48,425 bases of DNA from an uncultured Clostridia bacterium (GTDB lineage: Bacteria; Bacillota; Clostridia; UBA1381; CAJOGA01), in contig CAJOGA010000007.1 of the NCBI GenBank assembly GCA_905233855.1, positions 1 to 48,425 of the forward strand. The letters run 5' to 3'. Below, one piece after another: positions 1 through 48,425 of the stretch. The position numbers and the translations under genes were made by a program. Position 1 is the first letter of the stretch. Each line of letters starts with the position of its first letter. The notes under the pieces are model-generated. The model did not search any database and was not told the origin of the DNA. It saw only the letters and a list, made by a program, of their open reading frames with translations.

Positions 1-95
1 AAAATCAAAAGATGCCTTGGGTTGTTGAAAACGGCGGCAGCGTTACCATAGAAAACTCCGATCTGTTGGAAGGCTACAGCATTATTTATAAATAA
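1..95 (+). CDS. 3' end of an unidentified CDS entering from upstream of the window
   Basis: Frame 3 is open from the window edge to TAA at 93-95 (..NQKMPWVVENGGSVTIENSDLLEGYSIIYK*). A hairpin terminator follows 20 nt later. The fragment is too short to name. Confidence 0.4.
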   Translation, partial: NQKMPWVVENGGSVTIENSDLLEGYSIIYK

Positions 96-110
96 TAAAC
101 AAGATATATT

Positions 111-141
111 TAAAGGTCGCAGCAAAATTGTTGCGACCTTT
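111..141. terminator. Hairpin terminator shared by the convergent partial CDS and the RAYT gene
   Basis: GGTCGCAGCA (115-124) pairs with TGTTGCGACC (129-138) with one G:U pair. It is flanked by AAA on one side and TTT on the other. Confidence 0.6.
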
Positions 142-655
142 AATCATTATAAAAACAATCCGATTCCCATTTTAAAGGGTTTGTGTCTATGTATTCCCAT
201 ATTTTACGATAATCTTTCTCTCCGCGGATAATGTGGTCATGGAATGACCGTTGCCAAATTTTATCAGAGTATGTATTATGTATTTTCTTTGACACATTCA
301 TTTTCAAGAATCCCACTATTTTATCAATAATGGAACGCTGATATTGTAGGGGCGATTCACGAATCGCCCGTTTTTCATCATCATTATTGTTAATTTCTAT
401 GATCAAATGAATGTGATTCGGCATAATCACATATTTAGGAATTGACACATTAAACCTTTCAGGTAATATTTCGATAATTTGTTCCACATATTCTCCATAT
501 TCCGTTAATTGATTTTCGGGCAATTCGTGAATTGCCCCTACAATATTTGAAAATAAACATTTTCTGTTATGTGTGCATATCGTGATAAAATACGCACCCG
601 GTGTGGAATAATTATATTCTTTTAATCTTGTCGGTTTTCGTTTTGGTAAATTCAA
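140..655 (-). CDS. REP-associated tyrosine transposase-like protein (RAYT; Y1 / IS200-IS605-type HUH transposase fold)
   Basis: 171-aa ORF. It has an HUH motif in VIMPNHIHLII, the N-terminal YSTPGAYFITICT, and the C-terminal WQRSFHDHIIR..YIDTNPLKW region that carries the catalytic Tyr. It starts on TTG 4 nt after the amidase stop. Confidence 0.85.
   Translation of the reverse strand: MNLPKRKPTRLKEYNYSTPGAYFITICTHNRKCLFSNIVGAIHELPENQLTEYGEYVEQIIEILPERFNVSIPKYVIMPNHIHLIIEINNNDDEKRAIRESPLQYQRSIIDKIVGFLKMNVSKKIHNTYSDKIWQRSFHDHIIRGEKDYRKIWEYIDTNPLKWESDCFYND
341..370 (+). repeat. REP-like element copy 1: GTAG plus 9-bp-arm palindrome, inside the RAYT CDS
   Basis: Sequence is ATATTGTAGGGGCGATTCACGAATCGCCCG. 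The arms GGGCGATTC (350-358) and GAATCGCCC (361-369) are complementary. GTAG sits at 346-349. Confidence 0.75.
517..546 (-). repeat. REP-like element copy 2, inverted relative to copy 1
   Basis: The reverse complement reads ATATTGTAGGGGCAATTCACGAATTGCCCG. Arms are at 518-526 and 529-537. It differs from copy 1 only at the two partners of one stem base pair. Confidence 0.75.
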
Positions 656-659
656 TTCT

Positions 660-2267
660 TTATTCCGGCATTTTTAAGTTCTCAAGTGTTTTCAATATGC
701 CGTCGGCTATGCCTTGAGCAAATTTCATGCGTCCTTCATCATCGGCAAGCACTTTGAGATCACCGGGATTGGATATAAACGCTGTCTCAACCAGCACCGC
801 CGGCATGGCAGACCTTTTTAACACAGCAAACCCCTCGGTGTCCTGACGCACGCCCCTGTCAACAGTGTCCAGATATTTCATAAGACAGGTCTGTACGTTT
901 TTTGCAAAATCATAAGACGTTACGCCATACCCTTTCACCGACGCATTCTGATTCGGATTATAATATGTCATTGTTCCGCCTACAGAGGTATCGTTCAACG
1001 AATTACAGTGTATGCTGACAAACAACGCCGCATCCAGCTCGTTTGCCACCTTCGGTCGGTCTACCAGCTCAACTCTTACGTCCGTGGTCCTTGTCATAAC
1101 AACTTCCACACCGTGTTCGGTAAGAATCTCTTCCAATTTTAATGCCATATCTAAATTAAAATCTTTTTCTTCATACGTTTTTCCGTCCGCACTGCCCAAT
1201 GCACCCGGCTGATTGCCGCCGTGTCCTGCATCAACCACTACAATTTTACCTTTGTATACATCCGATGTAACAGGCGTAGGCTTAGGCGATGCTGACGGTG
1301 ATGCAGTCGGCTTTGCCGACGAATCTGATTCATTTGCGTATACTTCTATTGTTACAACTTTTCCTGAAGAACTGTGGCTTATCTCGAAATCGCACTCTTC
1401 ATCGGTATCTATAACAAGTCTTGCAGAGTTTTCGTGCTGACCTAAACGTATTGCGTTAAACCCGTCTTTATTTATCGTATATCCTTCTGCCGTTGCGGAT
1501 ATAACAACATCTTCAAAATCAATTATTATCCTGTCAGGCTCAACCATCGTGAAATATGTATATTTTACTTTTTTATCAAAAGTCAGCTTGACTGTGAGGG
1601 TGTCATTCTTCAGAGAGTACGACGTGGTTTTCCAAACGATCGACGGTGTTACCGTAGGTGTCGCCGTGGGCTTACCTGTAGGTGTCGCCGTGGGCTTACC
1701 TGTAGGTGTCGCAGTAGGCTTTGCCGTAGGAGTCGGTGTCGGCTTCACGGTTGGTGTAGGTGTAGGCTTTTCGCCGTTGTATGCTATCATTATAGAACCT
1801 GTGGATTCATCAAAATCAACATCCATACCAAGATTTTCGCCCACAAAACGTATCGGCACCATGGTTTTGCCGGTTATAACGCCGTCAATTTCCGTCGCTA
1901 TTATCATAGGAGCCGCCTCTAACTGCAATTTTTTGTTGTCCACAGTTGCAATCGGATCGTTTATAGTCATTTCCACCTTATGTGTGTTCAGCGAAACACT
2001 TACCCGTTGGGTAGATGCTTCCCAATCCACCTTTGCCCCAAGGCTCTCAAACACCTCTCTTGCCGGCACAACAGCTCTGTCATTAAATATTATCGGCGGC
2101 ATAGGCGGTTTAACCTGTTTACCGTTGATAACAAGATTGAATATGGAGCCTTTGTAGTCAACCATAATTCCGTTATATGATATTGTCAAAGCAGAACACA
2201 CCGTCTGCAGCATAAAAGACGTCAGCAGCATAACTGTTAAAAATACAGCTGTAATTTTCTTTTTCAT
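660..2267 (-). CDS. N-acetylmuramoyl-L-alanine amidase (Amidase_3) with signal peptide, copper-amine-oxidase-like N-terminal domain, Pro/Thr linkers and an AMIN-like domain
   Basis: The C-terminal region has VVDAGHGG..GA, SIHCNS and VLVETAFISN, which are Amidase_3 motifs. The N-terminal region has VPAREVFESLGAKVDWE, a stalk-type motif. The leader is hydrophobic. Confidence 0.9.
   Translation of the reverse strand: MKKKITAVFLTVMLLTSFMLQTVCSALTISYNGIMVDYKGSIFNLVINGKQVKPPMPPIIFNDRAVVPAREVFESLGAKVDWEASTQRVSVSLNTHKVEMTINDPIATVDNKKLQLEAAPMIIATEIDGVITGKTMVPIRFVGENLGMDVDFDESTGSIMIAYNGEKPTPTPTVKPTPTPTAKPTATPTGKPTATPTGKPTATPTVTPSIVWKTTSYSLKNDTLTVKLTFDKKVKYTYFTMVEPDRIIIDFEDVVISATAEGYTINKDGFNAIRLGQHENSARLVIDTDEECDFEISHSSSGKVVTIEVYANESDSSAKPTASPSASPKPTPVTSDVYKGKIVVVDAGHGGNQPGALGSADGKTYEEKDFNLDMALKLEEILTEHGVEVVMTRTTDVRVELVDRPKVANELDAALFVSIHCNSLNDTSVGGTMTYYNPNQNASVKGYGVTSYDFAKNVQTCLMKYLDTVDRGVRQDTEGFAVLKRSAMPAVLVETAFISNPGDLKVLADDEGRMKFAQGIADGILKTLENLKMPE
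1657..1776. repeat. 24-bp tandem repeat array encoding the KPT(A/P)TPT linker of the amidase
   Basis: GGTGTCGCCGTGGGCTTACCTGTA is repeated perfectly at 1657-1680 and 1681-1704. About three progressively degenerate units follow. Confidence 0.8.
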
Positions 2268-2364
2268 ATCAAACTCTTTCCTTAAAACTCAGCTGTCAGC
2301 AAGTGCCGGTTCCTCGAACGGTATTATGCCGCCAAAAGAAAAACCAAGCCTTCGACATCTGCTC

Positions 2365-3390
2365 TTAATCTATATCATTCATTGATATTTGCGTATCGTT
2401 ATTGTTGTTATAAGGTATGTTGAAATGTTTGTATGCAAGCGGTGTCAGAACGCGTCCGCGTGGAGTTCGTGAAATAAAGCCAAGCTGCAAAAGGTACGGC
2501 TCATATACGTCCTCTATCGTGTTTGCCTCCTCGCCGATAGATGCCGCCAACGTTTCCAGACCCACAGGCCCTCCGCCGAAATTTTGGATAATGGCATTTA
2601 TCATACGTCTGTCTATAAGGTCAAGACCTTTTTCGTCAACCTCCATCATATTAAGTGCAAGATCGGCAATTATCTGTGCAAAGTCTCTGACACGTTTCAA
2701 CAGACGGTTGGCTATACGCGGTGTGCCGCGTGAGCGTTTTGCAATTTCCAAAGCACCGTCCGGCTGAATATCAACATTGAGTATTTTAGCCGAACGTGTA
2801 ACTATTTTTGTAAGCTCCTCGTTAGTGTAAAGCTCCAAACGGTTTATCATACCAAAGCGGTCGCGCAGAGGTGCGGTCAACAGACCTGCACGCGTTGTCG
2901 CACCGATAAGGGTGAATTTCGGCAGATCAAGACGTATAGACCTTGCCGACGGACCCTTGCCGATTATAATATCCAATGCATAGTCCTCCATGGCAGGATA
3001 CAGTATCTCCTCAACAGTACGGCTTAAGCGGTGTATCTCGTCTATAAACAAGATGTCGTGCTGCGACAAATTTGTTAAAATAGCCGCCAAATCGCCGGCT
3101 TTTTCTATGGCAGGTCCGCTTGTTATGCGTATATTAACGCCCATCTCGTTTGCAATTATGCTTGCAAGCGTTGTCTTCCCCAGCCCCGGCGGTCCGTACA
3201 GCAGCACATGATCCAGCGACTCATTGCGTTGTTTTGCGGCGTCTATAAAAATTTTCATATTTTCCTTCGCACGCTGCTGACCTATGTATTCGTCCAGACT
3301 ACGCGGTCTGAGCGACGTTTCTATATCTTCGTCGTCGGATATAAATTCGGTTGTTATAATTCTGTCCGACATATTTTCATCAAAATTCAT
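2365..3390 (-). CDS. ruvB: Holliday junction branch migration ATPase RuvB
   Basis: Shows [12 protein letters not shown], Walker [10 protein letters not shown], Walker [10 protein letters not shown], and the C-terminal [25 protein letters not shown]. Confidence 0.95.
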
Positions 3391-3427
3391 TTCTCAACAA
3401 TCCTTTCGGCTGTGTTTGCAGATGAGA

Positions 3428-4033
3428 TCACGACTTCATCAGCAACTTTAACGCCTGCTTGATTATTTCCTCTATCGTCATGCCGTCATCGGCAAACGAA
3501 TCTACAGCTCGCCTTGCCTCGGCAGATGAATAACCCAAAACCATCAATGCTGTTACGGCCTCGTCCTTTGTGCCGGACGGTACCGCTCCCGATTGAGCAT
3601 CGGCAGAAGCGTACAAATCGTCCAGCTCTTTGCCTTTGAACTTGTCCTTCAGCTCAAGCACTATGCGTTGGGCAAGCTTTGGTCCCACGCCCGGTGATTT
3701 TGTGATTGCTTTAACATCGTTTGTAACAACGGCAATGGCAAACTGTGCTGACGAAATGGTGGACAGTATGGACAGTGCAACCTTTGTCCCCACGCCCGAC
3801 ACCGATATCAGTATCTCAAACATACTGAGTTCCTCGTTGGTGGTGAAGCCGTATATATCCAGCACATCTTCACGTGTATGTACATATGTGAACATTTTCA
3901 CGTTTTCGCCGGTTTGATTGAGCTGTTGTATGCTCGACAGCGATGTGTAAATTTTATATCCAACACCGCCGACGTCTATAACCACAAAGTTACTGCCTTT
4001 AAACGCCAGCTTTCCGTTTATATAATAGAACAA
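3428..4033 (-). CDS. ruvA: Holliday junction DNA-binding protein RuvA
   Basis: The N-terminus is MFYYINGKL..VVIDVGGVGYKI and HhH motifs (SVSGVGTKVAL, SPGVGPKLAQRI) are present. It lies immediately upstream of ruvB. Confidence 0.95.
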   Translation of the reverse strand: MFYYINGKLAFKGSNFVVIDVGGVGYKIYTSLSSIQQLNQTGENVKMFTYVHTREDVLDIYGFTTNEELSMFEILISVSGVGTKVALSILSTISSAQFAIAVVTNDVKAITKSPGVGPKLAQRIVLELKDKFKGKELDDLYASADAQSGAVPSGTKDEAVTALMVLGYSSAEARRAVDSFADDGMTIEEIIKQALKLLMKS

Positions 4034-4098
4034 GGCTTTTCCTCCTTTGACAGATACATTATCTTGCAGTAGTTAAACAAATTCCGCCGTTTGATTTA

Positions 4099-4932
4099 TC
4101 AGAAATTGTCCTCTTCCTGCTTTAATATTTTGCCCTCCAGAAGCAAATTTTCCAATTCCGGCTCATCATCTGCCGCTATGGCATCTCTGTACTTACCAAG
4201 CGATGCTATTATTGTATCCAATTCAAACAAAATATTATCTTTATTGTTCATAAACAATTCTGCCCACATGCCGGTATTAAGATATGCAACTCTTGTCAAA
4301 TCCTTATAGCTGCCTGCCGACAAGCCGTTACGCTCCTTCACCGACGGACTTTTCATATACGCATTTGACACAATATGTGCCAGCTGCGACGTGAAGGCTA
4401 TTATTTTGTCATGATGCCGGGGCGTCCAAAGGGTAAAGTTAGCGAATTTCAAAGGCATCACAGCGTTTGTGGCACGTTCTATCAAAGCATTGTCGTTTAA
4501 ATCAGGCGGCACGAACGCCATTGTCGCCCCAAAAAACATATCCTCTTTACTGTTGGCAAAGCCGCTGAACTGAGTGCCTGCCATAGGATGTGCCCCGACA
4601 AACGCAAAGCCGTAGTCTTTTGCCAACTCAAAACCAAGCTCACACACCTTTTCCTTGATACCGCAGGTGTCCATAACCAACTGCCCTTTTTGGAATTTGC
4701 ATGCATTTTCCTTCAGATACTCCACAGTTGCACCAAACGACAGTGCTATAATCACGCAATCGCAGTCTTTTATTAAGTTATCGGTCAACACGCCGTCAAC
4801 AGTTCCCGTAAGCGTTGCCGTTTTCATTGTTGTATCGTCTTTATCCAAACCGTAAACCGTATGATTTTCCTTTTTATACGCTTTGGCAAACGAACCGCCT
4901 ATAAGGCCGAGTCCGACTATTCCAACTACCAT
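4099..4932 (-). CDS. tyrA: Prephenate dehydrogenase
   Basis: Has the N-terminal Rossmann motif VGIVGLGLIGGSFA and the GAHPMAG motif. Length is 277 aa. Confidence 0.85.
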   Translation of the reverse strand: MVVGIVGLGLIGGSFAKAYKKENHTVYGLDKDDTTMKTATLTGTVDGVLTDNLIKDCDCVIIALSFGATVEYLKENACKFQKGQLVMDTCGIKEKVCELGFELAKDYGFAFVGAHPMAGTQFSGFANSKEDMFFGATMAFVPPDLNDNALIERATNAVMPLKFANFTLWTPRHHDKIIAFTSQLAHIVSNAYMKSPSVKERNGLSAGSYKDLTRVAYLNTGMWAELFMNNKDNILFELDTIIASLGKYRDAIAADDEPELENLLLEGKILKQEEDNF

Positions 4933-5083
4933 TTAACATACCTCCATAGGTGTTGGCATACCTTTATAGGGTAAACCTTCGGTTATTATTGTAGCACAAG
5001 TGTTTGTTTATATCAACATCTTTTAAAAATCTGTAATTTAAGCGTAAAATAACGCATACAAATTAGACGAGGAGTGAATTTGT

Positions 5084-5674
5084 ATGACAAAAGATATGTT
5101 TTTTATTCCGGGCCGCACGCCGAAAAACTGTATCGGCTTTTTTGCGGTATTAGGTATATTTCTTATCGGTGTTGTTATAGGCACGGTTTCATGTGCAATG
5201 ATGCCTGCATCACAAGACACAACCATAAGCAGCTATATAAGTTCAGCTCTCAGTGTCGCACCCGCGTCCAAAAACGCTCTTATAATTCGGGCCTTTGCGG
5301 AAAACGCGGCTTTGTGCACCGTAATATTTTTATTATCCTTCACACCCATTGGCTTTGTATCAACAGGAACCATTCCTGCTTTGAAGGGCTTTGCTTACGG
5401 CTACACCTGTGCCGCATTGATAAAATATTATCATTGGAAAGGATTTTTTATGTCCACGCTGTGCCTTATGCCTAAAACAATTCTGCAATTTGCAGCTCTT
5501 AGTGTGTTTTGCGTTATGTCCTTTAATTTCTGCTCCGAAGGTATTAAAAACACAAGGATACGCGGTCAGACAAAGCGGTTTTTTATCAGCTCGGTCGTTG
5601 CGTTTTTATTGCTTTGCTTTATATCAATGTGCGACATATATATAGGCGGCACACTATTGACAAAACTGCATTAA
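5084..5674 (+). CDS. spoIIM: Stage II sporulation protein M-like polytopic membrane protein
   Basis: 196 aa with about 5 TM segments and the overall SpoIIM/DUF95-like layout. It lies next to a sporulation-type DD-carboxypeptidase. The call rests on resemblance only. Confidence 0.55.
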   Translation: MTKDMFFIPGRTPKNCIGFFAVLGIFLIGVVIGTVSCAMMPASQDTTISSYISSALSVAPASKNALIIRAFAENAALCTVIFLLSFTPIGFVSTGTIPALKGFAYGYTCAALIKYYHWKGFFMSTLCLMPKTILQFAALSVFCVMSFNFCSEGIKNTRIRGQTKRFFISSVVAFLLLCFISMCDIYIGGTLLTKLH

Positions 5675-5820
5675 ACAAATAAAGATTTATGTCTTTGCAA
5701 AATTTCCTTGCCTGTAAATTTGGAAAAATACACAGGCACAACAATCTCTTATCATTTTTTGTTCCGCCGATAAGAGAAAAATATTTAATGCCGATGCGGA
5801 ACGGCGGAATGGAGACTATG

Positions 5821-6963
5821 ATGGAAAGATATTTTCAAAAATGTTTGGCTGCGTTCATGGCGGTTTGTATGTTATTGTGCACCAACGCATACGCTGAGGA
5901 CAACAACGTTGCACTTAATATAAAAGCAAAGTCCGCCGTACTTATGGAAGCAAGCACAGGCACGGTGTTGTATTCGGAAAACAAAGACGAACGTCTGCCT
6001 CTTGCCAGCGTTACAAAAATTATGACAATGCTTCTGATCATGGAAGCGATAGACAACGGCAAAATAGCGTTGACCGATATGGTCAGCGTGAGCGAACGTG
6101 CTATGAGCATGGGCGGATCGACAATGTTTCTTGAAACAGGTGAACAGCTCAGTGTGGACGATATGCTCAAAGGCATAGCCGTTGCATCGGCGAACGACGG
6201 CTGCGTTGCAATGGCAGAACACATCGCCGGCACGGAGCAGGAGTTTGTGAACATGATGAATACACGTGCCAAAGAACTTGGTATGGAAAACACAAATTTT
6301 GTGAACACGAACGGTCTTGATGCCGACGGGCATTATTCCAGTGCGTACGACATCGCCCTTATGAGCCGTGAATTACTGAAGCATCCTGCGATATTCAACT
6401 ATACCACAATATGGATGGACTCATTGCGTGATGGCAAAACACAGCTGTCAAACACAAATAAGCTTATCCGTTTTTACAGAGGTGCAAACGGGTTAAAAAC
6501 AGGCTCAACATCAAAAGCGTTGTGCTGTCTTTCGGGAGCGGCTCTGCGGGACGGCATGCAGCTTATAGCGGTGGTTATGGGAGCTCCAACGTCTGCCGAC
6601 AGGTTCAGCGATGCACGTGCGTTATTGGATTACGGATTTGCAAGCTATGCCGTGAGCGAAATTTTAACAGCCGGAGAAGAAGCGGGAACTATAAATGTTT
6701 TAAAGAGTGAAACGGAACAAATACCGGTCATAACAGCAGACAAATTCACTCTTTTGAGCAAAAAAGGTGAAAAAGGCGAAATAGAAAAAGAGCTTGTTTT
6801 AGAGCAAAGCTTAACCGCTCCTGTGCAAAAAGGGCAAAACGTAGGCAAGATAATTATAAAACAAAACGGCAACGTCATAGGCGAGGTTTCGTTGCTCGCC
6901 GATTCCGATGCCGCAAAGATAAAATATTCATCAATGCTCAAAAAGATATTTGCAAGTTGGTGA
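5821..6963 (+). CDS. Serine-type D-alanyl-D-alanine carboxypeptidase (PBP5 family)
   Basis: Has SxxK (ASVTKIMT), SxN (ASANDG) and KTG (LKTGST) motifs. The start is chosen at ATG 5821, which has GGAG 6 nt upstream and yields the signal peptide MERYFQKCLAAFMAVCMLLCTNAYA. The ORF track starts earlier, at 5689. Confidence 0.9.
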   Translation: MERYFQKCLAAFMAVCMLLCTNAYAEDNNVALNIKAKSAVLMEASTGTVLYSENKDERLPLASVTKIMTMLLIMEAIDNGKIALTDMVSVSERAMSMGGSTMFLETGEQLSVDDMLKGIAVASANDGCVAMAEHIAGTEQEFVNMMNTRAKELGMENTNFVNTNGLDADGHYSSAYDIALMSRELLKHPAIFNYTTIWMDSLRDGKTQLSNTNKLIRFYRGANGLKTGSTSKALCCLSGAALRDGMQLIAVVMGAPTSADRFSDARALLDYGFASYAVSEILTAGEEAGTINVLKSETEQIPVITADKFTLLSKKGEKGEIEKELVLEQSLTAPVQKGQNVGKIIIKQNGNVIGEVSLLADSDAAKIKYSSMLKKIFASW

Positions 6964-6968
6964 AAATT

Positions 6969-7006
6969 ACGGCGTGCCGAGAAGCTTGTCGGCACGCCGT
7001 TTATTT
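6969..7006. terminator. Bidirectional intrinsic terminator between convergent genes
   Basis: ACGGCGTGCCGA (6969-6980) pairs perfectly with TCGGCACGCCGT (6989-7000) and is followed by TTATTT. Confidence 0.75.
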
Positions 7007-7010
7007 GACT

Positions 7011-8792
7011 TTACAGTTGTTCCATAAACTTATACTGTGCCGAATACAGTCTGTAATACGCACCCTGCTTCTGCATAAGCTCGTCATGTGTGCCGCACTC
7101 TATAATGCGGCCTTTGTCTATGTACATTATCTTGTCGGAATTAATAATGGTAGACAGTCTGTGTGCTATAATAAACGATGTTCTGCCCTCAAGCAATCTG
7201 TCAAGACCACGCTGAAGAGCCATTTCGGTTTCGGTGTCTATACTTGAAGTCGCTTCGTCCAGAATAAGTATTTTAGGGTCGGCTAAAAGTGCCCTTGCAA
7301 AGCTTATAAGTTGTCTCTGACCGACAGACAGTCTTGAACCGCGTTCATTTACCTGTGTATTGTAGCCGTCTTTCAGGGTTGAGACAAATTCGTCCGCACA
7401 GACAACTTGTGCCGCTTTTTTTATTTCATCATCCGTTGCGTCAAGCTTGCCGTAACGTATATTGTCGGCTATTGTTCCGGCAAAGATGAATGTGTCCTGA
7501 AGCATAACTCCCATCTGCTTTCTCAACGAATCAAGCTTAACGGTGCTTATATCGTGTCCGTCTATATAAATATTGCCTTCCGTAACATTATAAAAACGGC
7601 TGATAAGGTTAACGATTGTGGATTTTCCTGCCCCCGTCGGCCCGACCAACGCAACCGACTCGCCCGGATTGACGGTAAAGCTTACATTTTTCAGTATCAT
7701 CTGCTTAGGTTCATAGGCAAAGCTTACATTTTTAAATTCCACCTCACCCTTTACAGGCGGCAAAGTGTAGGCGTTTGGTAAATCCGAAACGGTTATCGGT
7801 TCGTCCAGCAATTCAAACACACGTTCCATATACGCCATTGCGTTGGTTATGGAGTTATAGAAGTTGGAAAGGTTTATAACCGGTCCCCAAAACATAGTTA
7901 TATACATTGAAAAAGCCGCAAGCATACCTATTGTTATGCCGTTATTCATGTTATATATTCCAAACACATATAAAAAGCATGTTGCAATTATGCTCGCAAG
8001 GTCTACCATAGGCCAGATAAGGAAGGCGATTTTTTGTGCGTGCATCCATTTATCATGCGTTTCACGGCAGCGTTCGTCGAATATGTTTTCGTTTTCCTCT
8101 TCACGTGAAAATGCCTGTGTAACACGCATGCCGGCTATGCTTTCATGTATATACGCGGTAAGATTGGAATTTTTTGAGCTGTAGTCCTGCCAAGCCTTCC
8201 TGAGCGATGTTTTAAGGAAAAACACCACGCATATAAAAACAGGCAGCGGCGACATAGCCACTAAAGCAAGCTTCCAGTTGGAAAAAACCATAACAAACGT
8301 TATCACAATAAGCGTAAACACGTCTGTTATAAGGTTTATAAAACCGTTCGACAATATGTCGGACAAGGAGTTTACATAATTTATAACTCTGACAAGTATC
8401 TTACCGTGCGGTCTTGAGTCGAAATACGAAAACGGCAGTTTTTGAAGATGCTCAAACACATCCTTTCTTAAATCACGCACCATTGTGTTTCCGATAAGAC
8501 CTGTCATTCTTATTTTATAGCGTGATATCAAAGCTGTTATTATCAATATAATCAAAAACGCCGTTCCAAGCAAAATCACGCCTTTATAGTCGCCCGCAGG
8601 AATACACACGTCTATGGCGGTTTGCAAAAGCCGAGGATTGGATATTGATGCCACACCCGAAATAAGCATTAATATGATAACAACTATGACGTTCTTTCTG
8701 AACGGCTTCATATATTTTGCCAAACGTTTCAGATAACTTAAATTAAATTCGCCCTCTAATCGTTCGTCAACGTCTATCTTATTTCTTGCCAT
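7011..8792 (-). CDS. ABC exporter, fused permease/ATPase subunit (type I exporter, MsbA/multidrug-like)
   Basis: Six-TM N-terminal half, Walker A GPTGAGKST, signature LSVGQRQ, Walker B ILILDEATS. The start is set at ATG 8792 (MARNKIDV), with GGGGG 8 nt upstream. It overlaps the preceding gene by 14 nt. Confidence 0.9.
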   Translation of the reverse strand: MARNKIDVDERLEGEFNLSYLKRLAKYMKPFRKNVIVVIILMLISGVASISNPRLLQTAIDVCIPAGDYKGVILLGTAFLIILIITALISRYKIRMTGLIGNTMVRDLRKDVFEHLQKLPFSYFDSRPHGKILVRVINYVNSLSDILSNGFINLITDVFTLIVITFVMVFSNWKLALVAMSPLPVFICVVFFLKTSLRKAWQDYSSKNSNLTAYIHESIAGMRVTQAFSREEENENIFDERCRETHDKWMHAQKIAFLIWPMVDLASIIATCFLYVFGIYNMNNGITIGMLAAFSMYITMFWGPVINLSNFYNSITNAMAYMERVFELLDEPITVSDLPNAYTLPPVKGEVEFKNVSFAYEPKQMILKNVSFTVNPGESVALVGPTGAGKSTIVNLISRFYNVTEGNIYIDGHDISTVKLDSLRKQMGVMLQDTFIFAGTIADNIRYGKLDATDDEIKKAAQVVCADEFVSTLKDGYNTQVNERGSRLSVGQRQLISFARALLADPKILILDEATSSIDTETEMALQRGLDRLLEGRTSFIIAHRLSTIINSDKIMYIDKGRIIECGTHDELMQKQGAYYRLYSAQYKFMEQL

Positions 8793-10593
8793 GTGCATCA
8801 CCCCCTGCCTTATAGAAATTGTCAAAGTCGCCCATTTGATGCTCAAACACATTTCTGTAATACGCTTCTTCAACAGGACGGTTTATCAGCTCGTCATGCG
8901 TACCGCTTTCTATTATCTGACCGTCGCTGACAACAAAAATTCTGTCTGCATGCTTAACCGACGATATACGGTGTGCAATAATGAAGGTTGTTTTATTAAC
9001 CAAAAATTCCTTCAATGTTTGGTGTATGGTATGCTCTGTTTCCATATCCACGCTTGATGTGGTATCGTCCAATATCAGTATGGACGGATTTTTCAAAAGT
9101 GCTCTTGCAAGGGCAATTCGCTGCTTCTGTCCGCCCGAAAGGCCTACACCGCGTTCACCGATAACGGTGTCGTAGCCGTCGGACAACCCTTGTATAAATT
9201 CTTCCGCATCGGCAACCTTTGCCACTCTTTTTACCTCTGCAAGCGATGCGTTAGGATTGCCGTACGCTATGTTACCCTCTACCGTATCGGAAAAGAGGAA
9301 TATATCCTGCATGGCGGTGGATATATTTTCACGCAGGGTATGTATGTCGATATTTTTAACGTCTATACCGTCTATCTTAACGCTTCCGTCAGACACATCG
9401 TAAAATCTGCATATAAGGTTCATTATAGTGGATTTTCCCGAACCTGTAGGTCCTACAAATGCAATAACCTCACCTGCATTGGCTTTAAAGCTGATGTCGG
9501 AAAGCACGCTTTCGTCGCCGTATTTGAAGGAAACGTTCTCAAACTCAACGTCGCCTTTAAATCTGTCAACCGAAACCGGGTTTTCATTATTCACTATTTT
9601 GGATTCGGAACTCATAAATTCCGATATACGCTGTACACTTACCGAAAAACGCTGATATTCGTTTATCAGCCATCCTGTCATTCTCAAAGGTCCGCTCACC
9701 GATGCCAGAATACCGTTAAATGCTATAATGTCGCCCACGCTTATCTGATTGTGTATAACAAGCACGCCGCCTAAAGCAAGCAAAATAACGCTCATAAATG
9801 AAGTTGTGAAGTCCAGCGGCGGCAAAAACCTTGCCCAAATGTTTACCGATTCTATGTTTGCCTGAAGGTGTGCATCATTTGCGGCATTGAACTTTTCTAT
9901 TTCATAATCTTCCTGTGCAAACGCCTTAACAACCCTGTTGCCGCCTATGTTTTCCTGTGCGGCGGTGTTCATTGCCGAAAACTTTTCACGTATTTTAAGA
10001 TGTCGCGGACGTATCGTTTTTGAAAGACGCACGGCAATTATCGCAACAACAGGCAGAACCACAAGACTCACAAGCGTCAGAATCGGACTGGTAAATACCA
10101 TTACGACTATAGCTCCCAAAAACAACACCACATTTTCGATTATGGCAAACATAGTGGCGCCGGAAAAATGTCGTACCATATCGGTGTCGGCTGTCATTTT
10201 GGTCATTATATCCCCCACACGGTTTTTATCAAAATATTCAAAATCCAAACCGCTGAGATGATCGTACATATCCTCACGCAATGACATCAGACAATCCTGA
10301 GATGTTTTTTCTTTACAATAATTATATATGTATATCAATACTCCGCGTATAACAGTTATGGCAACAACTCCCGCCACAAGCTGCCAAAGCTTTGTTATAA
10401 GCTGCGGGTCTGTCGGCGTATGTCCGGTTATGTTTTCCCAAACAGGCTTTGCAACTCTGTCAACAATAGATCCCAACAGCCTCGGCCGTATAAGGATTAA
10501 TGCACTGGTAACAAATCCCAGACAATAAGTTATAATAATTTTCACTTTTCTGTGCTTAATGTACTTCCAAAGAAATTTCAAAGGATGATCCAT
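8779..10593 (-). CDS. ABC exporter, fused permease/ATPase subunit (partner of the downstream gene)
   Basis: Walker A GPTGSGKST, signature LSGGQKQR, Walker B ILILDDTTS. The start is set at ATG 10593 (MDHPLKF), with GGAG 6 nt upstream. Confidence 0.9.
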   Translation of the reverse strand: MDHPLKFLWKYIKHRKVKIIITYCLGFVTSALILIRPRLLGSIVDRVAKPVWENITGHTPTDPQLITKLWQLVAGVVAITVIRGVLIYIYNYCKEKTSQDCLMSLREDMYDHLSGLDFEYFDKNRVGDIMTKMTADTDMVRHFSGATMFAIIENVVLFLGAIVVMVFTSPILTLVSLVVLPVVAIIAVRLSKTIRPRHLKIREKFSAMNTAAQENIGGNRVVKAFAQEDYEIEKFNAANDAHLQANIESVNIWARFLPPLDFTTSFMSVILLALGGVLVIHNQISVGDIIAFNGILASVSGPLRMTGWLINEYQRFSVSVQRISEFMSSESKIVNNENPVSVDRFKGDVEFENVSFKYGDESVLSDISFKANAGEVIAFVGPTGSGKSTIMNLICRFYDVSDGSVKIDGIDVKNIDIHTLRENISTAMQDIFLFSDTVEGNIAYGNPNASLAEVKRVAKVADAEEFIQGLSDGYDTVIGERGVGLSGGQKQRIALARALLKNPSILILDDTTSSVDMETEHTIHQTLKEFLVNKTTFIIAHRISSVKHADRIFVVSDGQIIESGTHDELINRPVEEAYYRNVFEHQMGDFDNFYKAGGDAHGKK

Positions 10594-10959
10594 GACAATC
10601 TCCGTTCCGCCGACCTGCATCGGCAAAATTTAAAAATATATTTTTAGCGCAGGAAAAGTTATGATGAGAAAAATGGTTTTTTTGCATAAATCACATAAAA
10701 ATTTACACAAAAACCGCTTTGTTTTTTGCCGCTGTTTTCCCGTCTGTTTTCATAACAGCTTTATTATACACAAGAGTTTTTATTTTGCAAGCATTATAAC
10801 CAAATTTTTTTGAATTTTTTAATACAAAATCTCAATAAAATACAGATAAAAAATTTACATAAAACTATTCCTTTTATTATTGTTTTGTGTTACAATAGAA
10901 AATAATGTATATATAAAGAAGGGAGACGCTTGCAAAAATAACGCAAGCTTAACGTTGAT

Positions 10960-11847
10960 ATGTTAAAAAGCATGACCGGATACGGCAACTGCGAAAAACT
11001 GATAAACGGGAAAAAAATAACCGTTGAAATAAAAGCTGTTAATCACAGATTTTGCGACTATTCCATAAAACTGCCAAGATACTGTAATTTTATGGAGGAC
11101 AGAATACGACAAACTCTCACTGGCAAGATATCACGCGGAAAGATTGATATATATGTGTCGATCGAAAACCTCGATACCGCCGATAAACGCATAACGGTGG
11201 ATCTGCCTTTGGCAAAGCAGTACATAGACGCACTGAAAGAGCTGAACACTCAGTTCGGTATTACCGATGACATAACTGTGTCAGGCGTGGCACAGTTCAC
11301 CGACATCTTCAAAACCGAGCGTTGCGAAGAGGAAAACGAGGCGTTATGGCTTGCAGTTAAAGACGTGCTTGACACGGCATCGGATGAATTTGTGTCCATG
11401 CGTAGCCGCGAGGGTGAGCGTATAGAAGCCGACCTTAAAGCACGTATAGAGTATATGAAATCTCTTACAAAAGATATAGACACACGTTGGTACGACTGTG
11501 TGGAAGAATACAGAACAAGGCTGTATAACAAAATAAAGGAAAGTCTGGAAAGCCTGCCCACAGCAAGCGTCGATGAGGCAAGAGTGGTTACTGAAGTTGC
11601 CATATTTGCCGACCGCATAGCCGTAGACGAAGAACTGGTACGCTTAACAAGTCATTTTGACGAGTTTTACAATATCGTAAATGCAAAAGAGCCTGCCGGC
11701 AGAAAGTTAGACTTTTTGATACAGGAAATCAACCGTGAAATAAACACCATAGGTTCAAAGGCAAACGATGCATCTGTGGCAAAGAAGGTTGTTGAATTTA
11801 AAGCGGAATTGGAAAAGCTCAGAGAACAGGTGCAAAATATTGAATAA
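10960..11847 (+). CDS. yicC: YicC/YloC family stress-induced protein (endoribonuclease YicC family)
   Basis: Has the characteristic N-terminus MLKSMTGYG and C-terminus GRKLDFLIQEINREINTIGSKA. Confidence 0.9.
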   Translation: MLKSMTGYGNCEKLINGKKITVEIKAVNHRFCDYSIKLPRYCNFMEDRIRQTLTGKISRGKIDIYVSIENLDTADKRITVDLPLAKQYIDALKELNTQFGITDDITVSGVAQFTDIFKTERCEEENEALWLAVKDVLDTASDEFVSMRSREGERIEADLKARIEYMKSLTKDIDTRWYDCVEEYRTRLYNKIKESLESLPTASVDEARVVTEVAIFADRIAVDEELVRLTSHFDEFYNIVNAKEPAGRKLDFLIQEINREINTIGSKANDASVAKKVVEFKAELEKLREQVQNIE

Positions 11848-11868
11848 ACTACGAGAGGAGAAGATGCA

Positions 11869-12138
11869 ATGCGTCTTATAAATATAGGCTTTGGCAATAT
11901 GGTTGCGGCAAACAGGGTGATTGCAGTGGTAAGTCCGGAATCCGCTCCGATAAAAAGAATAATCCAGGAAATGAGAGACAAAAGTGCATTGGTAGACGCC
12001 ACCTGCGGCAGAAGAACCCGTGCCGTTATAATAACCGACAGCGACCACGTTGTGCTGTCGGCAATACAGCCTGAAACAATATCACACAGGCTGGAAACAA
12101 AGGACGCCCCTGCCGAGGAGGAATTTGACGATGAATAA
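11869..12138 (+). CDS. remA: RemA/DUF370 family regulator
   Basis: 89 aa, [60 protein letters not shown]. It sits at the conserved position upstream of gmk. Confidence 0.9.
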
Positions 12139-12745
12139 AAAACAGGGTATAATAGTTGTTGTGTCCGGACCTTCCGGCGCAGGCAAAGGCACTGTTTGCA
12201 AATGCCTGACAGACAAAAATCCCGGCATATTCCTGTCTGTTTCCGCCACAAGCAGGCAGCAGGCAGAAGGCGAGATTGACGGGCAAACATACTATTATCT
12301 TACCGAAGAGGATTTTAAAGCAAGAATCAAAAACAACGAATTTCTTGAATGGGCAACCTATAACGGCAATTATTACGGAACTCTGAAAGAAAAGGTTGAA
12401 AATCAAACCGCTCAGGGCAACGATGTTATTCTGGAGATAGACGTTCAGGGTGCAATGCAGATAAAAAAAACATATCCGCATGCCGTGCTGGTGTTTATCC
12501 TTCCGCCTTCGTGGCAGGAGCTTGAGAAACGTCTTATAGACAGAAACCGCGAAGATATGGAGCAGATACAAAAGCGGCTTGAAACCGCAAGGAAGGAAAT
12601 TCCCTTCGCCGACAAATACAACTACATAATCGTTAACGACGATCTGGAAACGGCAACAAAGGAATTGGAATCCGTTATAACAGCGGAAAAGGTTAAAGCA
12701 CAAAGCTGTAAAAACATTGTGGAACAATTTAAAAACAATATATAA
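12131..12745 (+). CDS. gmk: Guanylate kinase
   Basis: Has the P-loop [17 protein letters not shown], and [15 protein letters not shown]. The start at ATG 12131 overlaps the remA end by 8 nt. The track ORF start at 12050 lies inside remA. Confidence 0.95.
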
Positions 12746-12774
12746 AAATATTTTTTGAAAGGAATATAAAAATC

Positions 12775-13089
12775 ATGATTATGCAACCTAACATAGGACA
12801 ATTACTCAAAAAGGCAGACAGCCGATACACTCTTGTTATTATGGCGGCAAAACGCGCCCGTGAAATAGGCGACAGCGGAGAATGTCTTGTGCCTTGTGAA
12901 TCCAACAAGCCTATCGGCATGGCTGTACACGAAATAAATGCAGGTCTGGTACACTTCGACAGAGGAACATCGCTCAAACAGCAGCAACAGGAAGCCATTG
13001 ACAAAATCGAGCTCGTTGCCGATGCCGCAACATGGGCAGACAGCGAATCAAACGAAGTTTCTGAAAACAACGATACAGAAACGGCATAA
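12775..13089 (+). CDS. rpoZ: DNA-directed RNA polymerase subunit omega
   Basis: Shows SRYTLVIMAAKRAREI and gmk-rpoZ synteny. Confidence 0.9.
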   Translation: MIMQPNIGQLLKKADSRYTLVIMAAKRAREIGDSGECLVPCESNKPIGMAVHEINAGLVHFDRGTSLKQQQQEAIDKIELVADAATWADSESNEVSENNDTETA

Positions 13090-13127
13090 TTGATGTTTTT
13101 ATAATCAATACACGGGAGGTGCGTTAA

Positions 13128-14330
13128 ATGTTAAAGGGTAAAACGGTTGTAATGGGTGTAACAGGCGGAATAGCGTGTTATAAGGCCGCAAATATAGTGA
13201 GCATGTTAAAAAAGCTCGGTGCAAACGTGCATGTTTTAATGACAAAATCGGCGACGCAATTTGTATCGCCTCTTACCTTTCAGACTCTGTCAAAAAACAG
13301 GGTTGTAACCGATATGTTTGACGCCCCCAACCATTGGGAAGTGGAGCATATAAGTCTTGCGGAAAGTGCCGACATTTTCCTTATAGCACCTGCCACGGCA
13401 AATATCATAGGTAAAATTGCAAACGGCATAGCCGACGATATGCTGTCAACAACGGTTATGGCGACAAAAGCCAAGGTTGTTATCGCTCCGGCGATGAACA
13501 GCAACATGTATGAAAATCCTATAGTTCAGAAAAACATAGAATATTTGAAAAGCCTGGGATATATATTTGCAGATCCCGAGTCAGGCATACTTGCATGCGG
13601 CACTTGCGGCAACGGCAGACTGGCAAATGAAGAAACCATTGTCGAGACCGTTGTGTCGCAAATCGCATTTACCAAAGACTTTGCCGGCAAAAACGTGCTT
13701 GTTACCGCAGGTGCAACGCAGGAAGCGTTAGATCCGGTGCGTTATATAACCAATCACTCCACAGGCAAGATGGGATATGCCATAGCAAAAGCGGCATACC
13801 GCCGCGGTGCCAATGTTAAGTTGGTGTCCGCCCCGTCGGCATTACATGCCCCGTCAGGCATAGAAGTGATAAACGTAACATCCGCAATTCAGATGTGCGA
13901 CGCCGTTATGCAAAATTCGCAATGGGCAGACGTGATTATAAAATCGGCAGCTGTAGGTGATTACAGGCCAAAACAGCAGCAGGAACAAAAAATAAAAAAA
14001 GATTCCGACATGACGTTGGAGCTTGTTAAAAATCCCGATATTTTACAGCAATTGGGTATGAATAAACGTCCCGACCAGGTGCTTATAGGGTTCTGTATGG
14101 AAACTCAGAATTTGCTCGATAACGCCACCGAAAAGCTTAAAAAGAAAAATTGCGACATAATGATCGCCAACAACCTGTTTGACAAAGGTGCAGGCTTTGC
14201 ACACGACACCAACACCGTAACCGTTTTAAAGCCGGACGAACAGCCACGCAGTCTGCCGAATATGTCAAAAGACGATCTGGCACACATTATACTGGACGAA
14301 TGTGCGGCTGAATTCAAAAAAAGAGCATAG
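13128..14330 (+). CDS. coaBC: Bifunctional phosphopantothenoylcysteine decarboxylase / phosphopantothenate-cysteine ligase
   Basis: The N-terminal flavoprotein domain has VTGGIACYKA and PAMN. The C-terminal CoaB domain has NHSTGKMG. Length is 400 aa. Confidence 0.95.
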   Translation: MLKGKTVVMGVTGGIACYKAANIVSMLKKLGANVHVLMTKSATQFVSPLTFQTLSKNRVVTDMFDAPNHWEVEHISLAESADIFLIAPATANIIGKIANGIADDMLSTTVMATKAKVVIAPAMNSNMYENPIVQKNIEYLKSLGYIFADPESGILACGTCGNGRLANEETIVETVVSQIAFTKDFAGKNVLVTAGATQEALDPVRYITNHSTGKMGYAIAKAAYRRGANVKLVSAPSALHAPSGIEVINVTSAIQMCDAVMQNSQWADVIIKSAAVGDYRPKQQQEQKIKKDSDMTLELVKNPDILQQLGMNKRPDQVLIGFCMETQNLLDNATEKLKKKNCDIMIANNLFDKGAGFAHDTNTVTVLKPDEQPRSLPNMSKDDLAHIILDECAAEFKKRA

Positions 14331-14339
14331 TGATTTACC

Positions 14340-16796
14340 ATGATTGCTAAAGTTATAATAAACCACGACTCCAAAAACGTAGATAAAGAATACGATTATT
14401 ATGTCAGCGATGATATGGCACAGCAGCTGAAGCCCGGCATGCGTGTGCGTGTGCCGTTCGGCAAAGCGGATAACGTACACGAAGCATACGTTATGTCGCT
14501 GAGTGAAAGTTCAAGGATAAAGTCGCTCAAAAGCATTGCACAAATAACCGATACTTCCGTTTTGCTGTCAGCAGATATGCTTGAGCTTGCAAAATGGATG
14601 AAAATAAAATATATCGCGTCATACATCAGCGTTTTAAAAACCATTCTGCCCACAGGAACCGACGTAAAATACCGTAAAATACTGTCGGTAAACAAATATG
14701 ACGAAGAAGCTCAAAAAACCGTAAACCGTTCCCCAATAAAGAGCGAAATAGTAGACATCATCAAAGAAAGCGGCAACAAAATAGAGCTTAACCGCCTTAT
14801 GCAGAAGTTTAACACAAACATATCATCACAGATAAAATCCATGCTCGACGACGGTATTTTATCTCAAGAGATATGCGATGTAAAAAGCGTAAATGACAAA
14901 TATGTCTGCATGGCACAGCTTTGTGTGTCTCACGAACAGGCAATGGAAGCATTGACAACTCTCAATAAAAACGCAAAGATACAATCCCGTGTTTTAAAAC
15001 TTCTGATAGACAACCACAGTATGTGTCTTGCCGATTTGGTAGATGAGGCAAACGCATCATATACCGCCGTCCACGCCCTGAAAGAGAAGGGATTTATAGA
15101 ACTAAAGGAAACTCAGGTTTACAGATATACAAACGCCGAACCGGTAAATGCACAAAATTTTGACCTGACGCATGAGCAGACTTATGCCGTGCGTTGTCTG
15201 AAAAACGGTTTGGAATCGGGCAAAGCCGAAAAATACCTGCTTCACGGTGTAACGGGCAGCGGAAAAACGCAGGTGTTTATAGAAGCAGCACGTCATGCTG
15301 TTTCTATGGGCAGAAAAGTTATCGTTATGGTGCCGGAAATATCCATAACGTCGCAAATAGTGAAACGGTTCAGGCAACAATTCGGTAACCGCATAGCTGT
15401 GTATCACAGCGGGTTGTCGCTTGGCGAAAGGTATGACGAATGGAAAAAGGCGAAAAACAACGAGGTGGATATCGTTATAGGCACACGCTCTGCTGTTTTT
15501 GCACCGTTTGACAATATCGGCATGATAATTTTAGACGAGGAACACGAACAAACCTATAAATCGGAAACCATGCCGCGATATCACGCACGTGAAGTAGCCG
15601 AAAAACGCTGCGAACAAAACGGCTCCGTTTTGCTTCTGGCATCGGCAACGCCGTCGGTCGATTCTTATTACAAAGCACAAACCGGCGAGTATAAGCTGTT
15701 GGAAATGACTCAACGCTACAACAACATGCCGCTTCCCGAAATAGAAATTGTCGATATGCGTAAGGAGCTGGAAAACGGCAACAGAAGTATTTTCAGCAAA
15801 CGGTTGTATGACGAAATAAAATATAATTTAGAACACAAGGAACAAACAATTTTGTTTTTAAATAAACGCGGTTTTTCAAGCTTTGTATCCTGCAGAAGCT
15901 GTGGATTCATTGCAAAATGCCCCAACTGCGACATAACCTTAACCTACCATAAAACGCATGACAGCTTAATGTGTCATTACTGCGGACACACGGTTGACAA
16001 CTACAAAACCTGCCCGTCATGCGGCAGTCCGTACATACGCTATTACGGCGGCGGAACACAAAAGGTTGAGGAAGAAATACACAGGCTGTTCCCGTCGGCT
16101 ACGTGTATCCGCATGGATGTTGACACGACAAGCAAAAAATCGGCACACGAACAGCTGATACACACCTTTGAAACCGAAAATACCGACGTACTGATAGGCA
16201 CACAAATGATAACCAAAGGTCTGGATTTTTCAAATGTTACGCTGGTTGGTGCAGTGCTTGCCGACACGTCGCTGTATATAGACGATTTCAGAAGCTGCGA
16301 GCGGACATTTGCGTTGCTTGAGCAGGTGTCCGGCAGAGCAGGCAGAGCAGGCAAAAAAGGCAGAGCTGTAATACAAACATATCAGCCGGAATCCGACGCT
16401 ATCCAAAGCGTTAAACAGCATGACTATCACAAACTGTACGAAACCGAGATAGCAATGCGTGAGGCGTTGTGGTATCCTCCGTTTTCCGACATTGTGTTTA
16501 TGCAGATAACCGGCACAAATCTCATGCTTGTGAGCAAAAGTGCAAATCATTTGGCAAAGATGTTGAATGCCGCACTTTTCGACATCTTAAAAGGCCGTAA
16601 AATACATATATTGGGCCCGGTTGCATCGCACATAAGCAAAACGAACAACCGCTACCGTTATAACATAATATTAAAATGCGTCAATGCGGACGATATAACA
16701 GATTTTTTGTCCGACATGCAAATAAAATGGTATGCTGACGCAAGCAATAAAAATCTTACTTTGTCTATAGACAAAAACCCAAACTCAATGTACTGA
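14340..16796 (+). CDS. priA: Primosomal replication restart helicase PriA
   Basis: Walker A GVTGSGKT, DEEH box, and a Cys-rich zinc-binding insert (CRSCG..CPNCD..CHYCG..CPSCG). Length is 818 aa. Confidence 0.95.
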   Translation: MIAKVIINHDSKNVDKEYDYYVSDDMAQQLKPGMRVRVPFGKADNVHEAYVMSLSESSRIKSLKSIAQITDTSVLLSADMLELAKWMKIKYIASYISVLKTILPTGTDVKYRKILSVNKYDEEAQKTVNRSPIKSEIVDIIKESGNKIELNRLMQKFNTNISSQIKSMLDDGILSQEICDVKSVNDKYVCMAQLCVSHEQAMEALTTLNKNAKIQSRVLKLLIDNHSMCLADLVDEANASYTAVHALKEKGFIELKETQVYRYTNAEPVNAQNFDLTHEQTYAVRCLKNGLESGKAEKYLLHGVTGSGKTQVFIEAARHAVSMGRKVIVMVPEISITSQIVKRFRQQFGNRIAVYHSGLSLGERYDEWKKAKNNEVDIVIGTRSAVFAPFDNIGMIILDEEHEQTYKSETMPRYHAREVAEKRCEQNGSVLLLASATPSVDSYYKAQTGEYKLLEMTQRYNNMPLPEIEIVDMRKELENGNRSIFSKRLYDEIKYNLEHKEQTILFLNKRGFSSFVSCRSCGFIAKCPNCDITLTYHKTHDSLMCHYCGHTVDNYKTCPSCGSPYIRYYGGGTQKVEEEIHRLFPSATCIRMDVDTTSKKSAHEQLIHTFETENTDVLIGTQMITKGLDFSNVTLVGAVLADTSLYIDDFRSCERTFALLEQVSGRAGRAGKKGRAVIQTYQPESDAIQSVKQHDYHKLYETEIAMREALWYPPFSDIVFMQITGTNLMLVSKSANHLAKMLNAALFDILKGRKIHILGPVASHISKTNNRYRYNIILKCVNADDITDFLSDMQIKWYADASNKNLTLSIDKNPNSMY

Positions 16797-16817
16797 TAAT
16801 GAAAGGAAGCTATAACT

Positions 16818-17270
16818 ATGGCACTGAGAATAATCAGAAAAACCGGTGATGAAGCTTTGAAAGTGGTATGCAAAGAAGTTACCTCCTTCAACGCTCACCT
16901 TCATCAACTGCTGGACGACATGAAAGACACTATGATAGATGCAGACGGCGTCGGACTTGCCGCTCCTCAGGTAGGCGTTATTAAAAGAGCAATCGTTTTT
17001 TTGAACGGCGAAGAAATTATGGAAATGATAAATCCGGTTATCACATCGCAGAGCGGCAGCTGTATTGACAACGAAGGCTGTCTCAGCGTGCCGAATGTAA
17101 GCGGAAAGGTTGACCGTCCCACACAAATCACCGTTGACTATCAAACACGGTACGGTGAAAAGAAAACAATGGTTGTAAACGGATTCACCGCCCGTATCAT
17201 ATGTCACGAAACCGATCACTTAAACGGTGTTTTATTTATAGAAAAAGCATTTGACATAGAACACAGATAA
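16818..17270 (+). CDS. def: Peptide deformylase
   Basis: Has the GVGLAAPQ, EGCLS and HETDHL motifs. Confidence 0.95.
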   Translation: MALRIIRKTGDEALKVVCKEVTSFNAHLHQLLDDMKDTMIDADGVGLAAPQVGVIKRAIVFLNGEEIMEMINPVITSQSGSCIDNEGCLSVPNVSGKVDRPTQITVDYQTRYGEKKTMVVNGFTARIICHETDHLNGVLFIEKAFDIEHR

Positions 17271-17290
17271 TAATTTCGGAGGACACAGTT

Positions 17291-18229
17291 TTGAAAATAC
17301 TATTTATGGGCACACCTGAATTTGCCAAAAACCATCTTCAGGCGTTAGTCGAAAACGGATACGACGTTGTCGCTGTTGTGAGTCAGTGCGACAAACCGAA
17401 AGGCAGAGGACACAAGCTCACGCCTACGGTAGTTAAAGAATATGCACTGTCGCAAGGCATACCGGTGTATCAACCGCAAACGTTAAAGGATCATGCCTTT
17501 GAAAACGAACTGAAGCAAATAAATCCCGACATTATTGTCGTTGTTGCATACGGCAGGGTGTTGCCGGAATATATATTAAATTATCCGAAATACGGATGCA
17601 TAAACGTGCATGCGTCGCTATTGCCGTATTACAGGGGTGCCGCCCCTATCCAATGGTGCATCATAAACGGCGAAAAGAAGTCGGGCGTTACAACAATGTA
17701 TATGGAAAAAGGTCTGGACACCGGCGACATGCTGGTGCAGGAAGAACTGGAAATAGGCGATGACGAAACCGCATCGCAGCTGCACGACAGGTTGTGTGTT
17801 TTGGGTGAAAGCGTTTTATGCAAAACTCTCGAGCAGATAAAAAGCGGAACGCTTGTCCGCACTGTACAGGAACACGAAAAACACACCTATGCACCTATGA
17901 TAACAAAAGAAACCGCAAAAATAGATTTTGACAAACCCGTTGTTCAGATAAAAAATCTTGTAAGGGGCATGAATAGTTTTCCTCTTGCATATACAAGCTA
18001 TAAAGGCGAGCTCATGAAGGTTATAAGCGTAGACGCCGTTGTAACAGCTCCTTCAGAAGCGTGTGAAAACGGAACTGTAATAAAAGCAGAGGGCGATGCT
18101 ATAGCGGTCAAATGCTCTGACGGTTATATAAACATACGTGCTTTACAATTCACCGGCGGCAAACGCATGAGTACAAAAGATTATTTAAAGGGGCACGTTA
18201 TAGAAACAGGCGTTGTTTTAGGACAATAA
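17291..18229 (+). CDS. fmt: Methionyl-tRNA formyltransferase
   Basis: Shows NVHASLLPYYRGAAPIQW and def-fmt synteny. It uses a TTG start with GGAGG 8 nt upstream. Confidence 0.95.
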   Translation: MKILFMGTPEFAKNHLQALVENGYDVVAVVSQCDKPKGRGHKLTPTVVKEYALSQGIPVYQPQTLKDHAFENELKQINPDIIVVVAYGRVLPEYILNYPKYGCINVHASLLPYYRGAAPIQWCIINGEKKSGVTTMYMEKGLDTGDMLVQEELEIGDDETASQLHDRLCVLGESVLCKTLEQIKSGTLVRTVQEHEKHTYAPMITKETAKIDFDKPVVQIKNLVRGMNSFPLAYTSYKGELMKVISVDAVVTAPSEACENGTVIKAEGDAIAVKCSDGYINIRALQFTGGKRMSTKDYLKGHVIETGVVLGQ

Positions 18230-18255
18230 ATTTTTCATGAAGGGATGATATTAAT

Positions 18256-18939
18256 ATGCCTTTTTTTGATCCGACATATATTTTGGTTATTATTGGTGCA
18301 ATAATAGTATCTATAGCAAGTTCAAATGTTAATTCCACTTTCAAAAAATATGCTCAGGACTATTCGGTATTACACTTAACCGCTGCTGAAGCGGCAAGAA
18401 AAATTCTTGACTCAAACGGATTAAATCATATAAGAATCGAACGTGTTTCGGGTGAATTGACCGACCATTACGATCCAAGAGCCGATGTTATACGTCTGTC
18501 CGACTCGACATTTTCGTCAACATCTGTTGCGGCAATCGGAGTTGCGGCACACGAAGCGGGACATGCAATACAACATGCCAATAACTATATTCCGATAAAA
18601 ATGCGAAACGTGTTGATACCTGTGGCAAATATAGGTTCAACTCTAAGCTTTCCTCTGTTGCTGATAGGTATAATTTTCAGCTTTCCGTTTTTGGTAAATT
18701 TGGGAATATACCTGTTCGCCGGAGTTTTGTTGTTCCAAATCGTAACACTGCCTGTGGAGCTTAACGCAAGCAATCGTGCCATTGTAGCGATAGAAAACGG
18801 TGGGTTATTAAACGCCGAGGAAACAAAAAAAGCACGCAAGGTACTTAACGCCGCAGCCATGACATATGTCGCTGCCGTTGGTGCGACCGCGTTACAGCTG
18901 TTAAGGCTTTTGCTGCTTTCGAGAAACAGAAGAGATTAA
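18256..18939 (+). CDS. Membrane-associated zinc metallopeptidase (Zn_peptidase_2 / YugP-like)
   Basis: Has an N-terminal TM, the HEAGHAIQH zinc motif and C-terminal TM segments. Confidence 0.85.
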   Translation: MPFFDPTYILVIIGAIIVSIASSNVNSTFKKYAQDYSVLHLTAAEAARKILDSNGLNHIRIERVSGELTDHYDPRADVIRLSDSTFSSTSVAAIGVAAHEAGHAIQHANNYIPIKMRNVLIPVANIGSTLSFPLLLIGIIFSFPFLVNLGIYLFAGVLLFQIVTLPVELNASNRAIVAIENGGLLNAEETKKARKVLNAAAMTYVAAVGATALQLLRLLLLSRNRRD

Positions 18940-19092
18940 AGCACCATGAGCTTGCTCTGACTTTGGAATTTGCGGTTAATATAGATGTACTTTTTGTGCC
19001 GAAGGCACTACTTGCAAAAGACGAACTATCTATCATTTACACCTCATAATTTCAAATCAAAATCGCATTAGCGATTTTGCACCTTACTTCTT

Positions 19093-19144
19093 CACTATTC
19101 ACTATTACCTATTACTTTCCAAAAATAGTGAATAGGTAATAAGT
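19093..19144. repeat. Heptad repeat array: three direct YACTATT-type heptads facing three inverted AATAGKK-type heptads
   Basis: CACTATT CACTATT ACCTATT lie at 19093-19113. AATAGTG AATAGGT AATAAGT lie at 19124-19144. The two sets are separated by ACTTTCCAAA. Confidence 0.5.
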
Positions 19145-19181
19145 AAAAATCGACATCCTTCTATAGAAGAATGTCGATTTT
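19145..19181 (-). terminator. Intrinsic terminator directly after tRNA-Ser
   Basis: On the minus strand ATCGACAT..ATGTCGAT form a stem with an inner CTTC/GAAG extension and a tetraloop, followed by a U-tract. Confidence 0.8.
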
Positions 19182-19273
19182 TGGCGGAGAGTGAGAGATT
19201 CGAACTCTCGAACGGGTATTAGCCGTTACACGATTTCCAATCGTGCGCCTTAGGCCAGCTCAGCCAACTCTCC
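19182..19273 (-). tRNA. tRNA-Ser (anticodon GGA), CCA encoded
   Basis: The reverse complement folds by hand into a cloverleaf. Acceptor GGAGAGT/ACTCTCC; anticodon stem CACGA/TCGTG with loop TTGGAAA; long variable arm; T arm GAGAG-TTCGAAT-CTCTC; discriminator G plus CCA. Confidence 0.95.
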
Positions 19274-19307
19274 ACACTTTTTATTATCCGTTTTTCGGAC
19301 GTGAATT

Positions 19308-19337
19308 ATTATATCACCATATACACATAAATGTCAA
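19308..19337 (-). promoter_or_regulatory. Sigma-A-type promoter for tRNA-Ser
   Basis: On the minus strand: TTGACA (19337-19332), an 18-nt spacer, then TGaTATAAT, an extended -10 (19313-19308). It lies about 35 nt upstream of the mature tRNA 5' end. Confidence 0.55.
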
Positions 19338-19423
19338 CTGTTTTTTTGCGTCATGCAAAACACAGTGTTTTATAAACCGTTTTCGGCATATTTTCAAGAC
19401 TGCGTTCCGGAACCGGTGCAATA

Positions 19424-19453
19424 TTGACTGCTGTCTTTAATAAAAATCATAAT
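19424..19453 (+). promoter_or_regulatory. Candidate promoter for the downstream membrane protein gene
   Basis: TTGACT (19424-19429), 18-nt spacer, CATAAT (19448-19453). Confidence 0.4.
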
Positions 19454-19488
19454 CATTAACAACAATACCGGAAAGGATTTGTGGCTTT

Positions 19489-20733
19489 ATGGCAGATTTA
19501 AAGAAAAAAAATTCACATTTGCAAAACTATCTTACAATCATACTCTCAATGCTGGGTGTATATTTTGTAATATCAGCATTTACGGGAATATGGCCGCTCA
19601 GCATCAACAACTATAATTCCTACTCTCTGCAGGCACAGCGCTGGCTTGAAGGCCATTTGGATTTAGGCAGAGATTACTCACATTTGGAGCTTGCGTTTTT
19701 CAACGACAAAGTGTATGTCAGCTTTCCGCCGTTCCCGTCTTTCGTTATGCTGCCATTCGTCATACTTTTCGGCACAAACACTCCCGACCATCTTATAACC
19801 ATGATTATAGGTATAGTTGGTGCAATATATATTTATCATCTTGCTCTTTTGAAAAACATTCCTGACAACAAAAGCGTATTTTTGGCATTGTTTTCCACTA
19901 TTGCAAGCAACTTTTTATTCGTCGGTGCAAACGGCAGTGTTTGGTTTATAGCCCAAACAATGTCATTCACGCTTTGTGTCATGTCAATTTACTATGCCTC
20001 CACCGCAAAACAAGCTCATGCCGGCGTCTCGCTTGCATTATGGGCATGTGCTGTGGGGTGCAGACCGTTTCAGGCAGTGTACATACCTATCCTTCTCTAT
20101 CTGATATATAAAAAGTTTAAAAATGCATCACCGGATATAAAATTTGCCGGTCTTATCAAACAATATGCATTGGCGTCAATCGGTGCAATTGTGATTGCGT
20201 TGGTGTATATGACGCTCAACTATATGCGTTTCGGCAACGTTACCGAGTTCGGACATAACTATCTTCCGGAATTTACCGAAGCACAGTACGGTCAATTCAG
20301 CTCTTTTTATCTTGCGGAAAATATACACAGACTGTTCCGTCTTCCTTCTCTGACCGACAGCAAAGCCCTGAACTTCCCTATCTTTGACGGAGTTGCGTTT
20401 TGGCTTGTAAGTCCGGTTTTTGTTTTGTATCTGCTGATGTTTGTTATTTCCTTTTTCACCAAAGACAAGCATGATAAAACGATTTTGTTTTTAACGCCTG
20501 CATTGATAATTATACATCTGCTGCTTTTATGTATGCACAGGACAATGGGCGGCTGGCAATGGGGCAACAGATACACCGTTGATGCGATACCGTTTGTCGT
20601 GCTTGCATTGGTGCATCTGTTTCCGAAGCAGGAGCTTAAAATCAATTTGAAGCCGTATGTTGCATTGATGTTCTTTATAGGACTTGGACTTAATTTGGTT
20701 GGTACAATAGCTTTGCATTGCGGCTGGATTTAA
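19489..20733 (+). CDS. Polytopic membrane protein, GT-C-fold glycosyltransferase-like (ArnT/PMT_2-like)
   Basis: 414 aa with more than 10 TM segments. The first extracytoplasmic loop reads QAQRWLEGHLDL..ELAFFNDKVYVSFPPFPSFVMLPF, which resembles GT-C lipid-linked sugar transferases. The call rests on resemblance only. Confidence 0.45.
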   Translation: MADLKKKNSHLQNYLTIILSMLGVYFVISAFTGIWPLSINNYNSYSLQAQRWLEGHLDLGRDYSHLELAFFNDKVYVSFPPFPSFVMLPFVILFGTNTPDHLITMIIGIVGAIYIYHLALLKNIPDNKSVFLALFSTIASNFLFVGANGSVWFIAQTMSFTLCVMSIYYASTAKQAHAGVSLALWACAVGCRPFQAVYIPILLYLIYKKFKNASPDIKFAGLIKQYALASIGAIVIALVYMTLNYMRFGNVTEFGHNYLPEFTEAQYGQFSSFYLAENIHRLFRLPSLTDSKALNFPIFDGVAFWLVSPVFVLYLLMFVISFFTKDKHDKTILFLTPALIIIHLLLLCMHRTMGGWQWGNRYTVDAIPFVVLALVHLFPKQELKINLKPYVALMFFIGLGLNLVGTIALHCGWI

Positions 20734-21146
20734 TACCTACGGAGCTTGTTTTTCATATTGATACCCAGTATGCCTCCGAAACATCCGCCTATAACGCTTG
20801 TTGCAAACATACTCAAGCAGTGAAGATTGAAAATCATTTTGCAGTTTACAGCAGACGATATCAAAAACGCTGCTATGAAATACAGCACTGCTGCGGCTCC
20901 GCCATAAATCCAACCTGATTTGGGTGCGTTTTTGCCGCTTATTATACCGCCTATAATTACACTTATGAGCGTAACAACAAATACGAGCGGTTCAAGGCTG
21001 CTCTGCGGTAAGCTTGTAAAGGTGAGCAACAATCCCGTTATCAAAAAGGCTATCACCGATATTATAGCGGCGATTGCCGCGGCAATAAGGACGGTTTTAA
21101 GTGAATTTCCCGTGTCGGTTGTGAATGAAGTGTCTTTGCTTTGCAT
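20730..21146 (-). CDS. Small integral membrane protein (3-4 TM, TIGR04086-like)
   Basis: Hydrophobic ORF. The start is chosen at ATG 21146 (MQSKDTSF) with AAAGG about 10 nt upstream. The track start at 21182 is a GTG lying inside the arm of a 24-bp-stem palindrome. Confidence 0.55.
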   Translation of the reverse strand: MQSKDTSFTTDTGNSLKTVLIAAAIAAIISVIAFLITGLLLTFTSLPQSSLEPLVFVVTLISVIIGGIISGKNAPKSGWIYGGAAAVLYFIAAFLISSAVNCKMIFNLHCLSMFATSVIGGCFGGILGINMKNKLRRY

Positions 21147-21174
21147 AAAATCATTACCTTTCATAAGAAAAATT

Positions 21175-21226
21175 AAAGCCACTGAATATTGTAGTATTTT
21201 GCAATACTACAATATTCAGTGGCTTT
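21175..21226 (-). terminator. Palindrome copy A: perfect 24-bp stem with 4-nt loop, terminator-like on the minus strand
   Basis: AAAGCCACTGAATATTGTAGTATT-ttgc-AATACTACAATATTCAGTGGCTTT. On the minus strand it is followed by UUUAAUUUUU. It ends 28 nt upstream of the next start codon. Confidence 0.6.
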
Positions 21227-21461
21227 TCAGACTGTCGAAAAAGTCGCCCGACCGCAGAAATATTATTATTTACGGTCAGCGGCTTTTTGCATTTATTGCG
21301 TAAACTCATGTCTGTAACTTTTTAAAAAAACAGTTCTGTTACTTGCTTTTGACGATTTTGAACTCTGACGTACACACGTACGCCGACGAATTCAAAATCG
21401 CCAAATCTGCCTTCCTTTTTCGCAGCCTGCCAGCGTGCCGATAGGTTTATCGACACGCTGT

Positions 21462-21504
21462 AAAGCCACTGAATATTGCAATACTACAATATTCAGTGGC
21501 TTTT
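21462..21504 (-). terminator. Palindrome copy B: same element lacking 10 nt, 16-bp stem with 10-nt loop, just downstream of yajC
   Basis: AAAGCCACTGAATATT-gcaatactac-AATATTCAGTGGCTTT. It is identical to copy A except for the deletion of TAGTATTTTG. Confidence 0.55.
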
Positions 21505-21518
21505 GATTTAATGCTTAT

Positions 21519-21929
21519 TTATTTTTCTTCTTTTACTTCTATTACTTGTTTTTCTTCTTTTACATCTTCAGAAGACTCCAAAACGTCTTTTACTGCCCAT
21601 TTTGCAACACGCATAAACGACTTTTCGTTTGGATTGCCGATACTTCCCGTTTCAAACACAACTTCGTCATCTTTAATTTTGGTAACCTTACCGACTATTC
21701 CGCCTATAGTTTGTATTTTATCGCCCACTTTTAATGCCGCAAGCATCTCTTTTGCTTTCTTCTCCTTCTTTTGCTGAGGACGTAAAATTATAAAATAAAA
21801 CAAAGCAATCAACAAAACAAGCATCAACGGCTGAACCAACATTCCTGTCCACGACGGAACGGGTGTGCCTTCAACCGAATCTACTATCTGCTCCGCTTCG
21901 TCAGCGAAAGCAACTAAATTCATAAACAT
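21519..21929 (-). CDS. yajC: Preprotein translocase subunit YajC (with acidic/Lys-rich C-terminal tail)
   Basis: Shows LIALFYFIILRPQQKKEKKAKEMLAALKVGDKIQTIGGIVGKV. AGGAGG lies 8 nt upstream of the ATG. Confidence 0.9.
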   Translation of the reverse strand: MFMNLVAFADEAEQIVDSVEGTPVPSWTGMLVQPLMLVLLIALFYFIILRPQQKKEKKAKEMLAALKVGDKIQTIGGIVGKVTKIKDDEVVFETGSIGNPNEKSFMRVAKWAVKDVLESSEDVKEEKQVIEVKEEK

Positions 21930-21976
21930 AGCATAATCCTCCTAAAAATCAACAATAATTGTAAATTACAATGAGT

Positions 21977-22005
21977 ATTATACTAATTTTTTTGCGTATA
22001 TGCAA
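21977..22005 (-). promoter_or_regulatory. Sigma-A-type promoter for yajC
   Basis: On the minus strand: TTGCAT (22005-22000), 17-nt spacer, TATAAT (21982-21977). Confidence 0.6.
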
Positions 22006-22040
22006 GCTATTTTTTTACAATTCATATTAAATTCAAAATT

Positions 22041-22769
22041 TCACGCTCCCGCAATAACGTCAGTAGGATTGATATGCTCTCCGTTCTTTATTACTTCTAT
22101 GTGCAAATGTGTGCTTTCCATCGTCTCGCCTATCGCACTTGTGCCTACTCCGCTTATAACATCGCCCTGTTTAACGCTCTGCCCTTTTTTAACCATCTCG
22201 TCTGACGACAAATTGGCATACACGCTTTTATATCCGTTATTGTGGTCTATAACTATGGTTATGCCCAAAATCGGGTCTGTGGTTATATCCTCCACTACGC
22301 CGTCAAACCCTGCAAACACCTTATCCCCCACCTTCGCCGACACATCTATGCCGTTGTGGATTCGCCAATCGTCCAACGTTTGTGAATACACCAATGTATT
22401 GCCGCTGTATTCTTTTGTTATATTTAAATTCATGCCCAATACAAGCTTGAATTCCCGAGGCACACTCTCCTGCACGTCATCCTTTACCGATGCAACCGAT
22501 GCGGTTTTGTTTTGTGTATCAGGCTTTGCGGTAGGTTTAGGGGTAGGCTGTATAACCGGTGTGCCCGTAATCTCCGTCCCCAACTCCGGCGGATCTATAA
22601 CCACGTTCATTTCATGTTTGGACGCCTCTTCATTGTTTGGTTTTTTGTTGTGGTTCAATGTAAAATAACCGTTAACAGCAATAATTGAAAAGCAAACTAT
22701 AACCGCTATATAAAACCCGTTACCGTCCAGTATTCTTGATATAATTTTCTTGCATTTTTTATCTTTCAT
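22041..22769 (-). CDS. M23/LytM family metallopeptidase with N-terminal membrane anchor (SpoIIQ-like architecture)
   Basis: Has HNGIDV (HxxxD) and HLHIEV (HxH) zinc motifs and a single N-terminal TM. The start is set at ATG 22769 with AAAGGGTG 6 nt upstream. The track start at 22814 is TTG. Confidence 0.85.
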   Translation of the reverse strand: MKDKKCKKIISRILDGNGFYIAVIVCFSIIAVNGYFTLNHNKKPNNEEASKHEMNVVIDPPELGTEITGTPVIQPTPKPTAKPDTQNKTASVASVKDDVQESVPREFKLVLGMNLNITKEYSGNTLVYSQTLDDWRIHNGIDVSAKVGDKVFAGFDGVVEDITTDPILGITIVIDHNNGYKSVYANLSSDEMVKKGQSVKQGDVISGVGTSAIGETMESTHLHIEVIKNGEHINPTDVIAGA

Positions 22770-22938
22770 GGAAAACACCCTTTCAAGCTTTTTTGTATTA
22801 GAAAGTATCTCCAATTCACTTAAAATTTATACGCATTTTGCCGAATTTGATTGTATTAAAAAATTATTAACAATTTCCTATTCCCAAATCAATATTTATA
22901 TAGTATAATGGTATTAGAAGAAATGAGGTGTTTAGAAA

Positions 22939-23580
22939 ATGAAGATAGAAAAGATAGATGCAAACCACATAAAAATAACGGTTGACAGTTTAGACTTCGA
23001 AATATTCAATATCGAACTATCGTCGCTCACCCCTGATTCTCCGCAACTGCACACATTCCTGTTCTCAATGATGCAACAGGCACAGCACGAAACGGGGTTT
23101 AATCCGTACAACGGACAAATCCTTATAGAAGCTGTACCCGGCAAAAACAATATTGTTTTTCTGATAAGCAGAATCGATGCGGATGTTCCAAAACCGCCAC
23201 GCAAGGTGTATAAATACAAAGATAAAACCTTCACGGTTTCAGTCAAGCATAATAGTGCAGATAATCCGCCGGTAAAATCCGATGTAAGTATTCATATGGC
23301 ATACCGTTTCGACTCATTTGCCAATCTTGAGCAAGGCATTTCCATGCTGACATACACTTTGCTCAGAAAAGGTGCTGTGTATAAAATGGATGACAATTAC
23401 TATCTTATCTTTTCGTTGAACGACATTGAACGCACCAAAGACAGCATTAATGCAAAATTATCTGAATTTTGCGTGCCGCTGGGCTGTAAAAGAAATATGA
23501 AGGATCACTTACAGGAACACGCTATACTTGTGGCAAAGGGTGTTAATCTGGTTAAGTTTGCAAAGCTTCAAAAAAGCTGA
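22939..23580 (+). CDS. mecA: Adaptor protein MecA
   Basis: The N-terminus MKIEKIDANHIKITVDSLDFEIFNIEL is typical of MecA. Length is 213 aa. GAGGTG lies 8 nt upstream. Confidence 0.7.
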   Translation: MKIEKIDANHIKITVDSLDFEIFNIELSSLTPDSPQLHTFLFSMMQQAQHETGFNPYNGQILIEAVPGKNNIVFLISRIDADVPKPPRKVYKYKDKTFTVSVKHNSADNPPVKSDVSIHMAYRFDSFANLEQGISMLTYTLLRKGAVYKMDDNYYLIFSLNDIERTKDSINAKLSEFCVPLGCKRNMKDHLQEHAILVAKGVNLVKFAKLQKS

Positions 23581-23594
23581 TTTTTGTCAGACAA

Positions 23595-23636
23595 AAAAGC
23601 CAATCTGTTCTGCTTTTTAAGAACCGATTGGCTTTT
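23595..23636. terminator. Bidirectional terminator between mecA and tcdA
   Basis: AAAAGCCAATC (23595-23605) pairs with GATTGGCTTTT (23626-23636), with an inner GTTC/GAAC extension. Confidence 0.75.
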
Positions 23637-23637
23637 T

Positions 23638-24357
23638 CTATTTTAATATACCTATAATATCCTTAACAACTTCTCCGGCAATTATCAAACCTGCCACCGA
23701 AGGCACAAACGACACGCTGCCCGGCGGCTGTTTCCGTGCGTTTTTAACATTTTCATCGTCAATTATCGGCTTAAGCGGCGGCTCGGTTGAGTACACAACC
23801 TTCAACCTGTCAATGCCCAACGCTTTCAGCTCTTTTCGCATAACACGGCACAAAGGACACACCGATGTGTTGTATATATCCGACACTTCAAAACGTGTCG
23901 GGTCAAGCTTATTCCCTGCCCCCATACAGCTTATAACCGGTACATTTGCCCTGTAGGCATTTTTTATCAATAGCAGCTTTGACGATACTGTGTCAATCGC
24001 GTCAACTATATACGAATATTTTGAAAAGTCAAAAACGTCTGCATTATCGGCACCGTAAAAGCATCTGTATGCATGCACCACAGCATCGGGATTTATCTCC
24101 GATATTCTGCTTTGTGCCACCTCTGTTTTGCTCATTCCGACAGTTTTATGCGTTGCTATCAGCTGCCGGTTTATATTTGTTATGTCCACAACATCATTGT
24201 CTATCACCGATATTTCACCAACACCGCACCGTGCAAGTGCCTCGACGGTATACGAACCGACACCGCCTATGCCGAATACGGCAACGTGTGCGTTTTTTAA
24301 CTTATCTATCGCATCTGAACCCAACAGCATTTGTGTCCTGGAAAAAGCGTTGTTCAT
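23638..24357 (-). CDS. tcdA: tRNA threonylcarbamoyladenosine dehydratase (ThiF/E1-like, TcdA family)
   Basis: Has the Rossmann motif VFGIGGVGSY, plus DNDVVDITNINRQ and a CxxC (CPLC). Confidence 0.8.
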   Translation of the reverse strand: MNNAFSRTQMLLGSDAIDKLKNAHVAVFGIGGVGSYTVEALARCGVGEISVIDNDVVDITNINRQLIATHKTVGMSKTEVAQSRISEINPDAVVHAYRCFYGADNADVFDFSKYSYIVDAIDTVSSKLLLIKNAYRANVPVISCMGAGNKLDPTRFEVSDIYNTSVCPLCRVMRKELKALGIDRLKVVYSTEPPLKPIIDDENVKNARKQPPGSVSFVPSVAGLIIAGEVVKDIIGILK

Positions 24358-24380
24358 AAAATTTCACCTTCCTGACAACA

Positions 24381-24409
24381 AGTATATCAAAAAAGCGTTT
24401 CTATTTCAA
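24381..24409 (-). promoter_or_regulatory. Candidate sigma-A promoter for tcdA, overlapping the stop codon of the upstream ger gene
   Basis: On the minus strand: TTGAAA (24409-24404), 17-nt spacer, TATACT (24386-24381). Confidence 0.45.
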
Positions 24410-25503
24410 GAACCTATACAACCTTTTCCGGACTTTGTCTTTATCTCCGCCCCTATCCACACAGCCGCCGGGATAATCACCTGAAACGGCAAAGCATATA
24501 TCCTGTAAATATTAACAAAATCAGAGGTTTCCATCGTTGTCCTTAATATAATGACAGAAAATGCGACAGTTAAAAAGCTTATGGGAATTATCAACGCATT
24601 TCCGTTATTAAGATTAAATACCGACGAAACTGCCTCACAACCCGCTGTTACGGCTACTGCAACCTTTGATATGCCAACCAGCATCAGTGCAAACGACACC
24701 ACTGACTCTATTCGCGTGTCTATACTGCCCATTCTTATAACGCTGGCGGCCTTGTAAAACGGATAGTACGAGTTTGCCGCAAGCGTTTCGCCAAGCACTG
24801 CAATATTCTGCATCAGCACTACTACAAGCAGCGGTATTGATATAAGCGTGCCAAAGATAAAAATTTTATACGGATTCGACTTTTCTTCAAGCCTGTCCGT
24901 CATGCTGAGGAGCAACACCGTCTCGCCGAACGGCAATGACAGATAGTTTAAGCTGTCCGGTATAAGTTCTTTTAAACTTCTGTTGTTGACCGGCAGCAAA
25001 TTTTGCAAATCTGCCTGATGCAGCGATGCCAACACCATAGCTGCAACCGCTACAAACGCACCAAGCGTCATCAGCTTACACCACTTGCCCAAAACTTGCA
25101 CTCCGCTTTTGGCAATATACGTGCAAACGCAGAAAAACGCCAGACAAATAACAATATACGGCGTTTGGGAAAGCAACACCAAATGTACAAACTGTGTGTA
25201 ATTACCGCGTATCATTCCGGCAAGCGTTATAAAATAAAATGCAAACAGCACCGAAACTATTATCCCGACGGTTCGTCCGAAAACGTATTGCGTCATTTGA
25301 AATATGTTTTTACCCGGCAGCAGAAACACCATTCTGGCATACATGCCCATCAATGCAAAAAATATCGGCACACCCACTATAAGCGACAGCCACACGCCCG
25401 ACCCGTCATGTAAAGATGAAAAACCGAATATGATGTTGTTGCTTATCTGGATTATAATTATTATTGCCGCCGCATTTTGTGCGGAAAGTTTCTCTTTTAA
25501 CAT
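24406..25503 (-). CDS. Spore germinant receptor B subunit (GerAB/GerKB-type spore permease)
   Basis: 365 aa with about 10 TM segments, an APC-like permease lying in an operon with A and C subunits. GGAGG lies 5 nt upstream. Confidence 0.85.
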   Translation of the reverse strand: MLKEKLSAQNAAAIIIIIQISNNIIFGFSSLHDGSGVWLSLIVGVPIFFALMGMYARMVFLLPGKNIFQMTQYVFGRTVGIIVSVLFAFYFITLAGMIRGNYTQFVHLVLLSQTPYIVICLAFFCVCTYIAKSGVQVLGKWCKLMTLGAFVAVAAMVLASLHQADLQNLLPVNNRSLKELIPDSLNYLSLPFGETVLLLSMTDRLEEKSNPYKIFIFGTLISIPLLVVVLMQNIAVLGETLAANSYYPFYKAASVIRMGSIDTRIESVVSFALMLVGISKVAVAVTAGCEAVSSVFNLNNGNALIIPISFLTVAFSVIILRTTMETSDFVNIYRIYALPFQVIIPAAVWIGAEIKTKSGKGCIGS

Positions 25504-25517
25504 ACATGCCTCCGTAA

Positions 25518-25727
25518 TTATGGATTAAAATACATTTTAATCATATATTCTATTGGTTTGAGCGGGCTTGGAACATATATGTCAAAACACGCCAGCGAAA
25601 GTATTAAATATCCCGCACACGCAAAAAGTAATTTTATCAGAAACTGCTTTTTGCTTTTTCTGTCGGCAAATATGTCTGCGAACAGAATTACGGCAAAAAA
25701 CAGCGTTACAATAACAAATACCAACAT
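25518..25727 (-). CDS. Small two-TM membrane protein inside the ger operon (possible germinant receptor D-type subunit)
   Basis: 69 aa with two hydrophobic helices. GGAG lies 6 nt upstream of the ATG. It fits exactly between the C-subunit stop and the B-subunit RBS. Confidence 0.5.
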   Translation of the reverse strand: MLVFVIVTLFFAVILFADIFADRKSKKQFLIKLLFACAGYLILSLACFDIYVPSPLKPIEYMIKMYFNP

Positions 25728-25739
25728 AATAATCTCCGT

Positions 25740-26885
25740 CTAATACTTTTTAATCAAACCTGTATCCTGAATCTTCAGCTTACAGTTTACATTTATCTGT
25801 GCCGACGCAAAGGCATTGTCCCAATTATCTTTAACACTTTCCCAGAGCTTTGCATCATGTGTGCGAAGATATTCTCCGAAGCCGAAAATATCAACACCGT
25901 AAGTTTTTTGTGCTTTTTGTATAAACGAAGCAATGTCTGTGCTTAACTTCTGAGATGATAATTGTTCTGTTTTTCTTACGGTATCCGAAGTTATATCACC
26001 CCAACCCGGTGAAAATTCAACCGCCGCAACATCTGCGTCTATATCAACGTTAAACACAAATTGATCTCCGCTATGTTCAACGTCATATTTTGAACGGCTT
26101 TTCCTCACCGTCAGTGTTACGCTTTTTTCGCCGTTTTGATACTCTTGAAAAATATCAAAGCTGTTGTTGCCCGATTTACCTGCCGCTAAAAGGTAGAACG
26201 GCACTTCGTCATACGGCAAAGCACCTATCATTTTATCGTTTGAAAACACTGCCAGACCGCTTAATTCCATTTCACCTTCACGTTTATGCGAAAGCCCCAC
26301 TATCGGAAGCGTTATACCCAAATCACCCGTTGACAAGGTGTTATATATCCGATAAAGCGGCCACGTTTTAGGTGAATCTATATTTTCAGAAGCAAAACCT
26401 ATATTCGGATTTATGTCGTACGACACTATAGTTTCATCATCGGTCGACTTTATAACATCCTTTGCCTTTTCCTCGCCCGATATTATAATAAAAAGATTAT
26501 TCCGCATTTCAACATCACGAAGTAAAGGGTCTATAAACACCTCAAGTCCCTGCTTTTCCGCCACAGCCCTGCTTATAATAACAGTTTCTGCGTTTCCGAA
26601 ATACATATTGTTATTCACCTTATTATTTGCCTTGTACACAGCCTCCGCCAAGGTTTTGCCCTCTGTTTGTACCAATATCGGCTTCGGCTTTGCGTTGCCG
26701 TCCGAGCTTGAAAGGCTGACTATCTCAAACGATACTATTATTCCGTCTTCGCCGTTTTCAGGCTCGTCGATTGCCATACCCGCAACAATGGCAAGCTCGT
26801 TGATGCCGCGGTAGTCCCAGCACCCGCACATACAGGTGCACAGCATCACGCTCATGCATAGTATCAAAAGTTTTTTTCTCATCAC
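25740..26885 (-). CDS. Spore germinant receptor C subunit (Ger(x)C lipoprotein)
   Basis: Has a lipobox-like leader MMRKKLLILCMSVMLCTCMCGCWDYRGINELAIVAGMAID, the hallmark GerAC N-terminus. Confidence 0.9.
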   Translation of the reverse strand: MMRKKLLILCMSVMLCTCMCGCWDYRGINELAIVAGMAIDEPENGEDGIIVSFEIVSLSSSDGNAKPKPILVQTEGKTLAEAVYKANNKVNNNMYFGNAETVIISRAVAEKQGLEVFIDPLLRDVEMRNNLFIIISGEEKAKDVIKSTDDETIVSYDINPNIGFASENIDSPKTWPLYRIYNTLSTGDLGITLPIVGLSHKREGEMELSGLAVFSNDKMIGALPYDEVPFYLLAAGKSGNNSFDIFQEYQNGEKSVTLTVRKSRSKYDVEHSGDQFVFNVDIDADVAAVEFSPGWGDITSDTVRKTEQLSSQKLSTDIASFIQKAQKTYGVDIFGFGEYLRTHDAKLWESVKDNWDNAFASAQINVNCKLKIQDTGLIKKY

Positions 26886-26895
26886 TCTTGCTCCT

Positions 26896-28434
26896 TTACT
26901 TTCGGGAGGCGTTTTGCGTTTGCCTTACGATATTATCTGTAAGCGGTTTGTATCGCGTCAGCATTTTAGGCCAAGGAGCACGGATAAAAATGTCTTTAAT
27001 TTCCTGAAAACGAAGACTGTCGGTTTGAGTAAGCATAGGAACGCCAAAGCTTTTTAAATTTATTATATGCACAATAATCACCGCAACACCAACCATCAAC
27101 CCAATAAAGCCCAACAAACTCGACAATATCAGACAAGCATACCTTCCCACCTGACTGGCGGTTGTCAGCCTCGGCACAAGCAGTATCGTAAGACCTGATA
27201 ACGCCACAACGATTATCATAGGTGCTGTTACCAATTTTGCCTCCACCGCCGCCTGACCTATTATTAAAGCACCAACTATACTCATAGCCTGCCCTATATG
27301 ATTTGGCATTCTTATACCGGTTTCACGCAAAATATCGAACAAAATCAGCATAACAAAACATTCCACCGCCGCCGGCAGCGGTGCACCCATACGTTCCGCG
27401 GCAAAATTAAGCATAAGTGCATGCGGCAGTATTTCATGGTGAAATGCAACCAATGATATATACACAGCCGGTATTGTTACCGAAAAGCAGAACGACGCAA
27501 TTCTTAAAAGCCGTGAAAGCGTTGCGTATATTGTGTTCATATAATAATCTTCGTTACTCTGAAAATTTTCTATAAAAAGATACGGAAGCGTTAACACAAC
27601 AGGTGTTCCGTCAACCACAAGAGCAATTCTGCCCTCCAAAAGCTTGCCGACAACAACGTCGGGACGTTCGGTCGTGCCGACTGTGTTAAATCCCAAAAAT
27701 GACCTTTCGGCTATATACTCTTTTATATAATTGCTGTCCAAAATACCGTCTATATTGACCGTTTCAAGACGCCGGTACAGTTCGTTCAAGATGTTTTTGT
27801 TAACAATATTATCCATATACAACACCGCAACAGAGGTGTTGGTCTGCTTGCCTTTTGTTATCATGCGTATTTTCAGGTTGTTGGTACGCAAACGACGTCT
27901 GATGAGTGAAAGATTTGTCATTATGCCTTCTGTAAAGCCCTCACGCGGTCCGCTGAGCACACGTTCCCCCTCAGGTTCACTCAACGACCGCAGCTGAAAA
28001 CTTTTGCTGCTGAACAATAAAGCACTATCACATCCGTCAATCAACAAAAGTGTGTCGCCATACGTTATTGAACCGATTATTTTTTCTATCCGGCAGGTTT
28101 GACTGACATCATTCATCATCACAACATGATTTTTAACCTGTGTCAAAACGTCATGCAAAGGGTCAATATCCTCCGACAGCATCAGCGGCTTTATTATATG
28201 CTCGTTTATGAGCGATGCATCGGTTACTCCGTCGGTATAATAAATGCAAAACGCAAGCGACGGCTGCCGTGCGTTATGGAATTCACGCGACAGCATGGTG
28301 TCGACATTCTCAAACAAGGTATTTATTGTGTCTCTGTTGTTTTTCAACGATTTTGACAAAACTTTTTTGTCTTGTGCGTCCGTATTTTCTGCTTTTTCCG
28401 GAGCTTTTTTTTGTTTTTTTAACCACCTGAACAT
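26896..28434 (-). CDS. Spore germinant receptor A subunit (GerAA family)
   Basis: 512 aa. The soluble N-terminal part (..LLIDG.., ..ERVLSGPREGFTE..) is followed by C-terminal TM helices. It is the first gene of the operon. Confidence 0.9.
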   Translation of the reverse strand: MFRWLKKQKKAPEKAENTDAQDKKVLSKSLKNNRDTINTLFENVDTMLSREFHNARQPSLAFCIYYTDGVTDASLINEHIIKPLMLSEDIDPLHDVLTQVKNHVVMMNDVSQTCRIEKIIGSITYGDTLLLIDGCDSALLFSSKSFQLRSLSEPEGERVLSGPREGFTEGIMTNLSLIRRRLRTNNLKIRMITKGKQTNTSVAVLYMDNIVNKNILNELYRRLETVNIDGILDSNYIKEYIAERSFLGFNTVGTTERPDVVVGKLLEGRIALVVDGTPVVLTLPYLFIENFQSNEDYYMNTIYATLSRLLRIASFCFSVTIPAVYISLVAFHHEILPHALMLNFAAERMGAPLPAAVECFVMLILFDILRETGIRMPNHIGQAMSIVGALIIGQAAVEAKLVTAPMIIVVALSGLTILLVPRLTTASQVGRYACLILSSLLGFIGLMVGVAVIIVHIINLKSFGVPMLTQTDSLRFQEIKDIFIRAPWPKMLTRYKPLTDNIVRQTQNASRK

Positions 28435-28467
28435 TTTTTTACCCCCGCATTTTTCGTATATATATTA

Positions 28468-28496
28468 AAGTATCAACAAAATACGGAAGAATATAC
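28468..28496 (-). promoter_or_regulatory. Weak forespore (sigma-G/F-like) promoter candidate for the ger operon
   Basis: On the minus strand: GTATA (28496-28492), 17-nt spacer, GATACTT (28474-28468). It matches the GHATR-17/18-CATxHTA consensus only partially. Confidence 0.25.
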
Positions 28497-28497
28497 A

Positions 28498-28534
28498 CAA
28501 AAAAGCAGATGCGAAAATTCGCATCTGCTTTTTG
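28498..28534. terminator. Bidirectional intrinsic terminator after the 1472-aa surface protein gene
   Basis: AGCAGATGCGAA pairs with TTCGCATCTGCT (12 bp). It is flanked by an A-run and a T-run. Confidence 0.8.
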
Positions 28535-28544
28535 AAGTATTATC

Positions 28545-31500
28545 TTATTTATACTCAAGCTGAACAAAGTCGTACGATATTTCACCGGTGTTAATCTCAA
28601 GTGTTACTTTGTTTTCACCGGTTTTAAGCAGTGATTTGTCAAACTCGATAGGATTAAATATCAGTTTGCCGTATGAGTGAGTTCTCATAACCATTGAGTC
28701 ATCACCGGAGTAATCTAATGTGTCAACCAATGTACCGTTGACATATACCTTAAGTCCGTAACTTCCTGTGTTACGTGAACTGCAGGTTGTAACAGTGAGC
28801 ACAGGCTGACCTTCAGGTATCTCGTCCATATCCCAGATAATATTGAACGGAACAGGTGTTTGGCGTGCCGTATCCATCCTTATCTGAGCATAGTTCCAGT
28901 CATATTTAGGCAAGCTTTCACCAACCTTGAACTCAACGTCGTTCGGGAATCTTAAAGCATAATAGTGAAGCATTTCCCAACCGAAGTTTTTCTCTGAATC
29001 ATAGAGCCATGTTCTGTCAGCGTCGCCCACACGCCATGCAAGCTTTCCGTTTGAATATTCTTCAAACACAATAGTGCCGACATCGGTGTTAAGCGCTGTT
29101 TCAACAACAACATTTTCCTTTGCAACTTCGCCCGGATAACCTTCTTTCCATACGGTTACGGTGTATGTATCGGCATGAACATTGTCTATGCTCCAATAAC
29201 CGTTTTCGTCCGCACGTGTCCAGTATTGATATGGGCTGTTGCTCTGGCACCATGTTACATAGCGTTCGTCCTTTTTGCCTCCTGTTTCGCCAGGCATATT
29301 TACAACAACATAAGCGCCCTTAGGAGATGAACCGTCAAACATTTCAACTTTACCGCTTACAGAACCACGTTCAAAGTAATGATCGTCTTCCATCCATGCA
29401 TAAGGCCATTTTTCCTGCTCATAAGCAAGCTTGTTCTTAGCGTCTTCATATTTTTCTATGAGTGTGTCGCCCTTATTGAAATATATCATTATAGGACCGT
29501 ACACCTTATGGTACTTACCTTCCGGAATCGGACGTTCCGACCATGTAAAGTATTCGCCTTCAAACATAGTATTATCGTTCTTAAGAAGCTTACACAACGA
29601 ATCTTTTGATACCGTCAGGTTCCACAAGCCCAACTGATCGTTTGCATTACCGCTTATAGATGTATCAAGCTGATACGGGTTGTGTTCGTGTTTAGCTTCA
29701 AGCTCACCGTTTTGGTTACGGTAAACAGACTGATAAATATCTTTTCTGCCGTATTCGGTGTCTATCGGTTCAGATTTATTAATGAAATTAATATTGAACT
29801 GAAGTTTATCATGTACTATCTGATATTCCCAAAGGTCTGAACTCTTTCTGAACATAGGTGCACCGTATAAGTGCGAGCAAGCAGCTGTGCCTTCTGCCTT
29901 GTCAATAGTATAATACAGATAGAATCCGCTTTCGCCTCTCGGTATTCTGTAAACTACCTCCAAAGTATAAGGGAACAACTCTGTAGGAGCATATGTGTAT
30001 GCATATTCGGCATAATCGGCATTTGCAGTTTTTAAACCGCGGCTTCTTGCACCGTCATGCTCTTTTATACCGCCGGATGCACCGGAATTCCATGTAATAA
30101 AGCCATAACCTTCCAACAAACTCTTATTGCTGTCGTAGGTTGTCATCTTTTTAACGCCGGCCCATGAGTTGTTATCGCCTGCATCGAACATCAAATTAAT
30201 GTTACCGTTGCTTATTTGTACAACCTTATTCGGCGGGATAGGATCGCCGTATTTGTATTCAACACCGTCTATAATTGTTACAACGTCCTGATTGCTGTCG
30301 TTGTAAGGGTTAAGAGTAGGTGTTACTTCCTTATCAGGCGTGCCGCCGAGATCCTTTATAGCAACATACGCTCTTTCCGCAACATACGGATTGCTGTGGT
30401 CAAGCAGCTTTTGCAGTGCAGGAATTGCAACTTTTGCTTTTTCTTCCAGATTAGGATTTTGTCCCTTTCTGCCTAATGTATCTGCCGCACGCAAAACAAT
30501 GTCTATATCAGAATTGGAAAGTGCATTGATAAGTGCGTTGACAGACGCTTCGTCATTTGTCATTTCAAGTATATCCTGTGCCTTGTTAAGCAGGTTACGT
30601 GTAACTCTCATAGCCTTTGTTTTGAAAGCAAGAGTCCATGCATCTTTTTCAACAAGATCCTCCCTGTCTAACAGGTATAACGCACGCAAAGCATACAAAC
30701 GCACGTCTTCATCTTCGTCAGGATTGTTTGCCAGCATTGCCATGTTGCCGGCAGAAAGCTGATTCAATCTGCCATATACCAATTCCATGAATGCTTTATC
30801 CGTCTTGCCGACATCATATTCTTTGGTATCGAATATAACAAAGTCGGACAATACTCTTATAGCACGGGTTTTTTCTTCCTTATCCGTACTGTTGAGCATT
30901 ACATCAAGCATGGAGTTGAACACTTGGTACGGTGTGATGTCTGCAAACATCATTATTTCAAGTGCTTCTTCACGGTAGTAATAATAATCCTGAAGCATAG
31001 CGTCGATAAATGTCTGACCTATGCTTGCACCCGCTTTGTCAGAGTGCATGTTATACAAAGTTTTGTCTGTACCCTTTATCTGTGCACCCAAAGCGTAGAA
31101 CATGATTTGTGCAACCAAACCTCTTGTTGCCTCTTCGCCTGTGTGTACGTTCAAGCCTCTGGAGATATATTTTTCGTTACCTATTTGAATATATCCCATA
31201 GGGTAGCCGCCTTTTGCGACTGCATCGTCGTTATAGCCGAGTGCGGCAACAACCATCTTGACTGCCTGTTCTTCCTTGATAGGATCTTCCGGGCCGAATG
31301 TTCCGTCGCCGTAACCGTTGATTATGCCGGCTGCGTATGCCGCTCCGATGTTGCCTGTTGCCCAGTGGTCGCTTGGAACATCGGTAAATTCTGTTGTTAC
31401 AGGCTTGTCTTCAAGCTTGAATGCTCTTGATACGATTGCCGCAAATTCTGCTCTTGTAATCGTGTTGTCCGGCTTGAATGTGCCGTCCGGATAACCGTTT

Positions 31501-32963
31501 ATAAGCCCCAGATTGTTTAATGTTAAAGCGGCTATTTCTGCCGGGTGGCCATTAAAATGTATCGAGCCTTTTGGATCAGGTTCGCCCACCATATCAGAAA
31601 ATTTATGGTCCACAACCTTTGCCGTGAGCTTCAAAACAGGACGCAGCTCATCAGGCTGAACTGTTCCGTCCGGATCGTATATTTTGAAATTAGTAATATC
31701 AAACGTTCCGGCACCGTTACCCATTTCTATTGAAAGTTTGTTTATTTCCAAAGGCACTCTTACATCGTACTGAGCAACCGTATAAATTTCTTCGCCGTCT
31801 ACAGATACTGTGTATTCCTTTTCGTATGTGTTGAATACTGCCTTGAAATGACGCCATACGCCCTCAGGCTGAATGTTCTTGCCGCCTATATGGAAGCGGT
31901 ATGTAGTGAACAGGTCTGAGTTAACGTTACCGTTTCTGTTGAAGTGATAACGCATTACAAATGAGCCGTTGCCCGAAAGATAAACTGATTTATTTGAGTT
32001 AACACCGTTATTGTTTGAACGGTAGTCAAACTCAACCGTTATGTTTTCACCTTCTCTTATAGGTGTAGGCAACTCTACATTGTATCTTGTGTAGCCTGTT
32101 AAACCCAAATAGTTGCCGTATGTATCGTCTTTTGCTTTGTCTGCCTCATTTGTTACCCATGCAGGCCATGTATCAAAGTTTTCTTCATAGTACACAACCT
32201 CTTTGCCTGTTTTAATCTGCGGAGTTTGAGTAGGCAAAGGAGTCGGTGTTGGAAATCTTTGAACAGTTTCGTATTTTGTTGGTATTTTAGGAGTAGGAAT
32301 AACGCTTTGCTTGCCGTCTAATCTATATACAGCCAAGTTGTCAAGTGCCAGATATCCCGTTTTGGCGTCGGTACGGATTATTATATAGTTCAGATTAGGC
32401 GCAGGGTCATTAGTTGTGAGCTTCATTGTGCCTCTTTCTTCACCGTTTAACGACACTGTGTATGTTTTTTCCGGAACATTAAACTCTATCGAGATATGAT
32501 TCCAAACATCAGGCTCAAACGCACCGAGATTCTTATCGCCTTCGCCTTGTGAAGGTGCTTCTATAGAGCCGTTTTTTGCAAAGTAAACTCTTGCAATACT
32601 GCCTCCGTTTGCACCGTCTGACAAGAAAATATATTTATTGGTGCCTTGGGTTTCGTTGTCTGCCATGACATCAAATTCCATAACAACCTTACCGGTGTAT
32701 ATGCCTTCAAAGCCTTGCTTCAAGATGGTTGCACCATCGTCTGCGTTAAGCTTTAAATATGATGTATGCTCTTCGTCCGACAAAATTCCGTATTCGCCGC
32801 TGCCGTTAGTTCTGGACCAGTTATCTTTTGTCTCAAAGCTATCATAAAAAATGAGAGAGCCCGGTATAGAACTACCTTCAAAATTTGCACCGTGAACTAC
32901 GGTTATCATGCTGAGCGTCATAACAAGCGCCAGTATGATAGATGTGATTTTTTTTGCATTCAT
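28545..32963 (-). CDS. Giant SLH-anchored surface protein: two lectin/LamG-like domains, SLH repeats, HEAT-like repeats and a PL4-like (rhamnogalacturonan lyase-like) C-terminal region
   Basis: Signal peptide MNAKKITSIILALVMTLSMITVVHGA. SLH motifs (GLINGYPDGTFKPDNTITRAEFAAIV; FTDVPSDHWATGNIGAAYAAGIINGYGDGTFGP). HEAT-like repeats (VNALINALSNSDIDIVLRAADTLGRKG..AIPALQKLLDHSNPYVAERA). The C-terminus shows YQYWTRADENGYWSIDNVHADTYTVTVWKEGYPGE and LAWRVGDADRTW, as in PL4 domains II/III. Confidence 0.8.
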   Translation of the reverse strand: MNAKKITSIILALVMTLSMITVVHGANFEGSSIPGSLIFYDSFETKDNWSRTNGSGEYGILSDEEHTSYLKLNADDGATILKQGFEGIYTGKVVMEFDVMADNETQGTNKYIFLSDGANGGSIARVYFAKNGSIEAPSQGEGDKNLGAFEPDVWNHISIEFNVPEKTYTVSLNGEERGTMKLTTNDPAPNLNYIIIRTDAKTGYLALDNLAVYRLDGKQSVIPTPKIPTKYETVQRFPTPTPLPTQTPQIKTGKEVVYYEENFDTWPAWVTNEADKAKDDTYGNYLGLTGYTRYNVELPTPIREGENITVEFDYRSNNNGVNSNKSVYLSGNGSFVMRYHFNRNGNVNSDLFTTYRFHIGGKNIQPEGVWRHFKAVFNTYEKEYTVSVDGEEIYTVAQYDVRVPLEINKLSIEMGNGAGTFDITNFKIYDPDGTVQPDELRPVLKLTAKVVDHKFSDMVGEPDPKGSIHFNGHPAEIAALTLNNLGLINGYPDGTFKPDNTITRAEFAAIVSRAFKLEDKPVTTEFTDVPSDHWATGNIGAAYAAGIINGYGDGTFGPEDPIKEEQAVKMVVAALGYNDDAVAKGGYPMGYIQIGNEKYISRGLNVHTGEEATRGLVAQIMFYALGAQIKGTDKTLYNMHSDKAGASIGQTFIDAMLQDYYYYREEALEIMMFADITPYQVFNSMLDVMLNSTDKEEKTRAIRVLSDFVIFDTKEYDVGKTDKAFMELVYGRLNQLSAGNMAMLANNPDEDEDVRLYALRALYLLDREDLVEKDAWTLAFKTKAMRVTRNLLNKAQDILEMTNDEASVNALINALSNSDIDIVLRAADTLGRKGQNPNLEEKAKVAIPALQKLLDHSNPYVAERAYVAIKDLGGTPDKEVTPTLNPYNDSNQDVVTIIDGVEYKYGDPIPPNKVVQISNGNINLMFDAGDNNSWAGVKKMTTYDSNKSLLEGYGFITWNSGASGGIKEHDGARSRGLKTANADYAEYAYTYAPTELFPYTLEVVYRIPRGESGFYLYYTIDKAEGTAACSHLYGAPMFRKSSDLWEYQIVHDKLQFNINFINKSEPIDTEYGRKDIYQSVYRNQNGELEAKHEHNPYQLDTSISGNANDQLGLWNLTVSKDSLCKLLKNDNTMFEGEYFTWSERPIPEGKYHKVYGPIMIYFNKGDTLIEKYEDAKNKLAYEQEKWPYAWMEDDHYFERGSVSGKVEMFDGSSPKGAYVVVNMPGETGGKKDERYVTWCQSNSPYQYWTRADENGYWSIDNVHADTYTVTVWKEGYPGEVAKENVVVETALNTDVGTIVFEEYSNGKLAWRVGDADRTWLYDSEKNFGWEMLHYYALRFPNDVEFKVGESLPKYDWNYAQIRMDTARQTPVPFNIIWDMDEIPEGQPVLTVTTCSSRNTGSYGLKVYVNGTLVDTLDYSGDDSMVMRTHSYGKLIFNPIEFDKSLLKTGENKVTLEINTGEISYDFVQLEYK

Positions 32964-33021
32964 AGCAAATTAACCGCCTTTCTTTAAATACGTATATGCA
33001 AAGCATATTACTACTTTTAAT

Positions 33022-33050
33022 ATAATACCACAATATGATTTTATTGTAAA
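33022..33050 (-). promoter_or_regulatory. Candidate promoter for the 1472-aa surface protein gene
   Basis: On the minus strand: TTTACA (33050-33045), 17-nt spacer, TGgTATTAT, an extended -10 (33027-33022). Confidence 0.45.
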
Positions 33051-33096
33051 GGCACAAATATAAAAAAGAAAAAGATTTATTTTTGTTTAAATAGAC

Positions 33097-33139
33097 AAAA
33101 AATATCAGGTATGCCCGATGCAGGTATGCCTGATATTTT
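33097..33139 (-). terminator. Possible terminator after the AI-2E transporter gene
   Basis: AAAATATCAGG pairs with CCTGATATTTT around a 19-nt loop that contains a direct repeat of CAGGTATGCC. The A/T runs are part of the stem. Confidence 0.4.
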
Positions 33140-33145
33140 AATTTT

Positions 33146-34339
33146 TTAAAGAATCTCGTCCTCGGCAGACGCATAATCATTTGTGTCAGTACTCATTTGT
33201 TTATCTGTAAGCCGCTTGTTCACAAACAATCGCATCAGATAATACAACACCGAAAACAGCGGTACGCCGACAAACATGCCCATTATTCCGAACAAACTTC
33301 CGAACAGCACTATGGCAAATATTACCCAAAACGCCGACAGTCCTGTTGATTTACCAAGTATTTTAGGGCCTAAAATATTGCCGTCAAACTGTTGAAGAAT
33401 AAGGACAAATATCAAAAACCAAAGCGTTTTCCCCGGCGATATCATCAGCAATATAAGCGTGGCTACCACCGCACCTATAACCGGTCCGAAATACGGAATT
33501 ATATTCGTAAGCCCTATAATAAAGCTGATAAACAACGCATACGGTATTCTTAAAACGGTCATTCCCGCAAAACACAGCACGCCTATTATGGCGGAATCCA
33601 ACAGCTTGCCCACTATAAATTTTGAAAAAATATCGTTGCCGGTATGCGTTATATCTATCATATACTCAACGTATTTTTCAGGAAACACTGCATAGAGCAC
33701 TTTTTTGGTCTGTGCAAAAAAACGTTCTTTATCCATAAGCATGTATATCGACACTATAACCGCTATGACGGTGTTTGATATGCCCGATGTCAGCTGTTTT
33801 GTGAAATTGATAATGTAAGGCATTGCGGTATTTAACAGGTTAGCCGCCTTATACATAAGCTCCTCCGACTGTTCAAGCAACGAATACACCGTAGATTCTA
33901 TAAAGCCGGAATCATCCACATAGCTCATCCAACCGGAAAGGATATTCGGAAAATCAGCCACATACTTTGACAGCACCTCGCTCACAGCTGTCAGGCTTTT
34001 CACTATTTGCGGAAATATTACCCACGAAAACAGTGCCAAAACGGCTACAAGCAAAATATATGTTATTAATATTCCCAAGGTGCGTTTCAGTTTGGGCTTC
34101 GGTTTTTTGCGTTCAAAAACGGCATGTATTCCCTTTTCAACCCATTTAAGCACGGGATTAAGCAAATACGCAATACAAAACGCAAGCAAAAACGGCGTGA
34201 ATATTCCGGCAAAGCGTCCTATCCACGCAAGAAAGCCCTGCAAATTATTCAAAACAATGTAAAATACTATTGATGCCGCCACAACAATAAAACCGTATAC
34301 CGCTATAGTGGTGTATTTTTTATTCCAATCAATCTTCAA
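33146..34339 (-). CDS. AI-2E family transporter (PerM/YhhT-like permease)
   Basis: 397 aa with about 8 TM segments and a family-typical C-terminal region (IPYFGPVIGAV..LILQQFDGNILGPKILG). TTG start with AAAGGAAG 6 nt upstream. Confidence 0.9.
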   Translation of the reverse strand: MKIDWNKKYTTIAVYGFIVVAASIVFYIVLNNLQGFLAWIGRFAGIFTPFLLAFCIAYLLNPVLKWVEKGIHAVFERKKPKPKLKRTLGILITYILLVAVLALFSWVIFPQIVKSLTAVSEVLSKYVADFPNILSGWMSYVDDSGFIESTVYSLLEQSEELMYKAANLLNTAMPYIINFTKQLTSGISNTVIAVIVSIYMLMDKERFFAQTKKVLYAVFPEKYVEYMIDITHTGNDIFSKFIVGKLLDSAIIGVLCFAGMTVLRIPYALFISFIIGLTNIIPYFGPVIGAVVATLILLMISPGKTLWFLIFVLILQQFDGNILGPKILGKSTGLSAFWVIFAIVLFGSLFGIMGMFVGVPLFSVLYYLMRLFVNKRLTDKQMSTDTNDYASAEDEIL

Positions 34340-34524
34340 CTTCGTCTTCCTTTCACATCAAATCTCCGTTACATTGCATATCACAATATATTTTATCACT
34401 ATGACGAATTGTGTCAAGAATTATTTTGCCGAAAAAAACTGTCCGAAAATTAAAATAAGATAAAAAAACATAATGATATATTCATAACACCAAAAATATT
34501 TTTATATGTGTTTTACACTTTGAG

Positions 34525-34617
34525 TTTTCCACTTATCCACAAGGTTATCCACATAAAAGCTGCCGTTTTAAGCTGAAAATACAAGTTTTCCACACACCTT
34601 TGCAAAAAATATCCACC
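34525..34617 (+). promoter_or_regulatory. DnaA-box cluster (five boxes, all same orientation)
   Basis: TTTTCCACT 34525-34533; TTATCCACA 34533-34541 (perfect); TTATCCACA 34545-34553 (perfect); TTTTCCACA 34586-34594 (1 mismatch); ATATCCACC 34609-34617 (2 mismatches). About 160 bp of very AT-rich DNA follows. Confidence 0.6.
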
Positions 34618-34687
34618 GTCTTTTTACTCTTTATTTCAACATTTTTTAACTCATAAAAATAAATATTTTTGAATTATCTGAATAATT

Positions 34688-34717
34688 TTGTTGCATTTTC
34701 CGTTTAAATAATATAAT
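34688..34717 (+). promoter_or_regulatory. Candidate promoter for the aminotransferase gene
   Basis: TTGTTG (34688-34693), 18-nt spacer, TATAAT (34712-34717). Confidence 0.35.
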
Positions 34718-34797
34718 ATATATGCATATGATTTATTAATAAAACTACATTAATATTTATAAGATACATAGACGTAAATTTATTGGAGGTTAAATAC

Positions 34798-35991
34798 ATG
34801 ACACAAGTTTCAAATAAAGCGGGAAATGTAAGTCCGTCTTCCACTCTGTCTATAGACGCAAAGTTCAAAGCTATGAAAGCACAGGGCATCGACGTTGTGG
34901 GCTTTGGTGCCGGCGAACCTGATTTTGACACGCCCGACCATATCAAACAAGCCGCCATAAAGGCAATTAACGACGGCTTTACCAAATACACTCCTGCGGC
35001 AGGCACTTTGCAGCTGCGTCAGGCAATATGCGATAAATTAAAAAGAGACAATTCGCTCACATACGAGCCTTCTCAGATCGTGGTTTCAAACGGTGCAAAA
35101 CATTCATTAATGAATGTGTTTATGGCAATTTGCAATCCCGGCGACGAAGTCATCATCCCTGCTCCGTATTGGGTAAGCTATCCGGAAATGGTTAAACTTG
35201 CAGACGGCGTGCCGGTCATAGTAGACTGTCCGGAAAGCAATAACTTCAAGATAACGGCAAAGCAGTTCAAAAACGCAATAACTCCGAAAACAAAGGCTTT
35301 TGTGTTGAACAGTCCGTCAAACCCTACAGGTGCAACATACACAGCTGACGAGCTTAAAGAAATAGCCGATGTTGCCGTTGAAAATAACATCTACATAGTA
35401 TCGGACGAAATATACGAATGTCTGGTGTACGAAGGTAAGCCGGTAAGTATAGCATCGCTGAACGATAAAATCAAAAACCTCACTGTTGTTGTTAACGGCA
35501 TGTCCAAAGCATACGCAATGACAGGCTGGCGTATAGGCTACACAGCGTCAAACAGCGACATAGCAAAGGTTATGGCAAACATACAAAGCCACGCAACTTC
35601 AAACCCGAACTCCATTGCACAGGCTGCTGCCGTTGCGGCTCTTGAAGGCGGAAACGAATGTGTGGACAGTATGAGAAAAGCTTTTACCGAGCGTCGCAAC
35701 TACATGGTTGAACGCATGAACAAAATCGACGGTGTGTCATGTCCGACGCCTCACGGTGCGTTCTATGTTATGATGAACATATCCAAGCTCAAGGGCAAAA
35801 CATTCTACGGCGTTAAAATAAACACGTCGGACGATTTTGCACAGGTTTTTCTGGACGTGGCAAAGGTTGCCGTAGTTCCGACCAGCGGTTTTGGTAACGA
35901 CGACTACGTAAGATGGTCTTATGCAACAAGCATGGAAAACATCAAAGAAGGTTTGGACCGTTTGGAAAAATTCCTTAAACATGAATTATAA
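34798..35991 (+). CDS. Aspartate aminotransferase (class I PLP-dependent aminotransferase)
   Basis: Shows GAGEPDFDTP, YTPAAG, NSPSNPTG and the PLP-lysine motif MSKAYAMTGWRIGY. ATG 34798 has GGAGG 8 nt upstream. The track start at 34783 is TTG lying within the RBS. Confidence 0.9.
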   Translation: MTQVSNKAGNVSPSSTLSIDAKFKAMKAQGIDVVGFGAGEPDFDTPDHIKQAAIKAINDGFTKYTPAAGTLQLRQAICDKLKRDNSLTYEPSQIVVSNGAKHSLMNVFMAICNPGDEVIIPAPYWVSYPEMVKLADGVPVIVDCPESNNFKITAKQFKNAITPKTKAFVLNSPSNPTGATYTADELKEIADVAVENNIYIVSDEIYECLVYEGKPVSIASLNDKIKNLTVVVNGMSKAYAMTGWRIGYTASNSDIAKVMANIQSHATSNPNSIAQAAAVAALEGGNECVDSMRKAFTERRNYMVERMNKIDGVSCPTPHGAFYVMMNISKLKGKTFYGVKINTSDDFAQVFLDVAKVAVVPTSGFGNDDYVRWSYATSMENIKEGLDRLEKFLKHEL

Positions 35992-36075
35992 TTTTCAAGC
36001 TTTATCAAAATGTCTGTTAAATAAAAGGTTATAAAAAAACCGGGGCATAAATAATCACAATTATTACAAAAACAC

Positions 36076-36104
36076 TTGTAATATAGACATACAAATGGTA
36101 CAAT
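36076..36104 (+). promoter_or_regulatory. Candidate promoter for the 36.1-kb SLH protein gene
   Basis: TTGTAA (36076-36081), 17-nt spacer, TGgTACAAT (36099-36104). Confidence 0.45.
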
Positions 36105-36153
36105 ACGGTTCACGTGAGAAACTACAAATTATATGGAAAGGATAACAATTATC

Positions 36154-37782
36154 ATGAACAAAAAGATTATTTCAATCATTCTTGTGCTTTTAATGGCACT
36201 ATCTCTTTTACCTGCGTCTGCTATGGCGGCAACCGATGCAAGCAATGGGGATTGGAGTGCAAAAACAGTTACATTGAGGAACACATCAGAAGCCGAATTG
36301 ATGGTGCGTGTTGGGGACATTGATGCACTCAATGACGAATATGCTATTGAAGACGGCTATAATCCTTTTACCGCTGTAAATCAGCACGCCCATAGTTATC
36401 CGTGGGTAAATGACAGCACTGACCCTGTGGGGACAGACCGCATTTATGTCGGCTCAAGCAGGAGTGTCGATGTCTGTGATGGCTACAGCGGACATTTTAT
36501 GAACTATCGAAATGGTGACGACACCGAAAATGCTTATGGTGATGGGGCTTTGGAAATCACAATGAGCTACGACGCTTCGGGCATCACCGTCAGAAACGCG
36601 CTGCTCCAGCTCTGCATTGATGATTTTCAGGCACTGAGCTTTGAAAGCAATTATACGGTTAAAATAAACGGCAAAGACGCGCCCTTTATTGCGGAACTAT
36701 TAAATCACGTTGACCAGACTGGTCCGACTTCCTATATTACTTCAGCAATTATCCCTACGAGCTTCTATTCTGACATTTCCTCTGGACGTTTCGAGATTAC
36801 AATAGATGAAACGACTGGCTGTGGAGATGGTTTTGCAGTAGACTTCGCAAAACTGCTTATAAATTACAAAAACGATGTTTTTACGGGAAGATTTACAGGT
36901 ACAACAAATCCGAATGCCACGGTTCGGCTCTTAGGTACGTCAACAACGGTAAAGGCGTCGGCAACAGGCGGATTTGAATTTGAAGCTGTGCCCGGACTTA
37001 ATGCGGTTCGAGCCTCCTTGGATGGGTATGTCGAGGGATATGATTTTGGAATTGTGTTTTCTGAAAACAACACATTGAGTGAGTATGACGAAAAATGGGC
37101 TCCGGATATCACCCTCTATAGTGGTGTTGGAAATCCTGATATAGATTTTTCTCAATTTGGCGTCACAGCGGCTTGGGAAAATGCCTCCCAATGGGCTTTG
37201 GCTGAACTTGCGGAGGCAGACAGACTTGGGCTTATCCCCGACAATCTGAAAGACGCTGACCTTACAAAGCCGATTACAAGAGCAGAGTTTGCCGCTGTGA
37301 GTGTTAAAGTATATGAAGCCCTTTCAGGCGAAAAAGCAAGCCCTGTTGCGGTAAATCCATTTACAGATACAAATGATGCAGAGGTACTCAAGGCATATCA
37401 AGTTGGTATTACTACGGGAACAAGCGCAACCACTTTCGACCCTAATACATTGCTGAACAGAGAACAAGCGGCAACAATGCTGACAAGGGTATATAAGAAG
37501 ATTTCGATTGCCGGTTGGGAAATGAGCAAGGACGGTGAATTTGCAGGCACTTTTAATGCTATGTTCACTATGCCTTCGCCTTTTGCGGATGACGCAGTTA
37601 TTTCGGATTGGGCAAAGCCGAGCGTTTACTTTATGGTGGCAAATGGTATCATAAACGGTGTTGGAGATAATACTTTTGCACCGAGAGCAACAACTGACGC
37701 AGAAGTAGCCATCGGATATGCACAAGCAACCCGTGAACAGGCTCTTGCTATTGCAACAAGAATGGTAAATAACTTAAAATAA
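36154..37782 (+). CDS. Secreted protein with unknown N-terminal domain, CarboxypepD_reg-like beta-sandwich and three C-terminal SLH repeats
   Basis: Signal peptide MNKKIISIILVLLMALSLLPASAMA. SLH motifs (ITRAEFAAVSVKVYEAL; FTDTNDAEVLKAYQVGITTGTSATTFDPNTLLNREQAATML; ANGIINGVGDNTFAPRATT). The start at 36154 is preferred over 36133, but that choice is uncertain. Confidence 0.8.
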   Translation: MNKKIISIILVLLMALSLLPASAMAATDASNGDWSAKTVTLRNTSEAELMVRVGDIDALNDEYAIEDGYNPFTAVNQHAHSYPWVNDSTDPVGTDRIYVGSSRSVDVCDGYSGHFMNYRNGDDTENAYGDGALEITMSYDASGITVRNALLQLCIDDFQALSFESNYTVKINGKDAPFIAELLNHVDQTGPTSYITSAIIPTSFYSDISSGRFEITIDETTGCGDGFAVDFAKLLINYKNDVFTGRFTGTTNPNATVRLLGTSTTVKASATGGFEFEAVPGLNAVRASLDGYVEGYDFGIVFSENNTLSEYDEKWAPDITLYSGVGNPDIDFSQFGVTAAWENASQWALAELAEADRLGLIPDNLKDADLTKPITRAEFAAVSVKVYEALSGEKASPVAVNPFTDTNDAEVLKAYQVGITTGTSATTFDPNTLLNREQAATMLTRVYKKISIAGWEMSKDGEFAGTFNAMFTMPSPFADDAVISDWAKPSVYFMVANGIINGVGDNTFAPRATTDAEVAIGYAQATREQALAIATRMVNNLK

Positions 37783-37835
37783 TGTTTTCAATACGGACTT
37801 TTAGCTTTATCAAACAGTATTAGAGGCGTTATATT

Positions 37836-37880
37836 TCCCCAAAGATTACATTTGCTAACGTAGTCTTTGGGGATTTTTTT
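37836..37880 (+). terminator. Intrinsic terminator
   Basis: TCCCCAAAGA (37836-37845) pairs with TCTTTGGGGA (37864-37873) and is followed by TTTTTTT. Confidence 0.8.
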
Positions 37881-37966
37881 ATCGTATAGGCTTGATATCA
37901 GTAAATGCTTTTGCTTTTTATTTGTGCCTGTTTCACATGTTTTTTTATTAAAATGAATTTTTTTTG

Positions 37967-37994
37967 TTGAAAAGTGTATAAAATATGGTAATAT
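37967..37994 (+). promoter_or_regulatory. Candidate promoter for the lipoprotein paralogue
   Basis: TTGAAA (37967-37972), 16-nt spacer, TGgTAATAT (37989-37994). Confidence 0.4.
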
Positions 37995-38038
37995 ATTTTT
38001 ATAGAGCAAATAATAAGCAGACAGACAGGAGGGCGAAT

Positions 38039-41000
38039 ATGAAAAAATTTAAAAAAGCAGTTGCATTAACATTGACCGCAGCAATGCTTATTGCAGCTAC
38101 AGCATGCACAAACAGTTCATCAGAGCCGAAAACGACCTACACTGATGAAGAACGCAAAGAAATAAACAGCTATGCACGTGTTTTGATACCTGAAGACGTG
38201 TCTGACGATGCGGCAATAAAAGAACGTATAACAAAAACGTATGCCGATGTCAACGACACCGTGTATGAGTATCCGGTGTATGTTTTAAAGGAGTTCGGCA
38301 TAATGTCGGGCGAAAACGACACAACATTCGGTGTTGATACGCAGATAACGGCAGGCGAATTTCTGGAAATCGTCAAAAAAGCGTTTGATACAAACGAGTT
38401 TAAAACGTCGGTGTATAATGATTTATCGGCAGACCCTTCCAAAACAATAACCGACATGCAGGCCACCGCAATTATTCTTTCCGCCTTGGGATATGACGAA
38501 GACGCTCAAAAAGCCGGCGGATACCCGTCAGGCTACAGAGATGTCGGCAACAAGCTTTGCGTATCACGCGGTTTGAACGTATACGAATCCGACACCGCAA
38601 CACGCGGTCTTGTCGCAATGCTGATGTATAACGCGGTTGGCACGGAAATAAAATCCACCGGAAAATCACTGTTTGAAAACAAATACAGAAAAACAATACA
38701 AAACGTGTTGACGGAAAACGATATACAATATTTGCTGCAGGACAACTTCTATTACCGTGTCGAAGCATACAATGTATATATGAGAAAAGGTGTGTCGCCT
38801 TTACAGATAACAAGTTTTCTGCTCGATTTGTTTGAAAACGGTACAAGAGAACAGAAAAAGCGTGCCGCAAGAGCACTTTCCGATAAAAGCTATTTCAAAA
38901 AGAAGAGCGAAAACTTGTATGTAACATTAAGTCAGATAGGCTTAAGCTCCAGACTTGCAACCGCCAACCTGATGAGCGCATTGAAAAACGAAAAGGAAAA
39001 CATAGAAGTCAGAATCTATGCTTTACGTGCAATATGGATGATGAATATAGACGACATAATTCCTATGGAATACTGGATACTTGCTCTCCGTCCGGAAACA
39101 TTGTCGTATTCACAAATGCTTTTGAACAAAGCAAGCGACAAGCTTGAAATGACAAACACCGAAGAATCGGTAAATGCATTGATAAAAGCCCTGCAAAACC
39201 CTAACAGAGAGGTTGTTATCCGTGCTATCGACACTTTGAACCGCAAGGCGAAAAATGTTGATTTGGTTGAAAAGGCTAAAGACGCAATACCCGAACTTAA
39301 AAAGCTGCTTAAAAATAAAGACACAACAATAGCACACCAGGCGGCTGTGGCTGTCAACACCTTCGGTGAAGAAGCCGATCTGCCGGACATGAAAAAAGCA
39401 GGTGCTTTTCCTGCCAAAGACGGAAAATCCGAGCTTAAAGTTGTGAAAGCTGACGATTTGAAAATAGTGATAGACAACGGTATATTTGAAGTTACCTTCG
39501 ACGCAAAAGGCAATCAGGGCAGCGGCGGATTCAGCAGCTTAAAAGTACATTCCAACGCCGATTACAACCTTGTCAAGCAAAACGACGTCAGCTGGAAACA
39601 GACCGACAAGCCGGACAGAAGCGGTTATTCCAGAGATATAGCAATTGTTGAACAGACAGACGATGTTATTGAAGTATCTTGCAAATTCCCGCATAACGAG
39701 ATATGGTCATACGATCTCGATTTCAGATACCGTATCATGAAAGGCGAAAGCAAGATATACGAATACATTATCCTTGAACAGCCGGAAGACGGCTTCGGAA
39801 CAGGAACAGGACAGCTCCAGGGCCTGATCCACATGAGAATAGACAAAGCAATTTACGATTACAACATCTCAAGCGAAAAATTGCTCGGTCAGAAATTATC
39901 AAATCCTACATACGGCACAACCCCAAACAACGAAAAAGCCGTTGTTGAACAGGCAACCGATTTGGGAACAAGCGGTGAGGTTGAAGGTAAGTTCATATGG
40001 TGGCAAGGCAGTGCCGACACCCGTTTCTCAGGTCATGTAAGCAATATGCTCAAGCTCGGATTTTGGCAGTTGTATCCAAGCTACGAATCCTTCCCGGGAA
40101 ACACACTAAGAACAAACCTTAACGAAATAACAATGGATATGTCATCACTGTACATAGAGTCGCAATACTTCGACTGGACAGGATTCCAACTCCCTGCCGG
40201 CAGATATACAAAAGTATATTGTCCGTGGGTATGGTATATAAACACCGGCGACAGCATGATAGATATGATGGAAGACGCCAAAGCTCAGCTTGCAAAGGAA
40301 GAGGCAATGTATCCGTATGAATGGGTAGACAGCGATCATTACTATGACCGCGGCGATGTAACGGGTAAAGTTGTTATGGCGGACGGCACATCGGCAAAAG
40401 GTGCGTATGTAATGGTCAACGTATACGGCGGCAGAGAAGATTCTACAGACGACAAGGGCGTGTTCCACAAAGGTTTTGCTCCTCAATGGCAGCAAAACAA
40501 AGGTCCTTACCACTACTGGACACGTATCGACAACGACGAAGGCGTATACGAAATTAAAGACGTCCATTCCGGCGAATACAATGTAACCGTATTTAAAGAC
40601 GGTTACACCGGAACCTTCTATCTGCCGGAAATGATAAAAGTTGAAAAAGGCAAAACCACAACAGTTGACACGGTTACCTTTGCAGACGCAAAACACGGCT
40701 CGCTTGCATGGAGAGTCGGCGAACCTACCGGCACATGGCTCTATGACGCCGAAGACGTTTACGACTTTGAATCTACTATAGAGCTTGAGGTAAGACATCC
40801 GCTCAATATTGTATACAAAGTTGATGAGGCAGACCCAAGATATGACTGGTATACATACGGCAGAGGTTATAAAGGTGCGGTACCTAACAAAATCATATTC
40901 AACAAAGACTCCTCCGTAACATCCGACGCATTGATAACCGTCGCAACCGGCAGCGTGCGTACAAATGTTACATTAGGCGTAAGAGTAAACGGATACGATG

Positions 41001-41227
41001 TGGGCGAATTCAAATATGAATACAACTACACAGACGACTCACAGTGTGCACGTACTTTTGCATACGGACGTTTACAGTATAATGAGTTCAGAGTTGACAA
41101 CTCTCTGCTCAAAGACGGCGAAAACGTTGTTGAAATAGAAATCAGAAACGACAGCGGATATTTCATATATGACTTTGTTCAAATGGAATATCTTGACGGC
41201 GGAGTATATGAACAGTCTTTAAATTAA
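38039..41227 (+). CDS. Lipoprotein paralogue of the 1472-aa protein: degenerate SLH-like modules, HEAT-like repeats, PL4-like C-terminal region
   Basis: ATG 38039 has AGGAGG 6 nt upstream. The leader MKKFKKAVALTLTAAMLIAATAC is lipobox-like. The protein aligns by eye with the 1472-aa protein (GGYPSGYRDVGNKLCVSRGLNV..ATRGLVA; EMTNTEESVNALIKALQNPNREVVIRAIDTLNRKA; YHYWTRIDNDEGVYEIKDVHSGEYNVTVFKDGYTG; LAWRVGEPTGTWLYD; YDFVQMEY). Confidence 0.8.
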   Translation: MKKFKKAVALTLTAAMLIAATACTNSSSEPKTTYTDEERKEINSYARVLIPEDVSDDAAIKERITKTYADVNDTVYEYPVYVLKEFGIMSGENDTTFGVDTQITAGEFLEIVKKAFDTNEFKTSVYNDLSADPSKTITDMQATAIILSALGYDEDAQKAGGYPSGYRDVGNKLCVSRGLNVYESDTATRGLVAMLMYNAVGTEIKSTGKSLFENKYRKTIQNVLTENDIQYLLQDNFYYRVEAYNVYMRKGVSPLQITSFLLDLFENGTREQKKRAARALSDKSYFKKKSENLYVTLSQIGLSSRLATANLMSALKNEKENIEVRIYALRAIWMMNIDDIIPMEYWILALRPETLSYSQMLLNKASDKLEMTNTEESVNALIKALQNPNREVVIRAIDTLNRKAKNVDLVEKAKDAIPELKKLLKNKDTTIAHQAAVAVNTFGEEADLPDMKKAGAFPAKDGKSELKVVKADDLKIVIDNGIFEVTFDAKGNQGSGGFSSLKVHSNADYNLVKQNDVSWKQTDKPDRSGYSRDIAIVEQTDDVIEVSCKFPHNEIWSYDLDFRYRIMKGESKIYEYIILEQPEDGFGTGTGQLQGLIHMRIDKAIYDYNISSEKLLGQKLSNPTYGTTPNNEKAVVEQATDLGTSGEVEGKFIWWQGSADTRFSGHVSNMLKLGFWQLYPSYESFPGNTLRTNLNEITMDMSSLYIESQYFDWTGFQLPAGRYTKVYCPWVWYINTGDSMIDMMEDAKAQLAKEEAMYPYEWVDSDHYYDRGDVTGKVVMADGTSAKGAYVMVNVYGGREDSTDDKGVFHKGFAPQWQQNKGPYHYWTRIDNDEGVYEIKDVHSGEYNVTVFKDGYTGTFYLPEMIKVEKGKTTTVDTVTFADAKHGSLAWRVGEPTGTWLYDAEDVYDFESTIELEVRHPLNIVYKVDEADPRYDWYTYGRGYKGAVPNKIIFNKDSSVTSDALITVATGSVRTNVTLGVRVNGYDVGEFKYEYNYTDDSQCARTFAYGRLQYNEFRVDNSLLKDGENVVEIEIRNDSGYFIYDFVQMEYLDGGVYEQSLN

Positions 41228-41235
41228 TGTAATTT

Positions 41236-41289
41236 AAGGATTTTAGCAAAATGATTCAATAATCTTTTGCTAAAATCCTTTTTGTTTTT
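41236..41289 (+). terminator. Intrinsic terminator
   Basis: AAGGATTTTAGCAAAA pairs with TTTTGCTAAAATCCTT (16 bp perfect) and is followed by TTTGTTTTT. Confidence 0.85.
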
Positions 41290-41359
41290 AATTCCTTGTG
41301 TTTAAACAAATAATATATGTGAAATTTGTAAAAAAAAGCAGAATTTTTAAATGTTTTTA

Positions 41360-41388
41360 TTGTAGTTTGCAACATAATATGATATTAT
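41360..41388 (+). promoter_or_regulatory. Candidate promoter for the 41.4-kb SLH protein gene
   Basis: TTGTAG (41360-41365), 17-nt spacer, TGaTATTAT (41383-41388). Confidence 0.4.
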
Positions 41389-41446
41389 ATAGTTGTGAAT
41401 ATAAAAAAACATGGCAATTATGTTTTTTATCGGGAGGAATGTTTTT

Positions 41447-43279
41447 ATGAAAAAGAAAGTATTGTCTACCATTGCTGTATTGCTGTCATTTATAGTTATG
41501 GCACAATCCGCTCTTGCCGTTAACTTCTCCGACCTTACCAAGGAATGGGATTGGGCAAGCGATTATATCTATGAAATGGCAGATATGGGCATCATAACCG
41601 GCTATCCGGACGGCACTTTTATGCCTCAAAAGAGCGTTACCAATCAAGAGGCTATTGCTCTGTTCGCACGTGTTATGGGTAGTTCGGACGAAATGAACAG
41701 CGAAATAGTTGATTTGGCTTATGAAATGTATGCAGACGACCTCGAAAAATATGATACATACGCAGAAAAAGAAGTTGCATTCCTTCTGTACAGAGGCGTG
41801 CTTAAAATTTCCGAACTGGAAAAATACATAGGTAAATCCACTAAAAACGAGCCTCTTAAAAGATACGAAGCAGCTGTGCTTATAACAAAGATATTCGGTG
41901 CGGAGGACGAAGTTAAATCCAGCATTATGATAGACCTTAACTTTGCCGACACATCGGATATTCCTATAGATTATCGCGGATATGTTCATTTTGCAAATGA
42001 AAAGGGCATAATGCAGGGCATGGGCGACAATATATTTTCACCTTTGACCGATGTAAGGCGAAGTGAAATTGCCGTTATGCTTTACAAGGTTATGAAACAG
42101 CTTGATTACACATATATAACATCAGTGTTGACCTCGTTTGACGCTGTGGCAAGAAACATAACCATAAAGGACGAAGATTCACAAGCTACTTTGATAGGCG
42201 TAAGCCGCGATGTTATATACCGTGTTGAAGGTAGTTTGACGCAATTAAAAGACCTTCCGACAGGCGTTGAAGCTCTTATAACATTCTCCGGAGACTCGGT
42301 TGCCTTTGTGGATATTACCGTTGCTACGCCGGATGAGACAATAACCGGTCTTTTCAGCGGATATTCAAGCAAAAACGGCGTTGTATCTATCGACGTTTAT
42401 CCTATGGACGGAACTGCCAAAGATTCCGTAACATACAAGCTTGCAGACAATGTTTCATTCAGATATGACAATTCCCCTGCAACCATACGTTCCTTCTCTT
42501 CGGGCGATGTTGTAAGTGTCGAAACTAAAAAAGGCTTGGTAACACTGTTGGAAGGCAAAGCAAAAACAACAAAAATAACCGATGCAACAATAGAAGAAAT
42601 TGTGATAGATAAAGTATCCACAATTAAAATCTCTCACCCGCTTAAAGAATATGACGGAATGGTTATTACTTTGGGCGACACCGTAAGCGTTATAAGAAAC
42701 GATGACAAAGCAACCTTGGCAAATATCGTTGTCGGCGATAAAGGCACATTAACCCTTGAATATGACGCTGTAACAGCTATCAATGTTAAATCGGTTAAAA
42801 CCACAGTAAACGGTTCGATAGAAGCAATCAATATTTCCAAATCACCTTCCGTAACCATAAACGTTGACGGCAAAGAGTATGAATATTCCTTCTCCAGAGA
42901 CACCGTTATCACTCTTGACTCAAAAGAATCTGACATATACGACTTGCGTTTGGGTTATAACGTTAAAGTCAACCTGGACGGACAAACAGTTACAAAGATA
43001 GAATCGCAGACAGTTGTTAGTTCGTTACAAAAAATGGGCGTTGTTGAAGCAACAAACACCAGTCTCAACACCTTGATAATGAACGTTGCAGACAGCTATG
43101 GCGGCTACACTCAGGAAACTGTTTATGTTAAGAACACGGTTACGGTTGTTAACGGTTCAACCGGTGCATCTATGAAGTTCTCGGATGTTAAAGAAGGACA
43201 AACCATAATGGTAACAGGCGTTATGAACGGCGTGTTCTTCCAGGCTAACACAATCATAATAATGCCGTCGATAGACTGA
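41447..43279 (+). CDS. SLH-domain cell-surface protein (three N-terminal SLH repeats plus a beta-rich C-terminal region; S-layer-type)
   Basis: ATG 41447 has GGGAGG 9 nt upstream. Signal peptide MKKKVLSTIAVLLSFIVMAQSALA. SLH motifs (FSDLTKEWDWASDYIYEMADMGIITGYPDGTFMP; FADTSDIPIDYRGYVHFANEKGIMQGMGDNIFSP). Confidence 0.8.
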   Translation: MKKKVLSTIAVLLSFIVMAQSALAVNFSDLTKEWDWASDYIYEMADMGIITGYPDGTFMPQKSVTNQEAIALFARVMGSSDEMNSEIVDLAYEMYADDLEKYDTYAEKEVAFLLYRGVLKISELEKYIGKSTKNEPLKRYEAAVLITKIFGAEDEVKSSIMIDLNFADTSDIPIDYRGYVHFANEKGIMQGMGDNIFSPLTDVRRSEIAVMLYKVMKQLDYTYITSVLTSFDAVARNITIKDEDSQATLIGVSRDVIYRVEGSLTQLKDLPTGVEALITFSGDSVAFVDITVATPDETITGLFSGYSSKNGVVSIDVYPMDGTAKDSVTYKLADNVSFRYDNSPATIRSFSSGDVVSVETKKGLVTLLEGKAKTTKITDATIEEIVIDKVSTIKISHPLKEYDGMVITLGDTVSVIRNDDKATLANIVVGDKGTLTLEYDAVTAINVKSVKTTVNGSIEAINISKSPSVTINVDGKEYEYSFSRDTVITLDSKESDIYDLRLGYNVKVNLDGQTVTKIESQTVVSSLQKMGVVEATNTSLNTLIMNVADSYGGYTQETVYVKNTVTVVNGSTGASMKFSDVKEGQTIMVTGVMNGVFFQANTIIIMPSID

Positions 43280-43304
43280 TAAAAAATCAATAATTGACAG
43301 TCTG

Positions 43305-43332
43305 ATGGGCACAGGTTAAAACCTGTGCCCAT
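43305..43332. terminator. Hairpin terminator at the junction between the surface island and the holin operon
   Basis: ATGGGCACAGGT-taaa-ACCTGTGCCCAT (12 bp perfect), followed by TTAAATT on the plus strand. Confidence 0.75.
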
Positions 43333-43381
43333 TTAAATTGCCTGTATTATATCTTAAAAATACGCAAAACGGTTTTCGTTA

Positions 43382-45067
43382 TTATTGCGAATCCATCACG
43401 CGTATCATTCTGGAACTGTATCCGCCCTTATATGCACATAAGTCGCCTTCATCAAGCTCCAACAGCTTAACTGCGTCCCAGAACTGTTCGCTGCTCATAT
43501 TTGACTCAACAAGATATGTCAGCGTATCGGAACGTCTTTTCAAATATGCCAGATCTCTCGGTTCCTTCGACATTATATACACATTTTTATATCCGTTTAA
43601 CATAACATACGCATTGTCTATGTATTGTTTGTACATAGAGGCTGACAACGAAGTTGATCGCGGGCGGTTCATTATGGCCTTTATCTCGTCCTGACTCAAA
43701 TCTCTGTCGGGTATTCTGAAGCCGTTATCCGAATTGGACGCTGTTGTTTTGACACTGCCGGACGACGATGAAGATGACGATGAAGATGAACGCGACGCCG
43801 ATGACGACGCTCTTGTGTTAGCCTCAAGGCTCGCTTTCTTTTCCAACAATTCTTTGTCTGTTTCCTTTTGAAGATTCATAACCTCCAGCTTGTTTGCCTG
43901 ATCCTGCAAGGCCTTTTTAACCTCGTATGTAGGTGTGCCTTTAGGCAAGCCTATAACCTCTGCAACCTGGTCGCTGTACACTTCGCCGAACATATCCACA
44001 AACGTTATAAGATTTTTGATTTTATCCTGTTCCTCTTTATATTCCTGTTCACGCTGTGCCTGATTCAGACTTGTTTGAGTAGCCGCCCAATTTCTGTCCG
44101 ATTCGAGGTTCTTAAGTGCCGCTTCAGCTGCATATCTTGCTTCGTCCCTGTTTATGGCGTCTATTTCCTGCTTTGTTGCATTCTTAACCTCATTGGCTTT
44201 ATTAATGCCTGATATTATGTCGTTATTAACACCGTATTCCCTATCAAAAGCCGAATTGCTAAGATTGATAAGGTTTTGCAGCGTCTTACCTTTCATGTCG
44301 TAATCTGCGGCATAACGTTCATACGCATTATTCGCAAGCTCTCCCAAACGTCCCATTAAAGCGTCGTCCCACTCGCGTTTTGCCATTGCACCTGCAGTTA
44401 CGGCATTGCTTGTTGCCATTCCGGAATTTAACGCTCCTGCAGTACCCATGGCATCCTCCATGGCTTTGTTGCCGCTTTTGCCGTATTGCTCTTTATATGC
44501 CGTAAACACAGGATCGGTATCGGGATCGTATTCAAACGACTTGCGGTTTGTAAGCTCTTTGATTAAATCGTCAATTTTGGTGCCGTATTTGTCGCTGTAT
44601 TTTTGGTAAATATCCCATCTGTTCTTTACGCCGTTGTCCTCGGCTATCTGCTGCACAATACTGTCCGCCGTCTTTTTGTTAATATATGAATTTCCGTTTT
44701 GGCTGACATAATCAGGCGATACGATGTGTCCGCCGACGGTAACGTTGGAATTATCCCAATCCACATCCAGATTAAGACCTAACGCTCCGCCTGCCGTTGC
44801 AAGGTAATCTCTTGTTTTAACAGACGATTCCATGGTAGGCGTTTTATATTTTGAAGGATCAAAATTGCCGCTTATAACATTGTTCAGATCCTCGCCTCCC
44901 CATGCGGCGTTCAGCTGATTACGCCATGTAACCGCCTGCATATTTTCAGGATTTTTTGCCAAAACAGCATTGACACGATCCATCTCCTGCTTATAAAGCG
45001 ACGCGTCCTTTGCAAAATATTCCAGCTGTTTTTCCCACGGTAATTCTCTAACAGCATTAAGAGTCAT
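43382..45067 (-). CDS. Unknown leaderless protein, last gene of the holin operon (coiled-coil/Gln-Asn-rich centre, poly-Ser linker, unknown C-terminal domain)
   Basis: Long ORF. ATG 45067 (MTLNAVRE) has AAAGGA 8 nt upstream. It contains LNLDVDWDNSNVTVGGHIV, a stalk-like motif, and a 10-residue Ser run (SSSSSSSSSS) within a Ser-rich linker. No signal peptide or catalytic motif was recognised. Confidence 0.6.
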   Translation of the reverse strand: MTLNAVRELPWEKQLEYFAKDASLYKQEMDRVNAVLAKNPENMQAVTWRNQLNAAWGGEDLNNVISGNFDPSKYKTPTMESSVKTRDYLATAGGALGLNLDVDWDNSNVTVGGHIVSPDYVSQNGNSYINKKTADSIVQQIAEDNGVKNRWDIYQKYSDKYGTKIDDLIKELTNRKSFEYDPDTDPVFTAYKEQYGKSGNKAMEDAMGTAGALNSGMATSNAVTAGAMAKREWDDALMGRLGELANNAYERYAADYDMKGKTLQNLINLSNSAFDREYGVNNDIISGINKANEVKNATKQEIDAINRDEARYAAEAALKNLESDRNWAATQTSLNQAQREQEYKEEQDKIKNLITFVDMFGEVYSDQVAEVIGLPKGTPTYEVKKALQDQANKLEVMNLQKETDKELLEKKASLEANTRASSSASRSSSSSSSSSSGSVKTTASNSDNGFRIPDRDLSQDEIKAIMNRPRSTSLSASMYKQYIDNAYVMLNGYKNVYIMSKEPRDLAYLKRRSDTLTYLVESNMSSEQFWDAVKLLELDEGDLCAYKGGYSSRMIRVMDSQ

Positions 45068-45082
45068 ATAAACCATCCTTTC

Positions 45083-46798
45083 TTATTTCTTTGTATACAC
45101 TATCTGTATTTTGTTCAAGCTGAATTTGCCGCTGCCTTTAATTATGATTTTAAAGCTGTCGCAACGCCGTATACGTATGGGGATATTGTGTACACGTTTC
45201 AGTCCTCCGCTGATTTTGCAACACTCTAATGTGATTCTGCCGTCGTAACACAGTTCTATCTCCGCCTGCGAATTTGCCTCAATTTCCATATCGATACAAA
45301 CCTTGTTCACAATCTTTTTGTCCACACAGTATGAAAAATCCTTTGTAACACATTCCCATTGCACGGTCTCATCACCCAACTCGGTTTCTGTCAAAAAAAG
45401 CGCGTCATCGGTAAGTGCAAACATCATATCCTCTATTTTAACAAAGCACTTAACATCCGTTTCGTCATACATAAGCCAATTTTTCAAAGCTGTGTCATAC
45501 ACATACAGCATTGCTTCGCCGCCTGCAGATTTTGCCGACAGATAATATTTTTTATCAAAAGAGACGCCTGCCGCACAAACTATGTCTTTATCGGGCAATA
45601 TCTTCTGCGATATTTCTATCGGCTCCGCTCCGTTATACACGCTGACACCTCCGTTATCGGTAAAAAACAAAACTCCGCTTATCTGTGCAATACTGTTGCC
45701 GTCGCTGCAGCCGCCGTTCACTGCATACGGGATTTGGAAGTTGGAAGGCTTGTCGCCGTACACCTCATATATATAATTTTTCTTAAATGCCACAACGTGG
45801 TTTTCATACGATGTTATCGCCGTAAATTCATCGTCTGTGGCTATGAGTGCCCACCAGCTGTCTGTGCTTATGCCGGAAAACGAATTGAAATTGCTGAAAT
45901 CGCCGAGCTTGGACGCATATATGTACTTGCCGTCCCGCGATGTTCCCCACAGGCGATTGTTGTGCACGCACACATGCGACATGTCCGGAATATACTTTTC
46001 AATTTTAATCTGTACCGATTCGGTGTACCTGTCCGACGTACCTGTGTCAAACTTCATACAAGCTCCCAAAGCATTGTAACACGACACCTTCATTTCGTTA
46101 TCCGAAACATCCTCCACAATTACCGATACAATGTCGTCTGTGTCGGAGCTGTTTATTCTGGCAGAGGTTTTTACGGTGTTGTTTTTCTGCTTGGTGCAAC
46201 CCGATATGACAATGCTGTCGCCTTTTTTAAACAAGGTGTCCCACGTGCCGCTCGGCCGCGTTACGGTGTTGGTTATAAATCCGGAGGACGACTCTGTCGA
46301 TTTAAAACTTATTGATCTTGCCTGAAACACGTCCGACATACTTTTTAAAACAGGCTCTCCGTCCGATAAATCGCAGCAAAGCTTGTCGGGGAAAATATAC
46401 AACATATTGTTAAAGCATATAACATCATTTGCTTCAAGCTCATATTCCTCATCACCGTCTTTTTGTACCAAAGCCCCGTTATAATAAAGCCTGTGGTACG
46501 CAACGGCGGCAATAGTGTCGTCTATAACCAATTCACCGTCAGTGATAAAACCCGGATTCGGCTTTACCTGCAATATTTTCTGTATATCAGCAGGGGGTAT
46601 TATTTCGCCGGACGGTTCAAGCGTCATAACCGTTTCCATACGTTTTTTGCGTGGTGTAACGGACGGATATTCTCTAAGCGACAGATTTTTCAATTTGGAA
46701 AATTCGTTATCGGCAATTGTGTTGGTTTTGTTCAGACCCGAAAATGAATCTATCTCCAGTTTATTTGTTTTAACATTTTTAACAAATGGTTGAAACAT
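45083..46798 (-). CDS. Unknown beta-rich 571-aa protein (phage structural-like)
   Basis: GGAGG lies 5 nt upstream. The protein has no signal peptide. The N-terminus reads EIDSFSGLNKTNTIADNEFSKLKNLSLREYPSVTPRKKR and repeated beta-strand-like segments follow. It resembles virion proteins only loosely. Confidence 0.55.
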   Translation of the reverse strand: MFQPFVKNVKTNKLEIDSFSGLNKTNTIADNEFSKLKNLSLREYPSVTPRKKRMETVMTLEPSGEIIPPADIQKILQVKPNPGFITDGELVIDDTIAAVAYHRLYYNGALVQKDGDEEYELEANDVICFNNMLYIFPDKLCCDLSDGEPVLKSMSDVFQARSISFKSTESSSGFITNTVTRPSGTWDTLFKKGDSIVISGCTKQKNNTVKTSARINSSDTDDIVSVIVEDVSDNEMKVSCYNALGACMKFDTGTSDRYTESVQIKIEKYIPDMSHVCVHNNRLWGTSRDGKYIYASKLGDFSNFNSFSGISTDSWWALIATDDEFTAITSYENHVVAFKKNYIYEVYGDKPSNFQIPYAVNGGCSDGNSIAQISGVLFFTDNGGVSVYNGAEPIEISQKILPDKDIVCAAGVSFDKKYYLSAKSAGGEAMLYVYDTALKNWLMYDETDVKCFVKIEDMMFALTDDALFLTETELGDETVQWECVTKDFSYCVDKKIVNKVCIDMEIEANSQAEIELCYDGRITLECCKISGGLKRVHNIPIRIRRCDSFKIIIKGSGKFSLNKIQIVYTKK

Positions 46799-46828
46799 AT
46801 TTACCTCCGTTCTCTTTTGCGTTTAATC

Positions 46829-47593
46829 TCACCAAAACGAATGAAATCTTGCCCTGATGCTTAAAGGATTTGTCTGCTTATATGTTTTTTCGTAATTATC
46901 AAGCTTGGAATTGAACAATGCCATGTGCTGATTATACGCTTCAAAATCATTCTGATAAAATGCAAACTTACCCAACAGCCAGTCAACATACATAGTGTCA
47001 AACGGTGCACCGCATTCGGTTGAATCGTCCACCATACGCTTGATTATCACGTTCTGCTGTCCCTCTTTATCCGGTATCGGTTCCGATAAAGTGATAGTGT
47101 TTGAGTCTGTATCGATTTCATTTATCATTTTGAACAGCGTTGTGTCGTCAAAAAACAATATCAGAGTGTCGCCCGGTTCTAAAAGGTTTATCCTTCCGCC
47201 CTCCGGCAGCACAATAATATTATTATCACAGGTTATCTCGCCTTCGAAGATAAACTTGTTATAAGGCAGCGGTCTTGACAGATATGTTACGCGTACACCG
47301 TCTTTTGACTTGGTTGAAAGCTTTAATACACCGGGGGTTTTTATAATCTCGGTATCGGTTATATCAATTTTTTCATAAGGGACTTTGTTGCATTGCAAAA
47401 CAACAACGTCTTCCAGACTGATGTCATCCGGCAACACACACTCGTTCGATGTGCTTGATATGGATTTATATATCTTTTTCACCTGTGAACGCAACATACA
47501 GCTTAATTCATAGCACCAATCCAGCTTTTCGTCCAGCGTGAAGTGGTTCGGATAAAACGCATCGGCTCTGTTGATAACTTTTTCTATAGTCAT
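46829..47593 (-). CDS. Unknown 254-aa protein translationally coupled to the holin
   Basis: Its ATG overlaps the holin TAA (TAATG). It has no TM or signal peptide and no recognisable muramidase, amidase or peptidase motif. Confidence 0.55.
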   Translation of the reverse strand: MTIEKVINRADAFYPNHFTLDEKLDWCYELSCMLRSQVKKIYKSISSTSNECVLPDDISLEDVVVLQCNKVPYEKIDITDTEIIKTPGVLKLSTKSKDGVRVTYLSRPLPYNKFIFEGEITCDNNIIVLPEGGRINLLEPGDTLILFFDDTTLFKMINEIDTDSNTITLSEPIPDKEGQQNVIIKRMVDDSTECGAPFDTMYVDWLLGKFAFYQNDFEAYNQHMALFNSKLDNYEKTYKQTNPLSIRARFHSFW

Positions 47594-48033
47594 TACGAAT
47601 CATCGCTCCCGTCTGTATCATTTTGCTTTGCATCTTTAAGCTGAATAAGCTTGTCTTTTATTATATCGGGCATAGGCAGTCCTATTTTAGTCCAGTTTTC
47701 CAATATACTCAGGCCCTCAACGCTTATGTAAAAACCTATGGTTATTGTTCTGATTGCTGGAGATATACCAAGTAAAACATCAAGCCGGACTGCCACAAAC
47801 ACCAGAACAAACATGCCAAACTTTTTCAAAATGCCTTTTGCGGCAATTTTGCTGGATACCTCCTTTGATACAAATGCAGACGCAACCCCCGACACATAAT
47901 CCGCCACGGTAAAGCCCAAAAGCGTCGCCAGCATTAAATCGTATCCGCCGAGCATTGCGGCTATCATGCCGAAAAACGTCATCAAAACAGGAATGTCTTT
48001 TATGTTGAATATCTTATGTAAAAATTCTGACAT
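47593..48033 (-). CDS. Phage holin family protein (Phage_holin_4_1 / TcdE-like, toxin secretion/phage lysis holin)
   Basis: 146 aa with three or more TM helices, the motif ISVEGLSILENW and a charged C-terminal tail. Its ATG overlaps the upstream TGA (ATGA). Confidence 0.85.
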   Translation of the reverse strand: MSEFLHKIFNIKDIPVLMTFFGMIAAMLGGYDLMLATLLGFTVADYVSGVASAFVSKEVSSKIAAKGILKKFGMFVLVFVAVRLDVLLGISPAIRTITIGFYISVEGLSILENWTKIGLPMPDIIKDKLIQLKDAKQNDTDGSDDS

Positions 48034-48425
48034 CAGCTTTCACCTTCCTCAAGCGGCACGTTTTCCTCTTCTTCCATCAAACGCATAATCTCTGCCCGTC
48101 TGTCTGCCTCGGCTTGTTCTTCTGCAAGCACTTCCTGCAAACGACGTTCTTTTTCTGCTTCTACTTCTAACCTTTTTTGAACTGCTTGTTGTTTCGCATT
48201 CGCTATAGATTCCTGCTCTGCTTGTTCATAAGCTTGCTGTAAATCTTCCAAGTCAGCCTCTAAAGCGTTAATTCGGTCTCTGCAGTTTTGTTTTTCAATC
48301 CTTACCGGCTCATATTCTTGTGCCGACATTGCACCGTCAACAAACTTTAATGTTTTATAGTCCAGATTGCTTAACGCTGTTTTCAAACGTTCTATTTGGT
48401 TTATCTTATTTCTGTATTCCTGTAT
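48033..48425 (-). CDS. Coiled-coil, Glu-rich protein, 5'-truncated by the window edge
   Basis: The reading frame stays open upstream of the TTG used by the ORF track (..IQEYRNKINQIERL-KTALSNLDYKTLKFVDG..). The gene therefore probably begins beyond position 48425. Confidence 0.55.
   Translation of the reverse strand: MQEYRNKINQIERLKTALSNLDYKTLKFVDGAMSAQEYEPVRIEKQNCRDRINALEADLEDLQQAYEQAEQESIANAKQQAVQKRLEVEAEKERRLQEVLAEEQAEADRRAEIMRLMEEEENVPLEEGES

Follow-up and report, generated by a model that had tools for sequence, protein, structure and literature searches.

Why should a RAYT gene carry, inside its own reading frame, two copies of a hairpin of the kind that RAYT proteins bind? The question is posed by a 48,425-bp stretch of DNA from an uncultured Clostridia bacterium, the whole of which is here called the window; its RAYT/TnpA_REP gene contains such a pair, with one hairpin on either side of the segment coding for the HuH motif. 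The best explanation, which is probably correct, is that the two 30-mers are in-frame GTAG-type REPs recognised by the RAYT of the same gene, arranged in a REPIN-like manner and conserved as DNA; gene and hairpins together may make up a compact REPtron.

The TTG start of the RAYT gene lies 4 nt past the stop of the upstream amidase gene. The intact ORF contains the HuH motif as N80-H81-I82-H83, with the H81-I82-H83 codons at 407-415, WQ at residues 134-135 and the Tyr motif as Y155-IDTNP; HuH and the single catalytic Tyr, in a Y---NP motif, are invariant or nearly so in 30 homologues. The ORF passes the Pfam Y1_Tnp model (29.4 bits, cut-off 23), which identifies a Y1 HUH transposase, and reaches 77.3 bits with the NCBIfam model NF047646 REP_Tyr_transpos, slightly under its cut-off of 80; the IS200 model gave a far poorer result (22.1 vs a cut-off of 55). 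A profile made from 30 homologues retrieved the PDB entry 4ER8, which is E. coli TnpA_REP with bound REP (PMC3479197), at 1.2e-7, and the same entry was the top PDB match in a Foldseek search (E = 1.9e-7, TM 0.58-0.60) with an AF2 model of the window protein, whose mean pLDDT is 78.

The initial annotation had described the two 30-mers as inverted copies inside this gene, translated in both orientations and separated by 146 bp that include the HuH codons. A repeat search and the ORF coordinates agree with this description in each particular that was checked: the two stretches form a 30-nt inverted repeat that is 28/30 (93%) complementary, with 146 nt between, and both are read as protein (Table 1). 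The arms differ at positions 14 (G/A) and 25 (C/T) of the 30-mer, which, as had been noted, are the two partners of a single base pair: stem pair 5 is G:C or A:T, depending on the arm, and the change is thus compensatory. GTAG stands directly before each hairpin, as claimed. Each arm folds alone as single-stranded DNA into an 8-bp stem with a 4-nt loop (folding energies of -8.7 and -7.7 kcal/mol; z-scores of -3.9 and -3.0). The palindrome had been annotated with 9-bp arms; a 9-bp stem with a 2-nt loop is sterically the same as an 8-bp stem with a 4-nt loop.

Table 1. Coordinates, in the window, of the RAYT gene and of the two hairpins that it contains.
Feature	Positions	Strand	Description
RAYT/TnpA_REP gene	140..655	minus	171 aa, TTG start; ORF list, Pfam, NCBIfam, PDB profile, Foldseek
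REP 1	517..546	minus	shown on the sense strand; encodes (N)IVGAIHELP, aa 37-46, beta1-alphaA loop
REP 1, GTAG foot	541-538	minus	
REP 1, stem	537-529	minus	GGGCAATTC
REP 1, loop	528-527	minus	AC
REP 1, stem	526-518	minus	GAATTGCCC
REP 2	341..370	plus	shown on the antisense strand; sense strand encodes RAIRESPLQY, aa 96-105, beta3-alphaC loop
REP 2, GTAG foot	346-349	plus	
REP 2, stem	350-358	plus	GGGCGATTC
REP 2, loop	359-360	plus	AC
REP 2, stem	361-369	plus	GAATCGCCC
Spacer between the REPs	371..516	minus	146 bp; encodes helix alphaA, beta2 and the beta3 strand with HuH (407-415)

A rule for GTAG-type REPs, written for RNAMotif, was given by Quentin, Siguier, Chandler and Fichant in their classification of the TnpA_Y1 proteins (2018, BMC Genomics 19:475; PMC6006769): GTAG lies on the 5' side, 0-2 nt away from a stem that is fully paired over 7 bp or more, at least three of the first four stem bases are G/C, and the loop has 2-5 nt. 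Both arms of the window agree with this rule: the offset is 0, the stem has 9 bp and starts with GGGC, and the loop measures 2 (or 4) nt. The two REPs stand head to head with their GTAG feet outward, and their 28/30 complementary arms could form one long hairpin, a trait of REPINs. Within the 48,425 bp of the window the core GTAGGGGCRATTCACGAATYGCCC has just two exact copies, at 346-369 (+) and 518-541 (-); no other match with up to 3 mismatches was found there, and none in 100 shuffles. A scan for GTAG hairpins outside the ORF found none in the 48-kb window nor in the 10 kb beyond it (58 kb in all). As far as these 58 kb show, the internal pair would represent the sole known REP copies in the window organism.

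In the AF2 model, the REP 1 peptide forms the loop between beta1 (aa 20-28) and helix alphaA (aa 52-68), while the REP 2 peptide forms the one that joins beta3, the HuH strand (aa 81-88), to helix alphaC (aa 109-125). The pLDDT is low in both, being below 50 for residues 43-45 in the first loop and averaging 56 over the block 91-100 in the second; moreover, alignment with 4ER8 indicated that both peptides are extra residues with respect to E. coli TnpA_REP. The model thus suggests that the two REP peptides are disordered surface loops, which would tolerate almost any peptide.

A word-indexed protein search returned 5,906 homologues and an exhaustive search 22,279 cluster representatives at 50% identity (E <= 0.001); 80 genomic loci, all belonging to Clostridia-type MAGs or genomes and with 36-86% identity, were examined. 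The best intragenic inverted repeat falls at the same two sites in 77/83 genes. In these 77 homologous genes the two REPs occupy the same two protein loops, one on each side of the HuH strand, and the spacer between them measures 122-167 bp in most homologues. The GTAG foot is present in 153 of their 154 arms, which comprise 79 distinct hairpins with stems of 7-10 bp and loops of 2-8 nt. One relative, L152, has both REPs after HuH, which is the published layout. One or both internal REPs have decayed, with the ORF intact, in L017, L028, L040, L041, L079 and P0113/L201, and the REPs are therefore not essential to the protein.

The peptides encoded by the hairpins, of the GAIHE[LS]P and RAIRESPL type, are nearly invariant among the 30 closest homologues (65-87% identity). 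Other subfamilies carry different pairs, namely VGDDAHIVP/GTMWASSPT, VGTGVLDCP/GPSGTPVPT, VGEGLCALP/GGDGTPPLQ, VGQGLAPA/AGASPCPT, VGADALGGP/GPPRASAPT, VGACIARP/GRAMRAPT and VGEDIILP/GRIISSPT; within each gene the two peptides are reverse-complement translations of each other, though their sequences differ among subfamilies. At the protein level, such a reverse-complement layout (at least 25 nt) is recognisable in at least 25% of 142 diverse representatives, vs 2% in a cross-protein control, a value that is to be read as a lower bound only, since the protein-only test is noisy and loop bases interrupt the runs.

The stems vary in a manner that preserves pairing. In the 77 genes, all four types of Watson-Crick pair occur at each of the stem positions 3-7, and 94% of the stem cells pair, vs 62% when the 3' halves are shuffled between sequences, with 0/2000 shuffles reaching the observed value; this pairing is biased upward because the hairpin caller picks the best hairpin of each sequence, a bias that the shuffle and slide controls offset in part. 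When counting was performed on a MAFFT alignment of 35 distinct arms, 7/9 pairs were found to change on both sides, a covariation count that is inflated by kinship among the sequences, and 92.8% of the cells were paired, compared with 76.9% in shuffles (0/500) and 28-55% with the partners slid by 1-3 columns. Comparison of arm 1 with arm 2 of the same gene gave 49 compensatory vs 7 one-sided stem differences, some of the 49 being register artefacts in four loci; these compensatory differences within arms indicate that each hairpin is kept individually, although complementarity between the arms suffers.

Codon usage points in the same direction. The GAIHESP class was represented by 19 genes, with protein identities of about 50-85%; in these, the share of the commonest codon is 0.94 at REP codons vs 0.54 at 58 other conserved amino-acid columns (Mann-Whitney p = 5e-9). 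The first GTAG is read as GTA-GGG (V-G) in 77/77 genes, and for the second-arm CTAC three frames are in use, giving PT in 42 genes, PL[QRH] in 33 and PY in 2. Furthermore, when the REP loops were masked, the nearest protein neighbour was found to have the same stem 7-mer in 45/76 genes, vs 7.9 expected. The A:T state of stem pair 5 (first arm) is common to the closest relatives L001-L003, L092 and L204, and to L203 with one extra mismatch, suggesting a single inherited event and not several independent ones; together with the agreement between REP allele and protein tree, it indicates co-divergence with the gene rather than repeated re-insertion. Covariation, frozen codons and the three-frame reading of REP 2 thus indicate that selection acts on the DNA, and the sequence comparison supports the view that the conserved unit is the DNA itself, a GTAG foot followed by a hairpin with a GC-rich base, and not the peptide. 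Selection at the nucleic-acid level within a CDS had been proposed in the initial annotation and is borne out by the covarying stem pairs, by the suppressed synonymous variation in the 30-mers and by the peptides, which change wholly between subfamilies while palindrome and GTAG foot stay.

Further REP copies were found outside RAYT genes in relatives and in metagenomes. The exact 24-mer is contained in at least 120 metagenome contigs, about five of which, among those listed, have a RAYT gene at the match; the remaining listed matches are single copies, double-foot forms (GTAG...CTAC) or head-to-head pairs 40-100 bp apart, and the G+C content of the hosts, among the matches listed, ranges from 29% to 71%. 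Outside genes, the 24-mer occurs in both orientations in the metagenome contigs listed. A near-identical REP has also been published: for a Chlorobium tnpA_REP of subclass 2.4, the supplementary table of Quentin et al. gives the REP GTAGGGGCAATTCATGAATTGCCCCTAC (PMC6006769), and this sequence differs from the window arm in one loop base and in the second foot, while GTAGGGGCAGATTCCATATCTGCCC, in the same table (PMC6006769), is the arm of locus L078. The hairpins had been called REP-like; the agreement with the REP rule, the contigs sharing the 24-mer and the published sequence identify them as canonical GTAG-type REPs.

Among the homologous loci, the REP allele of the gene itself is found within the 3-kb flanks in 18/76, and a generic scan for GTAG hairpins returned 53 in 401 kb of flanks vs 1 in 446 kb of shuffled sequence. 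Flanking cognate REPs, a trait of REPtrons, are absent from the 58 kb of the window and present in relatives such as L007, L006 and L201. L007 has the form of a classical REPtron: its gene is flanked on either side by REP doublets, and the internal pair is present too. The internal REPs of L201 are decayed, but its upstream 1.6 kb contains four perfect ones. A trade-off between internal and flanking REPs, which L201 suggested, was considered and not retained: no clear correlation between internal loss and flanking REPs was observed in 79 loci, the difference being unclear (7/14 vs 19/65). L073 contains, 29 nt after the stop codon, a second REP-spacer-REP cassette, which is 86% identical over 208 nt, has its edges at GTAG feet and lacks the HuH codons (one extra copy seen). 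In L061, a truncated gene remnant stops exactly at a CTAC foot.

The same data bear on other explanations. The REPs could be neutral passengers, placed by RAYT activity into two tolerant loops and persisting there with no function in either gene or cell; such is in essence the view of Quentin et al. (PMC6006769), who regard the variable region as peripheral, possibly with little impact on activity, and model the insert as peripheral to the active site. The low-confidence surface loops at both sites fit with it, and so do the several lineages that keep an intact ORF without the hairpins, the in-frame tandem REP expansion found after HuH in L075 and the insertion of REPs into unrelated genes (PMC3733652). 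Passengers, however, are expected to decay, whereas third codon positions are almost invariant across proteins that are 50-85% identical, the great majority of stem changes are compensatory, 77 genes have the REPs at exactly the same codons and orthologues inherit arm-specific states, a finding that argues against constant re-insertion or overwriting; neutrality is therefore considered unlikely. It is scarcely credible that the peptides GAIHE[LS]P and RAIRESPL are functional protein motifs and the palindromes a by-product: their near-invariance in the closest homologues is set against subfamilies that read unrelated peptides at both sites, always as mutual reverse complements, against the three frames used in arm 2 and against the frozen codon choice. 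Subfamily comparison, frame usage and codons together rule out protein motifs as a sufficient explanation.

An element acting at the RNA level, with hairpins that affect translation or stability of the mRNA or stop antisense transcription, is improbable. Palindromes fold on either strand, positions 350-369 followed by GTTTTTC (+ strand) are the sole terminator-like site in 1-2400, and in the view of Di Nocera et al. transcription extends to many REPs (PMC3733652); yet the GTAG foot is kept on opposite strands in the two arms, a symmetry that is meaningful for DNA and not for one transcript, and the same sequences are found outside genes in both orientations. Known RNA families were also considered, and no Rfam match was obtained in the region 1-3000 at E <= 1; an antisense terminator at 350-369 was discarded, the single consensus match obtained being no more than shuffling yields (1.9 +/- 1.3). 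An invertible or excisable switch, in which inversion or loss of the 146-bp HuH segment, mediated by the 30-bp inverted repeats, would turn the RAYT off, is in turn very improbable. The 28/30 repeat around this segment would suit it, as would the L073 cassette, copied as a unit bounded by REP feet and with the HuH codons deleted, and the break of the L061 remnant at a CTAC foot; on the other hand, the compensatory change lowers arm-to-arm complementarity, pointing to the single hairpin as the selected unit, and the loci examined included neither an inverted nor a deleted allele, in a search not designed to detect these. A recoding inverton, with ORFs in both orientations, was rejected, since the inverted segment contains stops in 75/77 genes, the window allele having six. 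A simple inversion as coding switch thus appears unlikely, while excision or copying of the cassette, given L073, is possible.

If the pair consists, as preferred here, of in-frame REPs of the encoded RAYT, a mechanism may be proposed by extension from the biochemistry of TnpA_REP of E. coli, S. maltophilia and Marinomonas (PMC3479197, PMC8266576). TnpA_REP binds folded single-stranded REPs in a strand-specific manner, with GTAG and the hairpin as determinants, and cleaves and rejoins near the REP (PMC3479197; PMC8266576). Recognition of the internal REPs by the window protein is predicted. When the gene becomes single-stranded in replication or transcription, each hairpin would extrude on its own strand, which is the sense strand for REP 1 and the antisense strand for REP 2, and the encoded protein would bind the extruded hairpin and might also nick and rejoin it. 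Embedding would result in a compact REPtron, in which neither recombination nor horizontal transfer could part the enzyme from its cognate substrate, and the embedded copies may act as resident seed or as cis-binding copies for autoregulation. More tentatively, the REP pair may be a working part of the system and not a tolerated insert, the RAYT binding or nicking the hairpins of its own gene, so that gene and REPIN constitute an inseparable replicator able to re-seed REPs after transfer or loss. Were this the case, a feedback loop could arise in which the activity of the enzyme damages or silences the HuH-coding segment, and the internal pair could be the last substrate left in the lineage of the window, where no other REP is found in 58 kb.

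How RAYTs copy REPs and REPINs, and why both stay associated over long periods, are open questions in the field (PMC8266576), and a large clade with cognate hairpins in the enzyme gene, clearly selected at the DNA level, provides a compact and genetically tractable test case for RAYT-REP recognition: synonymous recoding can destroy the hairpins with the protein unchanged, and two natural substrates of defined sequence are at hand for assays of the protein. A warning for annotation also follows: "conserved motifs" such as VGAIHESP and RAIRESPLQ are translated REPs and not protein features. The initial annotation had contrasted the embedded REPs with the classical arrangement, in which REPs flank the gene; the embedding itself holds, whereas its being unprecedented does not: the 2018 paper of Quentin et al. 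had described REPs inserted in frame into tnpA_REP genes of subclass 2.4, "generally between HuH and Y" (PMC6006769). A literature search found no later treatment of REPs inside RAYT genes. What is new with respect to that work is the fixed pair bracketing HuH, its breadth in Clostridia and the evidence of purifying selection.

Subclass 2.4, which corresponds to the group 4 RAYTs of Bertels, is the nearest known system. It is defined by the motifs NH[IFV]H, WQ and YIxNNP and by REPs, inserted in frame into the gene, whose 5' foot is GT[AG]G and whose stem base consists of three G-C pairs (PMC6006769). The window protein has NHIH, WQ and a Tyr motif of the Y---NP type, and its putative membership in the subclass rests on these motifs, the Tyr motif being YIDTNP, with T in place of the first N of YIxNNP; its REPs likewise consist of GTAG and a stem starting with GGG, are in frame, and one of them lies in the beta3-alphaC loop. 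Unlike the published cases, REP 517-546 is located upstream of HuH, between beta1 and alphaA, where Table 1 of Quentin et al. has no insert; here, the two REPs enclose the HuH strand, from codon positions that do not vary across a large clade of Clostridia. Moreover, those authors hold the inserts to be probably neutral, whereas evidence for selection was obtained here.

The REPtron of E. coli (YafM; PMC3479197, PMC8266576) shares with the window the Y1 HUH fold, 4ER8 being the top structural match, and a GTAG-footed single-stranded DNA hairpin as substrate, and the relatives L007 and L201 have REPs or REPINs flanking the gene as well. Its REPs, however, are long, bulged, located outside the gene and present in hundreds of copies, whereas the stems of the window are short, perfect and inside the ORF, with none outside in 58 kb. 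As in REPINs, two inverted REPs are able to form one long hairpin, and in L073 the doublet with its spacer occurs twice; unlike in REPINs, the doublet is intragenic, its 146-bp spacer encodes the catalytic HuH segment, and only one extra cassette was seen, in that relative. The IS200/IS605 elements IS608 and ISDra2, which were also among the structural matches, encode a related Y1 transposase and have subterminal single-stranded DNA hairpins with a 5' guide tetranucleotide; their hairpins, in contrast, lie outside tnpA, are both on the same strand and mark the ends of a multicopy mobile element. Finally, the intragenic REP/RPE insertions described by Di Nocera et al. (2013, PMC3733652) are similarly in-frame palindromic repeats translated as extra loop residues; those are found in unrelated genes at variable sites, whereas here the repeats occupy sites conserved in thousands of homologues, in the gene of the REP's own enzyme.

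The RAYT gene of the window has a G+C content of 32%, against 42% for the window as a whole, and its two internal REPs, the GTAG-footed hairpins on either side of the HuH codons, reach 56-64%. Its TTG start codon is located 4 nt past the stop of an amidase gene. The gene neighbourhoods of close relatives are unrelated; therefore, the gene has moved between contexts.

Features of the window and of homologous RAYT loci (L-numbers)
Sequence	Coordinates	Feature	Details
Window	110-143	Perfect palindrome	16-bp arms, AAAGGTCGCAGCAA..TTGCTGCGACCTTT on the sense strand
Window	140-655	RAYT gene	Minus strand
Window	660-2267	Amidase gene	Cu_amine_oxidN1/AMIN/Amidase_3
Window	1649-1770	Tandem repeat	24/48-nt, within the amidase gene
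L012	3560-4070	GTAG-hairpins	
L061	2150-2280	RAYT remnant	
L064	2985-3483	RAYT gene	First of pair
L064	3773-4271	RAYT gene	Second of pair
L069	1-332	Frameshifted RAYT gene	
L073	2378-2560	Extragenic cassette	
L075	3001-3606	Tandem REPs	
L201	1290-2840	GTAGGGGCGATTCACGAATCGCCCG copies	
L201	2880-3401	RAYT gene	Encodes P0113

At locus L073, a second, extragenic copy of the entire REP-spacer-REP cassette lies 29 nt past the RAYT stop codon; it is bordered by the GTAG/CTAC feet, shows 86% identity with the intragenic one (208 nt compared), and is devoid of the 24 nt coding for MPNHIHM. A truncated RAYT remnant, located upstream of the intact gene at L061, has its initial ~15 codons joined to the HuH region. 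It stops exactly where the second REP has its CTAC foot, a position suggestive of a rearrangement breakpoint at that foot.

The internal REPs have decayed in a close relative, P0113 (65% identity), the first foot reading GCAG and the second arm being beyond recognition; four perfect copies of GTAGGGGCGATTCACGAATCGCCCG are found within 1.6 kb upstream of this gene. Five different GTAG-hairpin types are contained in 500 bp downstream of the L012 RAYT gene, which suggests that a single genome holds several REP families.

RAYT genes are normally single-copy and duplication is unusual; the tandem pair of L064, separated by ~290 bp and identical in both protein sequence and internal REPs, is a recent duplication. 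The L069 gene carries a frameshift immediately ahead of the second REP, which is consequently translated as GRFVNRPYN followed by a stop; this gene is either a pseudogene or the product of an assembly error at the hairpin site.

The palindrome beyond the window RAYT gene, which is not of the GTAG type, is located between the RAYT stop and the point where the convergent ORF upstream ends, and is probably a two-way terminator. On the other side, the amidase repeat codes for a Pro/Thr-rich linker (KPTPTPT...KPTATPTG repeats), the length of which varies among contigs identical elsewhere, with products of 527 (L207), 535 (L205) and 543 aa (L206).

Several in-frame REP copies (GPSRTPAPTRETGTGPSGTPAPTREAGTGPSGTPAPT...) are arranged in tandem within the post-HuH loop of the L075 gene, and they appear to represent the insert of variable length that Quentin et al. 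(2018) described in subclass 2.4 of TnpA_REP.
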